A stretch of DNA of 58,301 bases from the NCBI GenBank assembly GCA_035536535.1, contig DATLNZ010000086.1, positions 1-58,301 on the forward strand, in the 5' to 3' direction. The stretch is from Actinomycetota bacterium. Its GTDB lineage: Bacteria > Actinomycetota > JAICYB01. Every line of letters begins with the position of its first letter. Within the stretch, counting starts at the first letter, position 1. The notes beneath the pieces were generated by a model. It did no database searches and was not told where the DNA came from. It saw only the letters and a program-made list of their open reading frames with translations. A program made the translations under genes and the position numbers. Shown here piece after piece: positions 1 to 58,301 of this stretch.

Positions 1-1
1 C

Positions 2-259
2 GAGGCGATGATGGAGGCCGCCGCCACGCTCAATCTGCCCACGAAGGTGGCGGCGACTCTCGTCGCCTCGACGATCGAGGGCGCGGGGGCGATGCTGTCG
101 GGGGCCGACGATCCACCCGAGGTCCTGCGCCAGCAGGTCACGTCGCCCGGGGGGACGACCGCTGCCGCGCTACAGGTCCTGGAGGAACGCGGATTTCGCA
201 TTTCCCTGGTCGAGGCGATCCGGGCAGCCGCGCGTCGGAGCGGGGAGCTGGGCGCTTGA
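2..259 (+). CDS. proC: pyrroline-5-carboxylate reductase, C-terminal fragment (5' end outside window)
   Basis: The ORF runs off the left edge. The translated tail ...QQVTSPGGTTAAALQVLEERGF... carries the conserved ProC SPGGTT segment. Confidence 0.85.
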   Translation, partial: EAMMEAAATLNLPTKVAATLVASTIEGAGAMLSGADDPPEVLRQQVTSPGGTTAAALQVLEERGFRISLVEAIRAAARRSGELGA

Positions 260-1086
260 CGACACCGGAATCGCCGGCCGCGGGGACCGCCGCAGCGGCG
301 GACGGAGCGGAGTTGGCAGCGGCTCTGGAGTCGTCCGGGGTGGCCGGTCGGATCATCACGCCCGTCCACGACGTCTACCGCAAGGCGCGGATGCTGTCCG
401 AGGGGCGCCCGTCGGCGCTCATGGGCCTGCGCCATCTGCTGCCCGTCGAGATGAGCGAAGTGATGGACGCGCTGGCGCGCCTGTCGGGCCGGCCCTTCCC
501 GCGCGAGGGCAACACCGATGACCTGTCGTGGGTGCAGCCGGAACTCGTCGTCGAGCAGGCGGTCAAGGCGGGCGCCCGGCTCGCCCAAGCCTGTGTCCGC
601 GGCGAGAAGGTCCTGTTCGGGACCGGCCATCCCGCCGGCCCGATCGACCTGTACATGCGCCTGGCCAAGGCCATGACCCTCCGCGGGGCCGAGGTGCTGG
701 AGTTCGCGGAGGCCGAGCCGTTTGAGATGGACGAGGGCCTGAGGCGTCATCACATCCGCTACGTGGGCAGGGTGGCCTGCGTGTGCAGCGGCGGCGACCT
801 CGTCCACTGCCACCAGGCCCGCCCGATGGAGTACCTGCTGGACACCGGACCGCATCCCGACCTGGTCGTAGGCGACCACGGTTTCGCCGGCGCCGCCCTG
901 GCCAGGGGAGCAGGCGCGGTGGCGATCGTCGACACCAACGACCCCGCGCTCGTGCTGGCATGGGCTCGCGGACTGCCGGTCTGTCCGATCCTGTGCGACG
1001 ACAACCGGACCCCCATCAGCTACCTGCCTCTGGCGAGGTTTCTGGTCTCGCGGCTTCCGCCGCTGGCCCCGGCTCCCGAGCACTAG
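256..1086 (+). CDS. conserved hypothetical protein (no family assignable by eye)
   Basis: 276-codon ORF with high GC3. The TTG start overlaps the proC stop (TTGA at 256-259), suggesting translational coupling. Conserved-looking segments GTGHPAGPID and VVGDHGFAG, but no catalytic motif I can name. Confidence 0.55.
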   Translation: MTTPESPAAGTAAAADGAELAAALESSGVAGRIITPVHDVYRKARMLSEGRPSALMGLRHLLPVEMSEVMDALARLSGRPFPREGNTDDLSWVQPELVVEQAVKAGARLAQACVRGEKVLFGTGHPAGPIDLYMRLAKAMTLRGAEVLEFAEAEPFEMDEGLRRHHIRYVGRVACVCSGGDLVHCHQARPMEYLLDTGPHPDLVVGDHGFAGAALARGAGAVAIVDTNDPALVLAWARGLPVCPILCDDNRTPISYLPLARFLVSRLPPLAPAPEH

Positions 1087-1172
1087 CCCGGCTTTTGCGC
1101 CCGAGCTTTCACGGAGCTGCTTTGGCAGCCGCCGCGCGGCCGACAGTAGGATGCAGCGCGAAAGGAGCAGGG

Positions 1173-1367
1173 ATGCCGCGAACAGGACGACAGCTCGCCC
1201 GCCTATTGACGGCCGCGGAGGTCGCCAGGACGATGCGGGTGTCGAGGATGACGGTCTACAGGCTCATCCGCGCCGGCTCGCTCAAGGCCGTGCGGGTGGG
1301 ACGCAACTACAGGGTTCACGAGGAGGACCTGTCCAGGTACCTGTCCTCCTCGGCCGTACCCACCTGA
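1173..1367 (+). CDS. small excisionase/MerR-like helix-turn-helix DNA-binding protein (Rv0500A/BldC-like)
   Basis: 64 aa, MPRTGRQLARLLTAAEVARTMRVSRMTVYRLIRAGSLKAVRVGRNYRVHEEDL: the classic excisionase-family HTH. RBS AAAGGAGCAGGG lies before ATG 1173. It holds the same position (between proC and bS22) as in mycobacteria. Confidence 0.8.
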   Translation: MPRTGRQLARLLTAAEVARTMRVSRMTVYRLIRAGSLKAVRVGRNYRVHEEDLSRYLSSSAVPT

Positions 1368-1407
1368 CCGTCGGCGAAGACAGTCCTTTCCCGCGCCGCC
1401 CGTACCG

Positions 1408-2325
1408 ATGGACGAGATCGAGCGTGCGCACGCGGCTGCGGTACAGACGCTGGTGGCCGCGCCGGGCAGGATTTTCGTCGTTGGGGGCATGGACTCCGGC
1501 AAGACGACCTTCTGCGCGCGCGTGGCGCGGGCCGCGGTCCAAGCGGGGCACGTGGCCGCGGTCGTGGACGCCGATCTCGCACAGTCCACCATCGGCCCCC
1601 CTTCCACCGTCGGGCTGAGGATCTTCCGGACGCTGGAGGACACCGCACCCGAGGCCTGGGGACGTCCGGACGCGATGGCTTTCGTGGGTGGAGTCGCCCC
1701 CCGCGGCAACTTTTTGCCGCTGGTGACGGGGACGGCGAAGCTTGTGATGCGCGCAATCGAGATGGGGGCCCGGCTGATCGTCGTGGACACATCGGGCCTC
1801 ATCGCCGGAGTGGCCGGACAGATCCTCAAGCTCATGAAGGCGGAGCTGTGCCGGCCCCACCACGTCGTCGCCATCGCCCAGGGCGGCGAGCTGGATCCGA
1901 TCGTCGGCGTGCTGCGGCGTTTTTTGTCGGTCCAGGTGATGGCGTTGACGGTCCACCCGGACATCAGGGTCAGGCCGGTGGACGAGCGGCTGACCTACCA
2001 GGAAAAGGCATTGGCCGCGTTTCTCGGTCCCGAGGTGCACAGGTGGCGCGTAAAGCCAACCGTGTTCATGCCCTCTCTGCCCCCGGACTTCGACCTGAAC
2101 GCGCTGGAAGGGCTGCTTGTCGGGGTCGACAACGGGCACGGGGACTGTCTGGGCCTTGGGATCCTGGAGTGCCGCGAGGACTCGCTTCGACTTCTGACCC
2201 CTGTGGCCGAGGGAGTCAAGGCGCTGAGGCTGGGCTCCGTCCGGGTGACGCCACAGGGTACGATTACCGGGCGGGTCGACATCCCGGCGATGTTCGACGG
2301 TCCGATCGACCCGAGACCCTCGTGA
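1408..2325 (+). CDS. Clp1/Grc3-family P-loop protein (polynucleotide 5'-kinase-like)
   Basis: Walker A GGMDSGKTTF, then VVDADLAQSTIGPPSTVG (Clp1-type DxDxGQ..I.PG.I), FVGGVAPRGN, and Walker B-like LIVVDTSGLI. The order and spacing are as in the Clp1 P-loop domain. Confidence 0.65.
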   Translation: MDEIERAHAAAVQTLVAAPGRIFVVGGMDSGKTTFCARVARAAVQAGHVAAVVDADLAQSTIGPPSTVGLRIFRTLEDTAPEAWGRPDAMAFVGGVAPRGNFLPLVTGTAKLVMRAIEMGARLIVVDTSGLIAGVAGQILKLMKAELCRPHHVVAIAQGGELDPIVGVLRRFLSVQVMALTVHPDIRVRPVDERLTYQEKALAAFLGPEVHRWRVKPTVFMPSLPPDFDLNALEGLLVGVDNGHGDCLGLGILECREDSLRLLTPVAEGVKALRLGSVRVTPQGTITGRVDIPAMFDGPIDPRPS

Positions 2326-2385
2326 GTGGAGCTTCGGCGCGTTCGGCGCGTCTTTGAAGTTGATCCGGATCAGAAAGGTGTGCGC

Positions 2386-2484
2386 TTGGGTTCGGTCCTG
2401 AAGAAGCGGCGCAAGAAGATGCGCAAGAAAAAGCACAAAAAGCTGCTGAAGAAGACGCGCTGGGAGCGGCTCAACCGCAAGTAG
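2386..2484 (+). CDS. 30S ribosomal protein bS22 (actinobacterial small basic protein, Rv0500B-like)
   Basis: Absent from the ORF track because it is too short. TTG 2386 (or GTG 2380) follows RBS GAAAGG and gives MGSVLKKRRKKMRKKKHKKLLKKTRWERLNRK, stop TAG 2482-2484. Near-identical in pattern to mycobacterial bS22, [21 protein letters not shown].... Confidence 0.85.
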   Translation: MGSVLKKRRKKMRKKKHKKLLKKTRWERLNRK

Positions 2485-2501
2485 TCCCGGAAGGGCTTGG
2501 C

Positions 2502-3563
2502 GTGGGCAGACGCGTCCTCATAACCCGGCTTTCCTGGTTCCTCAGCTCCCGCTTGGCACAGATGCTGGAGCAGGACCCGGACGTGGAGTACATCCTCGGG
2601 GTAGACCTGCAGGAGCCGGCAGCAGAGCTCGAGCGCACCGAATACCTGCGCGCGGACATCCGCCGTCCCGTGCTCGCGCGGGTGATCGAGGCCACCGGCA
2701 TCGACACCGTCATCCACCTCGGCCTGTACTCGACTCCCGACGAGGCGGGGGGCCGGGGCGCGATGCACGACCTGAACGTGATCGGGGCGATGCACCTGTT
2801 CGCGGCCTGCCAAAAGGCCGGGACGGTGAAGCGTGTGATCGTTCGGTCCTCGACCGCGGTCTACGGAGCCGACTCCGGAGACCCGGCGGTGTTCACAGAG
2901 GAGATGGGGCACTCCTCGCGCAACGAGCCCTTCGGACGTGACTGCTCGGAGATGGAGGGCTATGCGCGAGACTTCGCCCGTCGCCGGCGGGACGTCCTGA
3001 CCACGACGTTCCGTTTCGCCAACATCCTCGGTCCGGCGTCGGACACGCCGCTTGCGCAGTACCTGACGATGCCCATCGTGCCCACGATGCTCGGATTCGA
3101 TCCGCGGCTGCAGTTTATCCACGAAGACGACGCGGCGGACCTGCTGCTCCGGGCTCTGCGGGAGCCCGTGGCGGGGACGTACAACGCCGTCGCCGAAGGC
3201 GTCATGTACCTGTCGCAGGTGATCCGTCAGGGCGGACGGCTCGAGCTGCCCATGCCCATGGCGGCGCTGAACCTGCTGGCTCCGGTCGTGAGACTGACCG
3301 GCCAAGGGCTGCGCATACCTCCGCACGTGGTCCGGCTCATCCAGTACGGCCGGGTGGCCGACAGCGGCAGGCTGCGCACTCAGCTGGGGTACGTCCCGCG
3401 CTACACGACACGCGACGCGGTCAGGGAGTTCTACGCCGAACGCCGCCTTCGGCGCGTGGTCCGGGCGACGCAGCCACAGCCGTGGGAGAGGGAGCTTCAG
3501 GAATTCGTCACCCGCAAGGGCCGCGAGCGCTTTGTGACATCCGGATCCAGGAGGCGGAACTGA
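2502..3563 (+). CDS. NAD-dependent epimerase/dehydratase-fold protein (GalE2/Rv0501-like) with degenerate cofactor motif
   Basis: Extended-SDR fold recognisable across the length (VIHLGLYSTP, VIVRSSTAVYG, synteny after bS22). The N-terminal glycine motif reads ITRLSWFLSS instead of TGxxGxxG. GTG start at 2502. Confidence 0.75.
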   Translation: MGRRVLITRLSWFLSSRLAQMLEQDPDVEYILGVDLQEPAAELERTEYLRADIRRPVLARVIEATGIDTVIHLGLYSTPDEAGGRGAMHDLNVIGAMHLFAACQKAGTVKRVIVRSSTAVYGADSGDPAVFTEEMGHSSRNEPFGRDCSEMEGYARDFARRRRDVLTTTFRFANILGPASDTPLAQYLTMPIVPTMLGFDPRLQFIHEDDAADLLLRALREPVAGTYNAVAEGVMYLSQVIRQGGRLELPMPMAALNLLAPVVRLTGQGLRIPPHVVRLIQYGRVADSGRLRTQLGYVPRYTTRDAVREFYAERRLRRVVRATQPQPWERELQEFVTRKGRERFVTSGSRRRN

Positions 3564-4570
3564 TGTCAGAGGCACAGGTCGTCTCTCTGGCGAGGCGTGG
3601 TCCTCAGCGCTGCCGCGCGATAACGGTGCGTGGGGTCCCTTGCCGCAACCAGGCGGTGGAGGAGGCTCAGTTCTGCCGGGTCCACCTGCCCTCCGACGCC
3701 CGCGAGTCGCCCAACCTGCTGAGCGGGCCCCTGGACATCCTGCGTCGCGACGACCTTGCCGGGCTCGTGGAGTTTCTGCGCCGGCGCATGCGGGGCGAGT
3801 ACGAGGTGGACACGTTCGGCTTCGACAGGGAGCTCAGCGAGATGGTGCTGCCCGTCCTGGGCCCCCTCATTGAGAAGTACTGGCGGGTGGAGGTCATCGG
3901 CAACGACCACCTGCCGGCCGAGGGGGCGGCGCTCCTGACGGCCAACCATGCGGGTGCGCTGCCGGTGGACGGAGTGGTACTCAGGTCGCTGGTGTGGCAG
4001 CGTCCTCCGCACAGACACCTGCGGATGCTTGTGGCCGACCTCGCCTTCACCATGCCGTTTTTGTCGGGTCTGGTTCGCAAGACGGGCAACACGATGGCTT
4101 GCGCGGAGGACGCCGAGCGCCTGCTTGATGCCGGAGAGATCGTGGCCGTGTTCCCGGAGGGGTTCAAGGGCGTTGGCAAGGGGTTTCGACAGAGGTACCG
4201 GCTGCAGCGGTTTGGGCGCGGAGGGTTTGTCGAGGTCGCGATCAGGACGGGCACCCCGATCATCCCGGTTTCGATCGTAGGCAGCGAGGAGATCTACCCG
4301 ATGATCGCGGATGTTCGTCCCCTGGCGCGCCTTCTAGGCCTGCCCTACTTCCCCATTACGCCGCTGTTCCCGTGGCTCGGCCCCCTGGGGATGCTGCCCC
4401 TGCCCTCAAAGTGGATCGTGGAGTTCGGGGAGCCGATCGCCACCGAACATCTCGGTCCGGACGCGGCGTCGGACCCGATGGTGGTGTTCGAGACGACGGA
4501 TCAGGTGCGGCAGGCGATCCAGCAGACGCTGGTCAAGAACCTGCGCATTCGGCGGTCCGCGTTCTGGTGA
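3563..4570 (+). CDS. lysophospholipid/1-acyl-sn-glycerol-3-phosphate acyltransferase family protein (Rv0502-like)
   Basis: HX4D motif NHAGALPVDG and FPEGFKG motif. ATG 3563 overlaps the upstream stop (TGATG). Synteny matches the mycobacterial galE2-Rv0502 pair. Confidence 0.85.
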   Translation: MSEAQVVSLARRGPQRCRAITVRGVPCRNQAVEEAQFCRVHLPSDARESPNLLSGPLDILRRDDLAGLVEFLRRRMRGEYEVDTFGFDRELSEMVLPVLGPLIEKYWRVEVIGNDHLPAEGAALLTANHAGALPVDGVVLRSLVWQRPPHRHLRMLVADLAFTMPFLSGLVRKTGNTMACAEDAERLLDAGEIVAVFPEGFKGVGKGFRQRYRLQRFGRGGFVEVAIRTGTPIIPVSIVGSEEIYPMIADVRPLARLLGLPYFPITPLFPWLGPLGMLPLPSKWIVEFGEPIATEHLGPDAASDPMVVFETTDQVRQAIQQTLVKNLRIRRSAFW

Positions 4571-4579
4571 CGCGGCGCC

Positions 4580-5077
4580 TCAGGGGGCCGAGGCCGTGGG
4601 GGCCGGCGTCCGCCGCACCGTCCCCGGACGGGTGGTCGTCCTGAACGAATACGAGTAGCGGACGAAGGCGGTGCGCGAGTACCTCGCCTCCGCAACCAGT
4701 TCGTAACGGCCTGGCTCCAGGTCGAACTCCAGTGGCTCGTCCCACGCGTTCACACGCCGGACCACGTCCCCGCCCTGGTGTTTGAGCTCCACGTAGCCGC
4801 TTCGGGGTGAAACCGGGTATGCGGCGACGACGCGGATACGGCCGGATCGCGGCAGCGCCGGAGCGCGCACCGTCTCGCGGTGCTCCCGGTCGCAATTGGA
4901 CCGGCCCCCGCTCCGCTCGGGCCAGCAGAACGCCCGGGCGCTTTCCTTCAGTCGCGTGTCACCTGCTGTAGCCAGCAGGTCGGGAGGGCGCAGGGGGGCA
5001 AGGAACCGGTAGGCGGCCGTCCCCGTCAGCAGGAGCAGCACAACCGCCGAAATCGTCATCCAGGCCTTTACCGTCAT
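4580..5077 (-). CDS. membrane-anchored hypothetical protein
   Basis: N-terminal hydrophobic helix WMTISAVVLLLLTGTAAY followed by a soluble beta-rich region. High GC3. No recognisable motif. Confidence 0.55.
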   Translation of the reverse strand: MTVKAWMTISAVVLLLLTGTAAYRFLAPLRPPDLLATAGDTRLKESARAFCWPERSGGRSNCDREHRETVRAPALPRSGRIRVVAAYPVSPRSGYVELKHQGGDVVRRVNAWDEPLEFDLEPGRYELVAEARYSRTAFVRYSYSFRTTTRPGTVRRTPAPTASAP

Positions 5078-5126
5078 GGGGCGGTTGTAGCACGGGAGCG
5101 AGCCGGAGGCTGCACGGACGCCGCCG

Positions 5127-5974
5127 GTGGCTCATCATCGAACGGTGCTGAGGTCGGCGAAGCTCGCTCCGGTCGTGGATTACCCGGTGCTGGAGCGCTT
5201 CTGGAGGGACGCCGACGCACTCGGATACCACGCGATCTGGAATTACGACCACTTCTACGGGCTGGACGACCCGGCGCGTCCGACGCTGGAGGGGTGGACC
5301 ACGCTTGCTGCGATGGCGGCGGTCACCACTCGGGCGCGTGTCGGCTGCATGGTCACCGGCATCACATACCGGCATCCCGCGCTCGTGGCGAACATGGCGG
5401 CGACCGTGGACCACATCTCGGGCGGCCGATTGGAGCTCGGACTGGGGGCGGCCTGGCACGAGCCCGAGCACGCCGCTTACGGCTACGAGTTCCCACCGGC
5501 GTCCACCAGGATCGACATGCTGGATGAGGCCTGTTCGATGATCAGGCGCCTGCTCACTGAGGATCGCGTGGACCACACGGGCAGGCACTGGCGGCTGACC
5601 CAGGCTATGTGTAACCCCAAGCCTATGCAGCGGCACGTTCCGATGGTCATCGGTGGACCGGCGAGCGCCGCACTCTGCGGGTCGTTGCAAGACACGCCGA
5701 CGAGTGGAATGCGCCGGGACTCGGACTGGAGCCCTCGGAGTACACCCGCCTGTCGCGGATCCTGGATTCCCACTGCGAGAGGGTGGGACGTGACCCCGCG
5801 CAGATCCGCCGCTCGGTTCAGGTCTTTATCTTCCCGGACGACGAATCGCGGATACGCGAACTGCCCGGACAGATCGAAGCCTTCCGCGAGGCGGGGGCCG
5901 AGCACGCGGTTCTGTCGTTTTACTCGGCGCCGTCTCCGGACCTGTTGGAGAGACTGGCCCCCGCCGGTTCCTAG
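5127..5974 (+). pseudogene. LLM-class (luciferase-like) F420-dependent oxidoreductase, interrupted by a frameshift near 5655
   Basis: The N-terminal part in frame 0 (..YDHFYGL..GRLELGLGAAWHEPEH..VPMVIGG) continues only after a one-base backward (-1) frame change, as TGERRTLRVVARHADEWNAP...RDPAQIRRSVQVFIFP...AEHAVLSF (ends 5974). The frame-0 continuation is non-homologous Arg/Ser-rich sequence. Confidence 0.75.
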
Positions 5975-5979
5975 CGAGG

Positions 5980-6657
5980 TTACGCGCGGGAGCGCAGGAG
6001 TCCTACGTCGGGGATGACGTAGCGGCGGCCACGCCTGGCCACCAGTCCGCGCTTGGACATCGACGCCAGCGCCTTGTTCACGCTCTCCCTGGTCGATCCG
6101 ACCATGCTGGCCAGGCTCTCCTGCGAAAGCGGGACGTCGATCAGCGTTCCTTCATCGCAGGCGCGGCCGTGGCTGGCGGCCAGGTCCGCGAGTCTTCGGG
6201 CGAGGCGTCCGGAGACGTCGAAGAACACCGCGTCCTGGAGGGCGTCGTTCGCCTGTCGGAGCCGTCCCGACAGCACGCGAAGCAGGTTCAGGGCCAGGTC
6301 CGGGTGGTCGGCGATCGCCCTCGTCATGGCTGCCTTGTCCAAGGAGAGCAACTCCGCCTGCTCGATGACCGCCGCGTCCGCCGAACGCGGCGCCTCGTCG
6401 AAGAGCGACAGCTCGCCGAAGACGTCACCGGCGCCGAGTACCGCCAGAACGGCCTCGCGCCCCTCGTCGTTGTAGGCGCTGACCTTTACGGAGCCCGAGA
6501 TGATCGCGTAGCACCGCTTGCCCACCTCGCCCTGGACGAAGACGATGCTGCCCTCGCGGTACTTGCGGCGGACGGCGCGTGCGGACAGATCCGCGAGGAC
6601 TTCTTCCGAGACCGAAGCGAACAGAGGTGTGCGGCTGAGTGGGTTCTCCGCTGTCAC
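5980..6657 (-). CDS. crp: Crp/Fnr-family cAMP-receptor-type transcriptional regulator
   Basis: cNMP-binding domain (GDVFGELSLFD..PRSA) plus C-terminal HTH (SQESLASMVGSTRESVNKALASM). GTG start. Confidence 0.9.
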   Translation of the reverse strand: MTAENPLSRTPLFASVSEEVLADLSARAVRRKYREGSIVFVQGEVGKRCYAIISGSVKVSAYNDEGREAVLAVLGAGDVFGELSLFDEAPRSADAAVIEQAELLSLDKAAMTRAIADHPDLALNLLRVLSGRLRQANDALQDAVFFDVSGRLARRLADLAASHGRACDEGTLIDVPLSQESLASMVGSTRESVNKALASMSKRGLVARRGRRYVIPDVGLLRSRA

Positions 6658-6794
6658 CGAGTCCTGTCGCGCCGGGGCAGCGGACGAAGCGAGGACCGGC
6701 CCCCGAAGTAGGCGCGGCCCGCGACGTAAATCCCTATGGCCGACCCGAGGCCGAGCATCACGAACACGAGGACCAGGAGCGCGATCTCCAGCAT
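6654..6794 (-). CDS. possible 46-aa single-pass membrane peptide upstream of crp
   Basis: Not in the ORF track. ATG 6794 gives MLEIALLVLVFVMLGLGSAIGIYVAGRAYFGGRSSLRPLPRRDRTR. About 90% G/C at third positions. Its TGA overlaps the crp GTG (GTGA at 6654-6657). The RBS is weak. Confidence 0.4.
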   Translation of the reverse strand: MLEIALLVLVFVMLGLGSAIGIYVAGRAYFGGRSSLRPLPRRDRTR

Positions 6795-6859
6795 CTCTGC
6801 AGTGTGGCGGATCGAGCGCTCACGGTCCAGACGACCCGGGCCGAACCCAGGGCCGGTCC

Positions 6860-7669
6860 TCAGGATGAGCCGGGATGCGGTGCCGTGGGGATGTTGCTTC
6901 GCAGCATCTCCAGGGACGAGCCGAGAACCCGCTCGAGCGTGTCCCTGTCGTCCGCCGCCGCTCCCGGATTCACCTCCAGAGCCACCGACCGGAGGTTCGG
7001 GTTGTCCAGGGACCGCACGAACTCCGGGATCGGCAGGATGCCGTCGCCCAGGGGCGCGTGACTGTCCCTGCCGCGGCCCCGGTTGTCCGACAGGTGCACA
7101 TGGACGACGCGGTCGGCCAGCTGGCGGTACGCATCGACGATGTCTTCGCCGGCCACCGCGAGGTGGGACGTGTCCAGGGTCACGTGCGGAAAGCGCTTCA
7201 GCGACTCAAGCGTGAGGAACCGGTGGAACCCCACCCTGCGCGCGCCCACGTGGGTCGGGTACATGTTCTCCATCGTGATCATCGTCGGGGTCCCGGCCAT
7301 CGCCTCTTCGAGTTCGTGGATGGCCCACAGCGAGTACTTCACCTGCCACAGGTAGGGGGGATGAAGGACGATCACGCCGACTTCCAGGTCCCTGCTGAGC
7401 TCCAGCGTCCGGCGGATCTTCTCCACGGGGTCTGTCGTGTAGACGTTGCGCGTGAGCAGCAGCAGGGGAGCGTGGATCGCGACCACCGGCAGGTCGAAGC
7501 GGTCGGACAGCCGGCGGATGTTGTCCGCCGACTGGGTGTCGGGGTCCTGAGTAACCAGGATCTCGGCCCCCTCGCCGCCCACGGCCTTGATCACGGCGAA
7601 GGCGTCTTCCAGCGAGTGCCGCCAAAGAGGGGCGGTCGATATGGCGAGAACTGGACGGCTGTGGCTCAT
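6860..7669 (-). CDS. sugar phosphate isomerase/epimerase (xylose-isomerase-like TIM barrel) family protein
   Basis: From internal ATG 7669: MSHSRPVLAISTAPLW... with typical family segments AIHAPLLL, VIVLHPP, VTLDTSHLAV, HVHLSDN. The 86-codon upstream extension in the track is Arg/Pro-rich and looks non-coding. Confidence 0.75.
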   Translation of the reverse strand: MSHSRPVLAISTAPLWRHSLEDAFAVIKAVGGEGAEILVTQDPDTQSADNIRRLSDRFDLPVVAIHAPLLLLTRNVYTTDPVEKIRRTLELSRDLEVGVIVLHPPYLWQVKYSLWAIHELEEAMAGTPTMITMENMYPTHVGARRVGFHRFLTLESLKRFPHVTLDTSHLAVAGEDIVDAYRQLADRVVHVHLSDNRGRGRDSHAPLGDGILPIPEFVRSLDNPNLRSVALEVNPGAAADDRDTLERVLGSSLEMLRSNIPTAPHPGSS

Positions 7670-7803
7670 CGTGTGCCCGGTCGGGATCGGGAAGGCGCGC
7701 GCCGCGCGGATGGACCGCTCAATCGTAGCAACGGCACGAGCCTGCCCCCGCCATACTGTCCTCGTCGCCGCCGTCCGGCGGGCCTGAAGATACGAAAGCA
7801 GAC

Positions 7804-8532
7804 ATGCGCCGCAGACGCCTGATCCGGTACCTGTTCGTCGCTCTCGTCCTGCTGGCGGGACTGTTCGTTGCTGCGGACGTGGTGTCCCTGCAGGTCGCCG
7901 AGTCAAGGGCCGCCGCGCAGATCGCACGGACCACGGGGGCCGAACGGGTACAGGTGGACCTCGGAAGCTTTCCGTTTCTGCCGTCGCTTTGGAGGGGCCG
8001 GCTCGACCAGGTGACGGTTGACGGATACCGGCTGTCCGGTGGAGGTCTGCGGGTGGAGCGGCTGGAAGGCCGGGCTTCCGACGTCACGTTCGACAGGAGC
8101 AAGATCATCGCGCTGATCCGGTCCAGGTACGCGGACCGGGCCAAGGTCGTGGGCGGCGGGGCCATAGGACGAATCGACATCACGCAGGAGGATCTGGCGG
8201 AGTTCCTGAAGAACCGTGAGCCGCGGGTCCGGGGCGTGCGGGTGACCAGGGCCGGGGTCGAGGTGGAGTTCGAGCCGGTGGCGGGGGTGGAGCTTCCAAA
8301 GGCGCGGTTCCTGCCCGTGATGGTCGACGGGCGCCTGGTCCTGAACCTCACGGGGGCCGGGGAGATCCCTCGCCCGCTCCAGGACGGCGCCAGGCGGCTG
8401 GAGAGGCTCATCGACCTGCCGCCCGTCCCCCCGGGACTGCGGGCGGATGCCAGGCTGAGCCTCGGGGTCATCCAGGTCGAGGCCTCGGGCCCCAGGGTGC
8501 AGATGGAGATAGGCGAGGGAGGTATCCAGTGA
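7804..8532 (+). CDS. membrane-anchored DUF2993/LmeA-like protein
   Basis: N-terminal anchor RYLFVALVLLAGLFVAADV, then repeated V.V.L..FPFL..L..G.L..V motifs typical of the DUF2993 family as I recall it. Confidence 0.6.
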   Translation: MRRRRLIRYLFVALVLLAGLFVAADVVSLQVAESRAAAQIARTTGAERVQVDLGSFPFLPSLWRGRLDQVTVDGYRLSGGGLRVERLEGRASDVTFDRSKIIALIRSRYADRAKVVGGGAIGRIDITQEDLAEFLKNREPRVRGVRVTRAGVEVEFEPVAGVELPKARFLPVMVDGRLVLNLTGAGEIPRPLQDGARRLERLIDLPPVPPGLRADARLSLGVIQVEASGPRVQMEIGEGGIQ

Positions 8533-8557
8533 TCCGCGGCGCGACGGGGGCGCCGGC

Positions 8558-10057
8558 ATGAACCTGTCCGAGGCGCTGGCGGCGACGGCGGCAAGGGTCC
8601 CGGACCGGACGGCGATCATCTTCGGCCAACGGCAGATCTCCTACAGGGACCTGGATGAGCAGGCGAGTGGATTTGCCTCCTTTCTCGCGGGTTGCGGTAT
8701 CTCGGCCGGTGACCGGGTGGCGCTGTGGCTGCCCAACCACCCCTCCTTTATCTCGGCCATGTACGGCGCCTGGCGTGCCGGTGCCGTGGTCGTGCCGGTA
8801 CACGCCATGCTCACGCCGCCGGAGGCCTCGCACATCCTTGCCGATTCGGGCGCCTCGGTTCTCGCGTGCGCGTCTGTCCTGCCGGGCGACCTGCATGCGT
8901 CGCTTCCAAAGCTTCGTCACGTCGTCGTGCTCGACGAGCCGGACGGGCAGGCGACTTCGCTCGAGGACGCCTTTTCGGCTCCGGCCGGAGGCTCGGCGGC
9001 GGCTGCTCAGCCCCCGGACGAACTCGCGCTCCTTGCGTACACCTCGGGGACCTCCGGACTTCCAAAGGGCGCGATGTTGACCCATTCCAACCTGCACTCC
9101 AACCTTGAGCAGATGAAGCACCTGCCCGTGGCGATCCGGGAGGACGACGTCGGGCTGTGCGTCCTGCCGCTGTTCCACATCTTCGGGCTGAACGTGGTGG
9201 TGAACCTCGCGGTGGAGACGGGGGCGACGCTTGTGCTGCTCGAGCGGTTCGACCCGGCCGGATCGGTCCGGGCGATCCGCGAACACAAGGTCACTTCGGT
9301 GGCCGCTGCACCTCCCGCCTACGTGGCGTGGCTGTCCCTGCCGGAATCAGAGGCGTCAGCTGTGGACTTCGCCTCCGTTCGGGTGGCGGCGTCGGGAGCC
9401 GCGCCGCTGCCGGTCCACGTCCTGGAAGGGTTCGCGGACAGGCTCGGGGTAACCATCTGGGAGGGATACGGGTTGACCGAGACGTCCCCGACACTCACTT
9501 CCACGTCCGTGGGCGGGGTCGCCAAGGCCGGATCCATCGGTCGTCCACTGCCCGGCGTGGAGATCAGGCTCGTGGCCGAGGACGGAGACGACGCAGAGGA
9601 AGGCGACCCCGGGGAGGTGGTCGTCCGGGGGCCGAACGTGTTCCGTGGCTACTGGAACCGTCCGGAGGAGACAGCGGCCGCCTTCGCCGACGGATGGTTC
9701 AGGACCGGTGATGTGGCGATCAGCGACGAGGACGGCGACCTGTACCTGGTGGACCGCAAACGGGACCTGATCCTGGTGTCCGGCTTTAACGTCTACCCCA
9801 AGGAGGTGGAGGACGTCCTGTCCGGCCATGAGAAGGTGGCCGACGTCGCCGTGGCGGGGATCCCGCACCAGTACCACGGCGAACAGGTGAAGGCCGTCGT
9901 GACGCCCCTTCCGGGGGCCGATCCCACCGCCGAGGAGCTGATCGCTTTCTGCCGGACCAGGCTCGCGCCGTACAAGGTTCCTTCCATCGTCGACTTCACG
10001 GACCGCATCCCGCGCAACGCCGCGGGCAAGGTCCTGCGACGCACGCTCAGAGCCTGA
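8558..10057 (+). CDS. fadD: AMP-dependent acyl-CoA synthetase / long-chain fatty-acid--CoA ligase
   Basis: AMP-binding signature YTSGTSGLPKGAMLTH, plus GYGLTE, WFRTGD, and GKVLRR near the C-terminus. Confidence 0.9.
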   Translation: MNLSEALAATAARVPDRTAIIFGQRQISYRDLDEQASGFASFLAGCGISAGDRVALWLPNHPSFISAMYGAWRAGAVVVPVHAMLTPPEASHILADSGASVLACASVLPGDLHASLPKLRHVVVLDEPDGQATSLEDAFSAPAGGSAAAAQPPDELALLAYTSGTSGLPKGAMLTHSNLHSNLEQMKHLPVAIREDDVGLCVLPLFHIFGLNVVVNLAVETGATLVLLERFDPAGSVRAIREHKVTSVAAAPPAYVAWLSLPESEASAVDFASVRVAASGAAPLPVHVLEGFADRLGVTIWEGYGLTETSPTLTSTSVGGVAKAGSIGRPLPGVEIRLVAEDGDDAEEGDPGEVVVRGPNVFRGYWNRPEETAAAFADGWFRTGDVAISDEDGDLYLVDRKRDLILVSGFNVYPKEVEDVLSGHEKVADVAVAGIPHQYHGEQVKAVVTPLPGADPTAEELIAFCRTRLAPYKVPSIVDFTDRIPRNAAGKVLRRTLRA

Positions 10058-10777
10058 GTGGCCGCGCTGCCGGCGGTGGCCGCCGTCGTCGCCGTCCTGC
10101 TCGCCGTCCGGACCGCCAGGGCAGGCGTGGCCGGGCGGAGCCCGGCGATGGCCTGCTGGACGCTGGCGATGACGCAGTTCGCGGTGGCAGCCGGATGCCT
10201 TGCATGGGCTACGTACAACGGCTGGAGCCCGGGGGTTTACAGGACGTACTACCTGTTAGGCGCGATCCTGAACGTCGTCTGGCTTGCGCTGGGGACGGTG
10301 TGGCTGCTCGGCACCCGAGCGGTGGCCGTCGGGGCGACGGCCGGGGTTGTGGCGCTGTCCGGGTACGCGGCCTGGCGATGCGCGGGGCCCCTGCTGGAAG
10401 GGGCGCAGGCCCTGTCCTCTCTGGGGTCAGGGGTGTTTCCGGCGTCGTCGTCGATCGTGCCCCCGTCTGTGCGGGCGCTGGCCCGGTGGTGCTCCATAGG
10501 CGGATCGATCGTGGTCGCCGGCGGGCTCGCCTGGTCAATCGCACGGAACCGCGACCGCAGCCGCGGCCTCATCCTGATCCTGATCGGGGTTCTGTTTGCA
10601 GCCGCGGGGAGCGAACTGGCCCGAACCGGTCACGCGGTTGCGTTCGGTGCAGGCCTGGCGGCGGCGGCGATTGCCATGCACACCGGGTTCATCGCCGCGG
10701 AACGCCCGCCCGCCTCGACGAGTTCTGCTCCGGCGGAGCCCTTGCGACCCGGCGCGGCAGCGCGCGGCCGGGGATAG
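10058..10777 (+). CDS. polytopic membrane protein, unknown function
   Basis: GTG immediately after the fadD stop. About 6 hydrophobic helices and an Ala/Pro-rich tail. Confidence 0.6.
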   Translation: MAALPAVAAVVAVLLAVRTARAGVAGRSPAMACWTLAMTQFAVAAGCLAWATYNGWSPGVYRTYYLLGAILNVVWLALGTVWLLGTRAVAVGATAGVVALSGYAAWRCAGPLLEGAQALSSLGSGVFPASSSIVPPSVRALARWCSIGGSIVVAGGLAWSIARNRDRSRGLILILIGVLFAAAGSELARTGHAVAFGAGLAAAAIAMHTGFIAAERPPASTSSAPAEPLRPGAAARGRG

Positions 10778-10786
10778 CGTTGTCCC

Positions 10787-11494
10787 GTGGGCGCGAAGCT
10801 GCTGATCTCTTTTCTTGCGGGGGTGGTCGGGTTTTTGTCGCCGTGCGTGCTGCCCCTGCTTCCCGGCTACGTCGGGTACATGACGGGGGCGGGGGCTGGC
10901 GAGCAGGTCCCGCTGCGAAAGGCCCTGCCCGGGACGCTGGCTTTCGTCGGCGGCTTGAGCCTGGTGTTCATCTCGCTGGGAGCCGCCGCCTCGGCGGTGT
11001 TCCAGGTGCTCAACGCCCACCGCAGGGCTATCGAGGTGGCTGCCGGGCTTTTGATCATCGGGATGGGCGCCCTGATGGCTTTCGGTGGACGGATCCCGTT
11101 CCTCATGCGCGAGCGCCGGTTCCACATGCGGCCCGGCGGAGGACCTCTGCGGACGTTTTTGCTGGGAGCCGCCTTCGCCTTCGGCTGGACGCCGTGCATC
11201 GGCTTCACGCTCGGAGCGGCGATCAACCTCGCGGCCACTTCCTCGGGCCTGGGCACGGGAGTGGCGCTGCTGGGCGCGTACTCCCTGGGGATGGGAGTGC
11301 CGTTCGTCCTGGCCGGACTGGGCCTCCTGTCGTTCGGGAGGCGGCTGAAGAGCCGGGCTGCCACCATTCAGGCCGTGGGCGGGGTGCTTCTGATGGCGGT
11401 CGGTGTCCTGCAGCTCACGGGAAGGCTCACGATGCTGAACATTTGGATGCAGGGGCTGATGACCCGGGCGAACCTCGACTACTGGAGCTTCTGA
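10787..11494 (+). CDS. ccdA: cytochrome c biogenesis thiol-disulfide transporter CcdA
   Basis: Signature FLSPCVLPLLPGY and a second Cys motif GWTPCIG. Six-TM DsbD-core layout. Confidence 0.85.
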   Translation: MGAKLLISFLAGVVGFLSPCVLPLLPGYVGYMTGAGAGEQVPLRKALPGTLAFVGGLSLVFISLGAAASAVFQVLNAHRRAIEVAAGLLIIGMGALMAFGGRIPFLMRERRFHMRPGGGPLRTFLLGAAFAFGWTPCIGFTLGAAINLAATSSGLGTGVALLGAYSLGMGVPFVLAGLGLLSFGRRLKSRAATIQAVGGVLLMAVGVLQLTGRLTMLNIWMQGLMTRANLDYWSF

Positions 11495-11523
11495 TGAGGC
11501 TTGGGAACTGCAACGCGGCAGTT

Positions 11524-11553
11524 TTGTGCCTGCGCGGGAACGGTCGCTAGGAT
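11524..11553 (+). promoter_or_regulatory. candidate sigma-70-type promoter for rex
   Basis: TTGTGC (11524-11529), an 18-nt spacer, then TAGGAT (11548-11553), about 24 nt before ATG 11577. Confidence 0.35.
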
Positions 11554-11576
11554 ACGCGCGCCTCACGGCGACCACC

Positions 11577-12278
11577 ATGCGAAGGCCTCCGTCCCCCGAC
11601 CCGCTCAGAAGCGGCGCTCGCGTCCGCGTACGGCCCATCCCGGAGGCCACCGTCGAGCGGCTCCCGGTATACCTGCGTGTTCTGCAGGAGCTTGCGGACC
11701 AGCAGATCCAAACGGTGTCCTCCGAGCGGCTGGCGGAGGCGGCGGGCGTCAACCCGCCGAAGGTTCGGAAGGACCTCTCTTACCTGGGCAGCTACGGGAC
11801 CAGAGGCGTCGGGTACGACGTCGAATACCTCACGTACCAGATCTTCCGGGAGCTCGGCCTGACCCAGGACTGGCCGGTCGCTCTAGTGGGAGTCGGCAAC
11901 CTGGGACAGGCGCTCGCCGGCTACAAGGGCTTCGGCCAGCGGGGGTTTCGGATCGCCGCCGTGTTCGACCGCGACGAGGGTCGCGTGGGCGAGGAACTGG
12001 GCCCGCTTCAGATCGAGCACGTGGACGACCTCGAAAGCTCCCTCAAGACCAAGGGCATCGCCATTGCGATCATCGCGACGCCGGCGGGGGCCGCGCAGGA
12101 GACGGCGGAGCGGCTGGTCGCCGCCGGAGTCAGGTCGATCCTGAACTTCGCTCCGGCCGTCCTGACCGTGCCGGACGGAATCCACGTGCGCCAGGTGGAC
12201 CTGTCCGTCGAGCTTCAGATTCTGGCGTTCTACGAGCAGAGGTCCGCAGGGCGCGCCCGCAGGCGCAAGCAGGCGTGA
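11577..12278 (+). CDS. rex: redox-sensing transcriptional repressor Rex
   Basis: IPEATVERLPVYLRVL, SSERLAEAAGVNPPKVRKDLSYLGSYGTRGVGY, and Rossmann VGVGNLGQALAGY. An alternative GTG start at 11526 lies inside the putative promoter. Confidence 0.9.
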   Translation: MRRPPSPDPLRSGARVRVRPIPEATVERLPVYLRVLQELADQQIQTVSSERLAEAAGVNPPKVRKDLSYLGSYGTRGVGYDVEYLTYQIFRELGLTQDWPVALVGVGNLGQALAGYKGFGQRGFRIAAVFDRDEGRVGEELGPLQIEHVDDLESSLKTKGIAIAIIATPAGAAQETAERLVAAGVRSILNFAPAVLTVPDGIHVRQVDLSVELQILAFYEQRSAGRARRRKQA

Positions 12279-12309
12279 CCCCCGGCCCCCGACGCCGCAT
12301 CGGCGCCCC

Positions 12310-13242
12310 ATGATCCTGCGTGTGGGCAGCCGTCCGAGCCCGCTTGCGCTCGCGCAGTCCGAAATCGCTACTCGGGCCATCCGGACGGCGGCGGCATCGA
12401 ACGGGATCGAATGCGATGTCCGGGTCGTGCCCGTCGCCACGACCGGCGACCGCGTCACGGACCGTCCCTTCCGGGCCATGGGAGCTAAAGGGATCTTCAC
12501 GTCGGAACTGCAGCGGGCGGTGGATTCCGGCGAGGTGGACGCTGCCGTCCACAGCCTCAAGGACCTCGCTGCCACCGAGCCCCCCGGTCTGGTGGTGGCC
12601 GCGGTGCCCGCACGGGAGGACTCCAGGGACGTGCTGGTGTGTCCCCGGTTCGGCCGGCTCGAGGACGTGCCGCCGGGAAGCGTCGTCGGCACATCGTCCA
12701 TCCGCCGCGTGGCACAACTGGGATGCCTGCGGCCGGACCTGCGCACGGCGATGCTCAGGGGCAACGTCGGAACGAGGATCGCCAAGGTGGACGCCGGCGA
12801 GGTCGACGCGGCCATCCTCGCGGGGGCCGGTCTCATCCGGCTCGGCCTGCGGGACCGGATCACGCAGTGGCTGGACCCCCACGATTTCGTTCCGGCTCCG
12901 GGCCAGGGCGCCATCGCGATAGAGACGGCCGCCGGCCGGCTGGCGGGTGACCTCGCGTGGATCGCCGCAGCGGATCACGCCGCGACGCGGCGCGAGGTGA
13001 CCGCGGAACGCGCCTGCATGGCCGAGCTGGAGGGAGGCTGCACGGTTGCGCTCGGGGTCCGAGCGTGGATTCACGACGTGCAGTTGCACTGCTCGGCGTT
13101 CATCTCGTCCGGCGACGGGAAAAGGGCCTTGCGGGCGTCGGCCTCGGGACCGTCGGACCGAGCCGCCGGAGTCGGACTGGAAGTCGCCCGCGCATTGTTG
13201 GAGGCCGGGGCCGCGCAGCTGCGGGGCGAACTCCGCGGTTGA
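12310..13242 (+). CDS. hemC: hydroxymethylbilane synthase (porphobilinogen deaminase)
   Basis: LRVGSRPSPLALAQ, TTGDRV, GKGIFTSELQ, AVHSLKDL, and the cofactor Cys context ELEGGC. Confidence 0.95.
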   Translation: MILRVGSRPSPLALAQSEIATRAIRTAAASNGIECDVRVVPVATTGDRVTDRPFRAMGAKGIFTSELQRAVDSGEVDAAVHSLKDLAATEPPGLVVAAVPAREDSRDVLVCPRFGRLEDVPPGSVVGTSSIRRVAQLGCLRPDLRTAMLRGNVGTRIAKVDAGEVDAAILAGAGLIRLGLRDRITQWLDPHDFVPAPGQGAIAIETAAGRLAGDLAWIAAADHAATRREVTAERACMAELEGGCTVALGVRAWIHDVQLHCSAFISSGDGKRALRASASGPSDRAAGVGLEVARALLEAGAAQLRGELRG

Positions 13243-13264
13243 GGAGGGGTAGGCTCTAGGGCCG

Positions 13265-14515
13265 ATGCCCTGGTGCCCTCACTGTGACGAGGTGTTCCCG
13301 CAGGGCACCTCCTGTCCGAGGTGCCGGTCGGATCTCGTCGAGGTGGCCGGTTCGGTCCGGTCCACTGAGCGGGAGCAGCCGGGGGTCCTTCCACCCATGC
13401 GGATGCCGCGCAGGCTCCGACGCGGTTTCGACCGGATCGGCGCTCCTCCCGCAGCGCCTCCCGCAGCGCCTCCGCGGCAGCTGTTGACGGTGGCCGTCCT
13501 GCTGCTCGTATTCGCCACGGGTGTGGCCACCGGCCGCAGGGGGATGCTTCCTCGGCTTCCCGCGGACCGCATCAGCATCGCGCCGATAGCGGCCGCTCCC
13601 CTGGGGGAGGTCGCCTTCGTCACGTACGCGCGCACTCCCGGCCCCGGACAGCTCGCCCTTCTGCGCTACGACGTCAGGGTGGGAAAGCTGCGACTCGTCC
13701 AGAGGATGGCTCCTCCCTCGGAGCCCAACCCTCTGCCGGACAGGTACTCGTCGCAGATCCAGTCCTTTGACGGGAGCGTTGCCGTGGTCCTGTCCACCGG
13801 AAAGGGCAAGCCCGTCATCGCGGCGACCGCCCCTGGTGCGCCTCCGCTTCAGTGGCTGGAGGGCCTGGAGGCGGCGTGGGAGGCGAGGGACTCGCTGCTT
13901 GTCCTGCAGCCCGGCGGCCTCGTCCAGAGATGGAGGCTGTCGGGGGTCCGTCGCCAGGAGCAGGTGGAAGGGTTCTGGACTTCGCTCAGCCAGACGCACT
14001 CCGGAGTGGTCCTGGAGGGAGTCGAGCAGGGACGGCACCACATCGCCGTGTCCTCTCCGGACGGGCCGGTGAAGACCATCGACTTGCCGGAGGGCGCGCA
14101 TCTGCTCGCGGCGTCGCCGCGGGGCGACCGGGCCCTCGTCGAGGTGTCGGGCGAAGCCGTGATGTGGGACGGGAAGACCCTGAGTCCATCGCGGCTGTCT
14201 GACCACCGGCCGGTCTCGGCCAGCTTCTCCCCAGACGGCAGGCAGGTGGCCATCACGCTGCGCGGGCCCGGGATGGGTGACGACCAACCGACCTCGTTGG
14301 CGGTGCTGGACCACTCGGGCGCCCGCGTGATGCTGAGGGTGCTTCCGGACGACTCGACGGCGGGCTGCCATCCCGCGCCGTCGTGGCACCCGGGCGGCGG
14401 CTGGTTGGTCGCGGCGGGCAGCGGCGGGTCCATGCACGCCCTGGAGGTCGGGGGCGGGCGTGTCGAGCGCCTGAAGACCCGCGTGGCCGGCTGCGGGATC
14501 GCCTGGGCGAGCTGA
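13265..14515 (+). CDS. zinc-ribbon / single-TM / beta-propeller-like (TolB-type repeat) protein
   Basis: N-terminus MPWCPHCDEVFPQGTSCPRCRSDL (CxxC-x11-CxxC). TM helix LLTVAVLLLVFATGVATG. The extracytoplasmic part has FSPDGRQVAITL / SSPDGPV / ASPRGDRALV repeats. Confidence 0.7.
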   Translation: MPWCPHCDEVFPQGTSCPRCRSDLVEVAGSVRSTEREQPGVLPPMRMPRRLRRGFDRIGAPPAAPPAAPPRQLLTVAVLLLVFATGVATGRRGMLPRLPADRISIAPIAAAPLGEVAFVTYARTPGPGQLALLRYDVRVGKLRLVQRMAPPSEPNPLPDRYSSQIQSFDGSVAVVLSTGKGKPVIAATAPGAPPLQWLEGLEAAWEARDSLLVLQPGGLVQRWRLSGVRRQEQVEGFWTSLSQTHSGVVLEGVEQGRHHIAVSSPDGPVKTIDLPEGAHLLAASPRGDRALVEVSGEAVMWDGKTLSPSRLSDHRPVSASFSPDGRQVAITLRGPGMGDDQPTSLAVLDHSGARVMLRVLPDDSTAGCHPAPSWHPGGGWLVAAGSGGSMHALEVGGGRVERLKTRVAGCGIAWAS

Positions 14516-14538
14516 CCGCCTCGGACGTGGCCGGGGCG

Positions 14539-15279
14539 ATGCTGGTCGGGCGGACGGTCTGGCTGACGCGTCCGGCAGGGCGCTCGGACGCGCTGATCGG
14601 GCTGCTCCGACGCCAGGGGGGTGTGGTGGCCGAGGTTCCGGTGGTCCGGGTCCAGCCGGCCGGCGACGCCACGCCCCTGGACCAGGCGGCGTGCGATCTC
14701 ACCTCGGGGGCTTATGACTGGGTGGCTTTTACGAGTTCGGGCGCCGTCGGCGCGCTCTCGACGCGTATCGCGGGAGCCGGCGGCTTCCCGGAAGAGGTGC
14801 CCGTCGCCGCGGTAGGTCCGGCCACGGCGGCAGCCGTCCGCGGAGCCGGGGGCCGGGTAGCGCTGGTTTCGCGGGTTGCCACGGCGGCGGGTCTGGCGGA
14901 GGACTTTCCGTCCGGCGACGGACGGGTTCTTTTCTGCGCGGCCGCCGGCGCCTCACACGACCTGCAACGGGGACTCGAGGCCAAGGGATGGACGGTGGAC
15001 CGCGTCGAGGCGTACAGGGTGGTTCCCGAGAAGCGGTCGGCGGACGAAGGCAGGCTCCTCCTGGAGCGCGGCGTGGACGTTGTCGTCTTCCATTCGGCCG
15101 GAGCGGTCGACGCGTTCCGTGCGCTGTGGGGCAGCCCTCCGGACCGCACGGCGGTCTGCTGCGCCGGACCCGTGACGGCCGGCGCGGCGGAGCTCGCCGG
15201 CCTGCGCGTCGACTCTGTCGCCGAGCGGCCGGACGCTGAGACCGTCGCGTCCGCAATAGCGCGAGCCGTGCGAGGCTAG
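14539..15279 (+). CDS. hemD: uroporphyrinogen-III synthase
   Basis: VWLTRP..., YDWVAFTSSGAV, AAVGPATAAA, VVFHSAGAV: the HemD two-lobe pattern. Start taken as the first ATG after the upstream stop (GTG 14527 is also possible). Confidence 0.8.
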   Translation: MLVGRTVWLTRPAGRSDALIGLLRRQGGVVAEVPVVRVQPAGDATPLDQAACDLTSGAYDWVAFTSSGAVGALSTRIAGAGGFPEEVPVAAVGPATAAAVRGAGGRVALVSRVATAAGLAEDFPSGDGRVLFCAAAGASHDLQRGLEAKGWTVDRVEAYRVVPEKRSADEGRLLLERGVDVVVFHSAGAVDAFRALWGSPPDRTAVCCAGPVTAGAAELAGLRVDSVAERPDAETVASAIARAVRG

Positions 15280-15284
15280 TCGCC

Positions 15285-16256
15285 ATGTATCCGGTCCAGC
15301 GCCCACGCCGGCTTCGGCGGACGGAAAGCCTGAGGGCAATGGTGCGCGAGACGCGGCTCGCGCCGGAGCAGCTCGTAGCGCCGCTGTTCGTCAAGGAGGG
15401 CATAAGGGAGCCGGAACCGGTGGCTTCGATGCCCGGCCACTACCAGCACACCGTGGAGTCGCTGACCAAGACGGCGCGGGAGATCTACTCCAAGGGTGTG
15501 CGCGCGTATCTGCTGTTCGCGATCCCCTCCCGCAAGGACGGTGCGGGTTCCGAGGCCCACGCTCAGGGGGGCATCGCCCAGAGAGCTCTCGCAGCGCTGC
15601 GCGACGAGATCGGCGCGGACGCGACCTGCATCGCGGACCTGTGCCTGTGCGAGTACACCGACCACGGACACTGCGGCATCCTGCGGCCGGACGGAAGCGT
15701 CGACAACGATGCGACGGTCGAGGCCTATGCCATGACGGCGGTCGCGCAAGCCCGGGCCGGAGCGGCCGTTGTGGCCCCCTCGGGGATGATGGACGGACAG
15801 GTGGGCGCGATCCGCAGGGCCCTGGACTCGGCGGGGCACGCCGAGGTGGCGGTCATGGCCTACTCCGCCAAGTACGCTTCGGCCCTCTACGGTCCGTTCC
15901 GCGATGCCGCGGAGTGCGCTCCACGGTCCGGTGACAGGTCGGGCTACCAGATGGACCCTTCCAACGTCCGGGAGGCCCTGCGCGAGGTGGCGCTGGACGT
16001 CGCGGAGGGAGCCGACATCGTGATGGTCAAGCCGGCCCTTTCTTATCTGGACGTCGTCAGGGCGGTCAGCGAGGCGTCCCCCGTGCCCGTCGCCGCTTAT
16101 CACGTGTCCGGGGAGTACTCGATGGTCAAGGCGGCGGGGGCCGCCGGATGGCTGGACGCCGACAGCGTCGCGATCGAACATCTGACGTCGATCCGACGGG
16201 CCGGCGCGGACATCGTGATCACCTACTTCGCCCAGGACCTGGCGGACCGCCTTTGA
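15285..16256 (+). CDS. hemB: porphobilinogen synthase (delta-aminolevulinate dehydratase), Zn-type
   Basis: RPRRLRR, PLFV.EG, cysteine-rich zinc site DLCLCEYTDHGHCG, and the active-site MVKPA lysine. Confidence 0.95.
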   Translation: MYPVQRPRRLRRTESLRAMVRETRLAPEQLVAPLFVKEGIREPEPVASMPGHYQHTVESLTKTAREIYSKGVRAYLLFAIPSRKDGAGSEAHAQGGIAQRALAALRDEIGADATCIADLCLCEYTDHGHCGILRPDGSVDNDATVEAYAMTAVAQARAGAAVVAPSGMMDGQVGAIRRALDSAGHAEVAVMAYSAKYASALYGPFRDAAECAPRSGDRSGYQMDPSNVREALREVALDVAEGADIVMVKPALSYLDVVRAVSEASPVPVAAYHVSGEYSMVKAAGAAGWLDADSVAIEHLTSIRRAGADIVITYFAQDLADRL

Positions 16257-17566
16257 CCTACCCATCGACGCCGGCCCACGCGGGGGTGGCGGGGAGCCGG
16301 GCGATCTTCGAGCGCGCGCGGGAGCTTTTGCCCGGCGGCGTTTCGTCGCCGGCTCGCGCGTTCGCGGCCGTGGAGGGCGACCCCGTCGTTGCGGCGTCCG
16401 GGACCGGTTCCCGGCTGACCGACGCCGACGGCCGCGAGTACCTGGACTACATCCAGGGCTTCGGGTCGATCATCCTCGGGCACGGAGACCCCCTTGCCAC
16501 ATCGGCGGTGCAGAAAGCGGCCGGTCGCGGAGCAGTCTTCGGCCTGACGACGGCCGACGAGGTGAAGCTCGCGGAGATGATCGTCGAGGCGATTGCCTCG
16601 GTCGAAAGGGTGCGTTTCCTCGCCAGCGGCACGGAGGCGGGGATGACCGCCGCCCGCATAGCCAGGGGGGCCACCGGCAGGCCGGTCATCGTCAAGTTCG
16701 AGGGGTGCTACCACGGCCACGCCGACGAGTTTCTGGCCAGTGCGGGGTCCGGAGTCGCAACTTTCTCGATCCCCGGGACGTCCGGCGTCCCCGCCTCGAG
16801 CGTGTCGTCGACGATCGTCCTGCCCTACAACGACCCGGCCTCGCTGCGGTCCGCTTTCGAGGTCCACGGACAGGACATCGCGGCGGTGTTCGTAGAGCCG
16901 GTGGCGGCGAACATGGGAGTGGTCATCCCGCAGGCGGACTTCCTCCTGGCGATCTCGCAGCTGTGCGCGCAGCACGGCGCGCTGTGCGTGTTCGACGAGG
17001 TGGTCACCGGGTTCCGCATCGGCCGATCGGGAGCCCAGGGCGCCTTCGGCCTCCAGCCGGACCTCACGATGTTCGGAAAGGTGGTCGGGGGCGGGCTGCC
17101 GGTGGGCGTCGTGGGCGGACGGGCGGAGCTCATGGACCTGCTGTCCCCGGTCGGGCCGGTCTACCAGGGCGGGACCTACGCTGCCCACCCCCACGCGATG
17201 GCCTCCGGGACAGCGGTGCTCGAAGTCCTCACAGAAGGCTTGTACGCGGATCTGGAGCGGACGGCCGCAGCCCTGGAGGAGGGTCTGGCCGAGGCGGCGG
17301 CCTCCGCGGGGGCTCAGGCTTGCGTCGTTCGGGCCGCGACGATGCTGTCGGTGTTCTTCACGCCATCGCCGCCCCGTGACTTCGCCGAGGTTCAGGCGGG
17401 CGATCGGAAGTCCTTCGCGCGGTTCCACGCTTCACTGCGCGAGCAGGGCGTGCTGATCGCGCCCTCGCCCTACGAGGCGTGGTTTCCGTCGGCATCCCAT
17501 TCCTCCGCCGACGTCGAGGCAACGGTGGCCGCCGCGGCGATCGCCTTCTCGTCCTCGTCTGCCTGA
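16253..17566 (+). CDS. hemL: glutamate-1-semialdehyde 2,1-aminomutase
   Basis: LPGGVSSPARAF, GFGSIILGH, YHGHAD, FDEVVTGFR, and GKVVGGGLPVG (the PLP lysine). TTG 16253 overlaps the hemB stop (TTGA). GTG 16286 is an alternative start. Confidence 0.9.
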   Translation: MTYPSTPAHAGVAGSRAIFERARELLPGGVSSPARAFAAVEGDPVVAASGTGSRLTDADGREYLDYIQGFGSIILGHGDPLATSAVQKAAGRGAVFGLTTADEVKLAEMIVEAIASVERVRFLASGTEAGMTAARIARGATGRPVIVKFEGCYHGHADEFLASAGSGVATFSIPGTSGVPASSVSSTIVLPYNDPASLRSAFEVHGQDIAAVFVEPVAANMGVVIPQADFLLAISQLCAQHGALCVFDEVVTGFRIGRSGAQGAFGLQPDLTMFGKVVGGGLPVGVVGGRAELMDLLSPVGPVYQGGTYAAHPHAMASGTAVLEVLTEGLYADLERTAAALEEGLAEAAASAGAQACVVRAATMLSVFFTPSPPRDFAEVQAGDRKSFARFHASLREQGVLIAPSPYEAWFPSASHSSADVEATVAAAAIAFSSSSA

Positions 17567-17575
17567 AGGCCCGGC

Positions 17576-19003
17576 TCAGGATCCGACGCCGGCCGCCTTC
17601 AGCTGGCACGCCCCCCACTGCTGGGGGGTCGTCGCCGTGGCGAGCGCCCTGAGCTTCGTCGCCGTGTTGGCCCGGTCCTGCGGCGTCATCTCCAGCGCCT
17701 GCTCGATCGCGTCGCAGGTGCCGGTCACGTCGAATGGGTTCACCCGGATGGCCGCCTCACCTATCTCCTCAACGACGCCTGCGTTTGTCGAGAGGATCAG
17801 CGTCCCATTTCGCTCGTTCACGACCGGTCCCTCCTTGGCGACGAGGTTGAGGCCGTCGAACACCGGGTTCACGAGCATCGCGTCGTAGATGCGCATCCCG
17901 GCCAGTGACCGCTCGAAGTCATCCTGGAAGTACCAGCCAACGGGACCCTCGCCCCCCGGACCCGCGCCGGCATGCCGGTCGTTGATCCGGCGGACCACCT
18001 TCATGCACGCGTTGAGGTAGCGGCGGTAGCTGCTGACCTTCAGCCTGGAGGGGTATTGCATCGCCAGAAACCAGACGGACGACGCCAGCTCCGGACGCCG
18101 CTCCAGGAGTGCCTCGAACGCCAGAAAACCTCGCAGGGAGTTCTTCGACAAATCGATCCTGTCCACGCGCGCGAGTACCCGGCGGCCGTCCCGCTCGGCC
18201 TCCAGCCGCTCGGTCCACGACTGCACCGCTGGCGACTTCGACGCCTCCAGCACCGATGGTGCGTCCAGGGGAGCGGGGGCTACCAGCACGGCCGTCCGCC
18301 GGCCCTGGAACGTGACGCCTCCGGCGTCGACCTGCGCTCCGGGCACCATCGCCTCGCAGCAGCGGACGAACGCGGACGCCCACCTGCGCGAGTGGAACGC
18401 AACCACGTCGTAAGAGAGCAGCCCGCGTACAAGCTCCCCGGCGACGGGGGCCGGGAAAATCGACAGGTAGTCGGGCTCGGGCCACGGCGTGTGATGGAAG
18501 TACAGCAGGGGTGCGGAGGGCTCGCCCAGGGCCCGCAGCTCGTGTCCCAGCGTCATCAGGTGGTAGTCGTGCACCCACACGGCGGCGCAGGGCGCCGCTT
18601 CGGCAACCGCGCGCGCGTAGATCGCCCCCACCTGTCTGTATGCGTCCCAGGCGCGCGCGAACCGCGTGTCGAAGACCGGCGAGTTGGGCGTGTCGAACAG
18701 GTAGTGGAACGCGAACCACAGGTACTCGTTGGACATCAGGTCGTAGTGCAGGGCGTGGACGTCCTCGGGCAGGTCCAAAAGCCGCAGTCGGAATCCCCCG
18801 GTCTCCGAGCCGGCGGGGTTCCGGGCCGCGACCTCCCGGTCCGCCGGCGTCAGCGCGGCCGCAATCCAGGTCCCCCCCGAAGACTCCATCAGCGGGCGGA
18901 CCGCTCCGATGAGCCCGCCCCCGCCGCGCCCGGCGACGACGCGGCCCCTGACACGCCTGTGCTGGAGGGGCCCCCTGTGGGAGCACACGACCAGATCAGG
19001 CAC
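17576..19003 (-). CDS. otsA: alpha,alpha-trehalose-phosphate synthase (GT20 family)
   Basis: GT20 hallmarks: N-terminal VVCSHRGP, GGGLIGAV, VWVHDYHLM, and C-terminal LVNPVFDGLNLVAKE. The start overlaps the treT stop by 8 nt. Confidence 0.8.
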   Translation of the reverse strand: MPDLVVCSHRGPLQHRRVRGRVVAGRGGGGLIGAVRPLMESSGGTWIAAALTPADREVAARNPAGSETGGFRLRLLDLPEDVHALHYDLMSNEYLWFAFHYLFDTPNSPVFDTRFARAWDAYRQVGAIYARAVAEAAPCAAVWVHDYHLMTLGHELRALGEPSAPLLYFHHTPWPEPDYLSIFPAPVAGELVRGLLSYDVVAFHSRRWASAFVRCCEAMVPGAQVDAGGVTFQGRRTAVLVAPAPLDAPSVLEASKSPAVQSWTERLEAERDGRRVLARVDRIDLSKNSLRGFLAFEALLERRPELASSVWFLAMQYPSRLKVSSYRRYLNACMKVVRRINDRHAGAGPGGEGPVGWYFQDDFERSLAGMRIYDAMLVNPVFDGLNLVAKEGPVVNERNGTLILSTNAGVVEEIGEAAIRVNPFDVTGTCDAIEQALEMTPQDRANTATKLRALATATTPQQWGACQLKAAGVGS

Positions 19004-20246
19004 GAAGCAGCTCTGCGGCCAGCCCCACCCAGTCGGACACTTCGCGCGTCGTCAGAAAGCGATCGCCGATCAGCTCCCGGGCCGCACGTCCCATCTGCGC
19101 GGCCCGCTGCGGGTCGGCCAGCAGCTCGGCCGTCCGCGCGGCGCACTCCTCAACCGACTCCACCAGGTATCCGGTCCGGCCGTCGTCGATCTGCAGCGTG
19201 ATGCCGCCCGCACGGCCTCCCACAACGCAGCGCTCCTTCCACCCCGCCTCGGCGACCGTGAGGCCGAATCCCTCCCGGATCGACTTCTGCAGGACGACTC
19301 CCGCGGCGCGCTGAAAGCAGTTGACGGCGGTGTTGCCCACCTCCTGAAAGTTGGACAGAACAAAGATGTCCGGGTCGCCGTCGCAGGCGTGCAGGACATC
19401 GTCGTAGAACCGCAGCCCCTCGGGGTCGTCGTGCGCCAATGACCCGGCAAGAATCAGCTGAACCTCGGGAAGGTCGCGTTTCACGGTCCTGTACGCCTCG
19501 ATGACGCCGAGCGGGTCCTTCCACCGGTCGAAGCGCGAGATCTGCGCCATGATCGGCCGCTCCGGGTCGATCCGGTACTGACGGCAGATGTCGGTGACGG
19601 TGATCGGGGCGAGCGGCGCGTTCTTCGGTGACAGCGGGTCGATCGACGGGGGACAGATCACCACGCGCCCGGCCGGGACGTCCTCTTGGACGAACTCGCG
19701 CATGGTGAACACCGCGGCGTCGTAGGGCTCGATGAGGTCCCGGACGAACGACCAGATCCCGGGATGGGGGTCGGCGCAGTCGATGTGCAGCCGCCACACC
19801 CACTTGGAGGCCACCTCGCGCGCACGGGGGCCGAGCAGACTCAGGATCGCCAGGGGCTGCGGGTCGTGGATGACCGCCACGTCCAGTCCCGTGGGCAGCG
19901 ACGCCAGGTTGGCGCCAACGCACGCCAGGTAGTGCTGCTCCATGTCCTGTGTCCACTCGAGGTCGTGATTGCCCTGCAGCCCGTTGTGGATGGTCTTGGT
20001 TATCTCGAAGAACCGCTCGTCACCGTCGATAACGCCCCACTGCGCAGAGATGCCCAGGTCCTGGAGCAGCGGGATCTGTGCGAGCAGCAACTCCGCGACT
20101 CCGCCTCCGTAGGCCGTGGAGTTGACGTTCAACAGCGAAGAGCCCTCGATCTGCCAGGCGACCCGCTGCAGTGAGTTGACGGCCTTGTCGCTGACGATCG
20201 GCCGGTAGTCGTCTATGGATCGCGGGGAGACGGGCACGAGTCGCAT
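18996..20246 (-). CDS. treT: trehalose glycosyltransferring synthase TreT-like GT4 glycosyltransferase
   Basis: VNSTAYGGGVAELL, FFEITKTIHNGLQG, HDPQPL, PPSIDPLSPKN, SRFDRWKDP, AHDDPEG, and QKSIREGFGLTVAEA, colinear with archaeal/bacterial TreT as I recall it. Confidence 0.75.
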   Translation of the reverse strand: MRLVPVSPRSIDDYRPIVSDKAVNSLQRVAWQIEGSSLLNVNSTAYGGGVAELLLAQIPLLQDLGISAQWGVIDGDERFFEITKTIHNGLQGNHDLEWTQDMEQHYLACVGANLASLPTGLDVAVIHDPQPLAILSLLGPRAREVASKWVWRLHIDCADPHPGIWSFVRDLIEPYDAAVFTMREFVQEDVPAGRVVICPPSIDPLSPKNAPLAPITVTDICRQYRIDPERPIMAQISRFDRWKDPLGVIEAYRTVKRDLPEVQLILAGSLAHDDPEGLRFYDDVLHACDGDPDIFVLSNFQEVGNTAVNCFQRAAGVVLQKSIREGFGLTVAEAGWKERCVVGGRAGGITLQIDDGRTGYLVESVEECAARTAELLADPQRAAQMGRAARELIGDRFLTTREVSDWVGLAAELLRA

Positions 20247-20365
20247 CGCTTGGACGGTAACCCAAGGAGTCGCTGTGAGCGCCGATCCTCCGGGGCCCCA
20301 GCCGGCGTGACAACGCGACCTGTCCGTCGGGTCGCCCGGCCCCCGATAGGATTGGATGGTCGACG

Positions 20366-21628
20366 ATGGAGACCCTGAACCGACCCGACCCCGAGCACCC
20401 GGTATCGGACCGCGTCCGCCACTGGGGCGTCGTGTCCTGGTCGATCATCGGCATCGTCGTCCTGACCGTGGGGGCCCTTTGGGCGCTGGCGCAGGTGCGG
20501 GACATCTTTCCGCCCCTCGTCCTGGCGCTCGTGACGATCTACCTGCTGAACCCGATCGTGTCGCGGCTGGAGCGCCGGGGGATCTCGCGGGTGTTCGGGT
20601 CCTGCCTCACGTACACGTTCTTCATCGCGCTCGTGGCGCTGGCGTTTGCGTTCCTCGTGCCGCTGGCCATCGAGCAGGGGCGGGGATTCGTGCACGACTT
20701 CCCCAGGAACGCAGACCGCATCCAGGACTTCGCCGAGCGTGCGTCCGCGGATATCGAGCGGCGCTTCGGCGGACAGATAAAGCTGCGGGACCGCATCGCG
20801 GGTGGGGGCTCGGGACTGCTGGGCGACGTCCTCAAGCGCGCGGGGTCGTTTCTGCAGGGCGCGCTGCACACGTTCGTGCTGCTGGCACTCGGCCCGATCA
20901 TCGCCTTCTACCTGTTGGTGGATCTTCCACGGCTGAAGAGGTCGGTGCTGAACCTCGTGCCCCCGCGCCGGCGTCCGGAGGTGGTCGAGGTCGCGTCGGA
21001 GGTCGGTCGCGCCATGGGAGGGTTCTTCAGGGGCCAGCTGTTCGTAGCTCTGGTGGTGGGGATCATGTCGGCGCTGGGGTTGCGCCTCATCGGCCTGCCC
21101 TACTGGCTGGTCGTGGGGCTCATTGCGGGGTTTTTCAACATAGTGCCCCTGATCGGCCCGTTTATCGGTGCGATCCCGGGGATCCTCATTGCGGGGGCCC
21201 TGCGCCCCCCGATCACGATCCTGTTCGTCGTCATCGTGATGACGGTCGTGCAGCAGATCGACAACCACTTCATCTCGCCGAACGTCATGAGGCTGACGGT
21301 GAAGCTGCATCCGGTGACCGTGATGATGTCGCTCATCGTCGGGGCCACCCTTGCAGGGTTCTGGGGCATGCTGCTGGCCGTGCCACTGGTCGCGTCGGGG
21401 AAGGTGGTCGCCGGTCACCTGTGGTACACGCGGGTTCCCTGGGGCCCTGAGGTGTTCGAGGAGGCCGAGCCTCCCCCCGAGGAGCAGCCGCTCCTCAAGG
21501 ACCCGGACGAAGCCCCGGCAGCCGAGGATGCGGGCGCGCCGGCCGGCTCGATGCTCACGGTGTCGGAGCAGGCCCCCGGCGACCCAGCCGCCCCCTTAGC
21601 GGATCCGGCTGATCCACGGACCCCCTGA
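20366..21628 (+). CDS. AI-2E family (PerM/UPF0118) transporter
   Basis: About 8 TM helices with family motifs NIVPLIGPFIGAIP and GFWGMLLAVPL. About 90-aa acidic/Pro-rich C-terminal tail. Confidence 0.85.
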   Translation: METLNRPDPEHPVSDRVRHWGVVSWSIIGIVVLTVGALWALAQVRDIFPPLVLALVTIYLLNPIVSRLERRGISRVFGSCLTYTFFIALVALAFAFLVPLAIEQGRGFVHDFPRNADRIQDFAERASADIERRFGGQIKLRDRIAGGGSGLLGDVLKRAGSFLQGALHTFVLLALGPIIAFYLLVDLPRLKRSVLNLVPPRRRPEVVEVASEVGRAMGGFFRGQLFVALVVGIMSALGLRLIGLPYWLVVGLIAGFFNIVPLIGPFIGAIPGILIAGALRPPITILFVVIVMTVVQQIDNHFISPNVMRLTVKLHPVTVMMSLIVGATLAGFWGMLLAVPLVASGKVVAGHLWYTRVPWGPEVFEEAEPPPEEQPLLKDPDEAPAAEDAGAPAGSMLTVSEQAPGDPAAPLADPADPRTP

Positions 21629-21640
21629 GGTCCCGAAAAG

Positions 21641-21670
21641 CAGAAAGGGCCGGCGAACCGGCCCCTTCTG
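21641..21670 (+). terminator. stem-loop after the AI-2E transporter gene
   Basis: CAGAAAGGGCCGG-CGAA-CCGGCCCCTTCTG: 12 of 13 positions pair, 13 nt after the stop. No clean U-tract follows (CCTCTCTCCC). Confidence 0.5.
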
Positions 21671-21747
21671 CCTCTCTCCCCCGAGAAACCTGTGCGGAGG
21701 CTTGTGTTTTAGCCAACCGCCTCCAAAATACTGTACCTCTGAGATAC

Positions 21748-21767
21748 GAATTCCTCCAGTGGAATTG
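21748..21767 (+). promoter_or_regulatory. inverted repeat in the AT-rich Rrf2 upstream region (candidate operator)
   Basis: GAATTCC-TCCAGT-GGAATTG (6 of 7 complementary) about 50 nt before ATG 21815, inside the lowest-GC stretch of the window. Confidence 0.3.
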
Positions 21768-21814
21768 CCCTAAACTTGTGGACAATCAAAATACGGCGAA
21801 CGGCGGGAAAGAGG

Positions 21815-22261
21815 ATGAGGTTCACGCAACGCACCGAGTACGCCGTCAGGGCGATGCTCCACTTGGCGCGACAGGCAGGGACGGGCCCCACGACGGCTCG
21901 CGAGATTGCCGGCGCCCAGCAGATTCCGGTCCGGTTCCTGGAGCAGGTGCTTCAGGAGCTGAAAAGGGCCGGTCTCATCAACAGCCAGCGTGGAGCCGCG
22001 GGTGGTGCATGGCTCTCGCGCGGCCCGGCGCTCATCACGGTGGCCGAGGTGGTGGATGTGGTGGAGGGGCCTGTGGTGAAGCAGGCCTGCCTCGACCCGT
22101 TTGACGACGGGGCGGGGGTCCAGGCTCATTCGGCCGTGCAGGAGCTGTGGCTCGACCTGCAGATAACGATCCGCGACCGCCTGTCGCAGGTGACCCTTGA
22201 GGACCTCGTGCGGCGCCAGGACGAGCTGGACCGGTCGTCGTACCTCGTCTTCCAGATCTAG
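21815..22261 (+). CDS. Rrf2-family transcriptional regulator (single Cys, probably cluster-less)
   Basis: MRFTQRTEYAVRAMLHLA...REIA..Q.IP.RFLEQVLQELKRAGLI.SQRG..GG: the canonical Rrf2 winged helix. RBS GGGAAAGAGG before the ATG. Confidence 0.85.
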   Translation: MRFTQRTEYAVRAMLHLARQAGTGPTTAREIAGAQQIPVRFLEQVLQELKRAGLINSQRGAAGGAWLSRGPALITVAEVVDVVEGPVVKQACLDPFDDGAGVQAHSAVQELWLDLQITIRDRLSQVTLEDLVRRQDELDRSSYLVFQI

Positions 22262-23040
22262 CCGGACGCGATCTGCGGGGTGAGCCGCTCGCGGGTCCGT
22301 GCGAACAAGATCCCCACCGGCCGGGCGAGAAGGACCACCAGCGGAACGTTCACGAGGATCGCCCGGCCCACGTCCCACGGCAGCGACGTCAAGGTGTAGA
22401 AGCGGAGAAACCGGGACAGCGTCTCCCCCATCCCAGCGCCCGCTTGAAACGAGACGGGGCCCACATCCGCAAGGAACGGCCAAAACCACAGCGTCATGAC
22501 CAGGCCGTACGCGAACGAGGACACCCCCGCGTACACCCCCAGCGCCGTACGCTCCATCCGGCCCCGCAGGACCCCGGCGAGGATTCCTGCGCCTGCCCCG
22601 ACCCAACCCAGGGCGAACATCTGGAACGGCAGCCAGGGTCCGACTCCGCCCGTCATCACCCCCGAGACCAGCATCGTGAACGCGCCCAGCAAAAAGGCCA
22701 GCCCGGCCCCGAGCGTCCATCCCGCGAGCACCGGAAGCACGAACACGAGGCTTTCGCCGCTGGGGCCTTTGGGGATGCGCAGCACCGAGTTCACGGCCAC
22801 GAGGGCGCCGAGCAGCGCCACGAGCCGGGCGTCGCCGGATCTGCGCGCGGTCGTCACGGCCACCAGGATCAATAGCGGGACCGCGAGCGCCAGCAGGACG
22901 GGAGCGTCGCCCGCATGGGCGCCGCGCTCGGAGCTGATGCGGGTTCCCAGGAGCAGCGGCCAGCAGAAGGCAGCCACCCCCGCGGCGTTCACGACGATAA
23001 AGGCCAGTCTGCGGACCCACCGCTGGGCGCCGGCCCTCAT
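22258..23040 (-). CDS. ECF-transporter substrate-capture (S) component-like membrane protein
   Basis: 260 aa from ATG 23040, which overlaps the ATPase stop (ATGA). About 6-7 TM helices. Last gene of the riboswitch-controlled ECF operon. The upstream 137 codons in the track are a frame artefact. Confidence 0.65.
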   Translation of the reverse strand: MRAGAQRWVRRLAFIVVNAAGVAAFCWPLLLGTRISSERGAHAGDAPVLLALAVPLLILVAVTTARRSGDARLVALLGALVAVNSVLRIPKGPSGESLVFVLPVLAGWTLGAGLAFLLGAFTMLVSGVMTGGVGPWLPFQMFALGWVGAGAGILAGVLRGRMERTALGVYAGVSSFAYGLVMTLWFWPFLADVGPVSFQAGAGMGETLSRFLRFYTLTSLPWDVGRAILVNVPLVVLLARPVGILFARTRERLTPQIASG

Positions 23041-24593
23041 GACGCTGCCATCGCGGCCAGGACGTCCTCCGGTGTCAGATACCGCGGGTCGCTCATCACC
23101 TTGCTCGTCTGCGAGCTGAACAGCAGCGAGTCGCCCAGGACCTGTCCCGTCGGACCGTCCGCGACGATCGCTCCGTCTGACATCAGCAGGACCCGGTCGG
23201 CCACCCGTGCGACCAGCTCCACGTCGTGCGTGACCAGCAGCACCGCCGTCCCACGAGCGGAGGCCTCGGCCAGCAACTGGCCGAGCAGCGACTTGGCCGG
23301 TGGGTCCAGCCCCCGGGTGGGCTCGTCCAGCAGCAGGACGTCGGGAGACCGCGCGAGAACCGTGGCGAGCGCGGTCCGGAGGCGCTGCCCGGAGGACAGC
23401 GACCAGGGATGACGCGAGGCCAGGTCGGCCAGGCCCAGGCGGCTCATCCATGCGCGGGCGGCGTCGCCGGACCCGGCCGCCGAAGCTATCTCCGCCAGCA
23501 CCGTTTCCCTGAACAGCAGAGCCTCCGCCCGCTGGGGCAGAAAGGCGACCCGGTCGAACGTCGGCGGGCGCCCGTCCACCTCGACCCGGCCCGCGGCCGG
23601 CGTCGCGAGTCCGCAGAGGGTCCGCAGCAAAGTGGTCTTGCCGGACCCGTTGCGTCCAATCAGCGCGGCGATGCGTCCGCGTTCCAGGTCAATCGACAGG
23701 TCGTGGATGACGTCCCGGCCCCCGGCGCGCACGCGCAGACGTCCGGCGCGCAGGATCGTCCGGCCGGGCGAGCGGTGCGGTGCCGCGGCCGGCCTGGTCC
23801 GGACGGCGGTTGCGAACCGGCGCCCTTCGCGGACGGTGAGCGGTAGCGGCGACCAGCCCAGCGCCCGGCCCAGGACCGTCACCGGCGGCGCGAACTCCGT
23901 CTGGGCGAACGCATTGCGGGGATCCGCCACCAGCGGAGGGCGCCCGGCGGCGAGGTGGCAGACACGGTCGGCGAACCCCGCGACCCGCTCCAGCCTGTGC
24001 TCCGAGCACACGATCGTGAGCCCGAACTCGTCCCGCAACCGGACCAGCGACGACAGGACGTCCTCGGCGGACTGGGGGTCCAGCGACGACGTCGGCTCGT
24101 CCAGTACCAGCACCTTCGGCTGGGCGGCCAGGACGGCGGCTACGGCCACGCGCTGGCGCTCCCCTCCGGACAGCGTGTCCAGCCTTCGGTCGCGCAGGTG
24201 TGCGATTCCCATGGCGTCGCACACCTCCTCGATTCGCTTCCGCATCGAGATGGGGGCCACCCCCAGGTTCTCCATCGCGAACGCCAGCTCCGGGACCACG
24301 CGGTCGGCCGTCGCGTGTGACTCCGGGTCCTGCGGGACGAAGCCGACGGTGTCGGCCAGCTCGCGGGGAGGCCGCCCCGTCACGTCCACGCCACCGATCC
24401 GGACTTTGCCGCTGAACCGCCCGCCGGAGTAGTGGGGGACGAGTCCGTTGAGCACACGCAACAGGGTCGATTTCCCCGACCCGGACGCTCCGGACACGAG
24501 GAGGAACTCGCCGTCCGCCACCTCCAGTTCCAGGTCCTCCAGGACGGGTGAGCCGCCCGGGTAGGAGAAGGTGACGCGTTCCAGTTGGATCAT
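23037..24593 (-). CDS. ECF transporter ATPase, fused tandem ABC domains (EcfA-EcfA')
   Basis: Two complete ABC cassettes: GASGSGKST / LSGGERQRV / LVLDEPTS and GRNGSGKTT / LSSGQRLRT / LLLDEPTRGLD. ATG 24593 overlaps the EcfT stop (ATGA). Confidence 0.9.
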   Translation of the reverse strand: MIQLERVTFSYPGGSPVLEDLELEVADGEFLLVSGASGSGKSTLLRVLNGLVPHYSGGRFSGKVRIGGVDVTGRPPRELADTVGFVPQDPESHATADRVVPELAFAMENLGVAPISMRKRIEEVCDAMGIAHLRDRRLDTLSGGERQRVAVAAVLAAQPKVLVLDEPTSSLDPQSAEDVLSSLVRLRDEFGLTIVCSEHRLERVAGFADRVCHLAAGRPPLVADPRNAFAQTEFAPPVTVLGRALGWSPLPLTVREGRRFATAVRTRPAAAPHRSPGRTILRAGRLRVRAGGRDVIHDLSIDLERGRIAALIGRNGSGKTTLLRTLCGLATPAAGRVEVDGRPPTFDRVAFLPQRAEALLFRETVLAEIASAAGSGDAARAWMSRLGLADLASRHPWSLSSGQRLRTALATVLARSPDVLLLDEPTRGLDPPAKSLLGQLLAEASARGTAVLLVTHDVELVARVADRVLLMSDGAIVADGPTGQVLGDSLLFSSQTSKVMSDPRYLTPEDVLAAMAAS

Positions 24594-25456
24594 CGGCGGG
24601 TCCGGGCGAGGTCCGCCACAACCGGTGCCGCGAAAAGCAGAGCGGGCAGGCAGGCGGTGAGCGCGAACACTGGAGCTGTGATTCGGGGATAGGCGGTCCA
24701 CGCGCCGGGGGCGACGACGCGTGCCGCGACTACCGCACCTACGGCCGCCGAGACGATCGCGACGTCCGCGGTTCTGAACCGCGCCGGGGCCATCCGGGTC
24801 ACCCGCGGGCGGCGCCGTCCGTAGCCCCTGGAATCCATGGACTCCGCGAGCAGAAAGGCACGCTCCAGGCTCAATGCAAGGATCGGGACGGCCAGCGACG
24901 GCGCGAGGCGGGTCCGCCCCCGCTCGCCGCGCATCTTCTGTGCGTCGCGTACGTCCGCCGCCGCGGCGAGCACGCCCGGCACGAACGCCAGCGCGATCGC
25001 CACGACCAGCCCCGCTTCACGGGTCACCGCCGGCACGGCGCGTACGGCGGCCGAGAAGTCGATGCGCGAGTTGAACTCCCCGAAGGCGGCCAGCACCAGC
25101 ACCAGGCGCAGTCCTTCCAGCGCGCTCTCCGCGACCACCTCGGCGGTCACCCGGCCCCCGAGCCCGAAGCCTCCCGCCCACGAGGGCAGCGCGAGGCGGG
25201 GAAGCGAGAACAGTGTCGTCTGGCCCGGATTGGGCAGCAGTGCGGTGAACACCAGACGGAACCCGAGGACGACGATGGCCGCGACAAGAAACGTCCTCAT
25301 GGGCCGCACTCGCGCCGCCGGATCCTCGGGGGCCGACAGGTGCACGAGCAGGACCGCGCTCAGCGCCGTCGCCAGGGCATAGGGGTTGGAGACCGCGAAC
25401 GCGTAGACGGAGCAGGCTGTGAGCCAACCGGCCCAGGCCAGCGTGTGGACCCTCAC
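24590..25456 (-). CDS. ECF transporter transmembrane (T) component, CbiQ/EcfT family
   Basis: 288 aa from GTG 25456, overlapping the upstream stop (GTGA). Polytopic, with the characteristic LAESMDSRGYG (A..x..RG) coupling-helix motif. Confidence 0.8.
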   Translation of the reverse strand: MRVHTLAWAGWLTACSVYAFAVSNPYALATALSAVLLVHLSAPEDPAARVRPMRTFLVAAIVVLGFRLVFTALLPNPGQTTLFSLPRLALPSWAGGFGLGGRVTAEVVAESALEGLRLVLVLAAFGEFNSRIDFSAAVRAVPAVTREAGLVVAIALAFVPGVLAAAADVRDAQKMRGERGRTRLAPSLAVPILALSLERAFLLAESMDSRGYGRRRPRVTRMAPARFRTADVAIVSAAVGAVVAARVVAPGAWTAYPRITAPVFALTACLPALLFAAPVVADLARTRR

Positions 25457-27057
25457 GAGTGCCCGCCGGCCCGTCTGATCCGCAGGCGCCGGGCCGACAG
25501 ACCGGCGGCCACCGCTGCCAGCGCACCTCCGAACAGCACCGGCGCGACCGCGGAGCGACGCTCCGGTGGCGGCTGTGCGTCGCGGCCGGCGGGGGGCGTG
25601 CCCGGGCCCCCGGAGCAGACCTCCTCGACACCTGCATCCGGCGGCTCCGGCTTGCCGTCGCGGCCCCACGTCCATGCGTCGACCGATCCGTCGCGGACGA
25701 CGCGGGCCGCGGCTCCCTGCGAAGAGAATGTCCAGCCGGATCCACGGTCGCGGGTCCAGTAGCCCCAGAACTCGGGGTATCGGCAGAAGCACCCGTCCGA
25801 CTTTGAGCATCCGTGGGGGCCGATTCGGCAGATCGCGGACCCCATCTGCCCGGACTCCACCACGAGGTCCGGGGCCAGCCGGGACAGCAGGTCCAGTCCC
25901 GTGATCTCGGCCTCGTCGAACACCAGGCACAACCGCCGGACCCGGCCGTCCGGGTCCCGCAGGACCAGCCCCGCCCTGTTGCGGCCGGCAGCCTTTGCCG
26001 TGGGCGACGCACCCGGGGCGGCGCTCGCTGTCGCTTTGCGTCCTCCCGCGGGAGCCACGGACGCCCGGGCGCCCGGGGCGGCCCCCGATCCGGTTCCGCC
26101 GGCCTGGTCCCGGCCGGCCGTTCCCCTCACCGGCAGCGCTGCGCCGGACACGCCCGTCACCGCCTGGACGGTGGCGTAGTCGTTCGGGCCTTCGCCCGCG
26201 ACGTAACGGAAGCCGCCCGACGGGTGCTGCAGCGACAGCAGCGCCTTCACGCCGTCGCCTCCTCCGGGCGCCTGCCAGGGCGCATCCGACGGGTCCTCTC
26301 CCAGGGTCGCCACGGCGGACAGCACGAGAGCGGTCGAGTTCGCGTTGGTCGGCTTGCCCACCTCCAGGCCCCAGCCGCCGGACGGGTTCTGGGTGCGCAT
26401 GAGGTGGCCACGTCCGCCGGAGACGGCGTCGTCCTGCCGGCTGAGCCCGGCGGCCAGCAGCGCCGCCAGCATCGTGGCCGTCGTGTCCGCGTCGGGCGCG
26501 GCCGCGCACGCCCGCCGGTGGGACCACCCGCCCGACGCGCACCGGTTGTCCCGCGCGTAACGCAGAGCCTGCTCGGGGACCGGCCGCCGGGCGGCCGCCA
26601 GCGCGAGCACCGCCAAGGCGTGCCCGTACAGCGACTCCCGGTCGTAGGACCCGGTGGAGGAGTCGATCGACGACTCCAGCCGCGCCGCGTAGTCGAAGCC
26701 CCCGAAGGACGCAGGATCGCGACCGGCGGCGACCAGCCCCAGGACGATGCGGCCTGCGTACGCCGCCTTTGTCGCGCGCTCCGGCCCCCGCGACTCCACA
26801 TAGTCCAGGGCGCGGGCCCGTGAGTCGGAGGATGTCCCGGCCGCGGCGAGCGCGACCACGACCTCCGCCACCGCGTCGGCCGGGTGGTCGGGCGTGAAGA
26901 ACGCGCCACTGTCCTGCTGTCTCGCGGACAGGTAGCCCGCGCCCCTTGCCGCCGCCTCAGAGCCGGGTGAGGCGGCGGCGGGAACCGGCTGGAGGACCGT
27001 TGCCGTCAGACAGCAGACCGCGATCGCGATCCTCAGCAGAGGACGCCGGGACCCCAT
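25453..27057 (-). CDS. secreted, C-terminally anchored protein: prenyltransferase/squalene-oxidase-repeat alpha/alpha toroid fused to a DUF4430-like beta domain
   Basis: Signal peptide LLRIAIAVCCLTATVLQPVPAAAS. Repeats QQDSGAFF, CASGGWSH, TQNPSGGWG, LQHPSGGFRY. Gly/Ala linker. Then EFWGYWTRDRGSGWTFSSQGAAARVVRDGSVDAWTWG (DUF4430-type). Terminal TM VAPVLFGGALAAVAAGL followed by RRLRIRR. Confidence 0.8.
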   Translation of the reverse strand: MGSRRPLLRIAIAVCCLTATVLQPVPAAASPGSEAAARGAGYLSARQQDSGAFFTPDHPADAVAEVVVALAAAGTSSDSRARALDYVESRGPERATKAAYAGRIVLGLVAAGRDPASFGGFDYAARLESSIDSSTGSYDRESLYGHALAVLALAAARRPVPEQALRYARDNRCASGGWSHRRACAAAPDADTTATMLAALLAAGLSRQDDAVSGGRGHLMRTQNPSGGWGLEVGKPTNANSTALVLSAVATLGEDPSDAPWQAPGGGDGVKALLSLQHPSGGFRYVAGEGPNDYATVQAVTGVSGAALPVRGTAGRDQAGGTGSGAAPGARASVAPAGGRKATASAAPGASPTAKAAGRNRAGLVLRDPDGRVRRLCLVFDEAEITGLDLLSRLAPDLVVESGQMGSAICRIGPHGCSKSDGCFCRYPEFWGYWTRDRGSGWTFSSQGAAARVVRDGSVDAWTWGRDGKPEPPDAGVEEVCSGGPGTPPAGRDAQPPPERRSAVAPVLFGGALAAVAAGLSARRLRIRRAGGHS

Positions 27058-27485
27058 GGCGTGTAGGCGAACGACAGCACGTCGCCCTGGGACGCGCGGA
27101 AAAAGTCGACACCCTGCTCAGACGGGAGCCCGTTTTCGTGCATCGCCCAGTACCAGCATCCGGCGCCCAGCGGGTCGCCGCCGCCGCAGACGGAGTCGAC
27201 GCAGTCGACGAAATTGCCCAGTCCGGGGAACGCCGACAGCCGGTAGGAGTCCAGACACCCCGAATCGACCGCCGCGTCAAGAACCGCGACGCCGTCGGCG
27301 CCGTCGGCTACGGACACCGCACAGACCGCGGCGGCTTTGCCCGACCCATGGGTGGCGGGGCCGGGTCCCGATGCCGTCACCGTCATCTGGACGGACGACG
27401 ACGCGTGGGCGGGAGCCGCCATAAAGGCGGCAAGCAGCAACAAAGCAGTGACAACTGACAGGGCACGACGAAATGCGCGGGTCAC
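27033..27485 (-). CDS. secreted DUF4430-domain (transcobalamin beta-domain-like) protein
   Basis: Signal peptide ALSVVTALLLLAAFMAAPAHA. Core CWYWAMHENGLPSEQGVDFFRASQGDVLSFAY matches the DUF4430 W.Y.vNG...G......l.dGD.i.w.Y pattern. GTG 27485 sits 8 nt after AGGAGG; the track start 27494 overlaps the SD. Confidence 0.75.
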   Translation of the reverse strand: MTRAFRRALSVVTALLLLAAFMAAPAHASSSVQMTVTASGPGPATHGSGKAAAVCAVSVADGADGVAVLDAAVDSGCLDSYRLSAFPGLGNFVDCVDSVCGGGDPLGAGCWYWAMHENGLPSEQGVDFFRASQGDVLSFAYTPWGPGVLC

Positions 27486-27529
27486 GCGCTCCACCTCCTC
27501 GTTCCTCGAAGGAGTAACTGGAGCCCTTG

Positions 27530-27695
27530 TGACGGCGGGTCGTCCTGGCTTGCGGGGAGACCACTGGGTCCCCCGCTCACAGTTGCGGGTCAGCGCCGGA
27601 CTCTCACCGGCTTCGCCACTTGCGTCCCGGGCATCCGGACCCGGAACGCCGCCACTCAGCTCTACTGCCGGACGAGGATACGCCCCGTCCGCCTA
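27530..27695 (-). promoter_or_regulatory. cobalamin (B12) riboswitch
   Basis: The minus strand reads GGCGAAGCCGGUGAGAGUCCGGCGCUGACCCGCAACUGUGAGCGGGG (27617->27571), then AGCCAGGACGACCCGCC (27550->27534), with closing helix GGCGG (27693->27689) / CCGCC. This matches the invariant core and 3' box of the cobalamin riboswitch family. Confidence 0.85.
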
Positions 27696-27757
27696 GGATG
27701 TTCGACGCGTGGGCCGCTGATCCTCCCGCGGGCGGGGCGCGGAGTGGTTCGCGGGGG

Positions 27758-28969
27758 TCAGCGCCCGGGGGTCGAGGCGGGCCGCGACGCTTTGGGCGCC
27801 GGTTTCAGGGCAGCCTCGGTGTACTCGTTGTCGGCGTTCCACAGCAGCCATTGGTCCACCCCGGCCTCCTCGGCGGCCCGGATCTGATCCTGGACGTGGC
27901 GGGGCGAGTACTTCACGCGCAGGGAAAAGTCCTGAAGCCACGGGCGCTGCCGCGCCTGCGTCCCCGCCATCTGCTCCTTCCCCTTCTCCAATGCGTTCTT
28001 GATCGTCTCGTAGGGGCTGGATTCCGGGTCCCTGAGGCCGTAGTTGCCGCGGGAGTAGTGGGAGGGGTAGATCATCAGCGACACGTAGTCGACCTCGGCG
28101 GCGATGACGCTCAGCGTCTGACCGATACCCGGGTCCTCCACCAGCGTCACGAACCCGAAGAGGTCGGCGGACACGTACGCTCCCATCGGCGCCAGCTCCG
28201 ACTTGGCGCGTCTCAACACGTCCCTGATGACCTGGGGCGGCTCGCGGACGTCGCGGTGCCGGTACCACATGTTGTCCACGGCCCCGTCGGTCGGAAAGCG
28301 GACGTAGTCGAACTGGATCTCGTCAAAGCCCAGTGTGACCGCCTCCCGTGCGAGCTCGAGGTTGTACTCCACAACCTCACGGGAGTACGGGTCACCCCAG
28401 CTGAGGTCTTTCCGGTCCTTCCACACGCCCCCGCGCAGGTCCTGCACCGCCAGGTCCGGCCGGGCCTTGGCCAGCACGGTGTCGTTGAAGGTGACGATGC
28501 GGCCGATGACGTAGACGCCGTGTTCCTTGAGCGTGCGCAGGGTGGCCCGGGGGTCCTTCATCTTCCGGCGTCCCCCGCCGATTGCCACGGCCCTCGGCGA
28601 CGTCGGGATCCAGGAGACCTCGCCGGACTCGTTTTTTATGTCGATGACGACCGCGTTGAGCTCGGTGCGGTCCAGGAGGCCCAGCAACTTGTTGAAGTTC
28701 TCCCCCCCAGCCGAGTAGCCGGTCATCGTGATCCCCTTGGCTTTTGTGGGAGCGGGGCGCTCGCGCCTCAGGGTGGGGGTTGGCTTGGGAGTCGCCCGCG
28801 CCGCCAGGACGCGGGGTCGCGGTGAAGCGCTGGGCCGGCGACCCGGCGCCCGGTCGGGCGCCCCAGCCGCCGGCGTCCGTCCGGAGGAGAACAGGGGCGA
28901 CGTCGGAGGCGCGACCATAAAGGCCGCGATCACGAGGGCTGTCAGGACGAGGGCGCGCTGATAGAGCAT
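27758..28969 (-). CDS. putative glycoside hydrolase, DUF4015-type TIM barrel, membrane-anchored/secreted
   Basis: N-terminal anchor ALVLTALVIAAFMV and a Pro-rich linker. Then NAVVIDIKNESG, VYVIGRIVTFND, GFDEIQFDYVRFP and YPSHY segments typical of this family. Confidence 0.65.
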   Translation of the reverse strand: MLYQRALVLTALVIAAFMVAPPTSPLFSSGRTPAAGAPDRAPGRRPSASPRPRVLAARATPKPTPTLRRERPAPTKAKGITMTGYSAGGENFNKLLGLLDRTELNAVVIDIKNESGEVSWIPTSPRAVAIGGGRRKMKDPRATLRTLKEHGVYVIGRIVTFNDTVLAKARPDLAVQDLRGGVWKDRKDLSWGDPYSREVVEYNLELAREAVTLGFDEIQFDYVRFPTDGAVDNMWYRHRDVREPPQVIRDVLRRAKSELAPMGAYVSADLFGFVTLVEDPGIGQTLSVIAAEVDYVSLMIYPSHYSRGNYGLRDPESSPYETIKNALEKGKEQMAGTQARQRPWLQDFSLRVKYSPRHVQDQIRAAEEAGVDQWLLWNADNEYTEAALKPAPKASRPASTPGR

Positions 28970-29033
28970 GGGCCGAGTCAGAAAGACTACCCGCCGGGGG
29001 CCGCCCTGTGGAAACCTTGTGAATGACCGCTGG

Positions 29034-29483
29034 TCAGTGGCCCCGGCGATCCAGGGCCCGCAGCTTGGACAGCCTCCTCGCGTGCCGTTCCTCGCCGCTG
29101 AACCGGGCCCCCAGAAAGGCGATGACGATCTCCCGCGCCAGCTCGACCCCCGTGACCCTGGCGCCCAGGGCGAGCACGTTCACGTCGTCATGCTCGACGC
29201 ACTGCCGGGCCGTGTAGGTGTCGTATACGGGCGCAGCGAGGATGCCTTCGAACTTGTTGGCCGCGATGCCGGCCCCGGCGCCCGAGCCGCACACGACTAT
29301 GCCCCGGTCCGCTGTGCCGTCCAGCACACACCTGGCCACGGCGGCCGACTGGTCCGGGTAGTCGACGGGCTCGGCCGAGTGGGTGCCGAGGTCCATCGGT
29401 TCGTGTCCTGACGCCTTCAGCAGCCCGACGAGTTCGTTTTTGAGCTCGAACCCCGCGTGGTCGGCTGCTATCGCGACTCTCAT
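29034..29483 (-). CDS. rpiB: ribose-5-phosphate isomerase B
   Basis: MRVAIAADHAGFELK, GIVVCGSGAGAGIAANK, NVLALGARV and ERHARRL: the canonical RpiB/LacAB pattern. Confidence 0.9.
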   Translation of the reverse strand: MRVAIAADHAGFELKNELVGLLKASGHEPMDLGTHSAEPVDYPDQSAAVARCVLDGTADRGIVVCGSGAGAGIAANKFEGILAAPVYDTYTARQCVEHDDVNVLALGARVTGVELAREIVIAFLGARFSGEERHARRLSKLRALDRRGH

Positions 29484-29549
29484 GGCGCGGGCATCCTAGC
29501 AGCGCCGGTTCCCGGCTCCCCCGGAGCCGGGCCACCGTACGATACGCGG

Positions 29550-30284
29550 ATGTCCGATCCGCCGGTCCTGCGCGTGCGCGACCTTCGCAAGCAATTCGGT
29601 GCGGTGACCGCCGTCGACGGCATCTCGTTTGACGTCGCGCCCGGCGAGATCTTCGGCCTGCTCGGCCCCAACGGCGCCGGGAAGACGACGACCCTGCACA
29701 TGCTGCTCGGGTTGATAAAGCCGACGTCCGGCAGCATCGAGGTCTTCGGGATGGACCTGGGCAGACACCGCCAGCGCGTCCTGAAGGACGTCAACTTCTC
29801 CGCTTCCTACGTGAGCCTGCCGGCGCGTCTCACGGTCCGCGAAAACCTGCGCGTGTTCGCCGGGCTCTACGGTGTGCCGCAGGCTCGGACACGCATCGAC
29901 GAGGTGCTGGAGCTGTTCGGAGCGTCCCAGTGGGCGGACCGTCCGGCCCGGCAGCTGTCCAGCGGTCAGGGGACTCTCGTCCACCTCGCAAAGGCGGTGC
30001 TCAACCGTCCGCGACTTCTATTGCTCGACGAGCCGACGGCGTCACTTGACCCGGACGTCGCCGGCCGGACTCGCGACATCCTCACGCGCGTGGTCCGCGC
30101 CGAGGGGACGACTCTGGTGATCACGTCCCACAACATGGTCGAGGTGGAGCGCATCTGCACCCGCATCGGGTTCGTCTTCGGGGGCCGGATGGTCGCCGAC
30201 GGGGAGCCGGGAGAGGTCGTCCGGCGAGTCGGCACACGCGACCTCGAAACCGCTTTCGTGCGGCTCGCACGGGAGGGCGGCTGA
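29550..30284 (+). CDS. ABC transporter ATP-binding protein (ABC-2 exporter type)
   Basis: GPNGAGKTT, LSSGQGTLVHLA and LLLLDEPTASLD. Start taken at ATG 29550 (MSDPPVLRVRDLRK). Confidence 0.9.
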   Translation: MSDPPVLRVRDLRKQFGAVTAVDGISFDVAPGEIFGLLGPNGAGKTTTLHMLLGLIKPTSGSIEVFGMDLGRHRQRVLKDVNFSASYVSLPARLTVRENLRVFAGLYGVPQARTRIDEVLELFGASQWADRPARQLSSGQGTLVHLAKAVLNRPRLLLLDEPTASLDPDVAGRTRDILTRVVRAEGTTLVITSHNMVEVERICTRIGFVFGGRMVADGEPGEVVRRVGTRDLETAFVRLAREGG

Positions 30285-30285
30285 G

Positions 30286-31080
30286 ATGTGGACCCGCGTG
30301 GGAGCGATCGTCCTGCGCCAGGGGCTGCTGTACAGGCGGTCCGGCCCCCGCCTCGCGGAGATGTTCTATTGGCCGGTCATCGACGTGCTGGTCTGGAGCT
30401 TTCTGTCGCTGTACCTGCGACGCCTGGAGAATCCAGGAGCGGGAGTGCGGGCCGGGGCGGCGATCGTCGGTGCGCTGATCCTGTGGGACATCCTGTTCCG
30501 CTCCCAGCAGTCGGTGGCCATGGCCTTTCTCGAAGACGTCTGGTCCCGCAACCTGCTCAACGTCTTCGCGTCGCCGATCCGCCCGGCGGAGTACGTCGTC
30601 GGCGGGATCGTGGCCGGGATCATCAAGGTCACGGGGGCTGCGGCGGTCGCGGCCCTGATCGCCTGGGGCCTGATCGGCTTCAACATCCTGTCCATCGGTC
30701 TCCACCTGTTCGTGTTCGTTGCGAACCTGCTGGTGATGGGCTGGGCGATCGGCATCGTCACGATGGCGCTGATCCTGTACTTCGGCGAGGGGGCCGAGGT
30801 GCTGGCGTGGGCGCTGTCGTTCGCCTTCCAGCCGCTGTCGGCCGTCTTCTACCCCGTCTCGGTCCTGCCGCAGCCGTTCAGGGCGATAGCGCACGGCATC
30901 CCGGCCTCGCATGTCTTCGAGGGAATGAGGTCGGTGCTCGCGGGGCGCGGCCTGCCACTGGACGAGCTTGCCTGGGCGGTGGGGCTCAACGTGGTCTACG
31001 TCCTGGCGGCGACGCTGTTTTTCGCGTGGATGTTCGATCTGGTGCGCACAAAGGGGCTGCTCACAAAATTCGGAGAGTGA
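30286..31080 (+). CDS. ABC-2 type transporter permease
   Basis: Six TM helices, starting 2 nt after the ATPase stop. Typical ABC-2 family size. Confidence 0.8.
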   Translation: MWTRVGAIVLRQGLLYRRSGPRLAEMFYWPVIDVLVWSFLSLYLRRLENPGAGVRAGAAIVGALILWDILFRSQQSVAMAFLEDVWSRNLLNVFASPIRPAEYVVGGIVAGIIKVTGAAAVAALIAWGLIGFNILSIGLHLFVFVANLLVMGWAIGIVTMALILYFGEGAEVLAWALSFAFQPLSAVFYPVSVLPQPFRAIAHGIPASHVFEGMRSVLAGRGLPLDELAWAVGLNVVYVLAATLFFAWMFDLVRTKGLLTKFGE

Positions 31081-31107
31081 GTCCGCCCCGAGCGTGGTTC
31101 GCCGCTC

Positions 31108-33657
31108 CTACTCGTACTGAAGCGCGTCGACCACGTCCATCCGGGCGGCGCGAGCGGCGGGGTACAGGGAGGCGAGGCCCGAAGCCGCCAGGCCCAGGAC
31201 TGCGGAGCCTACGTAGGCCGAGGCGGGGAAGGCGAGCCTGAGGTCGATCCCGGACTGCTCCTGCATCACCCTGAACATGAAAAGCCCGATCAGCGACCCG
31301 AAGACCCACGCGAGCAGGACGCCGACGCCCCCCACCAGCAGGGCCTCGACCGTCACCATCCGCCTGACCTGACCTCGCAGCATCCCGACGGCGCGCAGCA
31401 CGCCGAGGTCGCGGCGGCGTTCGAGGGTCGAAATCAGAAGGGTGTTCGCCAATCCGAGAGCCGCGACCACGACGGCCACCAACTGCACTGAGGAGATCAG
31501 GTCGCGGATGGACCCCACGATCCCGTTGATCCGGTCGACGAACTGGGCCCGGCTGTCGACTTCGATTCCCAGCGGCCCCCGGAGGCGCTTCAGGATCTCC
31601 CCCCGCACGCGCTCCGGGTCGGCGCCCGGATCAAGCCCCACGCCGAAGGAGTCGGCCGTGGCCGTACGGAAGGTGGACGTGAACTGCCTGAAGTCGAACG
31701 AGAACGTCGGCGTGACCGCGGACGGATCCGGGAAGTATCCGACCACCTCCAGCGTCTTCACCCCCGACGGCGTGGGCATCTTCACCCGGTCGCCGACCCT
31801 GATGCCCATCACCGACGTCACCGACGGAGTGATCACGACCGTGTCCTGCTTGGCGAGCTTCCGGGCCAGCTCGCGAACCTCCCGCCGCCAGGACGGGTCG
31901 AGGCCGGGCAGCTTGCCGTAGTTGGGGTAGTCGATTGCGTTGAAGACGACAACGCGGTTGCGGAAATTACCGAGCACCATCCGGAACGGATAGGCCGCCG
32001 CAACCCCCGGCACCTCCTCGATGGCCTGTCCCATCGACGCGTTGAGCGGCACGTCGGATCCGAACGGCCTCCAGGTGGCGGTCCGGACGTACATGTCCGC
32101 GCGCACTATGCGGTCCATCCCCGACTGGAAGGACCGTGTGAACGAGCCCAGCGCGATCGAAAAGCCCACCACCAGAGACAGAGCAAGAAGGACGGCCCCG
32201 GCGGTGAACGCGGTCCGTCCCGGCGACCGCAGGACCTCGCCGGCGGCCAGCGACACCGGCGCGCCGCGGGATGTCCCGCCGCGGGCGAGGCGGCCGAGCA
32301 GCAGCCGCGCCACCAGAGGGACGCCGACCCGCACGAGCAACGCCGCGCCGGACAGCGCCAGCACCAGTCCCGCTGTCGACACCGAGGACGCCTTGTCCGC
32401 GCGCCCGAGAAGATCCCACACGGTCAGCGACGCTCCGGCGGCGAACAGCACCACCCCCGCCGCCGCGGTCAGTGCGCGAGGCCCGGCAGCGGACTCCTCC
32501 AGTGCGCCCGCCGGGGCTAGCGCGGATGCCGGCTGAACCCTTGAGACTCGCCGGGCCGGGAGCCAGGCAGCGAGGACCGACACGGCGATTCCGGCGGCGA
32601 AGGCCAGCAGCACCGACAGGTCGTCCAGGACGACGGTCGTGATGTCGACCGGGAACACGTCCTCGACGGCCGCGCCTCTGGTCGCCAGCAGGATCCGGGC
32701 CAGGACGATCCCGAAGAAGACGCCGATCGCGCTGCCGACCACCCCCAGAAGGGCCCCTTCGGCCACGAAAAGCGAGAACACCTGGCGGCGTGTCGCTCCC
32801 ACGGCCCGCAGCAGCGCGGCCTCCCCCGTCCGCTCCACCGCCGCCATCGCCATCGTGTTGAAGACGAGGAAGCCGCCGACGAACAAAGCGACGATCGACG
32901 CGACGTTGAGGCTGGCGGTGGTGCTGGCGAGCATCTCGCCGACGTCCCCGGTCCGAAGTGCCACCGGCCCGACACGGCCGAGGTCGCCAACCACGTCGGC
33001 CAGCCGCTTTTGGACGGCGTCCGGGTCGGCGGCCCTGATGTAGAACGCGTCGACCCCGCCGGAGCGCCCGACCAGGGACTGGACCAGGTTCAGCGACCCC
33101 ACCGCGATGCGGCCACCGGCGCCGTCGCCGCGGATGATCGCCCCGATCGGACGGCGCTGCCACCCATTGGCCGTAGCCACATCCACGTGATCGCCGGCCC
33201 CCACGTCGAGGTCCTGCGCCAGTCCCTTGGGCAGCACGAGCGACAGCGGGCTGACGCGCCGGAAGTCCTTGGGCTGGATGGCCTCCGGCGCCATCTTCAG
33301 GACGCCCGAGTCCAGCCCCACCAGAAGGGCCCGCTCCTCGCCCTTCCCGGACCGGAGCTTCGTGTAGGACTCCACGGTCGCCCCGACTTCCTGGACCCCC
33401 TTCACCTTCGAGATCTCGTTTATCAGCGCGTGGGGCAGTCCCAGGTGCGTGTTGCCCCTTACCTCCAGATTCGCCGTGCTGGCGGCGGCCTCCGATATCC
33501 CGTGGAGTGAGCGGTTGATGGACGACCCGAGCGCGGAGACGGCAACCGCCAGAGCCACCCCCGACGCGACGCCGGCTACCGCGAGCAGGGCGCGGACGCG
33601 GTGGGACGTCAGGTGCCTGGCGTCCAGCGCCGCGACCAGGCGCAGGGATGACCTCAT
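31108..33657 (-). CDS. FtsX/MacB-type ABC transporter permease with duplicated FtsX domains
   Basis: 849 aa: two modules, each a TM helix, a large extracytoplasmic domain, then 3 TM helices (LLRAVGATRRQV... and VLRAVGMLRGQV...). ATG overlaps the ATPase stop (ATGA). Confidence 0.85.
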   Translation of the reverse strand: MRSSLRLVAALDARHLTSHRVRALLAVAGVASGVALAVAVSALGSSINRSLHGISEAAASTANLEVRGNTHLGLPHALINEISKVKGVQEVGATVESYTKLRSGKGEERALLVGLDSGVLKMAPEAIQPKDFRRVSPLSLVLPKGLAQDLDVGAGDHVDVATANGWQRRPIGAIIRGDGAGGRIAVGSLNLVQSLVGRSGGVDAFYIRAADPDAVQKRLADVVGDLGRVGPVALRTGDVGEMLASTTASLNVASIVALFVGGFLVFNTMAMAAVERTGEAALLRAVGATRRQVFSLFVAEGALLGVVGSAIGVFFGIVLARILLATRGAAVEDVFPVDITTVVLDDLSVLLAFAAGIAVSVLAAWLPARRVSRVQPASALAPAGALEESAAGPRALTAAAGVVLFAAGASLTVWDLLGRADKASSVSTAGLVLALSGAALLVRVGVPLVARLLLGRLARGGTSRGAPVSLAAGEVLRSPGRTAFTAGAVLLALSLVVGFSIALGSFTRSFQSGMDRIVRADMYVRTATWRPFGSDVPLNASMGQAIEEVPGVAAAYPFRMVLGNFRNRVVVFNAIDYPNYGKLPGLDPSWRREVRELARKLAKQDTVVITPSVTSVMGIRVGDRVKMPTPSGVKTLEVVGYFPDPSAVTPTFSFDFRQFTSTFRTATADSFGVGLDPGADPERVRGEILKRLRGPLGIEVDSRAQFVDRINGIVGSIRDLISSVQLVAVVVAALGLANTLLISTLERRRDLGVLRAVGMLRGQVRRMVTVEALLVGGVGVLLAWVFGSLIGLFMFRVMQEQSGIDLRLAFPASAYVGSAVLGLAASGLASLYPAARAARMDVVDALQYE

Positions 33658-34601
33658 CCCCGGGGGTCCTCCTCCGGGGGAATGGGGGCGCCGGCCACCT
33701 CGGCATCCGCGGGGGTCAGCGGGGGCTGGGGCTGGGGCGCTGGAACAGCGGCCCTTTCGGGGGCCGGCGCGATGTCCACCCTCTCGAACGCAGCCGGAGC
33801 TGCCGGAATGTCCACTCTCCCGGGAGCCGCGGGCATGGGGAACGACGTCCGAAACTCTGGCCGGTCGGTTTCGTCGCGAACGAGCTGCTGCGGCAGGTCG
33901 ACGGGAGGCTGGTCCGAAAGAAGCCCGTCGCGCAGGTAAAGCCGGCGGTCCCCAGGCCCCGCCGCCGCCGGGTCGTGAGTCACGAGCACAACGGCGGTCC
34001 CCAGCGACTTCGGGGCGTCGTGCAGGATCCGGTACACCTCGGCCCCCGCCTGCGAGTCCAGGTTTCCGGTGGGCTCGTCGGCCAGGAGCAGCGCCGGACG
34101 CGTCACGAGGGCTCTGGCTATCGCCACCCGCTGCTGCTCCCCGCCCGACAGCTCTCTGGGCCGATGGGCCGCCCGGGCCTCCAGGCCCAGCCGCCGCAGG
34201 GTCTCCAGAGCGGGACCCTCGGCATCCTTCGGGTCGTGGCCGTCCAGCAGCAGCGGGAGCATCACGTTCTCCGCCGCGCTCATCGTGGGCAGCAGGTGGA
34301 AGAACTGGAAGATGAAGCCGACCCGGCGCCGACGGTAGAGCGTGAGCTCGTCGTCCGTCATCTCGTCGACGGGCGTCCCCTCGAGTCGGACGGCCCCTTC
34401 GTCGGGCAGGTCCAGTCCGGCCATCACGTGAAGCAGGGTCGACTTGCCGGCGCCGGAAGGCCCCGTCACCACCACGAACTCACCGGGGCGGACGTCCATC
34501 GACACCGACCGCAGCGCCCGGACCTCCTCCCGCCCCCGGAAGTAGGACCTGTAGACGTCCGAGAGCTCGACGATCGGACCCGAGGGCTCCGCCGGGTTCA
34601 C
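33654..34601 (-). CDS. MacB/LolD-type ABC ATP-binding protein with Pro/Ala-rich C-terminal extension
   Basis: GPSGAGKSTLL, LSGGEQQRVAIARAL and LLADEPTGNLD. GTG 34601 overlaps the lipoprotein stop (GTGA). About 95-aa tail containing RVDIPAAPAAFERVDIAPAPE. Confidence 0.9.
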   Translation of the reverse strand: MNPAEPSGPIVELSDVYRSYFRGREEVRALRSVSMDVRPGEFVVVTGPSGAGKSTLLHVMAGLDLPDEGAVRLEGTPVDEMTDDELTLYRRRRVGFIFQFFHLLPTMSAAENVMLPLLLDGHDPKDAEGPALETLRRLGLEARAAHRPRELSGGEQQRVAIARALVTRPALLLADEPTGNLDSQAGAEVYRILHDAPKSLGTAVVLVTHDPAAAGPGDRRLYLRDGLLSDQPPVDLPQQLVRDETDRPEFRTSFPMPAAPGRVDIPAAPAAFERVDIAPAPERAAVPAPQPQPPLTPADAEVAGAPIPPEEDPRG

Positions 34602-35293
34602 GGCTTGGGTGTGCCGGGTGCGTCCGGGTCCCGTGCGGAGGACTGAAGGGCGTCGTCGTCGGGGACGTAGAACAGCCACTTGCCCTTGTCGGTGATCCCT
34701 GCGCGCGGCCCCCGGTATTTGCCCGACGACCGCCACTCGGCCACCTCGACCTCCGACGCCACCCGTTCCAGGGCCTCCCAGTCCTCGTCGGAGGCTTCAC
34801 CGACGTCAAAGGGGCGCGGCCAGACGAACGTCGTGACGACGTCCTGCTCATTGCCCTCGCCGCCCAGGACGTCGTCGGTCTTGATGAAGCGCATGTCCAG
34901 CAGCTTCACGAGGTCGGCCAGGACGTCCTCGCCCTGGGTCTCGCGGGTGCGCCAGTACCTGGCCGGCTGCACGCCCGGACCGGAGGTCGGCTCCCCCTGT
35001 GCGTAGGTGAAGCGGCCGCCCTGCCCCCGCGCCAGCTGCTCGAGCTTGCCGTAGTCGCAGGAGACCGCGGCCTCGACGATGTCGCGGCGCATGAGTTGCG
35101 CGGCATCGTCCACCTCGGGCTGCTCCTTGATCTTCGCGCTCAGGGAAGCGGCCGAGCAGTCTCCCCGGGGACCGGGGGTGGTCCGGGGGGCGGAGGTCGT
35201 ATCGCGGTCGTCGTCGTCGGTGGTAGCGCACGATCCGAGCAGCAGCACCAGCGAGAGCCCGGCCGCGCCCAGAGCCGCCGTCGGTCGATTCAT
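34598..35293 (-). CDS. lipoprotein, unknown function (first gene of the MacB-type ABC operon)
   Basis: Lipobox LSLVLLLGSC followed by an acidic linker TTDDDDRD. High GC3. No recognisable domain. Confidence 0.7.
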   Translation of the reverse strand: MNRPTAALGAAGLSLVLLLGSCATTDDDDRDTTSAPRTTPGPRGDCSAASLSAKIKEQPEVDDAAQLMRRDIVEAAVSCDYGKLEQLARGQGGRFTYAQGEPTSGPGVQPARYWRTRETQGEDVLADLVKLLDMRFIKTDDVLGGEGNEQDVVTTFVWPRPFDVGEASDEDWEALERVASEVEVAEWRSSGKYRGPRAGITDKGKWLFYVPDDDALQSSARDPDAPGTPKP

Positions 35294-35374
35294 CAGATGT
35301 CACCTTTCGCCTCGAAAAGCCCTGTACCAGGAGGATATCGCCGCCTTGCGGTTGACAGTCGGAGAGGCAGCGTG

Positions 35375-35401
35375 CTAGCACTCTAAGGGTAAGAGTGCTA
35401 A
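35375..35401 (+). promoter_or_regulatory. CIRCE operator (HrcA binding site) upstream of groEL
   Basis: CTAGCACTC-TAAGGGTAA-GAGTGCTAA against consensus TTAGCACTC-N9-GAGTGCTAA. TTGACA lies at 35352-35357, just upstream. Confidence 0.9.
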
Positions 35402-35424
35402 TCATCAGACGAAAGGAAGGGTAA

Positions 35425-37074
<1,650 letters not shown>

Positions 37075-37100
37075 TCTCCCCAGCCTTTCGAGCACTTCCA

Positions 37101-37128
37101 GCGGCGGGCCCCTCCGGGGGCCCGCCGC
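37101..37128 (+). terminator. GC-rich hairpin after groEL
   Basis: GCGGCGGGCCCC-TCCG-GGGGCCCGCCGC: a perfect 12-bp stem, followed by TCCGTTTGCC. Confidence 0.6.
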
Positions 37129-37209
37129 TCCGTTTGCCTGGCGTGTCCGAACCTGTGCACTCCTTGTACTAGGCGACCGGGTAGACGTTCTGCCTCTTGT
37201 CTATACCTC

Positions 37210-37238
37210 TTGACATGCTCACAGAGTGTCTATAGGCT
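37210..37238 (+). promoter_or_regulatory. candidate promoter of the HTH-ClpN-ZBD gene
   Basis: TTGACA (37210-37215), a 17-nt spacer, then TAGGCT (37233-37238), in a locally AT-rich stretch about 40 nt before RBS GGGAGGAG and ATG 37278. Confidence 0.45.
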
Positions 37239-37277
37239 CTGATGAGAGCAACCCGCTTTGACACGAGGGAGGAGCCC

Positions 37278-38285
37278 ATGGTCCTGGACGAGAAGCTCGT
37301 GAAAGCCGCTGCCGCCCTGCGAGCCGAGGCTTCCGAGCTGCAGGCCCGGGCGGAAGGGCTGACGCTGGAACTCCACCGGACCGTCCGGCGCTTGAACGCG
37401 ATGGGCGGGTCCCTTCGGGAGATTGCGTCTGCGCTTTCCATCAGCCATCAGAGGGTCCACCAGATCGTCGGAGACGATGTGGCCGTGGAGCTGTTGAGAC
37501 GGGTGACGTCACAGGAGCCGGGCGACCTGCGCGGGGCGCTTTTGGATGAGATTGGCCGAGCCGGTCCCGCCCCGGGTCCGGGCGCGGGCGCGGCGGGCGC
37601 CAGGCTCTCGCGGCTGGTCTCCCGCGCGGGCCGGGAGGCGATGGGTCTCGGGCACGGGCACCTCGGGCCGGAACACCTCGTGCTCGCCGTCCTGACCGAA
37701 GAACAGGACCAGACGGTGGCTTTCCTGGCGAAGTCCGGTGCGTCCCTGGAGAAGGCCCGGGAGAAGCTGGCCGACCTGATCGGCCGGACCGACCCGACGA
37801 CCACCGCGGCCGGCAATGCGCGCTACGAGGCCGTGGTCGACGCCGCCCGGACCGAGGCGGTGATGAGCGGGGCGGCGGAGGTGGAGCCGGTTCACGTGCT
37901 GTTGGGCGTGCTCGGTGGCCGCCGCGAAGCCGGGGGGGCCGGGCCCTCGTCCGGCAAGGGCTCCGATGGTTTCGGCGAAGCGCTCGGCTGCTCCTTCTGC
38001 TCCCGACACCAAAAGGACGTGAAGAAGCTCATCGCGGGCCCGGGAATCTACATTTGCGACCAGTGCGTGGAGCTGACGCGGCCGGTGCTGGCCGGAGCGC
38101 CCGTGGCGGTGGACGAACGGACGTCGATCGCCTCCGCGCCCGTGGGCTTCGTCGACTCGTGCCGGTTCTGCGGCAAGAGACTGAAGCAGGTCAAGGCCAT
38201 GGCGGTGTCCGGCGAGTCCGTGATCTGCAACGAATGCATCGACCTCTGCGGGGAGATCCTGGCCGAGGAGCTGCCCACGGCCTGA
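37278..38285 (+). CDS. multidomain protein: N-terminal HTH + Clp N-terminal (Clp_N) repeat domain + two ClpX-type C4 zinc-binding domains
   Basis: [24 protein letters not shown]. Clp_N repeats [18 protein letters not shown]... and [16 protein letters not shown]1 [32 protein letters not shown]2 [30 protein letters not shown]. Confidence 0.8.
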
Positions 38286-38330
38286 CGCGAAAGTGTTTCC
38301 CCCCGGCGGTTTCGGGCCGATACTTGAGGC

Positions 38331-38798
38331 ATGAGCCTCGGAGCACAGCCTGTCGCACCCGGTGACGTGAGGGAGATCATCGACCGCAAGATGGCCGACT
38401 TCCAGCACGTGTCGCGCGGTGTGCACGTGCGCCACCTCGACCCGGACCCTTACTTCGACGCCGCCTTGGAGGACCCCGACATCCGGTTCGCCGTCGAGAC
38501 GGGCTTCATCACGGAGATCAAGCAGGAACTGCGCGATCCCGTCCTCGCCCTCGCGGGCGACCGCGTCGTGTTCACCTGTCCGACGCTGGTCGTGCGCGTT
38601 CTAGCCCCCGAGCCTCCCGAGATCCACCGCGCCTTCGTGGAGGGAGTTTTTATGCGAAAGCTGTTCCGGTTCTTCGTCCCCGCCGCCCACGAGGGAGGGA
38701 CCGGCTTTGAGGCCTCGCAGCAGGTGCGCGAGATCATGCAGCGTCACTTCGCCTGGCAGCTGGTCGTGACCGAGACGCTGCTGGGCCAAGCCTCCTAG
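38331..38798 (+). CDS. hypothetical protein
   Basis: 155-codon ORF with high GC3 between the Clp-like gene and guaB3. No motif recognised. Confidence 0.55.
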   Translation: MSLGAQPVAPGDVREIIDRKMADFQHVSRGVHVRHLDPDPYFDAALEDPDIRFAVETGFITEIKQELRDPVLALAGDRVVFTCPTLVVRVLAPEPPEIHRAFVEGVFMRKLFRFFVPAAHEGGTGFEASQQVREIMQRHFAWQLVVTETLLGQAS

Positions 38799-38875
38799 AG
38801 CTCGCGCCCGGGAACCCGCGTCCGGGGCCTCGGGTATCCTTTGGAGACAGCCGACCGCGCCGGGAGGTACTTCCT

Positions 38876-40033
38876 TTGGAGATAGACATCGGGATGGGCA
38901 AGAAGGCGCGCCGCGCCTACGGTTTCGACGAGATCTCGATCGTGCCGTCCCGGCGGACCCGCGACCCCGACGACGTGGACATCTCCTGGCAGATGGACGC
39001 CTGGCGGTTCGGCCTGCCGCTGATGGCCTCGGCCATGGACGCCGTCGTCTCCCCCTCAAGCGCCATCGAGATCGGGCGGCTCGGAGGCCTGGCGGTCCTG
39101 AACCTCGAGGGACTGTGGACGAGGTACGAGGACCCGTTGGAAGTGTACGAGCGGATCGCGGCAACCCCGGTCGAGGAGGCGACAAAGGTCCTCCAGGACG
39201 TGTACACGGAGCCGGTCCGTGGCGACCTGATCCAGGAGCGGATCCGGCAGATCAAGGCCGGGGGCGTCGTCGCCTCGGCCTCCCTGACGCCCCAGAGGGT
39301 CCAGGAGTTCGCTAAAGACATCCTCGCCGCGGAACTGGACATCCTGGTGATCCAGGGGACGGTGGTCTCCGCCGAACACGTGTCGCTGACCCGGGAGCCG
39401 CTCAACCTCAAGGAGTTCATCCGCACCTTCGACCTGCCGGTCATCGTCGGAGGATGCGCGTCGTATGACACGGCGCACCACCTCATGCGCACCGGCGCGG
39501 TGGGCGTCCTTGTGGGCGTCGGCCCGGGGGCCGCCTGCACCTCGCGGCAGGTCCTCGGGATCGGGGTCCCGCAGGCCACGGCGGTCTCCGACGCGGCCGC
39601 GGCGCGGATGCGGCATCTGGAGGAGACGGGCCGCTACTGCCACGTGATCGCCGACGGAGGGATGCGCACCGGCGGCGAGGTGGCCAAGGCCATTGCGTGC
39701 GGAGCCGACGCGGTCATGATCGCGTCGCCGCTGGCGGGGGCCTTTGAGTCGCCCGGCCGCGGCTTCCACTGGGGCATGGCGACGTTCCACCCGGAGCTGC
39801 CGAGAGGGGCGCGGGTTGAGACGGGCCAGGGCGCGACTTTGAAGGAGATCCTCACCGGGCCCGCGGCCGTGAACGACGGAACCCTGAACCTTTTCGGAGC
39901 GCTGCGCTTTTCAATGGCGACATCCGGGTATGGCTCCATCAAGGAGTTCCAGAAATCCGAGATCGTGGTGGCCCCGGCCATCAAGACTGAGGGCAAGGAC
40001 CTGCAACGCGCCCAGAAAGTAGGGATGGCATGA
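38876..40033 (+). CDS. guaB3: GuaB3-family IMP dehydrogenase-related protein (no CBS pair)
   Basis: EIDIGMGKKARRAYGFDEISIVPSRRTR... and the IMPDH TIM-barrel core (GVGPGAACTSR, ADGGMRTGGEVAKA) without a CBS insert. TTG start 8 nt after GGGAGG. Confidence 0.85.
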   Translation: MEIDIGMGKKARRAYGFDEISIVPSRRTRDPDDVDISWQMDAWRFGLPLMASAMDAVVSPSSAIEIGRLGGLAVLNLEGLWTRYEDPLEVYERIAATPVEEATKVLQDVYTEPVRGDLIQERIRQIKAGGVVASASLTPQRVQEFAKDILAAELDILVIQGTVVSAEHVSLTREPLNLKEFIRTFDLPVIVGGCASYDTAHHLMRTGAVGVLVGVGPGAACTSRQVLGIGVPQATAVSDAAAARMRHLEETGRYCHVIADGGMRTGGEVAKAIACGADAVMIASPLAGAFESPGRGFHWGMATFHPELPRGARVETGQGATLKEILTGPAAVNDGTLNLFGALRFSMATSGYGSIKEFQKSEIVVAPAIKTEGKDLQRAQKVGMA

Positions 40034-41013
40034 AAAGCCACAGACCGATTCGCAAGGTGACGGTCGTCGCGCTGACGGCGGTCATGTGCCTCGTCCTGTC
40101 GTCGTGCGGGCTTTCGCGCAGCGGCCAGAAGCCCAAGGGCTCCCAGGGGCCCAAGAGTTACGGGTCGGAAGTCGACACGTCCGAGAAGACGCCCGCCCCC
40201 GAGGTGCAGGCCACACAGGCGCCCGGCCAGCAGCCGGGCGGCGCAGCCAAGCCGGGACAGGCCAAGGCAAAGGTCACCGCCAAGCCGAAGGCGGGCGGCG
40301 GTGCCCCCGCCAGCCACCCGGGAGTGCCGCCGGACCTGTCGGGCGGAGACCTGGGGCCGACGGAGCAGGCGTGGCGGATCCTGAACCAGGCCACACCGAA
40401 GATGGTCATCGAGGTCGACGTGGTGGGCGAGGCCGAGCCCGACGCGCAGGCGTTGGCGCAGTTCAAGGCGATCCTTGATGGGATCGCAGACAAGCCGAGG
40501 GGCATCGAGGTCCGAAGGGAGACCATTCCCGGAGGGAAAAGCAGCTATTCGGACGGTGAGATCGAAGAGTTCGTGCGGACGAACCGGGGCACGAAGAACA
40601 CCGGGGACACGGCCAGCGTGTACGTCATCTACGTGCCGGGCACCCGCCAGGGGCCGAAGCCCGGGACGCTGGGTTACGCCTCCGGAAGCCGCATCGCGAT
40701 GTTCCCGGACACCGTCAAGCGAGCCGCCGCCAATGCCCCCGCGGTCGGGCGGACCAAGATCGAGACGGGGGTGCTGACGCACGAGATGGGTCACATCATG
40801 GCCCTGCTCGACATCGGATGGGAGTCACCAAGAAAGCGGACGGACCCCGAGGACCCACAGCAGCCCTCGAATCACTCGCGGAACAGGGACTCGATCATGT
40901 ACTACAAGGCGGAGCAGGGGGACCTCGTCGCCCAGGCGCTGGGCACCAAGCCCATCCAGTTCGACGCCGACGACAAAGCCGACCTCGAGGACCTCAAGCA
41001 CAGACGCGTCTGA
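40030..41013 (+). CDS. lipoprotein zinc metalloprotease (HExxH, snapalysin-like third ligand)
   Basis: Lipobox MCLVLSSCG and a low-complexity Pro/Gly/Lys linker. Motif [12 protein letters not shown] plus a downstream SIMYY (Met-turn-like). ATG overlaps the guaB3 stop (ATGA). Confidence 0.7.
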
Positions 41014-41020
41014 CCTTGGC

Positions 41021-41063
41021 GAGTCCCGGCGCCCCGCGGGTTGGACGCGCGGCGCCGGGACTC
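41021..41063 (+). terminator. hairpin after the metalloprotease gene
   Basis: GAGTCCCGGCGCC...GGCGCCGGGACTC: a perfect 13-bp stem whose loop can extend it by CGCG/CGCG, followed by TGCATTGTTG. Confidence 0.6.
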
Positions 41064-41104
41064 TGCATTGTTGTCGGCGTGACCCCGCCCACAGGAGGTC
41101 TTCC

Positions 41105-42637
41105 GTGACCCAGCCTGTCTTTGTCGTCGATTTCGGTGCCCAGTACTCGCAGCTGATCGCCCGGCGTGTACGCGAATGCCACGTCTACTCCGAGATCGTG
41201 CCGCACACCATCGACCCGTCCGAGCTGGCGAGACGCAACCCCGGCGGCCTGATCCTGTCCGGGGGCCCTGCGTCGGTTTACGCACCGGGCGCCCCCCAGT
41301 GCGACATCCGGCTGTTCCGGCTCGGCGTCCCGGTGCTCGGCATCTGCTACGGCCAGCAACTGATGACGTCGGTGCTGGGTGGGGAGGTCGCCCGCACGGA
41401 CGCTGCGGAGTACGGACGCGCGGAGCTGTCGGTCCGCTCCTCGGATTCGCTTCTGTTCGCGGGGCTCCCGGAGCGCACCGAGGTCTGGATGTCCCACCGC
41501 GACGCGGTGGTGTCGCCGCCCCCCGGGTTCACCGTGACGGCGGCAACGCCCGAGTCGCCGGTCGCGGCGATGGAGGATCCGGACGACGGGCTGTTCGGAG
41601 TTCAGTTCCACCCGGAGGTCGCACACACCCCGCGGGGCACGGAACTCCTCAAGAACTTCCTGTATCACGCGTGCGAGGTCCTGCCGTCGTGGACGCCGCT
41701 TTCGATCATCGACGAGGCGCTGGACGCGATCCGGCAGCAGGTGGGCACGGAGAAGGTCGTGTGCGGGCTGTCCGGGGGGGTGGACTCGGCGGTCGCCGCT
41801 CTGCTCGTCCACAAGGCGGTAGGGGACCAGCTGACGTGCATCTTCGTGGACCCAGGGCTCATGCGCGAGGGCGAGGCGCAGCAGGTGGTGGAGACATTCA
41901 AGAGCCACTTCCACGTGGAGCTGATCCACGTCGACGCCACGGAGCGGTTCCTGGACGCGCTCAAAGGAGTCGACGACCCCGAGCAAAAGCGCCGGATCAT
42001 CGGCGAGCACTATTTCCGCGTCTTCGAAGACGTCGCCCGCGGGGTCGGGCATGCGAAGTACCTGGTCCAGGGGACGCTGTACCCCGACGTCATCGAGTCC
42101 GGCTCGTCCACCGCGGCGACCATCAAGACCCATCACAACGTAGGAGGCCTGCCGGAGCGGATGGGACTTTCTTTGGTCGAGCCGCTGCGCAATCTGTTCA
42201 AGGACGAGGTCCGCAGCGTCGGCATGGAGCTCGGCCTGCCGGAGGAGATTGTGTGGCGTCAGCCGTTTCCGGGGCCCGGACTGGCTGTGCGGATCCTCGG
42301 CGAGGTGACGCCGGAGAGGCTGTCCATACTGCGGCGCGCGGACCAGATCGTGCGGACGGAGCTTCACAAGGCCGGCCTCGACAGGGAGATCTGGCAGGCG
42401 CTCGCCGTCCTGCCGGCCGTGAAGTCCGTGGGTGTCCAGGGAGACGAGCGGACGTACGCCTATCCGATCGTCGTCCGGGCCGTCACGTCCGAGGACGCCA
42501 TGACTGCCGACTGGGCGCGGCTGCCGCACGAGGTGCTGGAGAAAATTTCCTCGCGCATCACCTCGGAGGTCCCGGGAGTCAACCGGGTCGTCTACGACAT
42601 CACCTCCAAGCCCCCCGGCACCATCGAGTGGGAGTAG
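41105..42637 (+). CDS. guaA: GMP synthase (glutamine-hydrolysing)
   Basis: GATase domain (ICYGQQL, VQFHPEV), ATP-PPase SGGVDS, and C-terminal [18 protein letters not shown] before GTG 41105. Confidence 0.95.
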
Positions 42638-42656
42638 ACGGCCCCGAGCCGTCCGC

Positions 42657-43475
42657 ATGAAGGTCCGTGTAAACGGACTGGAGTTCGGCTACGACCGGGC
42701 CGGGTCCGGCGAGCCGGTCCTGCTGGTGCCGGGGCTGGCCACCCCCCGACTGTCATGGGTCAACCAGATGCCGGTCCTGGCGCGCCACTTCGACGTCACC
42801 TGTTTCGACAACCGCGGCATCGGCGAAAGCGAAGTCCCGGGTGACTGGTGGAGCATGCCCGAGATGGTCTCCGACACCCTGGGGATCATGGACGCCGTGG
42901 GTTACACGAACGCCCACCTGGTCGGTGTGTCGATGGGCGGCATCATCTCCCAGGCCATCGCCATGCAGCATCCGGAACGGGTCCGGAGCCTGACCCTCAT
43001 CTCCACGTACTGCGGAGGCCCGGACCGCGCCTTTATGGACGAAGACGTCGCGGCCCGGCTTTTCGTGGACGGAGAGCCGGCGGCCAGGATCCGCGCGGGG
43101 GCCGAGGCGACCTTCGGGCGGACCTACCGCGAACGCAACCCCGACCTGTTCGAGGGCTTTGTCGCTTTCGCGTTGGCCAACCCCCCGCGGTCGCTGTCCG
43201 TTTTCAGCCAGCTCGGCGGGTGCGCGTCGTGGCTGGCCGAGGACAGTTCAGGCGAGGGGTTGTCGTCCATGAGAAAGCCGGCTCTCGTTCTCCACGGCGA
43301 CGCGGACGAGATGAGTCCGGTCCGCAACGCGGAGATGATCGCCGACCGCATCCCGGACGCAAAGCTGCGGGTGTGGGCGGACGCGGGGCACGCGCTCATC
43401 CACGAGCGGTCCGACGAGGTCAACGAGGCCATCCTCGAGCATTTGTTGTCGGTGGAGGCGCGCGCTCTGTCCTAG
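42657..43475 (+). CDS. alpha/beta-fold hydrolase
   Basis: Nucleophile elbow GVSMGG, oxyanion-region LVPG, and C-terminal HALIHE histidine. Confidence 0.85.
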   Translation: MKVRVNGLEFGYDRAGSGEPVLLVPGLATPRLSWVNQMPVLARHFDVTCFDNRGIGESEVPGDWWSMPEMVSDTLGIMDAVGYTNAHLVGVSMGGIISQAIAMQHPERVRSLTLISTYCGGPDRAFMDEDVAARLFVDGEPAARIRAGAEATFGRTYRERNPDLFEGFVAFALANPPRSLSVFSQLGGCASWLAEDSSGEGLSSMRKPALVLHGDADEMSPVRNAEMIADRIPDAKLRVWADAGHALIHERSDEVNEAILEHLLSVEARALS

Positions 43476-43500
43476 GCGGCCCCCCCGTGTCGTCGCCGCT

Positions 43501-45732
43501 GTGGTCCGTCGGCCCCCGCCACATACTGAGGGGGTGCAGGATTCCCTCGCCGACGTCGTATCGGGGCTGAACCCCGTCCAGCGGGAGGCCGTCGAGGCGC
43601 TCGACGGCCCGGTCCTGATCGTCGCGGGGGCCGGGTCGGGCAAGACCCGCGTCATAACGCACCGAGTAGCCAACCTGCTGCGCCACGGGGTGTCGCCGCG
43701 CAACGTCCTGGCCATCACGTTCACGAACAAGGCAGCCGGTGAGATGCGGGAACGGATCGAGCGCCTGGTGGGCACGGGCCTTGCGCGCGAGATGTGGGTG
43801 ATGACCTTTCACGCCGCCTGCGCCCGCATCCTGCGCATGGAGGCCGAGCGCCTGGGGCTGGGCAAGAACTTCACGATCTACGACGACGGGGACTCGCAGC
43901 GGGTCATCTCCGCCTGCCTGAAGGAGCTGAACCTCGACGCCAAGCGGTGGACTCCCAGGTCCATGTCGGCGGTCATCTCAAACGCCAAAAACGCCTGTCT
44001 GGGACCGGAAGCCTTTGCGTCGGCGGCGGCGTCGTTTCCCGAGCGGGTGGCGGCTGACGTGTACAAGGGCTACGCCGCAGCGTTGCGGCGGGCCAACGCC
44101 CTGGACTTCGACGACCTGATCGCCGAGGCCGTCCGGCTGCTGGAGGAGCACCCGGAGGCCCTGGCGCGCTGGCAGAACCGCTTCCGGTACGTAGTGGTGG
44201 ACGAGTACCAGGACACAAACCACGCGCAGTACAGGGTCTTGGCGCTTCTTTCCGGCAAGCACCGCAACCTGTGCGTGGTCGGCGACGAGGACCAGTCGGT
44301 CTACAAGTTCCGGGGAGCGACCATCCGCAACATCCTTGAGTTCGAGCGCGACTACCCCGATGCGCGCGTGTTCAAGCTCGAGCAGAACTACCGGTCCACC
44401 CAGACGATCCTGGATGCGGCCAACGGCCTGATTCGCAACAACCGGCAACGCAAGGACAAGCGTCTGTTCACCGAGCGCGGGGGCGGAGCGGGAATCGTCC
44501 GGTACCGCGCCGACGACGAGCACGACGAGGCGCATTTTGTCGCCGGCGAGATCGGGAAGCTGGCCCCCGAGGGCTATTCGGGCAAGGACGTGGCCGTGTT
44601 CTACCGCACCAACGCGCAGTCCCGGGTCCTGGAGGAGATTTTCTTCCGATACGGCATCACGTACCGGGTCGTGGGTGGCCTCAAGTTCTACGAACGCAAG
44701 GAGATCCGCGACGCGATCGCCTACCTGCGGGCGGCGCACAACCCGGCGGACTCCGTGTCGGTCCAGCGAGCAATCTCCTCGCCGAAGCGTGGTGTCGGCG
44801 ACGGGTCCATGGCCAAGCTCGAGCTGTGGTCGCGGTCCCACGAGACCCCGCTCGGCGAGTCGCTGGCGAGGGCCGACGAGGTCCCGGGACTGTCCGGACG
44901 CGCGCGCAACGGCTGCGCCGAGGTGGCCCGGGTGCTGAGGTTGATTCGGGAGCGCGACGCGGCGGGGGCCCCGCTGTCGGACATCGTCCGTACGGCCTGG
45001 ACCGAGTCGGGCCTGCTGGACGAGCTCCAGGCCCAGCAGACCCCAGAGGCCGAGGGACGGATTGAGAACCTGCAGGAGCTGGCCGGGGTGGCCGAGGAGT
45101 TCTCCAACCGGGAGGACGCCGGGGACGCCCGCCTAGCCGACTTTTTGGAGCGGACGTCGCTGATTGCGGAGGTGGACGTCCTTTCCGACGCCAACGAGAT
45201 CGTCACGCTCATGACGCTGCACAACGCCAAGGGGCTCGAGTACCCGATCGTGTTCCTCACGGGGATGGAAGAGGGGGTCTTTCCGCATATCCGGTCGCTG
45301 GACGACCCCGACGACCTCGAGGAGGAGCGGCGGCTGGCCTACGTCGGCATCACCCGCGCGCAGGACCGCCTCCACATCTCCCACGCCTGGTCGCGGTCGC
45401 TGTGGGGCGGCACCAACTACAACCCGGTGTCGCGGTTCGTGGGCGAGATCCCCGAGGAACTGGTGGAGGTCCGGGGGAAGTCGGAGTCGCCGCGCCTGCG
45501 GGGATGGGACTCGCCGGCCCCCGCCAGGCAGGCGCAGGCGCCGCGTCCGGGGGCCGAGAGGTTCGTGGTGGCGGTCTCGCCGGGCGATGCCGTCATGCAC
45601 GAGGCATTCGGTGTCGGCGAGGTCCTGCAGGTGTCGGGGTCCGGTTCGGATACCGAGGTCACAGTCCGGTTCGACGACGAAGGCGACAAGGTCCTGCTGC
45701 TGGCCTACGCGAACCTGTCCAAGGCCCGGTAA
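43501..45732 (+). CDS. pcrA: ATP-dependent DNA helicase PcrA/UvrD
   Basis: SF1 motifs LNPVQREAV, AGAGSGKT, VDEYQDTN, VGDEDQSVYKFRGA, LEQNYRST, HNAKGLEYP and YVGITRA. The start is uncertain (GTG 43501 or GTG 43534). Confidence 0.9.
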   Translation: MVRRPPPHTEGVQDSLADVVSGLNPVQREAVEALDGPVLIVAGAGSGKTRVITHRVANLLRHGVSPRNVLAITFTNKAAGEMRERIERLVGTGLAREMWVMTFHAACARILRMEAERLGLGKNFTIYDDGDSQRVISACLKELNLDAKRWTPRSMSAVISNAKNACLGPEAFASAAASFPERVAADVYKGYAAALRRANALDFDDLIAEAVRLLEEHPEALARWQNRFRYVVVDEYQDTNHAQYRVLALLSGKHRNLCVVGDEDQSVYKFRGATIRNILEFERDYPDARVFKLEQNYRSTQTILDAANGLIRNNRQRKDKRLFTERGGGAGIVRYRADDEHDEAHFVAGEIGKLAPEGYSGKDVAVFYRTNAQSRVLEEIFFRYGITYRVVGGLKFYERKEIRDAIAYLRAAHNPADSVSVQRAISSPKRGVGDGSMAKLELWSRSHETPLGESLARADEVPGLSGRARNGCAEVARVLRLIRERDAAGAPLSDIVRTAWTESGLLDELQAQQTPEAEGRIENLQELAGVAEEFSNREDAGDARLADFLERTSLIAEVDVLSDANEIVTLMTLHNAKGLEYPIVFLTGMEEGVFPHIRSLDDPDDLEEERRLAYVGITRAQDRLHISHAWSRSLWGGTNYNPVSRFVGEIPEELVEVRGKSESPRLRGWDSPAPARQAQAPRPGAERFVVAVSPGDAVMHEAFGVGEVLQVSGSGSDTEVTVRFDDEGDKVLLLAYANLSKAR

Positions 45733-45767
45733 AGAGAAAAGCCCGGCCGGGGGCCGGGCTTTTCTCT
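45733..45767. terminator. bidirectional intrinsic terminator between convergent genes
   Basis: AGAGAAAAGCCCGGCC-GGG-GGCCGGGCTTTTCTCT: a perfect 16-bp stem with A/T runs on both flanks, so it reads as hairpin plus U-tract on either strand. Confidence 0.75.
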
Positions 45768-45779
45768 AGATCGGATGGC

Positions 45780-46346
45780 TCAGGGAGCCGTCACTGAGGC
45801 CGTGGTAGAAACGTTTGTGCGCAGGCTGCCGGTGCCGACGCCGGTGAAATCTCCGATCGGCGTCCTGACGGTCGCCACAGTCGTGGCCTCGCGATAAATA
45901 TTGGCGCCGGCGTGCGTGTATGGCGGGCCGCCGCTGGACGTGGACAGCTGGGGGGTTCCCGTGCCCGCGGCAACGATGCTGAACACGAAGGTCCCGTAGT
46001 GGTTGGTGATCAGGCCCGAGGCGGTGGCCGCGTTCAGGGCGGGATCTATGACGACGGCTGCGTCGCCTCCCGCATAGGCTGAGACTCCCGTCGTCTTGTT
46101 GTGGATCCACATCGAAACGTACTCACTAGGGTTCGAGTAGACGGAGGGCGGCACGCCAGACCCCTGAACGTAGAGACCCGAGGACCCCGTCAGGGTGATG
46201 TCGTAGGTGGCGTCCGAAAAGTACCCGTACATCGTGAGAGCCGGGACGCTAGCTCCGTAGGAGACGTTGGCGGCTCGCGCCGGGGTGCCCACGAAAGTCG
46301 CCGACAGCACCGCCGCTGCCACCGCGATTGCTCTGACCCGCTTCAT
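45780..46346 (-). CDS. secreted 188-aa protein of unknown family (paralog 1)
   Basis: Signal peptide AIAVAAAVLSATFVGTPARA. Beta-rich, Gly/Ser/Thr-rich. Shares VVIDPALNA..ASG.ITN.YGTFVFS..AAGTG.P with the neighbouring paralog. Confidence 0.75.
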   Translation of the reverse strand: MKRVRAIAVAAAVLSATFVGTPARAANVSYGASVPALTMYGYFSDATYDITLTGSSGLYVQGSGVPPSVYSNPSEYVSMWIHNKTTGVSAYAGGDAAVVIDPALNAATASGLITNHYGTFVFSIVAAGTGTPQLSTSSGGPPYTHAGANIYREATTVATVRTPIGDFTGVGTGSLRTNVSTTASVTAP

Positions 46347-46474
46347 AGGTGCCTCCAGTCATCAATGCCCCGCTCAAAGGTTCTCCGCCGGGGGCGGTTC
46401 TCCTGCCCCATCGTTTCGGGGCTCGAGCCTGCGCGGTGTGGCGCACGTCACTCCGCCGGTTTCCTCTCGCGCCG

Positions 46475-46502
46475 CCCGACCCCCGTGCGGCAGTTGCCGG
46501 GC
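46475..46502 (-). repeat. conserved 28-nt leader motif, copy A (upstream of paralog 1)
   Basis: The plus strand CCCGACCCCCGTGCGGCAGTTGCCGGGC matches 47235-47262 at 24 of 28 positions. It lies 129-156 nt upstream of ATG 46346. Confidence 0.5.
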
Positions 46503-46531
46503 GGCCGCCCGGGCTTAGAGCTGGTGGCGCG

Positions 46532-47098
46532 TCAGGGGACTTCGGGACGGACGTAGGTTCCGATTCTGTTCGACATGTAGCCACTGCCGACGCCGGTGTA
46601 CGTCCCGTTGGGGGCCGAGATGCTCGCCGCAGTCGTGGCCTGCCTGGTGAGGTAGACCCATGCGCCCGCCTCGGGACTGCCGTGAGTTCCCATCGTCGGG
46701 CTGGGAGCTCCCGTCCCCGCGGCTGTGACCGAGAAGACGAAGGTTCCATAGCCGTTGGTGATCGTTCCCGAGGCCTGACCGGCGTTGAGCGCCGGGTCGA
46801 TTGCCACCACCGCTGGGCCGTGGGCGGCGGTGGTGGTGTTGGTTTCGCGGTGGAGCACCGAGAAGCTGACGTTCACGGGATTGCCAACAGTGACCGAGGG
46901 CGGATTCGCAGACCCACGCACCCCCAACCCGGAGGACGCGGTGAACCAGACCTCGTAGTTGTCGTCGCTGAAGTACGCCGACATTTCCAGGCGTGGTATG
47001 TCGCTTTCGTGGGATACGTCGGCGGCCTGCGCAGGCGCACCCAAGAACGTCACGCCAAGCAAGAGCAGTGCGCCTGCCAAGCCTCTGAGTCGCCGCAT
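46532..47098 (-). CDS. secreted 188-aa protein of unknown family (paralog 2)
   Basis: Signal peptide LAGALLLLGVTFLGAPAQA. Same length as 45780..46346 and roughly 45% identical to it by eye. Confidence 0.75.
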   Translation of the reverse strand: MRRLRGLAGALLLLGVTFLGAPAQAADVSHESDIPRLEMSAYFSDDNYEVWFTASSGLGVRGSANPPSVTVGNPVNVSFSVLHRETNTTTAAHGPAVVAIDPALNAGQASGTITNGYGTFVFSVTAAGTGAPSPTMGTHGSPEAGAWVYLTRQATTAASISAPNGTYTGVGSGYMSNRIGTYVRPEVP

Positions 47099-47234
47099 GA
47101 TTCCCCTTTGTGGATGACTTGCTCTCTAGGTTCTGGAGCACCGTCCAATCTCCTGCATCCGCCACCTGCGGCTGGGGCTCAGGCCACGCGGCGACCCTTT
47201 CGGCCGCTTGGATCGCTGGATGACCTTGTGCTGC

Positions 47235-47262
47235 CCCGGCCCCCGTGCGACAGTTGCGGGGT
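47235..47262 (-). repeat. conserved 28-nt leader motif, copy B (upstream of paralog 2, in the divergent region shared with the R2-like gene)
   Basis: The plus strand reads CCCGGCCCCCGTGCGACAGTTGCGGGGT, 137-164 nt upstream of ATG 47098 and about 20 nt upstream of GTG 47280 on the other strand. Confidence 0.5.
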
Positions 47263-47279
47263 TCGAGGCGGGAGGAACC

Positions 47280-48347
47280 GTGGACACGCACGAGCTCGAG
47301 TCGATGGACATCGAGGGCCTCGCCCGCCACACCCCCGACGAGTTGCTGGACAACGTTCTCACGGTCGCGGAGCGTCGCTACACCTACGACGACTTCTACC
47401 AGCGGTGGGAGAGCCAGCACTGGCTGGCGACCGGGATCGACTTCTCGGTGGACGCCGAGCAGTGGCCGAAGCTGCCGCAGGCCCTGCGCAACGAGATGCT
47501 GGGCACGATGGCGGCCTTCTACCAGGGCGAGCAGTCGGTGACTCAGAACCTGGCGCCGCTGATGATGGCGGCTCCGCGGATCGATCACGAGATCTTCCTG
47601 ACCACGCAGACGGTCGACGAGGCCCGCCACGTCGTGTTCTTCAGGAGGTTCTTCAACGACGTCATCAAGCTGGAGGGCGGCACCCAGGAGCACCTGGAGA
47701 GGTTCCGTCCCTACTACGGCCGCTGGTACACCAACCTGTTCTTCGGGCCCCGCGGCTTGGACGGCCGGGGTGACGCGCTGCGGAAGAATCCGTCCGACAT
47801 CGGCCTTTTCGTCGAGACGGTCACGCTGTACCACCTGGTCCTGGAAGCGGGCCTGGCGCTTCTGGGACAGCGATTCCTGCTGGACCTGTGCCGCAACCTC
47901 GGCGTCCTGCCGGGGTTCTACAAGGGGTTCATGGCCGTCACCCGCGACGAGTCACGCCACGTCGGGTTCGGCGTGCGCGTCCTGAGAGAGCTGCGGGAGG
48001 CGGACCCGTCGCTCGGCCCCCGGATCATGGACGTCATGCGCGAGAGCATCCCGGACGTCGTCCGCCTCACCCACCCGCCGGACCAGGATCACAACCTCGA
48101 GCTGCTCGAGGTCATCCCGGCGGAGTTCGTCATCGGGCCTCAGGAGGCGCACCGCTACGCGTTCACGCACATCCTCAAGCGGCTGTCGGCGGTCGGTTTC
48201 GGCACCGATGAGGTCAACGAGCTGGGCGAGTTCGCGTGGGCGGAGTTCGAGAAGGCACTGGGCGAGTGGGAGGCGCGCACCGGCGGCACGCACTACGCCC
48301 GCCTGTACGAAAAGGACCACGCACTGGGACCTGCGCGCGTCGCCTGA
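47280..48347 (+). CDS. ferritin-like di-metal carboxylate protein, ribonucleotide-reductase R2-like (R2lox-type)
   Basis: Two E...ExxH pairs: FYQGEQS / VDEARHV and LVLEAGL / RDESRHVGFG. The start is uncertain (GTG 47280 after GGGAGGA, or ATG 47304). The track start 47208 lies in the intergenic leader. Confidence 0.65.
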   Translation: MDTHELESMDIEGLARHTPDELLDNVLTVAERRYTYDDFYQRWESQHWLATGIDFSVDAEQWPKLPQALRNEMLGTMAAFYQGEQSVTQNLAPLMMAAPRIDHEIFLTTQTVDEARHVVFFRRFFNDVIKLEGGTQEHLERFRPYYGRWYTNLFFGPRGLDGRGDALRKNPSDIGLFVETVTLYHLVLEAGLALLGQRFLLDLCRNLGVLPGFYKGFMAVTRDESRHVGFGVRVLRELREADPSLGPRIMDVMRESIPDVVRLTHPPDQDHNLELLEVIPAEFVIGPQEAHRYAFTHILKRLSAVGFGTDEVNELGEFAWAEFEKALGEWEARTGGTHYARLYEKDHALGPARVA

Positions 48348-48384
48348 TTCACCGCGCCCTTGCCTCAGCGTCACCGAGCCTGAT

Positions 48385-50055
48385 TCAGCCGTCGGTGAGC
48401 CACCGATTTCCCGCTTCGCGCCACCGGCGGCTGCGGGCGGATAAACGTTCGTCCGGGCTCAGGGCCTCCAGGCCGTGCAAGTGGTCCGCCACCACGCCGG
48501 CCAGCGCGCGAAGCGCCGGCTCCGGCTCGGACTGGGCCCCCTGCGGCGGCTCGGCGACGACTGCGTCGGCCACGCCGAGTTCGACCATGTCCCTGGGCTC
48601 TATCCGGAGGCGCTCAGCGAGGTCGGCCGACCGAGAAGCGTCCCTGTGCAGGATGGAGGCCGCTCCTTCGGGAGAGATCACCGAAAAGACCGAGTTCTCC
48701 CACATCAGGACCCTGTCGGCGGCGGTCATGGCCAGCGCCCCTCCACTGCCTCCTTCTCCGGTGACGACGGCAACCGTGGGGACGGGAGCCGACAGCAGCG
48801 CAACAAAGGTCGCGGCTATCGCCTGAGCCACACCGCCGGCCTCGGAGTCGGGAAGCGGCTCGGCGCCGGGCGTGTCCACGACCGTCACCACCGGCAGGCC
48901 CAGCCGCCCCGCCAGTTCCAGCGCCCGCACCGCCTTCCGGTAGCCGGCGGGACGGAGCCGCCTGCCGCCCGTGCAGTCCTGTGCGATGACGGTGATTCTT
49001 TGTCCCGTCGGCCGCAGCGATCCCATCCGGACCAGCACCGATTCGTCGTCGCCGCCGCCGCTGCGGTCACCACGCAGCGCGACCTGGTCGTCCAGGAGCG
49101 CGTCCACGAGCGCCGGCCCCTTTGGACGTGACGGGTCCCGCGCCAGCAGGAGCCGCTCCGAGGGCGAACGGTGGGGTCCGCCGTGGAGGCTGCGGAACGA
49201 CCCCTCGCCGCGCGGTCCCTGCCGTCGGGTGAAGGCGCGCAGCACGCGCCCCAATGACGCCCGTTGCTGCGCCCTCGGAACCAGCGCGTCCACGAGGCCC
49301 TGCCGGTGGGCCCACTCTGCCGTGTGGGTCTCGGGGGGCGGTGTCTGCCCGGTCAGGTCGCGGATGACGCGGGGGCCGGCGAAACCGACGTGGGCCCCCG
49401 GCTCCGCCAGGATCACGTCCGCGAGGGACGCGAACGACGCGTAGACGCCGCCGGTGGTCGGCGAAGTCAGCAGCGTCACCTGGCCCAGGCCCGTCGCTGC
49501 GTGCAGCCGCCGGGCCTCCGCGACCTTGGCCATCTGGACCAGAGCAACCATCCCTTCCTGCATCCGCGCCCCGCCGGAGGCCGTGACGCAGGCCACCGGC
49601 AGGCAGCGCGCGGTTGCAGCGTCGAAGGCACGGGCGACCTTCTCGCCGGCCGCGGCCCCCATGGACCCGCCCAAGAAGGCGAAATCAAGCACGATCAGCG
49701 CGCACTCGACGTGGTCTATCGAGGCGCGGCCCCACACAACCGCCTCACGCAGGCCTGTGTCCGCACGTGCTCTGACGACCGCCTCCGGGTAGCCGTCGAA
49801 CCCGAGCGGGTCGCGGCCTTCCAGGAGCCCGTCCTGCTCGTTGAAGGCGCTTGTCAGCAGCTCGATGCGCGACCGCGCGTCCATTCGCGAGTGGTGGCCG
49901 CACGAGCCGCAGACCAGAAACTCGTCGGTCTCGCGCCCGCACCTGGGGCAGGCCCCGTCGTGTGATGACACGGCAGTAGTATCGGCCCCCGCCGGTACCG
50001 TGTGACGCACGGTCCGCGGCGCGGGTCGCCCGTCCGCAACGGGGGCCGGTAGCAT
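48385..50055 (-). CDS. acetyl-CoA carboxylase carboxyltransferase, fused beta (AccD) and alpha (AccA) subunits
   Basis: N-terminal AccD zinc ribbon CPRCGRE..CGSCGHH. Then [20 protein letters not shown], an Arg-rich linker, and the AccA-like half ([47 protein letters not shown]). Confidence 0.85.
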
Positions 50056-50063
50056 GTGGCCCC

Positions 50064-50489
50064 GTGAAGCGCCACCGCATCCTTATCGCCAAGCCCGGAC
50101 TCGACGGCCACGACCGTGGCGCGAAGGTGGTGGCCCGTGCCCTGCGCGACGCGGGGTTCGAGGTCATCTACTCGGGGCTGCACCAGACCCCGGAGCAGAT
50201 CGTCGAGGCGGCCATCCAGGAGGACGTGGACGCGGTAGGGCTTTCGTCGCTGTCCGGCGCCCACATGGCGCTGTTCCCGAAGATCCTGAAGGGGATGCGC
50301 GACAAGGGGGCCGATTCGGTGGTCGTCTTCGGAGGTGGGATCATCCCCCGGTCGGACATCGACGAGCTGAAGGCCCAGGGGATGTCCGAGATCTTCACCC
50401 CGGGGACGACGACGCAGACGATCGTGGACTGGCTTCGCGAGGCACTGTCCGAGGAGCCCGCGCAGGCACCGGCGGGCGAGGGGGGCTGA
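50064..50489 (+). CDS. stand-alone cobalamin-binding domain protein (methylmalonyl-CoA-mutase small-subunit type)
   Basis: [20 protein letters not shown] (DxHxxG), SSLSGAH and VFGGGIIP: the canonical B12-binding Rossmann domain. GTG start. Confidence 0.85.
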
Positions 50490-50490
50490 G

Positions 50491-51627
50491 GTGGATCTTC
50501 TCGAGTACATGGGCAAAGAGGTCTTTGCCCGGCACGGCATCCCGGTTTCCCAGGGACGCGTCTGCACGACTCCCGACGAGGTCCACGCCGTAGCGGCGGA
50601 GGTGGGTCGTCAGGTGGTGGTGAAGGCCCAGGTCCAGGTGGGGGGCCGGGGCAAGGCCGGGGGCATCAAGCTGGTCAACTCGCCGGACGAGGCGCGCGCG
50701 GCAGCCGGACAGATCCTGGGGATGGACATCAAGGGCCACAGGGTGGAGCGGGTCCTGGTGGAGGCAGCCACCGACATCGCCCACGAGTACTACGCGTCGA
50801 TCACCCTGGACCGCCGGGAGGGACTGCCTCTCGCGATGGTCTCCGCCAAGGGCGGTGTGGACATCGAGGAGGTAGCGGCCAGCGACCCGGACGCTCTGCT
50901 CAAGCTGCACGTCGACCCCCTTGTGGGCTTCAAGCCCTTTCACGCGACTTACCTCACCTCCACGCTCCACCCCGAGGCGCGCGGGGGTGCGTCATCGATC
51001 CTGCAGTCGATGTTCCGGTGCTACATGGACGGCGACTGCGACCTGGTGGAGATCAACCCGCTCGTGCTGACGCCGGACGGAACCGTCCATGCCCTGGACT
51101 CGAAGGTGTCGGTGGACGACAACGCGCTGTTTCGCCACCCCGAGTACGTCGAGTACCGCACGATCCTGACCACCGATCCCCAGGAGAAGATCGCCAAGGA
51201 GAAGGGCATCGCCTACGTCAAGCTCGACGGTGAGGTCGGCATCATGGGCAACGGCGCGGGGCTGGTGATGTCCACGCTGGACCTCGTGGCGCTGGCCGGG
51301 GGCCAGGCCGCCAACTTCCTGGACGTCGGCGGAGGCGCGTCCGGTGAGCAGATCGCCGCCGGGCTGGAGATCGTCCTGTCCGACCCGAAGGTCCGGTCGG
51401 TTTTCGTCAACATCTTCGGGGGCATCGTCCGCTGCGACCTGGTGGCGCGCGGGATCATCGATGCCTTGGGCCGGGTGGACCTCAAGGTCCCGATGGTCGT
51501 GCGCCTTGACGGGACCAACGCCGAGCAGGGCCGCAAGATCCTGGCCGAGGCGAACCTACCCGGCGTGACCGCGACCCCCACGATGTGGGAGGCCGCAGAG
51601 CTGTCGGTCGAGCGGGCGCGTGGCTGA
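50491..51627 (+). CDS. sucC: succinate--CoA ligase (ADP-forming) subunit beta
   Basis: DLLEYMGKEVFARHGIPV, VVKAQVQVGGRGKAGGIKL, EINPLV, GNIGIMGNGAGL-type GEVGIMGNGAGLVMST, and NIFGGI. Confidence 0.95.
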   Translation: MDLLEYMGKEVFARHGIPVSQGRVCTTPDEVHAVAAEVGRQVVVKAQVQVGGRGKAGGIKLVNSPDEARAAAGQILGMDIKGHRVERVLVEAATDIAHEYYASITLDRREGLPLAMVSAKGGVDIEEVAASDPDALLKLHVDPLVGFKPFHATYLTSTLHPEARGGASSILQSMFRCYMDGDCDLVEINPLVLTPDGTVHALDSKVSVDDNALFRHPEYVEYRTILTTDPQEKIAKEKGIAYVKLDGEVGIMGNGAGLVMSTLDLVALAGGQAANFLDVGGGASGEQIAAGLEIVLSDPKVRSVFVNIFGGIVRCDLVARGIIDALGRVDLKVPMVVRLDGTNAEQGRKILAEANLPGVTATPTMWEAAELSVERARG

Positions 51628-52000
51628 CGGCTACGACGAAGCAGCCGCGGCGGAGGTGGAGCAGCGGCTGGGCCGTAGTTTCGAGGCCGTGCAGCGACGG
51701 CTCGAGGACCTGTTTGGTTCGCCCTGGGAGGACGTGGAGACGATCATCGAGACGGCGGCCGGGCGCGGGGGCCGTTCCCGGGCCGACGTGATCGTCGACC
51801 TGGTCGGCCGGACCGAGCGCCGGACGCCGGTCCTCACGCAGGTGCGGCGCAGCGTCATCCAGTGGGTCGGCAAGCCGTGGCGTGAGCGCGAGGACCCCTG
51901 GAGCAGGCTCAAGGACCGTGTGCCCCCGCCGAGGTCGATCCGGCCCCCCGAGCCCGATGATCTCGAGGAATGGAAACCACTGAGACCCGAGGAGCGATAG
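51620..52000 (+). CDS. hypothetical 126-aa charged protein inserted between sucC and sucD
   Basis: GTG 51620 overlaps the sucC stop by 8 nt, and the TAG ends 3 nt before the sucD ATG. High GC3 throughout. Arg/Glu/Trp-rich (PWEDVE, KPWREREDPW, EEWKPLRPEE). No motif recognised. Confidence 0.55.
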   Translation: MADGYDEAAAAEVEQRLGRSFEAVQRRLEDLFGSPWEDVETIIETAAGRGGRSRADVIVDLVGRTERRTPVLTQVRRSVIQWVGKPWREREDPWSRLKDRVPPPRSIRPPEPDDLEEWKPLRPEER

Positions 52001-52003
52001 GCA

Positions 52004-52876
52004 ATGGCGATCCTGCTCGACGAAACGACGCGCGTGGTGGTCCAGGGGATCACCGGTCGCGAAGGCACCTTTCACGCCACACGCAACCTCGACTACGGGA
52101 CGAAGATCGTCGCGGGGACCCGTCCGGGCAAGGGCGGCACCCGGGTGCTGGACGACCGGGTCCCCGTCTTCGACACGGTGATCGAGGCGGCGAAGGAGAC
52201 CGGGGCCAACGCCAGCCTGATCTTCGTGCCGGGAGCCGGAGCCGCGGACGCCGTCCTGGAGGCGGAGGCGGCGGGGTGCGGGCTGATCGTGTGCATCACC
52301 GACCCGGTGCCGGTGCGCGAGATGATGATCGTGGCCGACTACCTTCGCGGCCGCGATGCCGTCCTGATCGGCCCGAACTGTCCCGGTCTGATCTCACCTG
52401 GCAAGGGCAACATGGGAATCATCGCGCCGGACATCTGCACCCCCGGCCCCGTGGGACTTGTGTCCAGGTCGGGGACCCTGACCTACCAGATCATCAACGA
52501 GATGACGGTCCGTGGAATCGGGCAGTCCACCTGCGTGGGCATCGGCGGGGACCCGATCGTGGGGACGAGCTTCATCGACGTCCTGCGGCGTTTCGAGGCC
52601 GACCCCGAGACAAAGGCCGTCGTGATGATCGGCGAGATCGGCGGAGACGCCGAGGAGCGCGCGGCCGAGTTCATCGGATCCGAGATGTCGAAGCCGGTCG
52701 TGTCGTACATCGCCGGGTTCAGCGCCCCGCCGGGCAAGCGGATGGGACACGCCGGCGCCATCATCACCGGCTCCTCGGGGACTGCCGAGGCCAAGGCCGC
52801 AGCGCTGGAGGCCAAGGGCGTCCGTGTCGGCAGGACCCCGACGCAGGTGGCGGACCTGGTTCGGGAGGTGGTGTGA
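52004..52876 (+). CDS. sucD: succinate--CoA ligase subunit alpha
   Basis: VVQGITGREGTFH, GPNCPGLISP, SRSGTLTYQ, and the catalytic His context MGHAGAII. Confidence 0.95.
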   Translation: MAILLDETTRVVVQGITGREGTFHATRNLDYGTKIVAGTRPGKGGTRVLDDRVPVFDTVIEAAKETGANASLIFVPGAGAADAVLEAEAAGCGLIVCITDPVPVREMMIVADYLRGRDAVLIGPNCPGLISPGKGNMGIIAPDICTPGPVGLVSRSGTLTYQIINEMTVRGIGQSTCVGIGGDPIVGTSFIDVLRRFEADPETKAVVMIGEIGGDAEERAAEFIGSEMSKPVVSYIAGFSAPPGKRMGHAGAIITGSSGTAEAKAAALEAKGVRVGRTPTQVADLVREVV

Positions 52877-52877
52877 G

Positions 52878-53279
52878 ATGCCCTCGTGCAACGGAATGAG
52901 CCACATCGCGCTGACGGTGTCGGACATCGACCGCAGCGTGCAGTGGTACGAGTCAGTGTTCGGCGGCACGCGGTTCATGGAGATGAAAGAGGAGGACTTT
53001 TCACTCGCGATGCTGATGACTCCGGGCGGGGTGCTGCTTAGCCTCCACGCCTACCCGAACAGCCCCGACGGCGACAGATTCAGCGAGTTTCGGATCGGCC
53101 TGGACCACCTGTCGTTCTGCTGCGAGACCCGAGCGGACGTCGTGGAGTGGGCCGAGCGGCTCGAGGAGCTCGGGGTGGAGCACTCACCCGTGGCGGACGC
53201 GCCGTACGGCCACGTCCTGGTCTTCCGTGACCCCGACAACATCCAGTTGGAGTTCATGGCTCCTCTGTCGGGAGCGTGA
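52878..53279 (+). CDS. VOC-family (glyoxalase/bleomycin-resistance/dioxygenase fold) protein
   Basis: MSHIALTVSDIDRSVQWYESVFG, GLDHLSF and VFRDPDNIQLEF. ATG lies 2 nt after the sucD stop (ATG 52896 is an alternative). Confidence 0.8.
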   Translation: MPSCNGMSHIALTVSDIDRSVQWYESVFGGTRFMEMKEEDFSLAMLMTPGGVLLSLHAYPNSPDGDRFSEFRIGLDHLSFCCETRADVVEWAERLEELGVEHSPVADAPYGHVLVFRDPDNIQLEFMAPLSGA

Positions 53280-53316
53280 ACGAGTTCGTCGGATCGCCTT
53301 GATAGGCTCGGCCCCC

Positions 53317-53973
53317 ATGCGCATCGGAGTGCTTGCCACGGGTTCGGGCACCAACTTCCAGGCCCTGGTGGACGCCTGCCGCAGCGGCTACGCGCCCGCC
53401 GAGGTGGTTGCCGTGCTCACGAACAAGGCCGATGCCCTTGTCCTGGACAGGGCGGCCCGGGCCGGGGTGCCGGGAGTGTTCGTGGACCCGAAGGCCGCCC
53501 CCACCCGCGAGGAATACGACCGGATGCTGCTCGAGCAGCTCAAGCTGCACGGCGTCGAGCTCGTGTGCAACGCCGGGTACATGAGGATCCTGTCCTCGGA
53601 GTTCGTCTCGGAGTACCGCGACAGGGCCCTGAACATCCACCCGAGCCTCCTGCCGTCGTTTCCCGGCCTGCACGCGGTTCGACAGGCCCTGGAGCACGGC
53701 GTCCGGGTGACGGGGGTGACCGTGCACGTGGTGACCGACGACCTCGATGGGGGACCGGTCCTTCTCCAGCGGGCGGTGGACGTCCTCGCGGGCGAGCCGG
53801 TGGAGTCACTGACCAGCCGGCTGCACCTCGTGGAGTACGCCCTGTATCCCAAGGCCCTGAAGCTGTGGGCGTCGGGGATGGTGAGGGTAGACGGCCGGCG
53901 GGTCGAGGTGAGCGGAGACGTCGAGGACCCGCCGTGGGCCGGGTCCCTGCCGCCCGGACTGAGGAGCGCCTAG
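53317..53973 (+). CDS. purN: phosphoribosylglycinamide formyltransferase
   Basis: RIGVLATGSGTNFQAL, NIHPSLLPSFPG, GVTVHVV.DDLDGGP. Confidence 0.9.
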   Translation: MRIGVLATGSGTNFQALVDACRSGYAPAEVVAVLTNKADALVLDRAARAGVPGVFVDPKAAPTREEYDRMLLEQLKLHGVELVCNAGYMRILSSEFVSEYRDRALNIHPSLLPSFPGLHAVRQALEHGVRVTGVTVHVVTDDLDGGPVLLQRAVDVLAGEPVESLTSRLHLVEYALYPKALKLWASGMVRVDGRRVEVSGDVEDPPWAGSLPPGLRSA

Positions 53974-55509
53974 ATGGACCGCATCCCGATCAAGCGCGCG
54001 TTGCTGTCCGTCTACGACAAGACGGGTCTGGTCGAGCTCGCCCGGGCCCTGAGCGACTCGGGGGCCGAGCTTGTCTCGTCCGGGGGCACCGCTTCGGCCC
54101 TGCGCGACGCCGGCCTGACGGTGCGCGACGTGTCGGAGCTGACATCGTTTCCGGAGATGCTCGACGGCAGGGTCAAGACGCTGCATCCCGCCGTGCACGG
54201 CGGGATCCTCGCCGACCGCTCTAAGCCGGAGCACCTGCGGACCCTGGCCGAGCACGGCATCGAGCCCATCGACCTGGTGGTCTCCAACCTCTACCCCTTC
54301 GATATCCAGGTCGGGCCTGGTACTCCGGAGGCCGAGGCGGTCTCCCTCATCGATGTGGGCGGACCGACGATGGTGCGCGCGGCGGCCAAAAACCACTCGT
54401 CGGTCGCGGTGGTGGTCGACCCGGAGGACTACGGAGAGGTCGCGTCCGCCGCGGGCGCGGGGGGCACGACCCTCGAGACGCGCAAACGGCTGGCCGCCAA
54501 GGCTTTCACCCGGCTTTCGGCATACGACGCGGCCGTCGGGTCATGGTTGTCGGGGCCGGAGCCGCTCCCGGAGCAGCTCACGCTCAGCGCACAGCGGGTG
54601 TCGACGCTGCGGTACGGAGAGAACCCACACCAAAGCGCGGCGCTATACAGGCTCCCCGGCGCCCGACGCGGTGTGGCAGCCGGCAGGCAGCTGCAGGGCA
54701 AGGAGCTTTCGTTCATCAACTACCTGGACCTGGATGCCGCCATGAGGATCGTCGCGTCGTTCCGCGAGCCCGCCGCCTGCATCGTGAAGCACACCAACCC
54801 CTGCGGCGCGGCCGTGGGCGAGGACGCGGAGGAGGCCTACCGCCTGGCTTTCGAGTGCGACCCCAGATCGGCCTTCGGGGGCATCGTCGGGTTGAACAGG
54901 CCGTGTACAGCCGAGGTTGCGGGGCGGCTCAAGGACCACCCGCTTCTGGAGTGCGTGGTGGCTCCTGGGTATGACCCGGCAGCGCTGGAGCTTTTGTCAG
55001 GCAAGAAGAACGCGAGGTTGATCGACGTCTCCCCGGACGAGTGGAAGCTGGATCCGGTGTCGGTAACCAGCGTCAGCGGGGGCCTTCTGCTGCAGACCAC
55101 CGACGAGGTCTCCGAGCGCCGCGACGACATGCGCGTGGTCTCCAAGCGAGAGCCGTCCGACGTCGAGTGGGAGGACCTGCTGTTCGCCTGGACGATCTGC
55201 TGGCACGTGAAGTCCAACGCGATCGTCCTGGCCAACCTCAGACAGGCGGTCGGGGTGGGGGCCGGCCAGATGTCCCGGGTGGAGTCCATGGAGATCGCGA
55301 TCCGGCGCGCCGGGGACCGCGCGAAGGGCTCCGTGGCGGCGTCCGATGCCCTGTTCCCCTTTGGCGACTCGGTGGAGACGGCGGCCGCGGCGGGAGTCAC
55401 CGCGATCATCCAGCCTGGCGGAGCCGTGCGCGACGAGGAGTCGATCGCCGCCGCGGACGCGGCCGACGTGGCGATGGTGTTCACGGGAGTCCGTCACTTT
55501 CTGCACTGA
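53974..55509 (+). CDS. purH: bifunctional AICAR transformylase / IMP cyclohydrolase
   Basis: RALLSVYDKTGL, GRVKTLHP.VHGGIL, VVSNLYPF, IVKHTNPCG, and C-terminal FTGVRHFLH. Confidence 0.95.
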   Translation: MDRIPIKRALLSVYDKTGLVELARALSDSGAELVSSGGTASALRDAGLTVRDVSELTSFPEMLDGRVKTLHPAVHGGILADRSKPEHLRTLAEHGIEPIDLVVSNLYPFDIQVGPGTPEAEAVSLIDVGGPTMVRAAAKNHSSVAVVVDPEDYGEVASAAGAGGTTLETRKRLAAKAFTRLSAYDAAVGSWLSGPEPLPEQLTLSAQRVSTLRYGENPHQSAALYRLPGARRGVAAGRQLQGKELSFINYLDLDAAMRIVASFREPAACIVKHTNPCGAAVGEDAEEAYRLAFECDPRSAFGGIVGLNRPCTAEVAGRLKDHPLLECVVAPGYDPAALELLSGKKNARLIDVSPDEWKLDPVSVTSVSGGLLLQTTDEVSERRDDMRVVSKREPSDVEWEDLLFAWTICWHVKSNAIVLANLRQAVGVGAGQMSRVESMEIAIRRAGDRAKGSVAASDALFPFGDSVETAAAAGVTAIIQPGGAVRDEESIAAADAADVAMVFTGVRHFLH

Positions 55510-55623
55510 CGTACTTCCCGAGGACTTCGTGGGCGACTCTGCTGATCACCGGGCGCGCCGGCGCCGGGACCGCCGCGATCTGCGACCATATGGCCAGGTT
55601 CAACTACGGAAGGGATACATACC

Positions 55624-56721
55624 GTGAAGCCGCCTGAGACGACTCTCGGACTGCAGGGAATCGACCATCTCGAGTTCTGGGTGGGCAACGCCCGCGCGTG
55701 CGCCGGTTTTCTGGCCTCGCACTTCGGGTTCGACCTCGCCGCCTACTGCGGGCCCGAGACGGGCGTTCGGGACCGCGCTTCGTACCTGCTCGAGCAGGGA
55801 GAGATCAGGTTCGTGTTCACGGGCGCCATGGCCCCCGAGTCGGAGATTGCCGAGCACGTCAGGCTGCACGGCGACGGCGTGCGAGACGTAGCCTTCCTGG
55901 TCACCGATGCGGAGGCCGCATTCCGCGGCGCCTTGGAGCGGGGCGCGACGGCGGCCCGGGAACCCGAGGTGATCGAAGACGACACCGGCAAGATCGTCCG
56001 GGCCTCCATATGCGCCTACGGCGACACCCGCCACACCTTCGTCGAGCGCTCCGCCTACTCCGGCCGGTTCCTCCCCGGGTTCGGGGAGCCGCGGCACACG
56101 CGGCCCTGCGGTCCGGATGTGGGGCTCAAGCACGTCGATCATGTCGTCGCCAACGTCCAGGACATGAAGCCGTGGGTGGCCTTCTACGAAAAGGTGCTGG
56201 GCTTCGGCGAGATGACCAAGTTCACAGACGACGACATATCCACGGAGTACTCGGCTCTCATGTCCACGGTCGTGGAGGGCGGCGGGGGCAAGATCGTCCT
56301 GCCCATCAACGAGCCGGCGACGGGAAAGCGCAAGTCTCAGATCGAGGAGTACCTGGACTTCTACCGGGGGCCGGGGGTCCAGCACATCGCGATGCGGACC
56401 GAGGACATCGTGAAGGCCGTCTCGGCGCTGCGCGAGCGGGGCGTCAGATTCCTGCGGATCCCGGACACCTACTACGCCGACGTGACCGAACGACTGTCGG
56501 ACCTCGACCTGGACTGGCGCACGCTCCAGGACCTCGGAATCCTCGTGGACCGCGACCACGACGGCTACCTGTTGCAGATCTTCACGGAGAACGTCATGGA
56601 CCGCCCCACGGTGTTCTTCGAGATCATCCAGCGCGAGGGGTCACGCGGGTTCGGCGCCGGCAACTTCAAGGCGCTGTTCGTCGCGCTCGAGCGCGAGCAG
56701 GAGAGCCGGGGCAACCTGTAA
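55624..56721 (+). CDS. hppD: 4-hydroxyphenylpyruvate dioxygenase
   Basis: IDHLEFWVGNA, HGDGVRDVAF, IDHVVANV, SQIEEYLDFYRGPGVQHIA, and GNFKALFVALEREQ. Confidence 0.9.
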   Translation: MKPPETTLGLQGIDHLEFWVGNARACAGFLASHFGFDLAAYCGPETGVRDRASYLLEQGEIRFVFTGAMAPESEIAEHVRLHGDGVRDVAFLVTDAEAAFRGALERGATAAREPEVIEDDTGKIVRASICAYGDTRHTFVERSAYSGRFLPGFGEPRHTRPCGPDVGLKHVDHVVANVQDMKPWVAFYEKVLGFGEMTKFTDDDISTEYSALMSTVVEGGGGKIVLPINEPATGKRKSQIEEYLDFYRGPGVQHIAMRTEDIVKAVSALRERGVRFLRIPDTYYADVTERLSDLDLDWRTLQDLGILVDRDHDGYLLQIFTENVMDRPTVFFEIIQREGSRGFGAGNFKALFVALEREQESRGNL

Positions 56722-56734
56722 AGGGAGGCACGAG

Positions 56735-57850
56735 ATGTTGGGTCTGCCGCAGTGGGTGAAGGGCAGGACCAGCAGGCAGGCGCACGTCGCCTTGCCTGCG
56801 GGGACGGTCGAGGAGGAGCATGGCCGCCTCGGCTTCTTCGGCGCCGCGAGCCACCTCTACAGGCTCCACGCGCCCACCGGATGGACGTCGGTGAAGGGTC
56901 CCGCCGCGCACCACGCGCTGGACTGCACCCAGCTCAAGACCCCCGACGGCCTGTGGCCGACGTCCCTGCTGTACAACGCCGACCTGCACATCGGATTCCA
57001 GCGCTACGAGACGGGGCGTCCGGAATTCCTGCGAAACGCAGACGCCGACGAGCTGTACTTCGTGCACGTCGGGTCCGGGCTGCTGCGCACCGAGTACGGC
57101 CCCCTGCGTTACGGCGAGGGCGACTACATCGTCATGCCGCGCGGCGTGACCTACCGGTTTGAGATCGCCGAGCCCACGTCTTTGCTGTGGGTGCAGAACC
57201 TGTCCGGGCTGATCGACCTCCCGGACCGGGGCATCCTCGGCCGCCATGCGCTGTTCGACCCGGCGGTCCTGGAGGTCCCGGAGGCCGAGGCGGTGGAGGA
57301 GGAGGGCGAGTTCGTCATCGCCGTGAAGCGCATGGGCGAGACCACGCTCGTCACCTACCCGTTCCACCCGTGCGACGCGGTCGGCTGGAAGGGCGACCTG
57401 GCCCCGATGCGGCTGAACGTCACCGACATCCGTCCGATCGCCTCGCCGCGCTACCACCTGCCGCCATCCGCGCACTCCACCTGGGAGGGCAACGGATTCG
57501 TCGTGTGCACCTTCGCGCCGCGGCCGGGCGAGGAGGACCCGGAGGCGCTCAAGCTGCCCTTCTACCACCGCAACATCGACTACGACGAGGTGATCTTCTA
57601 CCACTCGGGCAACTTCATGTCCCGTGAGGGCATAGAAGCCGGGATGCTGACGTTCCACCCGCACGGCCTGCACCACGGACCGCAGCCGAATGCCGTCAAA
57701 CGGGCCGCTGCGGCGCCGCAGTCGGGCCCCCGGATGCTGGACGAGTACGCGGTGATGATCGACAGCCGCCAGCCGCTGCTGGTGTCCGACGCGGCGCTGA
57801 AGGTGGATGTCTCGGGCTACGAGATGTCCTGGGCCGACGCCGGGCAGTGA
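56735..57850 (+). CDS. hmgA: homogentisate 1,2-dioxygenase family protein (short form)
   Basis: Cupin-type core DELYFVHVGSG..GDYIVMPRGVTYRF and FHPHGLHHGP. It sits between hppD and an FAH gene. Confidence 0.75.
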   Translation: MLGLPQWVKGRTSRQAHVALPAGTVEEEHGRLGFFGAASHLYRLHAPTGWTSVKGPAAHHALDCTQLKTPDGLWPTSLLYNADLHIGFQRYETGRPEFLRNADADELYFVHVGSGLLRTEYGPLRYGEGDYIVMPRGVTYRFEIAEPTSLLWVQNLSGLIDLPDRGILGRHALFDPAVLEVPEAEAVEEEGEFVIAVKRMGETTLVTYPFHPCDAVGWKGDLAPMRLNVTDIRPIASPRYHLPPSAHSTWEGNGFVVCTFAPRPGEEDPEALKLPFYHRNIDYDEVIFYHSGNFMSREGIEAGMLTFHPHGLHHGPQPNAVKRAAAAPQSGPRMLDEYAVMIDSRQPLLVSDAALKVDVSGYEMSWADAGQ

Positions 57851-58301
57851 AGCTCGTCAGGTTCAGGTCCGACCCCGGCGACACCGTCTGGGGCGGGTAT
57901 ATGCAGGACGGCCACGCCGTCCCGGTTTTGCGGTCCGACGGGCAGGGGGGCCTTGCGCTCCTGGTGGACCTGGCGATGTCGCACATCTCCGGGAACCGGC
58001 TCGAGCCTTGCGCTGACCCGGTGCCTCTGGAGTCCGTCCGGCTGCTGGCTCCCGTCCCGGCCCCCCCATCGGTCCGGGACTTCTATGCGTTCGAGCAGCA
58101 CGTGCGGACGGCACGGGCGCAGCGGGGGCTGGACATGGAGCCGGACTGGTACCAGCTGCCGATCTTCTACTTCACCAACCCGGCCACCATCTACGGCCCG
58201 GGCGAGGAGGTCCCGCACCCGGCCACCGACGCCCTCGACTACGAGCTGGAGGCGGCAGTGGTGGTGGGCCGCGACGGCTCGGACCTGAGCCCCGAGCAGG
58301 C
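57847..58301 (+). CDS. fumarylacetoacetate hydrolase (FAH) family protein, N-terminal fragment (3' end outside window)
   Basis: Absent from the track because there is no stop in the window. GTG 57847 overlaps the hmgA stop (GTGA). Translation VKLVRFRSD...PSVRDFYAFEQHV...PIFYFTNPATIYGP...LDYELEAAVVVG fits the FAH family. Confidence 0.8.
   Translation, partial: MKLVRFRSDPGDTVWGGYMQDGHAVPVLRSDGQGGLALLVDLAMSHISGNRLEPCADPVPLESVRLLAPVPAPPSVRDFYAFEQHVRTARAQRGLDMEPDWYQLPIFYFTNPATIYGPGEEVPHPATDALDYELEAAVVVGRDGSDLSPEQ

Follow-up and report, generated by a model that had tools for sequence, protein, structure and literature searches.

The mammalian cobalamin carriers transcobalamin, haptocorrin and intrinsic factor (2bb5, 4kki and 2pmv) are extracellular, B12-linked proteins built of an N-terminal alpha6/alpha6 barrel, a flexible linker and a C-terminal beta-grasp domain. 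Bacterial proteins, secreted or at the surface, in which a toroid at the N- or C-terminus is paired with a transcobalamin-like SLBB beta-grasp domain were described from comparative genomics by Burroughs, Balaji, Iyer and Aravind in 2007 (Biol Direct 2:4, PMC1796856). Their genes lie together with those for a CbiO-like ATPase and a CbiQ-like membrane protein, several SLBB proteins often sharing one operon, and scavenging of B12 or a precursor was predicted for them. In Lactobacillus sakei, a single operon (Lsa1836-1840) encodes an ECF S component, a fused A-A' ATPase and a T component together with Lsa1839 (transcobalamin-beta-like) and Lsa1840 (transcobalamin-alpha-like), and its role in heme uptake was studied with a deletion mutant and docking (bioRxiv 10.1101/864751). 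In the model proposed there, the substrate is captured outside the cell and then passed on to the S component; the same work describes ECF transporters generally as devoid of soluble binding proteins. Finally, ECF-CbrT of Lactobacillus delbrueckii (eLife 2018, PMC5997447; PDB 6fnp) is a vitamin B12 importer acting on cobalamin and cobinamide.

Here we analysed a window of 58,301 nucleotides, positions 1 to 58,301 of contig DATLNZ010000086.1 from an Actinomycetota bacterium, in which a 534-residue protein carrying a toroid and a beta-grasp domain is encoded beside ECF transporter genes. It is a further member of the class predicted by Burroughs et al., with which it has in common a predicted surface site, a toroid fusion and an operon with a CbiO-like ATPase and a CbiQ-like membrane gene. 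The idea has been known since 2007, and the novelty implied in the preliminary description of this locus is not supported, since the same inference was published in that study (PMC1796856). The set of 2007 had its centre in Gram-positive, largely low-GC, and archaeal members and was found from transcobalamin by sequence (today's DUF4430), whereas the present protein carries an SCO2322-type beta domain. The locus resembles the L. sakei operon in grouping ECF S, A-A' and T with exported transcobalamin-like alpha and beta modules. There, however, the alpha and beta modules are separate and the substrate is heme; here both sit in one membrane-anchored chain, another gene encodes a free beta-like protein, and a B12 riboswitch precedes the genes.

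Riboswitch and operon

The locus comprises the following features, in order of transcription:

27517..27668 (-), cobalamin riboswitch RF00174 (62.6 bits with Rfam at a gathering score of 31.5; E 3.9e-13; whole model 1-189 matched)
27033..27485 (-), secreted protein of only 150 aa with Cys residues, divergent DUF4430 / transcobalamin-beta-like (GTG start, GAGGAGG ribosome-binding site)
25453..27057 (-), 534-aa protein: signal peptide, alpha/alpha toroid, linker, beta-grasp domain and TM anchor
24590..25456 (-), ECF T (CbiQ/EcfT-like) transmembrane component (Pfam CbiQ E 0.0025; PDB EcfT 5d3m_D E 0.0016)
23037..24593 (-), ECF transporter double ATPase with A and A' fused (ABC_tran twice, E 5.7e-58)
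22258..23040 (-), membrane protein predicted to be the substrate-specific ECF S component (29.2 bits and E 1.1e-6 with Pfam PF12822, ECF_trnsprt; just below the gathering score of 30.7)

The upstream B12 riboswitch announced in the preliminary description was thus recovered by Rfam, its end lying 32 nt ahead of the GTG that starts the first operon gene. Of 25 related loci, drawn from Actinomycetota and Chloroflexota, 16 have a cobalamin riboswitch upstream in the same orientation. The reading frame of the 534-residue protein was present exactly as annotated before and was also called independently, as protein P0001. Its proposed surface site beside an importer agrees with the course of the operon, which runs on into the T, A-A' and S-like genes.

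Starts and stops of the five genes overlap or abut. The gene of the small protein overlaps that of the 534-residue protein by 25 nt, the GTG start of the T gene overlaps the stop of the latter, and ATGA overlaps connect the T gene to the ATPase gene and the ATPase gene to the S-like gene. Judged by this arrangement, the five-gene operon is translationally coupled.

The double ATPase matched ECF_ATPase_2 with 307 bits and the cbiO subfamily with 248 bits, exceeding the cutoff of 211.8 for the latter. CbiO and CbiQ are historical labels for ECF A and T modules generally. Likeness to ECF-CbrT lies in the ECF type, the T component weakly matching the EcfT chain common to 5d3m and 6fnp; the S-like protein, in contrast, had no pairwise match among the PDB chain sequences, which include 6fnp. 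To our knowledge, ECF-CbrT operates without an extracellular capture protein. Encoded together, the T component, the two ATPase domains and the membrane S component point to an ECF transporter, of which the S assignment is the weakest link.

Across the related loci, the toroid, the SCO2322-type domain and the T, A-A' and S genes are syntenic in most cases, and the S-like gene was kept together with T and A-A' in 15. Domain order varies among the relatives (beta-toroid, beta-beta-toroid, beta-toroid-toroid and toroid-beta), which suggests a functional pairing of toroid and beta domain and not a fixed scaffold. In one relative (P0029), an ECF S component is fused directly to the toroid.

Elsewhere in the window, hemB and hemL lie about 6-10 kb from the operon; both are transcribed separately from it and function in tetrapyrrole synthesis at large.

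Domains of the 534-residue protein and its small neighbour

The 534-residue protein divides into five parts:

26971..27057 (-), signal peptide, residues 1-29, read from sequence (SRRPLLR n-region, hydrophobic core, PAAA|SP)
26098..26967 (-), alpha6/alpha6 toroid, residues 31-320, SCO2321-like, with 4 QW-like repeats (12 AF2 helices, pLDDT ~97)
25984..26097 (-), Gly/Ala/Pro-rich flexible linker, residues 321-358 (AF2 pLDDT <50 at 323-357, disordered)
25630..25983 (-), Cys-rich beta-grasp domain, residues 359-476, SCO2322 family, transcobalamin-beta-like fold (AF2 pLDDT 94.9)
25492..25548 (-), C-terminal TM anchor, residues ~504-522 (hydrophobic stretch VAPVLFGGALAAVAAGLSA, then RRLRIRR)

Most of the layout first proposed was borne out. 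Within the signal peptide, whose hydrophobic core and PAAA|SP are apparent in the sequence, AF2 placed a helix at residues 7-21 with low pLDDT, and the N-termini of homologues are comparable. At the other end, an AF2 helix (residues 509-530) covers the anchor region, and a hydrophobic stretch with an Arg run was kept at the C-terminus in 10/10 full-length homologues. The product is accordingly predicted to be a membrane-anchored surface protein. The Gly/Ala/Pro linker, also reported before, was disordered in the model, and its length and sequence differ between homologues.

The twelve confidently modelled helices of the toroid agree with the alpha6/alpha6 fold first described. The four or more QxxxGG(W/F) repeats of that description are four only when degenerate copies are counted: the strict QxxxGG[WF] motif occurs twice (QNPSGGW at 223 and QHPSGGF at 277), next to two QW-like repeats (RQQDSGAF at 46 and RCASGGW at 172). 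Pfam matches to SQHop_cyclase and Prenyltrans were sub-threshold, and NCBIfam SCO2321_fam (NF053823) gave 88.4 bits (E 4.5e-25) against a curated cutoff of 300. A toroid profile run against PDB retrieved class II terpene cyclases with E from 2e-32 to 1e-16, including squalene-hopene cyclase (E 2e-32) and drimenyl diphosphate synthase (E 1.7e-24). Pfam Cobalamin_bind (PF01122) did not match the 534-residue protein at E<=10, and the family profile reached intrinsic factor in PDB only at E~1, transcobalamin and haptocorrin being unmatched. The closest relatives of the toroid in sequence are class II terpene cyclases, and eukaryotic Cobalamin_bind is far more distant. With Foldseek, it matched the single-domain cyclases 8pak/8paj as well as the alpha domains of transcobalamin, haptocorrin and intrinsic factor.

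Class II terpene cyclases (1gsz, squalene-hopene cyclase; 7xq4, drimenyl diphosphate synthase; 8pak/8paj) share with the toroid QW-type repeats and a DxD-T-A at the DxDDTA position: in the alignment, D189-A-D191-T-T-A falls opposite DVDDTA, the catalytic motif of squalene-hopene cyclase. The catalytic DxDD acid motif itself is absent, its third Asp being Thr or Ser in all homologues (T192 here). Since an equivalent DLDTT motif sits in another, non-catalytic squalene-hopene cyclase repeat (~residues 66-120), away from the catalytic DVDDTA, we read DxDTTA as a repeat feature, giving no evidence of catalysis. Unlike the cyclases, the protein is predicted to be exported, has a single toroid with Thr at the third acidic position and a beta-grasp fusion, and belongs to a transporter operon with a B12 riboswitch.

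The beta domain (~118 aa) was modelled separately. DSSP assigned E2-9, E15-22, H29-36, a hairpin E41-45/E48-54, E71-78 and E101-108, that is, an element order beta-beta-alpha-hairpin-beta-beta. This beta-grasp core, whose helix is followed by an inserted beta-hairpin, fits the transcobalamin-like SLBB clade of Burroughs et al. 2007, the topology being taken from the secondary-structure string. The top Foldseek matches in PDB were 3u7z, 4kki (haptocorrin), 7qbe/8ixu/2bb6/2bb5 (transcobalamin) and 5np4 (isolated human transcobalamin beta domain), with probability 1.00 and TMq 0.55-0.64, and generic beta-grasp folds ranked below them after a gap. The best of these, RUMGNA_00854 of Ruminococcus gnavus (3u7z; E 8e-5, TMt 0.78), is a stand-alone protein of ~96 residues with 16% identity and unpublished function; its shorter length suggests that it does not carry the Cys-rich loop.

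Sequence comparison placed the domain in another family than the DUF4430 first assigned. PF14478 (DUF4430) matched neither the 534-residue protein nor its C-terminal 215 aa at E<=10, nor any of the 144 relatives of the beta domain at E<=0.01 (0/144), and a beta-domain profile retrieved no PDB sequence at E<=10. NF040672 (SCO2322_fam) was matched by 129 of the 144 relatives, the 534-residue protein itself scoring 19.2 bits against a curated cutoff of 85. Membership in Pfam DUF4430 was hence rejected in favour of the SCO2322 family, while the fold-level resemblance to DUF4430 and transcobalamin beta domains stands; the domain is linked to transcobalamin by its predicted structure only. The family comprises 2933 representative clusters. 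SCO2321 and SCO2322, families named after Streptomyces coelicolor genes and for which a literature search found no published function, are here fused in one polypeptide. Because its scores are far below the curated cutoffs, the protein is a relative and not an equivalog of either, though homology is evident at the level of the superfamily.

Six cysteines of the beta domain are nearly invariant. Among relatives they were lost in pairs (377+481 and 417+425), with 410+423 retained together, a pattern of loss suggestive of three disulfides. Signal peptide, TM anchor and Cys patterns consistent with disulfides together place the domains outside the cell.

Transcobalamin, haptocorrin and intrinsic factor were among the top Foldseek hits of the full-length model, in alignments of 470-490 columns that cover both domains in the same order (E 2e-9 to 3e-7), at 13-17% identity in structural alignments and with sequence similarity not detectable. 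Together with the beta-domain matches, this upholds the two-domain transcobalamin-like architecture of the preliminary description. The full-length model had a pTM of 0.63 and an rmsd of 16-19 A to transcobalamin, and its 35-residue disordered linker leaves the relative domain orientation, and therefore the inter-domain cleft, unpredicted: each fold and the domain order match transcobalamin and intrinsic factor, but the orientation is not predicted. The protein further differs from the mammalian carriers by its longer, disordered linker, by the six conserved cysteines of its beta domain and by membrane anchoring, the carriers being soluble. It would also serve a bacterial ECF importer, whereas the carriers use a receptor-mediated endocytosis route.

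The 150-residue protein encoded upstream has a signal-like N-terminus ending AHA|SS and gave no direct match in Pfam, PF14478 included. Its reading frame is real, and a link to Pfam DUF4430 comes through its relatives: PF14478 was matched by P0037 with 25.9 bits (gathering score 23.8), by P0036 with 22.3 and by P0035 with 19.4, all three sharing about 46-52% identity with the small protein. A profile of its family matched the haptocorrin beta domain (4kki residues 350-433) weakly (E 0.21). [quoted passage not shown] The latter was present only in the closest loci (L001-L005).

Predicted function and alternative readings

We propose that the 534-residue protein probably acts outside the cytoplasm, tethered to the membrane, as the substrate-capture subunit of an ECF importer that is repressed through a B12 riboswitch and takes up corrinoids, either cobalamin or incomplete ones such as cobinamide. 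Corrinoid capture is the most likely function because transcobalamin-like folds sit in an ECF importer operon controlled by a B12 riboswitch. At low intracellular coenzyme B12, the riboswitch would permit expression of the five coupled genes. The 534-residue protein would be exported and held at the membrane by its C-terminal helix, and its toroid and disulfide-stabilised beta-grasp domain, joined by a ~38-residue tether, would close around the corrinoid like the alpha and beta domains of transcobalamin. The S component would then receive the ligand for import by the T/A-A' module. The small DUF4430-like protein may be a second beta-grasp corrinoid binder, either pairing with the toroid in trans or acting as a diffusible collector. 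What the analysis itself establishes is the gene structure, the riboswitch, the operon with its conservation, and the predicted folds together with their nearest structural relatives; in this scheme we infer the identity of the ligand, the closure of the domains on it, its hand-over to S and the role of the small protein.

A more elaborate form of corrinoid capture, which we put forward tentatively and hold to be rather doubtful, is a three-part extracellular relay composed of a secreted, diffusible DUF4430-type 'corrinophore', a tethered toroid/SCO2322-type docking and hand-over station and a new S-component family. If this were true, a widespread ECF subclass in Actinomycetota and Chloroflexota would depend on substrate-binding proteins, and the SCO2322 family, with its 2933 clusters, would add to the B12-binding domains a major branch that had gone unrecognised and is related to the beta domain of animal transcobalamin.

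The conserved cysteines and the riboswitch could also be explained if the ECF module brought in cobalt (or nickel) to supply B12 synthesis de novo and the extracellular proteins bound metal or metallophore, with cysteines as metal ligands. Cobalt transporters are commonly under B12 riboswitches, the ATPase scored above the cbiO subfamily cutoff with a weak CbiQ match of the T component, and 3u7z, which heads the structural matches of the beta domain, is labelled 'putative metal binding protein' in its deposition. The pairwise loss of cysteines, however, fits disulfides and not a single metal site, and the names CbiO and CbiQ apply to ECF A and T modules at large. A CbiM/CbiN-type component was not found, the S-like protein matching the generic ECF_trnsprt family. 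Moreover, a 290-residue toroid with a beta-grasp domain far exceeds the size that an ion requires and matches the B12-sandwiching architecture of transcobalamin. Metal import is therefore unlikely.

Uptake of a different tetrapyrrole such as heme, bound by the toroid and beta-grasp pair as proposed for Lsa1839/Lsa1840, appears quite improbable for this locus, even though the fold does not reveal ligand specificity. The L. sakei ECF operon with its split transcobalamin-like alpha and beta proteins is the only experimentally studied analogous system and was linked to heme, not B12 (bioRxiv 10.1101/864751). A cobalamin riboswitch, on the other hand, marks this operon and the majority of the related loci counted above. 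We know of no heme systems under B12 riboswitches. The proximity of hemB and hemL could be taken in favour of heme, but these separately transcribed genes serve tetrapyrrole synthesis in general, and an organism making its own heme needs import less.

In a last reading, the toroid would be an active enzyme outside the cytoplasm, of a class II terpene-cyclase-like or prenyl-binding type, with an envelope lipid as its substrate and an incidental ECF link. This is most improbable despite the clear sequence relationship to squalene-hopene cyclase and drimenyl diphosphate synthase, the QW-like repeats and the conserved D189-x-D191-T-T-A, given that the third Asp of DxDD is replaced family-wide and DLDTT recurs in another cyclase repeat, that the protein is predicted to be exported and tethered outside the membrane, that across two phyla the toroid is fused or adjacent to a transcobalamin-beta-like domain in a conserved ECF operon behind B12 riboswitches, and that in one relative it is fused to the S component.

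A riboswitch-controlled operon and its relatives

Rfam models run over the whole window returned a single element, a cobalamin riboswitch at 27517..27668 on the minus strand (62.6 bits, for a gathering score of 31.5). This agrees with the position behind a B12 riboswitch that the preliminary description had given to the gene of the 534-aa protein. Downstream of the riboswitch we found five minus-strand genes whose starts and stops overlap or abut:

27033..27485 (-), 150-aa secreted protein, GTG start with GAGGAGG ahead
25453..27057 (-), 534-aa protein, second gene of the operon
24590..25456 (-), T component, a CbiQ/EcfT-like membrane protein
23037..24593 (-), fused double ABC ATPase (A-A'), ECF_ATPase_2 at 307 bits, cbiO subfamily above cutoff
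22258..23040 (-), candidate S component, a membrane protein matching PF12822 (E 1.1e-6, 1.5 bits below the gathering score)

Since the riboswitch precedes a five-gene run with a T component, a double ATPase and a match to an S-component family, the 534-aa protein is encoded by the second gene of an operon for an ECF-type importer under B12-riboswitch control. The candidate S component showed no similarity to any chain sequence in the PDB, the ECF-CbrT entry 6fnp included.

The window (69% G+C) also holds ordinary actinobacterial chromosomal genes: hemB, hemL, trehalose synthesis, GroEL, UvrD, an Rrf2 regulator and a DUF4015 hydrolase. No cob/cbi genes were found among the window ORFs scanned. 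Two early tetrapyrrole-synthesis genes lie 6-10 kb off the operon:

15285-16256 (+), hemB (ALAD), E 8e-139
16148-17566 (+), class-III aminotransferase, consistent with hemL

The gene of the Rrf2-family transcriptional regulator (21776-22261, plus strand, E 3.5e-35) is convergent with the operon, with a 4-nt overlap at the end of the S gene. Upstream of the riboswitch, a minus-strand gene (27758-28969) encodes a putative DUF4015 glycosyl hydrolase (E 2e-103) with a signal/TM N-terminus. Beside it lies a 149-aa ORF (29034-29483, minus strand), a putative sugar-phosphate isomerase whose sequence resembles the RpiB/LacAB type. Both appear unrelated to the operon.

Scanning one genome per species, we collected 25 related loci from Actinomycetota (MAGs, Phycicoccus, Lentzea, Catellatospora, Nocardioides, Actinokineospora) and Chloroflexota. 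Cultivable carriers among them include Phycicoccus jejuensis (L017) and P. avicenniae (L022). In most loci the toroid, the SCO2322-type domain and the T, A-A' and S components lie in synteny, in a gene and domain order that varies; in one relative (P0029) an S component is fused directly to a toroid. The SCO2322-type domain was present in 23 of the 25 loci and a small DUF4430-like gene in the five closest only. A cobalamin riboswitch lies just upstream, on the same strand, in 16 of the 25, and at least one further locus (L001) ends short of the expected riboswitch position. Genomes of this kind have roughly ten B12 riboswitches in several megabases, and against the chance expectation drawn from this density the observed linkage is far in excess. 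In Catellatospora methionotrophica (L015) and Lentzea tibetensis (L012), the matched toroid gene is opposite in strand to the ECF module and the SCO2322-type domain; the system can therefore split into separate transcription units. In L015 a riboswitch stands ahead of the toroid gene.

Architecture and fold of the 534-aa protein

The ORF at 25453..27057 (minus strand) was present as claimed, and the identical product was independently called as P0001. An AlphaFold2 model of the full-length protein (mean pLDDT 86), read together with the sequence, gave the following layout:

residues 1-29 (window 26971-27057, -), signal-like segment: SRRPLLR, hydrophobic core, PAAA|SP
residues 31-320 (-), alpha6/alpha6 toroid of twelve helices, pLDDT ~97
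residues 321-358 (-), Gly/Ala/Pro-rich linker, pLDDT <50
residues 359-476 (-), compact, mostly-beta domain
residues 486-510 (-), second spacer, disordered
residues ~504-522 by sequence, 509-530 in the model (-), hydrophobic C-terminal helix followed by RRLRIRR

All these parts are kept in 10 full-length homologues (39-65% identity). The signal peptide, toroid, Gly/Ala/Pro linker and terminal TM helix with its RRLRIRR segment, previously described from the sequence, were thus borne out. The signal n-region, S-R-R-P-L-L-R, resembles the twin-arginine (Tat) consensus S/T-R-R-x-F-L-K; an RR ahead of the hydrophobic core also occurs in homologues P0007-P0010 and is absent in P0003 and P0006. A Tat route, for a pre-folded and possibly ligand-loaded protein, would be unusual given the disulfide-rich ectodomain.

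Foldseek comparison of the full-length model yielded two classes of best match with similar E-values. The first consists of single-domain terpene-cyclase-like structures (8pak, 8paj), aligned over ~350 columns in the toroid only. The second consists of the carriers transcobalamin, haptocorrin and intrinsic factor; here the alignment (E 2.4e-9 to 3e-7) runs for 470-490 columns through both domains in the same order, in agreement with the proposed transcobalamin-like two-domain architecture. The rmsd to these carriers is 16-19 A, i.e. the domain orientation differs, as expected since the model is apo and has a 35-residue disordered tether.

The toroid had been credited with four or more QxxxGG(W/F) repeats. 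Two are strict (QNPSGGW at 223, QHPSGGF at 277), whereas the other two are degenerate (RQQDSGAF at 46, RCASGGW at 172). Its Pfam matches, SQHop_cyclase_C (23.6 bits), SQHop_cyclase_N and Prenyltrans, each fall slightly below threshold, and NCBIfam SCO2321_fam was matched with E 4.5e-25, yet at 88 bits for a cutoff of 300. Against the PDB, the family profile of the toroid found squalene-hopene cyclase (E 2e-32), drimenyl diphosphate synthase (1.7e-24) and single-domain cyclases (about 1e-16 to 3e-18), whereas intrinsic factor was reached at E~1 only. This difference argues that the toroid belongs, by sequence, to the QW-repeat terpene-cyclase/prenyltransferase superfamily rather than to the eukaryotic Cobalamin_bind family.

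A conserved D189-A-D191-T-T-A (D189-A-D191-T-T, window 26485-26499; DxD[TS]TA family-wide) aligned with the catalytic DVDDTA of squalene-hopene cyclase and with the catalytic DxDDTA of drimenyl diphosphate synthase. The third Asp of DxDD is replaced by Thr/Ser in every homologue, and squalene-hopene cyclase has an equivalent DLDTT in another repeat, away from its catalytic motif; we hence read the motif as a repeat feature, which gives no evidence of catalysis. Further invariant polar residues (R103, D114, D122, R169, D209, R216, N240, T242, W261, Q298) together with a C173/C184 pair may form the lining of a ligand funnel.

The C-terminal domain (motif FWGYW...DGSVDAW) had been described as a DUF4430/transcobalamin-type beta domain, an assignment that held for the fold and failed for the sequence family. 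With Pfam and NCBIfam models no direct DUF4430 match was obtained, even at E<=10, and the sequence profile of the domain gave zero matches in the PDB. Among 1.84 billion representative proteins, the same profile recovered 2933 representative clusters with a cutoff of E<=1e-3, and 1733 with the stricter E<=1e-10. The typical relative, of 150-450 aa, has a signal peptide, the domain straight after it, then a Pro-rich spacer before a TM helix; some carry tandem copies (up to 5) and others one or two copies N-terminal to a toroid. None of 144 relatives matched PF14478 and 129 matched NCBIfam SCO2322_fam, which argues that the 534-aa protein is an SCO2321-like toroid fused to an SCO2322-like domain. 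PF28005, precomputed on six homologues (P0003, P0004, P0008, P0010, P0018 and P0024), coincides with the SCO2322-type domain. It probably covers this domain, being the sole Pfam accession on P0024, whose only recognised region is that domain, and may be a Pfam family of recent date.

We modelled the beta domain separately from an alignment of 55 sequences (pLDDT 94.9) and observed the element order beta-beta-helix-beta-hairpin-beta-beta. A hairpin inserted after the helix is the arrangement given for the transcobalamin-like clade of beta-grasp domains (Burroughs et al. 2007, PMC1796856). [quoted passage not shown] The second tier, of generic beta-grasps (UBX, ubiquitin-like, staphylococcal Eap/SSL), had E>0.03 and mostly lower TM-scores (0.29-0.50).

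Six Cys are nearly invariant across 167 copies of the domain: 377 and 481 are lost together, likewise 417 and 425, and 410 and 423 are kept together. Paired loss is compatible with three disulfides, predicted as C377-C481, C410-C423 and C417-C425, and with an extracytoplasmic location. The same pairwise co-loss disfavours a metal or Fe-S site.

The small upstream protein

The 150-aa protein had been called a stand-alone DUF4430 paralog of the 534-aa protein. It gave no direct match in Pfam or NCBIfam, with DUF4430 sought even at E<=10. Its relatives at ~46-52% identity match DUF4430, one above the gathering score, and its family profile weakly matched the haptocorrin beta domain (residues 350-433, E 0.21); both point to a divergent DUF4430 family member. 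Paralogy with the fused beta domain was not borne out: hhalign between the two families gave a probability of 0.3% from 10 sequences; when 55 were used it was 4.9%, in an alignment colinear across 97 columns, which is suggestive and not significant. The two may have a common fold.

Matches of the small-protein profile to designer pentatricopeptide-repeat PDB entries (E~1e-9) are an artefact of ten summed repeat matches of ~2.5 bits each. A cluster look-up of the relatives' public names yielded nothing informative; one secreted, DUF4430-like relative (P0036, 141 aa) is evidently mis-annotated as 'imidazole glycerol phosphate synthase subunit HisF'.

Proposed role and relation to known systems

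Many bacteria depend on B12 that they cannot make, and extracellular B12 capture by Gram-positive and other monoderm bacteria is poorly known. The best-supported reading is that the 534-aa protein is a tethered extracellular capture protein, presumably for corrinoids, which supplies the ECF importer and is produced under B12 shortage. Toroid and beta-grasp domain would close on the ligand in transcobalamin fashion and hand it to the S component, and the small secreted protein would act as a second binder. Fold and context thereby support the earlier interpretation as a corrinoid scavenger.

We considered heme or another tetrapyrrole as ligand, as in Lactobacillus sakei, where an ECF operon was tied to heme uptake (Verplaetse et al., bioRxiv 10.1101/864751); in that system the exported transcobalamin-alpha-like and beta-like proteins are separate. 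Import of cobalt by the ECF transporter was considered as well. Riboswitch linkage, paired Cys loss and export signals speak against both, and against an enzymatic, terpene-cyclase-like role of the toroid, which the DxD-T-A motif had prompted and which we reject.

The bacterial transcobalamin-like idea is supported and already published. In 2007, Burroughs, Balaji, Iyer and Aravind (PMC1796856) set out a transcobalamin-like clade within the SLBB beta-grasp domains. They described its bacterial members as secreted or surface-located, often with an alpha/alpha toroid fused before or after the domain, and as sharing operons with genes of the CbiO-like and CbiQ-like types; a role in scavenging B12 or its precursors was predicted, and animal transcobalamin was proposed to have been acquired from Gram-positive bacteria. 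The 534-aa protein joins this computationally predicted kind. NCBI family models named after SCO2321 and SCO2322 already exist. Our search for a functional paper on SCO2321-SCO2324 gave one unrelated paper. In the literature searched we found neither a functional study of DUF4430 or of a cobalamin riboswitch with prenyltransferase and ECF genes, nor, for a role predicted since 2007, a biochemical demonstration that any bacterial transcobalamin-like protein binds corrinoids.

Since the concept is published, the value of the locus lies in confirmation and good target choice rather than discovery. It is a clean, well-defined experimental target, combining a fused alpha+beta ectodomain and a second, free protein of the beta type with an ECF module of its own and a riboswitch. 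New are the tight linkage of an actinobacterial/chloroflexal ECF system to B12 riboswitches and the addition, in some lineages, of a second, free DUF4430-like protein. New too is the assignment of the fused domain to a very large, Cys-rich SCO2322-type family, which escapes DUF4430 sequence models and stands beside transcobalamin beta in predicted structure. A very large uncharacterised family is thereby tied to the transcobalamin beta fold, which bears on the bacterial origin proposed for animal B12 carriers and on the possible use of extracytoplasmic binding proteins by ECF transporters.

Other SCO2322-type proteins, among them P0038, P0040, P0042, P0084 and P0155, are built as tandem arrays (five copies in the 775-aa P0084, three in P0038) or as beta-beta-toroid proteins with adhesin-like domains, and DUF7507 and DUF11 repeats are present among the relatives. 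Together, the arrays and the adhesin-like domains suggest large multivalent surface binders.

Follow-up and report, generated by a model that had tools for sequence, protein, structure and literature searches.

Why would a protein join a putative DNA-binding module to the receptor domains of two Clp unfoldases, ClpC and ClpX, and carry no AAA+ ATPase? The question is raised by a 335-residue ORF lying next to groEL2 in a 58,301-nucleotide stretch of DNA from an Actinomycetota bacterium (hereafter the window). An original prediction, read from the sequence, described the product as a fusion of a helix-turn-helix (HTH), a ClpC/ClpB-type N-domain (Clp_N) and two ClpX-type zinc-binding domains (ZBDs), regarded the combination as an undescribed one, and proposed that the protein might act as a dual decoy or adaptor or as a transcription factor reporting Clp substrate load. 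The features considered in the present analysis are collected in Table 1.

Table 1. Positions in the window of the gene, its upstream elements and the segments of its product.
Feature	Position	Strand	Basis or remarks
GC-rich hairpin, 12-bp stem, TCCG loop	37101..37128	+	27 nt past groEL2 stop; from sequence
Isolated half-site TAGAC	37182..37186		sequence; upstream of O1
O1 palindrome GTCTAtacctcTTGAC	37199..37214		9/10 half-site bases of GTCTA-n6-TAGAC; overlaps −35 hexamer
−35 hexamer TTGACA	37210..37215	+	sequence; 17 nt 5′ of TAGGCT
O2	37228..37243		left half GTCTA (37228-37232) intact, right half 2/5; overlaps −10 element
−10-like hexamer TAGGCT (TANNNT)	37233..37238	+	sequence; inferred
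Shine-Dalgarno GGGAGGAG	37267..37274	+	3 nt 5′ of ATG 37278
Coding sequence, 335 aa + stop	37278..38285	+	ORF, domain and profile searches
N-terminal DNA-binding module (predicted), residues 1-66	37278..37475	+	AlphaFold2 model, profile, Foldseek
Linker, residues 67-104	37476..37589	+	Gly/Pro/Ala-rich near C-terminal end; pLDDT <50
Degenerate ClpC-type N-domain, residues 105-217	37590..37928	+	Pfam, AlphaFold2, Foldseek
Gly/Ser/Pro-rich segment, residues 218-235	37929..37982	+	site of helices α7-α8 in relatives
ZBD1, ClpX-type C4 zinc ribbon	37989..38093	+	Cys 238/241/260/263; KLIAGPG kept
ZBD2	38160..38270	+	Cys 295/298/317/320; LIAGPG loop lost, ClpX-like C-terminal helix kept

Domain organization of the predicted protein

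The ATG at 37278, originally assigned as the start codon, was retained. It has the Shine-Dalgarno sequence GGGAGGAG ahead of it and yields an N terminus, MVLDEK, comparable to the M-x-L-D-E with which all relatives open; the database protein entry starts at ATG 37242 instead and is 347 aa long. Frame-specific GC3 remains between 0.81 and 0.92 throughout the ORF. Pfam searches, AlphaFold2 modelling and Foldseek comparisons together bore out the combination of HTH, Clp_N and two ZBDs without an AAA+ module: no AAA family was matched in Pfam or NCBIfam, and the ClpX equivalog models scored 57-61 bits against cut-offs of 359-371.

The N-terminal module was modelled with pLDDT values of 93-98 as a long helix (residues 5-41, 37 residues) followed by an HTH (residues 46-53 and 57-65). 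Its fold was found by Foldseek to resemble resolvase, LuxR and sigma-region-4 HTHs, in agreement with the likeness originally proposed, although the HTH of the window protein scores under the Pfam thresholds (MarR_2, 18.8 bits; Sigma70_r4, 13.9 bits). HTH_23 is matched by 65 of 80 relatives. The linker that follows is predicted to be largely disordered; it falls mostly inside a stretch that lacks independent contig coverage (see below).

The Clp_N domain conformed in part to the ClpC/ClpB-type docking module that had been claimed. It is Pfam-positive (PF02861; 44.3 bits against a cut-off of 20.7, E 2e-11), but the score comes from the first repeat alone (residues 118-169), whereas relatives score over two stretches, and the model comprises six helices (α1-α6), not eight. 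This model was built from only the alignment rows containing Clp_N, the mixed-architecture alignment having given pLDDT values of 45-65 in this region; pLDDT lies mainly between 86 and 95 and falls to 69 near residues 171-180. Where relatives have α7-α8, pLDDT stays below 50 (residues 219-227) and a single short, low-confidence helix follows. Target TM-scores against the N-terminal domains (NTDs) of ClpC1 and ClpC were 0.6-0.71. In the ClpC1 NTD and in ClpC2, cyclomarin is contacted by F2, F80 and E89, and phosphoarginine by the Thr of the RFT motif (PMC10030653, PMC13345244); a 2026 preprint describes α8 as the phosphoarginine-sensitive switch. These ligand-contact residues are gone from the window protein (alignment A6): Gly/Ala occupy the place of the F-x-R-F-T motif, nothing corresponds to F80, and E89 is changed to D; of the two repeats, the first has GPEH and the second EPVH in place of GTEH. 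Because the equivalents of F2, T6 and F80 and helices α7-α8 are missing, dual sensing through ClpC- and ClpX-type domains is doubtful for this copy, in which the Clp_N remnant is more likely to be a spacer or an oligomerisation piece.

The zf-C4_ClpX family (PF06689) matched two stretches and scored 84.8 bits (cut-off, 27). Both ZBDs were modelled at pLDDT 94-98 and aligned with the E. coli ClpX ZBD (2ds5, 2ds6, 2ds7 and 2ds8) with target TM-scores of 0.84-0.88 and rmsd of 0.6-1.3 Å; ZBD1 matches that domain with an E-value of 3e-12 and 46-54% identity in the Foldseek alignments. The statement that both ZBDs keep the four cysteines and the KLIAGPG.YICD.C core was correct as to the cysteines, whereas KLIAGPG is present in ZBD1 only. 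Across the family, ZBD1 retains the ClpX consensus CSFC...KLIAGPG.YICD.C, and conservation of the two halves is complementary, ZBD1 having retained the LIAGPG loop and ZBD2 the C-terminal helix. Together with the invariable tandem pairing (two or four ZBDs), this pattern favours a pseudo-dimer formed within one chain over a free half-dimer. The tandem ZBDs probably fold back on one another like the ClpX ZBD dimer. With two complementary ZBDs in one chain, each pair may have preserved only one ClpX-like face. How the domains are oriented relative to one another is not predicted by the model (pTM 0.44-0.51). In the window copy, the ZBD pair is likely to be the working sensor.

A recurrent architecture in a widespread family

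A search with the N-terminal profile returned 1,468 clusters at E≤1e-3, 443 of them at E≤1e-10, and 300 genomic loci; the family is widespread and occurs across phyla. The N-terminal module is characterised by 16 invariant alignment columns (alignment A2) and by the signature GGSLREIA..L.xSHQRVHQI. The window protein matches the profile with an E-value of 3.7e-24 and contains the M-x-L-D...GGSLREIA...SHQRVHQI module. Among full-length members, almost all have one of four C-terminal arrangements (Clp_N, 2 ZBD, 4 ZBD or Clp_N+2 ZBD); Clp_N or ZBD sequences are present in 108 of 116 metagenomic family members. The best 80 genomic loci include 42 with HTH+Clp_N, 22 with HTH+2 ZBD, 11 with HTH+4 ZBD, three with HTH+Clp_N+2 ZBD and one that is frameshifted. 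Rather than an undescribed one-off, the three-part combination is therefore one of four family architectures and is common to at least 66 clusters: it was found in 66 of the best 120 clusters of a profile search, hence in at least 65 besides the window protein.

Three-part members include proteins of Tenggerimyces flavus (P0323) and Actinopolymorpha rutila (P0332) and one encoded on a 725-kb MAG contig (L089). Some of them, P0323 and P0332 included, are labelled "ClpX C4-type zinc finger protein" in RefSeq. Among cultured hosts, Lentzea and Acrocarpospora carry the 2-ZBD form, Tenggerimyces and Actinopolymorpha the three-part form. Full-text searches returned no literature on the ZBD-bearing forms or on stand-alone ClpX-ZBD proteins. 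P0323 and P0332 share with the window protein the three-part architecture and the N-terminal signature; their Clp_N is complete, with two repeats, whereas that of the window protein is degenerate. The latter is a singleton at 90% identity: it is about 35-38% identical to the closest three-part relatives measured, and its ZBD pair lies nearer the ZBD-only branches (about 50% identity). The E-values of 4e-24 and 2e-11 and the recurrence of the architecture exclude a chance origin. The window protein belongs, as a divergent member, to a large family whose HTH is followed nearly always by Clp unfoldase receptor domains. It is not an orphan, and the ORF is not evidently a product of chimeric assembly. 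At a separate locus (L096), a second, unrelated HTH (HTH_17) is joined to Clp_N and one ZBD.

Transcription unit and operator-like palindromes

The original prediction placed the gene next to groEL2. In the present analysis, tblastn found no match for groEL2, the downstream 155-aa ORF, the guaB3-like gene or two more neighbours in 90 related loci; the gene contexts of six relatives were all different, and conserved linkage to clpX, clpC or clpP was likewise absent from the 90 loci. Linkage to groEL2 was thus rejected and the adjacency taken to be incidental. The gene order in the window (groEL2, guaB3-like, guaA, pcrA) and a G+C content of 68% suggest Actinomycetota; the GroEL2 protein is itself a singleton at 90% identity. 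A GC-rich hairpin separates groEL2 from the gene under study and is likely to be the groEL2 terminator, which would make the latter a separate transcription unit. Because of its poor T tail, the hairpin was missed in the output of a consensus terminator scan.

The putative promoter was not called in a strict sigma-70 scan, since TAGGCT agrees with TATAAT at three of six positions. Judged by the location of the Shine-Dalgarno sequence, the mRNA should have a leader of roughly 30 nt. In relatives, unlike the window gene, the operator ends about 4 nt 5′ of the start codon, suggesting that their mRNAs are leaderless.

The idea of a transcription factor that doubles as a decoy was strengthened by the identification of an operator-like palindrome on the gene's own promoter, at a position conserved across the family. 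The motif, defined from relatives as GTCTA-n6/7-TAGAC, lies on the promoters of the family genes themselves: among the best 80 genomic loci, exact GTCTA-n5-7-TAGAC is found no more than 70 nt upstream of 60 genes and a one-mismatch form upstream of nine more, with at least two copies of the motif preceding 27 of the 80. A perfect operator sequence accompanies, for example, the gene of T. flavus P0323 and that of a 145-aa 2-ZBD protein of Lentzea. No GTCTA/TAGAC palindrome was found elsewhere in the ±3 kb flanks of family loci, with a single exception (L061). In the window, O1 is the sole motif match with at most one mismatch in 58.3 kb, 0.28 being expected. The O1 form, GTCTA-n6-TTGAC, also occurs in L089, and TCTA-n6-TTGAC in L026 and L030, which also have the TTGACA-12 nt-GTCTA layout of the window promoter. 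The sequence TGTCTATA is found twice, at 37198-37205 and 37227-37234. The putative operator of the window gene is weaker than those of relatives, consisting of a single 9/10 palindrome plus half-sites, and is not start-proximal.

A model for the gene and its alternatives

By analogy with ClpC2, we lean, with modest confidence, towards viewing the window gene as encoding an autorepressor of the ClpC2 kind, in which receptor-mimic domains would sense ligands of ClpX and ClpC and titrate them. ClpC2 is the only characterised precedent for such a model. The protein would comprise three parts: a dimerising helix with the HTH, a degenerate ClpC N-domain copy and a tandem ClpX ZBD pair. A dimer or higher oligomer would bind GTCTA-n6-TAGAC-type sites over its own −35/−10 region and repress its own synthesis. 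The receptor-mimic domains would capture a molecule that normally docks on the ClpX ZBD; an adaptor, a protein bearing a degron or a natural product directed at Clp are conceivable. The ClpC N-domain of relatives could be used in the same way. Binding of the ligand would cause DNA binding or oligomerisation to be lost and the gene to be derepressed, and the accumulating protein would titrate the ligand off the genuine unfoldases. Pro30 in the KLIAGPG loop of ClpX is the site of an ilamycin-resistance mutation, and ilamycins select mutations in the ClpC1 NTD too (PMC12350849), so that both receptor domains are plausible targets of natural products.

Alternatively, the protein could be a partner or a substrate of the Clp machinery. 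Its ZBDs might pair with those of ClpX, or its Clp_N with ClpC, making it an adaptor, anti-adaptor or inhibitor, or it might itself be degraded, its abundance then tracking how much Clp capacity is free. Dimerisation is a property of ClpX ZBDs (PDB 2ds5 and 2ds6 are two-chain ZBD entries), the family ZBDs are 50-70% identical to them, and competition of ClpC2 and ClpC3 with ClpC1 for degrons has been reported (review, PMC12678426). Against this, a ZBD that invariably comes in tandem, with complementary halves, suggests that dimerisation occurs within the chain, and linkage to the clp genes is not conserved; we consider such a role unlikely.

Another interpretation involves no ligand mimicry: oxidation or zinc loss would unfold the C4 ribbons and free the repressor. 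The ClpX ZBD of Bacillus has been reported to be oxidation-sensitive. The eight conserved zinc-ligand cysteines would suit such a thiol or zinc sensor, as would the fact that the C-terminal part is made of ZBDs only in 33 of the best 80 genomic loci, and autoregulation fits any sensor type. Yet this leaves unexplained why the one other fusion partner of the same HTH is Clp_N, a receptor domain of ClpC that contains no cysteine, and why ZBD1 retains ClpX surface residues that do not ligate zinc (KLIAGPG) and ZBD2 the ClpX C-terminal helix. We regard it as decidedly improbable.

The sequence was found in only one public run, a soil metagenome. Independent contigs of this run span 37121-37489 and 37681-39657, leaving 37490-37680 (linker and start of Clp_N) uncovered. 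The Clp_N-to-ZBD junction lies within a 1,977-nt independent contig with zero mismatches. Depth is 8-10x on either flank, and no alternative path was seen. An exact 28-mer from 37490-37680 had no match in the metagenome contig collection, and the matches of a protein-based scan of metagenome contigs were for the most part ClpX genes, none being a close relative of the window protein. Apparent loose ends at 37578 and 37675 turned out to be due to chance, an unrelated 4.3-kb contig matching there over 20 nt. No evidence was obtained for the assembly artefact contemplated at the outset, though the gene is not fully cleared of it. A chimeric join or a decaying, functionless fusion would be in keeping with the single run, the uncovered interval, the singleton status, the lack of close relatives among metagenome contigs and the degenerate Clp_N, but deserves very little credence given the mismatch-free junction, the depth on both flanks with no alternative path, the continuous GC3 signal, the same architecture in at least 65 other clusters (isolate genomes and the 725-kb MAG contig among them), the well-conserved HTH and ZBDs and an intact ORF with its own promoter and Shine-Dalgarno sequence.

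Extending the autorepressor model to the family, the ZBD-bearing branches (HTH+2 ZBD, HTH+4 ZBD and HTH+Clp_N+2 ZBD) might be the first ClpX-directed counterparts of ClpC2, autoregulated decoy-sensors neutralising molecules aimed at the ClpX ZBD. We put this forward tentatively, as a possibility that could well prove wrong. If true, soil bacteria would commonly meet natural products targeting the ClpX ZBD, or use an unrecognised degron signal read by it, and in the three-part forms a single repressor would combine signals directed at ClpC with those directed at ClpX. ClpC1 and ClpX are essential mycobacterial drug targets, and ClpC2-type decoys blunt ClpC1-directed antibiotics. The existence of a cross-phylum family with ZBDs behind a putative autoregulated DNA-binding module suggests an unstudied layer of ClpX defence or sensing, which could explain intrinsic tolerance to compounds like the ilamycins, selecting as they do both ClpC1-NTD and ClpX-ZBD mutations. 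Such proteins might be used as bait for ClpX-ZBD ligands or, as repressors paired with a defined operator, in biosensors.

Comparison with known systems

The N-terminal ZBD of ClpX (PF06689; PDB 1ovx, 2ds5-2ds8) has the C4 zinc ribbon and fold of the window ZBDs. It precedes an AAA+ ATPase, whereas the window protein has two ZBDs in one chain, joined to a predicted DNA-binding module. A Clp_N fold without an ATPase is also found in mycobacterial ClpC3 and in plant ClpT1 and ClpT2, for which HTH or ZBD sequences are not reported; the window Clp_N aligns with ClpT2 (4y0c) with target TM-scores of 0.6-0.69. ClpT proteins participate in ClpP core assembly in plastids. ClpC3 is described as a "caretaker" of ClpC1 (PMC12678426).

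The analogy with ClpC2, already drawn in the original prediction, proved the best available. ClpC2 is an autorepressor and antibiotic sponge combining an N-terminal module that dimerises and binds DNA with a copy of the ClpC1 NTD; it represses its own leaderless gene through a promoter palindrome until released by cyclomarin, rufomycin or phosphoarginine, after which the antibiotic is sponged (PMC10030653, PMC13345244). Similarity between the N-terminal modules is marginal: hhalign gave a probability of 15% (12 sequences), rising to 62% with larger profiles (E 7.6e-5, 42 in-register columns), and the ClpC2 NTD structure (8ada) was recovered neither by PDB profile search nor by Foldseek. Orthology to ClpC2 was therefore not adopted. 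According to Taylor et al. (PMC10030653), the DNA contacts of ClpC2 lie partly in Clp_N; hence, the analogy may not transfer to the ZBD-only proteins.

Mycobacterial ClpC2 (Rv2667) and its actinobacterial orthologues are small and lack AAA+, like the window protein. Their own promoters are overlaid by palindromic operators, often two, near the start codon; those of the family are alike in form and differ in sequence (GTCTA-n6/7-TAGAC versus CGTCAAC-n5-GTTGACG in ClpC2). Within the family, the ClpC2 layout is seen in the HTH+Clp_N proteins, which are about 225-245 aa long. The window protein differs from ClpC2 in lacking the contact residues and α7-α8, in being translated from an mRNA with a predicted leader and in bearing two ClpX ZBDs.

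A family of HTH proteins with Clp receptor domains

The open reading frame could begin at either of two ATG codons (see the table below). The public database record begins at the upstream ATG, which lies just 3 nt beyond the putative −10 hexamer, and specifies 347 aa. The downstream ATG is preceded by a Shine-Dalgarno sequence, GGGAGGAG, and its product (MVLDEKLV...) matches the N-termini of all relatives residue for residue (M-x-L-D-E/D..LL). For these two reasons the downstream start, already chosen in the original prediction, was adopted over the database start, giving a protein of 335 aa. Pfam searches placed Clp_N (44.3 bits; cut-off 20.7) and two stretches of zf-C4_ClpX (84.8 bits; cut-off 27) above threshold. 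HTH families scored below threshold only; in the predicted arrangement of HTH, Clp_N and double zinc-binding domain (ZBD), the HTH was seen in structure models. Matches to the NCBIfam ClpX, ClpA and ClpB models were confined to N-terminal domains and, as predicted, neither Pfam nor NCBIfam revealed an AAA+ module.

Coordinates of features at the target locus
Feature	Position	Strand	Remark
groEL2	35425-37074
O1	37199-37214		palindrome on the −35 hexamer
O2	37228-37243		half-site region on the −10 hexamer
GTCTA half-site of O2	37228-37232
Upstream candidate start	ATG 37242	+	database record
Shine-Dalgarno sequence	37267-37274	+
Target ORF	37278-38285	+	adopted start, ATG 37278
ZBD1	37989-38093	+	odd copy
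ZBD2	38160-38270	+	even copy
155-aa ORF	38331-38798	+

The first homologue search showed the N-terminal 70 residues to recur ahead of differing C-terminal parts. A profile of this module retrieved 1,468 clusters (50% identity) at E<=1e-3 and 300 loci in species-representative genomes. The best 80 of these 300 loci included 42 with HTH+Clp_N, 22 with HTH+2 ZBD, 11 with HTH+4 ZBD, three with HTH+Clp_N+2 ZBD and one frameshifted copy; Clp_N or ZBD was also found in 108/116 metagenomic family members. Hosts are mostly Actinomycetota (Thermoleophilia/Gaiellaceae, Acidimicrobiales, Rubrobacter, Lentzea, Streptosporangiales), together with MAGs labelled Dormibacterota, Vulcanimicrobiota, Myxococcota, Acidobacteriota and Verrucomicrobiota.

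With a profile built from the three-part proteins, 66 of the 120 best clusters contained both Pfam domains (326-440 aa; among them RefSeq "ClpX C4-type zinc finger protein" entries of Tenggerimyces flavus and Actinopolymorpha). Thus, the architecture is recurrent. The original prediction had not recognised the combination as a described family; at least 66 clusters share it, and the protein, far from being a unique chimera, belongs as a divergent representative to a family of considerable size. We class it as a probable variant of the ClpC2-type repressor-decoys. Among the three-part members listed, it diverges most (~35-38% identity to the rest), and its ZBD pair resembles those of the ZBD-only branches (~50%) more than those of other three-part proteins (36-45%), a possible sign that domains have been shuffled in this family.

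Two further arrangements were seen. One metagenomic locus (L096 69-950; JGI Ga0190272_10035821) encodes, in order, HTH_17, Clp_N, a single ClpX ZBD and a C-terminal coiled coil. Its excisionase-type HTH (26.3 bits, slightly under cut-off) is unrelated to that of the family; thus, this independent fusion indicates that more than one event has placed Clp_N and ZBD together after a DNA-binding domain. Proteins P0346 (643 aa) and P0403 (474 aa; Candidatus Limnocylindria per one source), found by profile search, consist solely of complete Clp_N domains, three or four in tandem. With neither HTH nor ZBD nor AAA+ module, they form a further class of stand-alone Clp receptors.

A conserved palindrome precedes the family genes

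A common palindrome, GTCTA-n6/7-TAGAC, precedes the genes of relatives, typically in the form cGTCTAGtacgCTAGACg. In the 70 nt ahead of the gene it is perfect at 60/80 loci and has one mismatch at 9 more; 27/80 loci have two or more copies. Spacing follows protein type (loci L011-L090), being n6 in 53/56 Clp_N-type sites and n7 in 22/25 2-ZBD sites. Within 3 kb on either side of the relatives, the palindrome occurs outside the gene's own upstream region in one case only (L061), a distribution that reads as a signature of autoregulation. It usually ends ~4 nt ahead of the start codon, suggesting that the relatives' mRNAs are leaderless. A further palindrome straddles the start codon in many genes of the Clp_N type and in the frameshifted L013 (GTCT ATG ACG CTA GAC; positions 2997-3012 in L011-L013, L017, L022, L052, L053, L055, L059, L062, L063, L065, L066 and L086). 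Part of the coding for the conserved M-T-L-D N-terminus falls in an operator half-site (CTAGAC = Leu-Asp).

With up to one mismatch allowed, the palindrome has a single match in all 58.3 kb (0.28 expected anywhere): O1 (GTCTAtacctcTTGAC), which overlaps the TTGACA −35 hexamer of the target. A second GTCTA, in O2, abuts the TAGGCT −10 hexamer, which follows the −35 after 17 nt. The GTCTA-n6-TTGAC form of O1 is also present in L089, and the TTGACA-12 nt-GTCTA layout is common to the target, L026 and L030. Contrary to most relatives, the target gene has a ~30-nt leader with a Shine-Dalgarno sequence.

The gene sits in a housekeeping region, in the order ABC transporter with FtsX/MacB-type permease, groEL2, target gene, 155-aa ORF, guaB3-like gene, guaA, alpha/beta hydrolase and pcrA/uvrD. 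None of these neighbours is conserved beside relatives, and the proximity of groEL2 is regarded as incidental. No groES lies upstream of groEL2. At 90% identity GroEL2 clusters with none of ~15 billion proteins, and the host therefore belongs to a poorly sampled lineage; G+C along the window is 66-73%, and the succession groEL2, guaB3-like gene, guaA and pcrA is reminiscent of Actinomycetota. The 155-aa ORF begins 45 nt past the target stop with no obvious terminator in between, and may be co-transcribed; it has no Pfam/NCBIfam match and no homologue in any of the 90 related loci.

Structure models and the ZBD pair

AlphaFold2 was run with a mixed alignment (run 1) and with Clp_N-containing rows only (run 2). 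In run 1, residues 1-66 formed a helix of 37 residues and then a helix-turn-helix (pLDDT 93-98), matched in Foldseek by resolvase, LuxR/DosR and sigma-region-4 HTHs; both ZBDs (pLDDT 94-98) matched the E. coli ClpX ZBD (target TM-score 0.85-0.88). In run 2, residues 105-217 formed six helices (pLDDT mostly 86-95, falling to 69 around 171-180) matching ClpC1/ClpC N-domains at a target TM-score of 0.6-0.71. A Gly/Ser/Pro-rich segment replaces helices alpha7-alpha8 of relatives (pLDDT <50 at 219-227). Residue alignment of the target Clp_N showed that the F-x-R-F-T motif, with its ClpC1 F2 and phosphoarginine-site Thr positions, is absent, that the equivalent of ClpC1 F80 is missing and that the second GTEH motif reads EPVH. 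Interdomain geometry was not predicted (pTM 0.44-0.51).

Both ZBDs had been said to keep four Cys and the KLIAGPG.YICD.C core. The Cys are indeed kept in both; the core is confined to ZBD1, ZBD2 having a ClpX-like helix in its place. This pattern is family-wide: in odd copies the CSFC..KLIAGPG.YICD.C half of ClpX is retained, LIAGPG loop included, and in even copies its C-terminal helix, C(I/L)xLCxEIxxEE, twice over in 4-ZBD proteins. With the loop in one ZBD and the helix in its partner, we infer that the pair may fold within the chain as a pseudo-dimer that is asymmetric and has a single ClpX-like face. The loop proline is presumably ClpX P30, on mycobacterial ClpX numbering.

A proposed autorepressor and its alternatives

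We postulate that a dimer or oligomer bound to O1 and O2, over the −35/−10 region, would repress the target gene. ClpX ZBD ligands would dock on the receptor mimics and weaken the hold on DNA, ClpC N-domain ligands acting likewise in relatives; expression would rise and the protein would titrate the ligand that otherwise reaches the genuine unfoldases. Since the target Clp_N has lost ligand-contact residues and alpha8, the ZBD pair is likely the sensor. By analogy, a ClpC2-like autorepressor sensing and titrating Clp ligands is the model we lean toward, with some reserve; the functional intuition of the original prediction was reasonable. That the protein instead engages ClpX or ClpC physically, as their partner or substrate, appears unlikely, and we doubt more strongly that its ZBDs switch in response to redox state or zinc.

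It is very improbable that the gene is a relic or an artefact of assembly. The sequence is present in a single public run, a soil metagenome, whose independently built contigs span 37121-37489 and 37681-39657 with zero mismatches. The unusual Clp_N-to-ZBD junction is contained in the second contig; 37490-37680 (GC-rich linker and Clp_N start) is missing from both. Depth is alike on both flanks of that gap (8-10x; elsewhere only 6-10x), the GC3 signal is unbroken along the ORF, and the junction falling in the gap, HTH to Clp_N, is found in dozens of relatives. Together, these observations make a chimeric join unlikely.

Comparison with ClpC2

As far as we found, the family is described nowhere in the searchable literature; full-text searches returned no paper on HTH-ZBD proteins or stand-alone ClpX ZBD decoys. 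Its interest comes chiefly from the ZBD-bearing branches that the target reveals. Relevant to the dual ClpC/ClpX theme, ilamycin-resistant mycobacteria carry either ClpC1-NTD mutations or ClpX P30H (PMC12350849).

The sole characterised protein of the kind seen here is mycobacterial ClpC2 (Rv2667), an N-terminal dimerising module joined to a ClpC1-NTD copy. ClpC2 represses its own leaderless gene through promoter sites, is released by cyclomarin, rufomycin or phosphoarginine, and then serves as an antibiotic sponge (PMC10030653, PMC13345244), alpha8 being the switch element (PMC13345244). The Rv2667 N-terminal query was identical to PDB 8ada and database proteins. PDB 9sdc_A "RelI", an 84-residue chain, also matches the ClpC2 N-terminal domain (E 2e-6) and is a relative of it. 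Similarity between the target module and the ClpC2 NTD is marginal, in register across helix and HTH: hhalign gave a probability of 15% with 12 sequences and 62% (E 7.6e-5, 42 columns) with larger profiles, and a PDB profile search with the module did not recover 8ada. On these grounds we do not place the family among ClpC2 orthologues but regard it as functionally analogous to ClpC2 and possibly distantly related. The two differ in operator, GTCTA-n6/7-TAGAC in the family as opposed to CGTCAAC-n5-GTTGACG in ClpC2 (PMC10030653, PMC13345244), and the leader of the target gene sets it apart from the leaderless ClpC2 gene.
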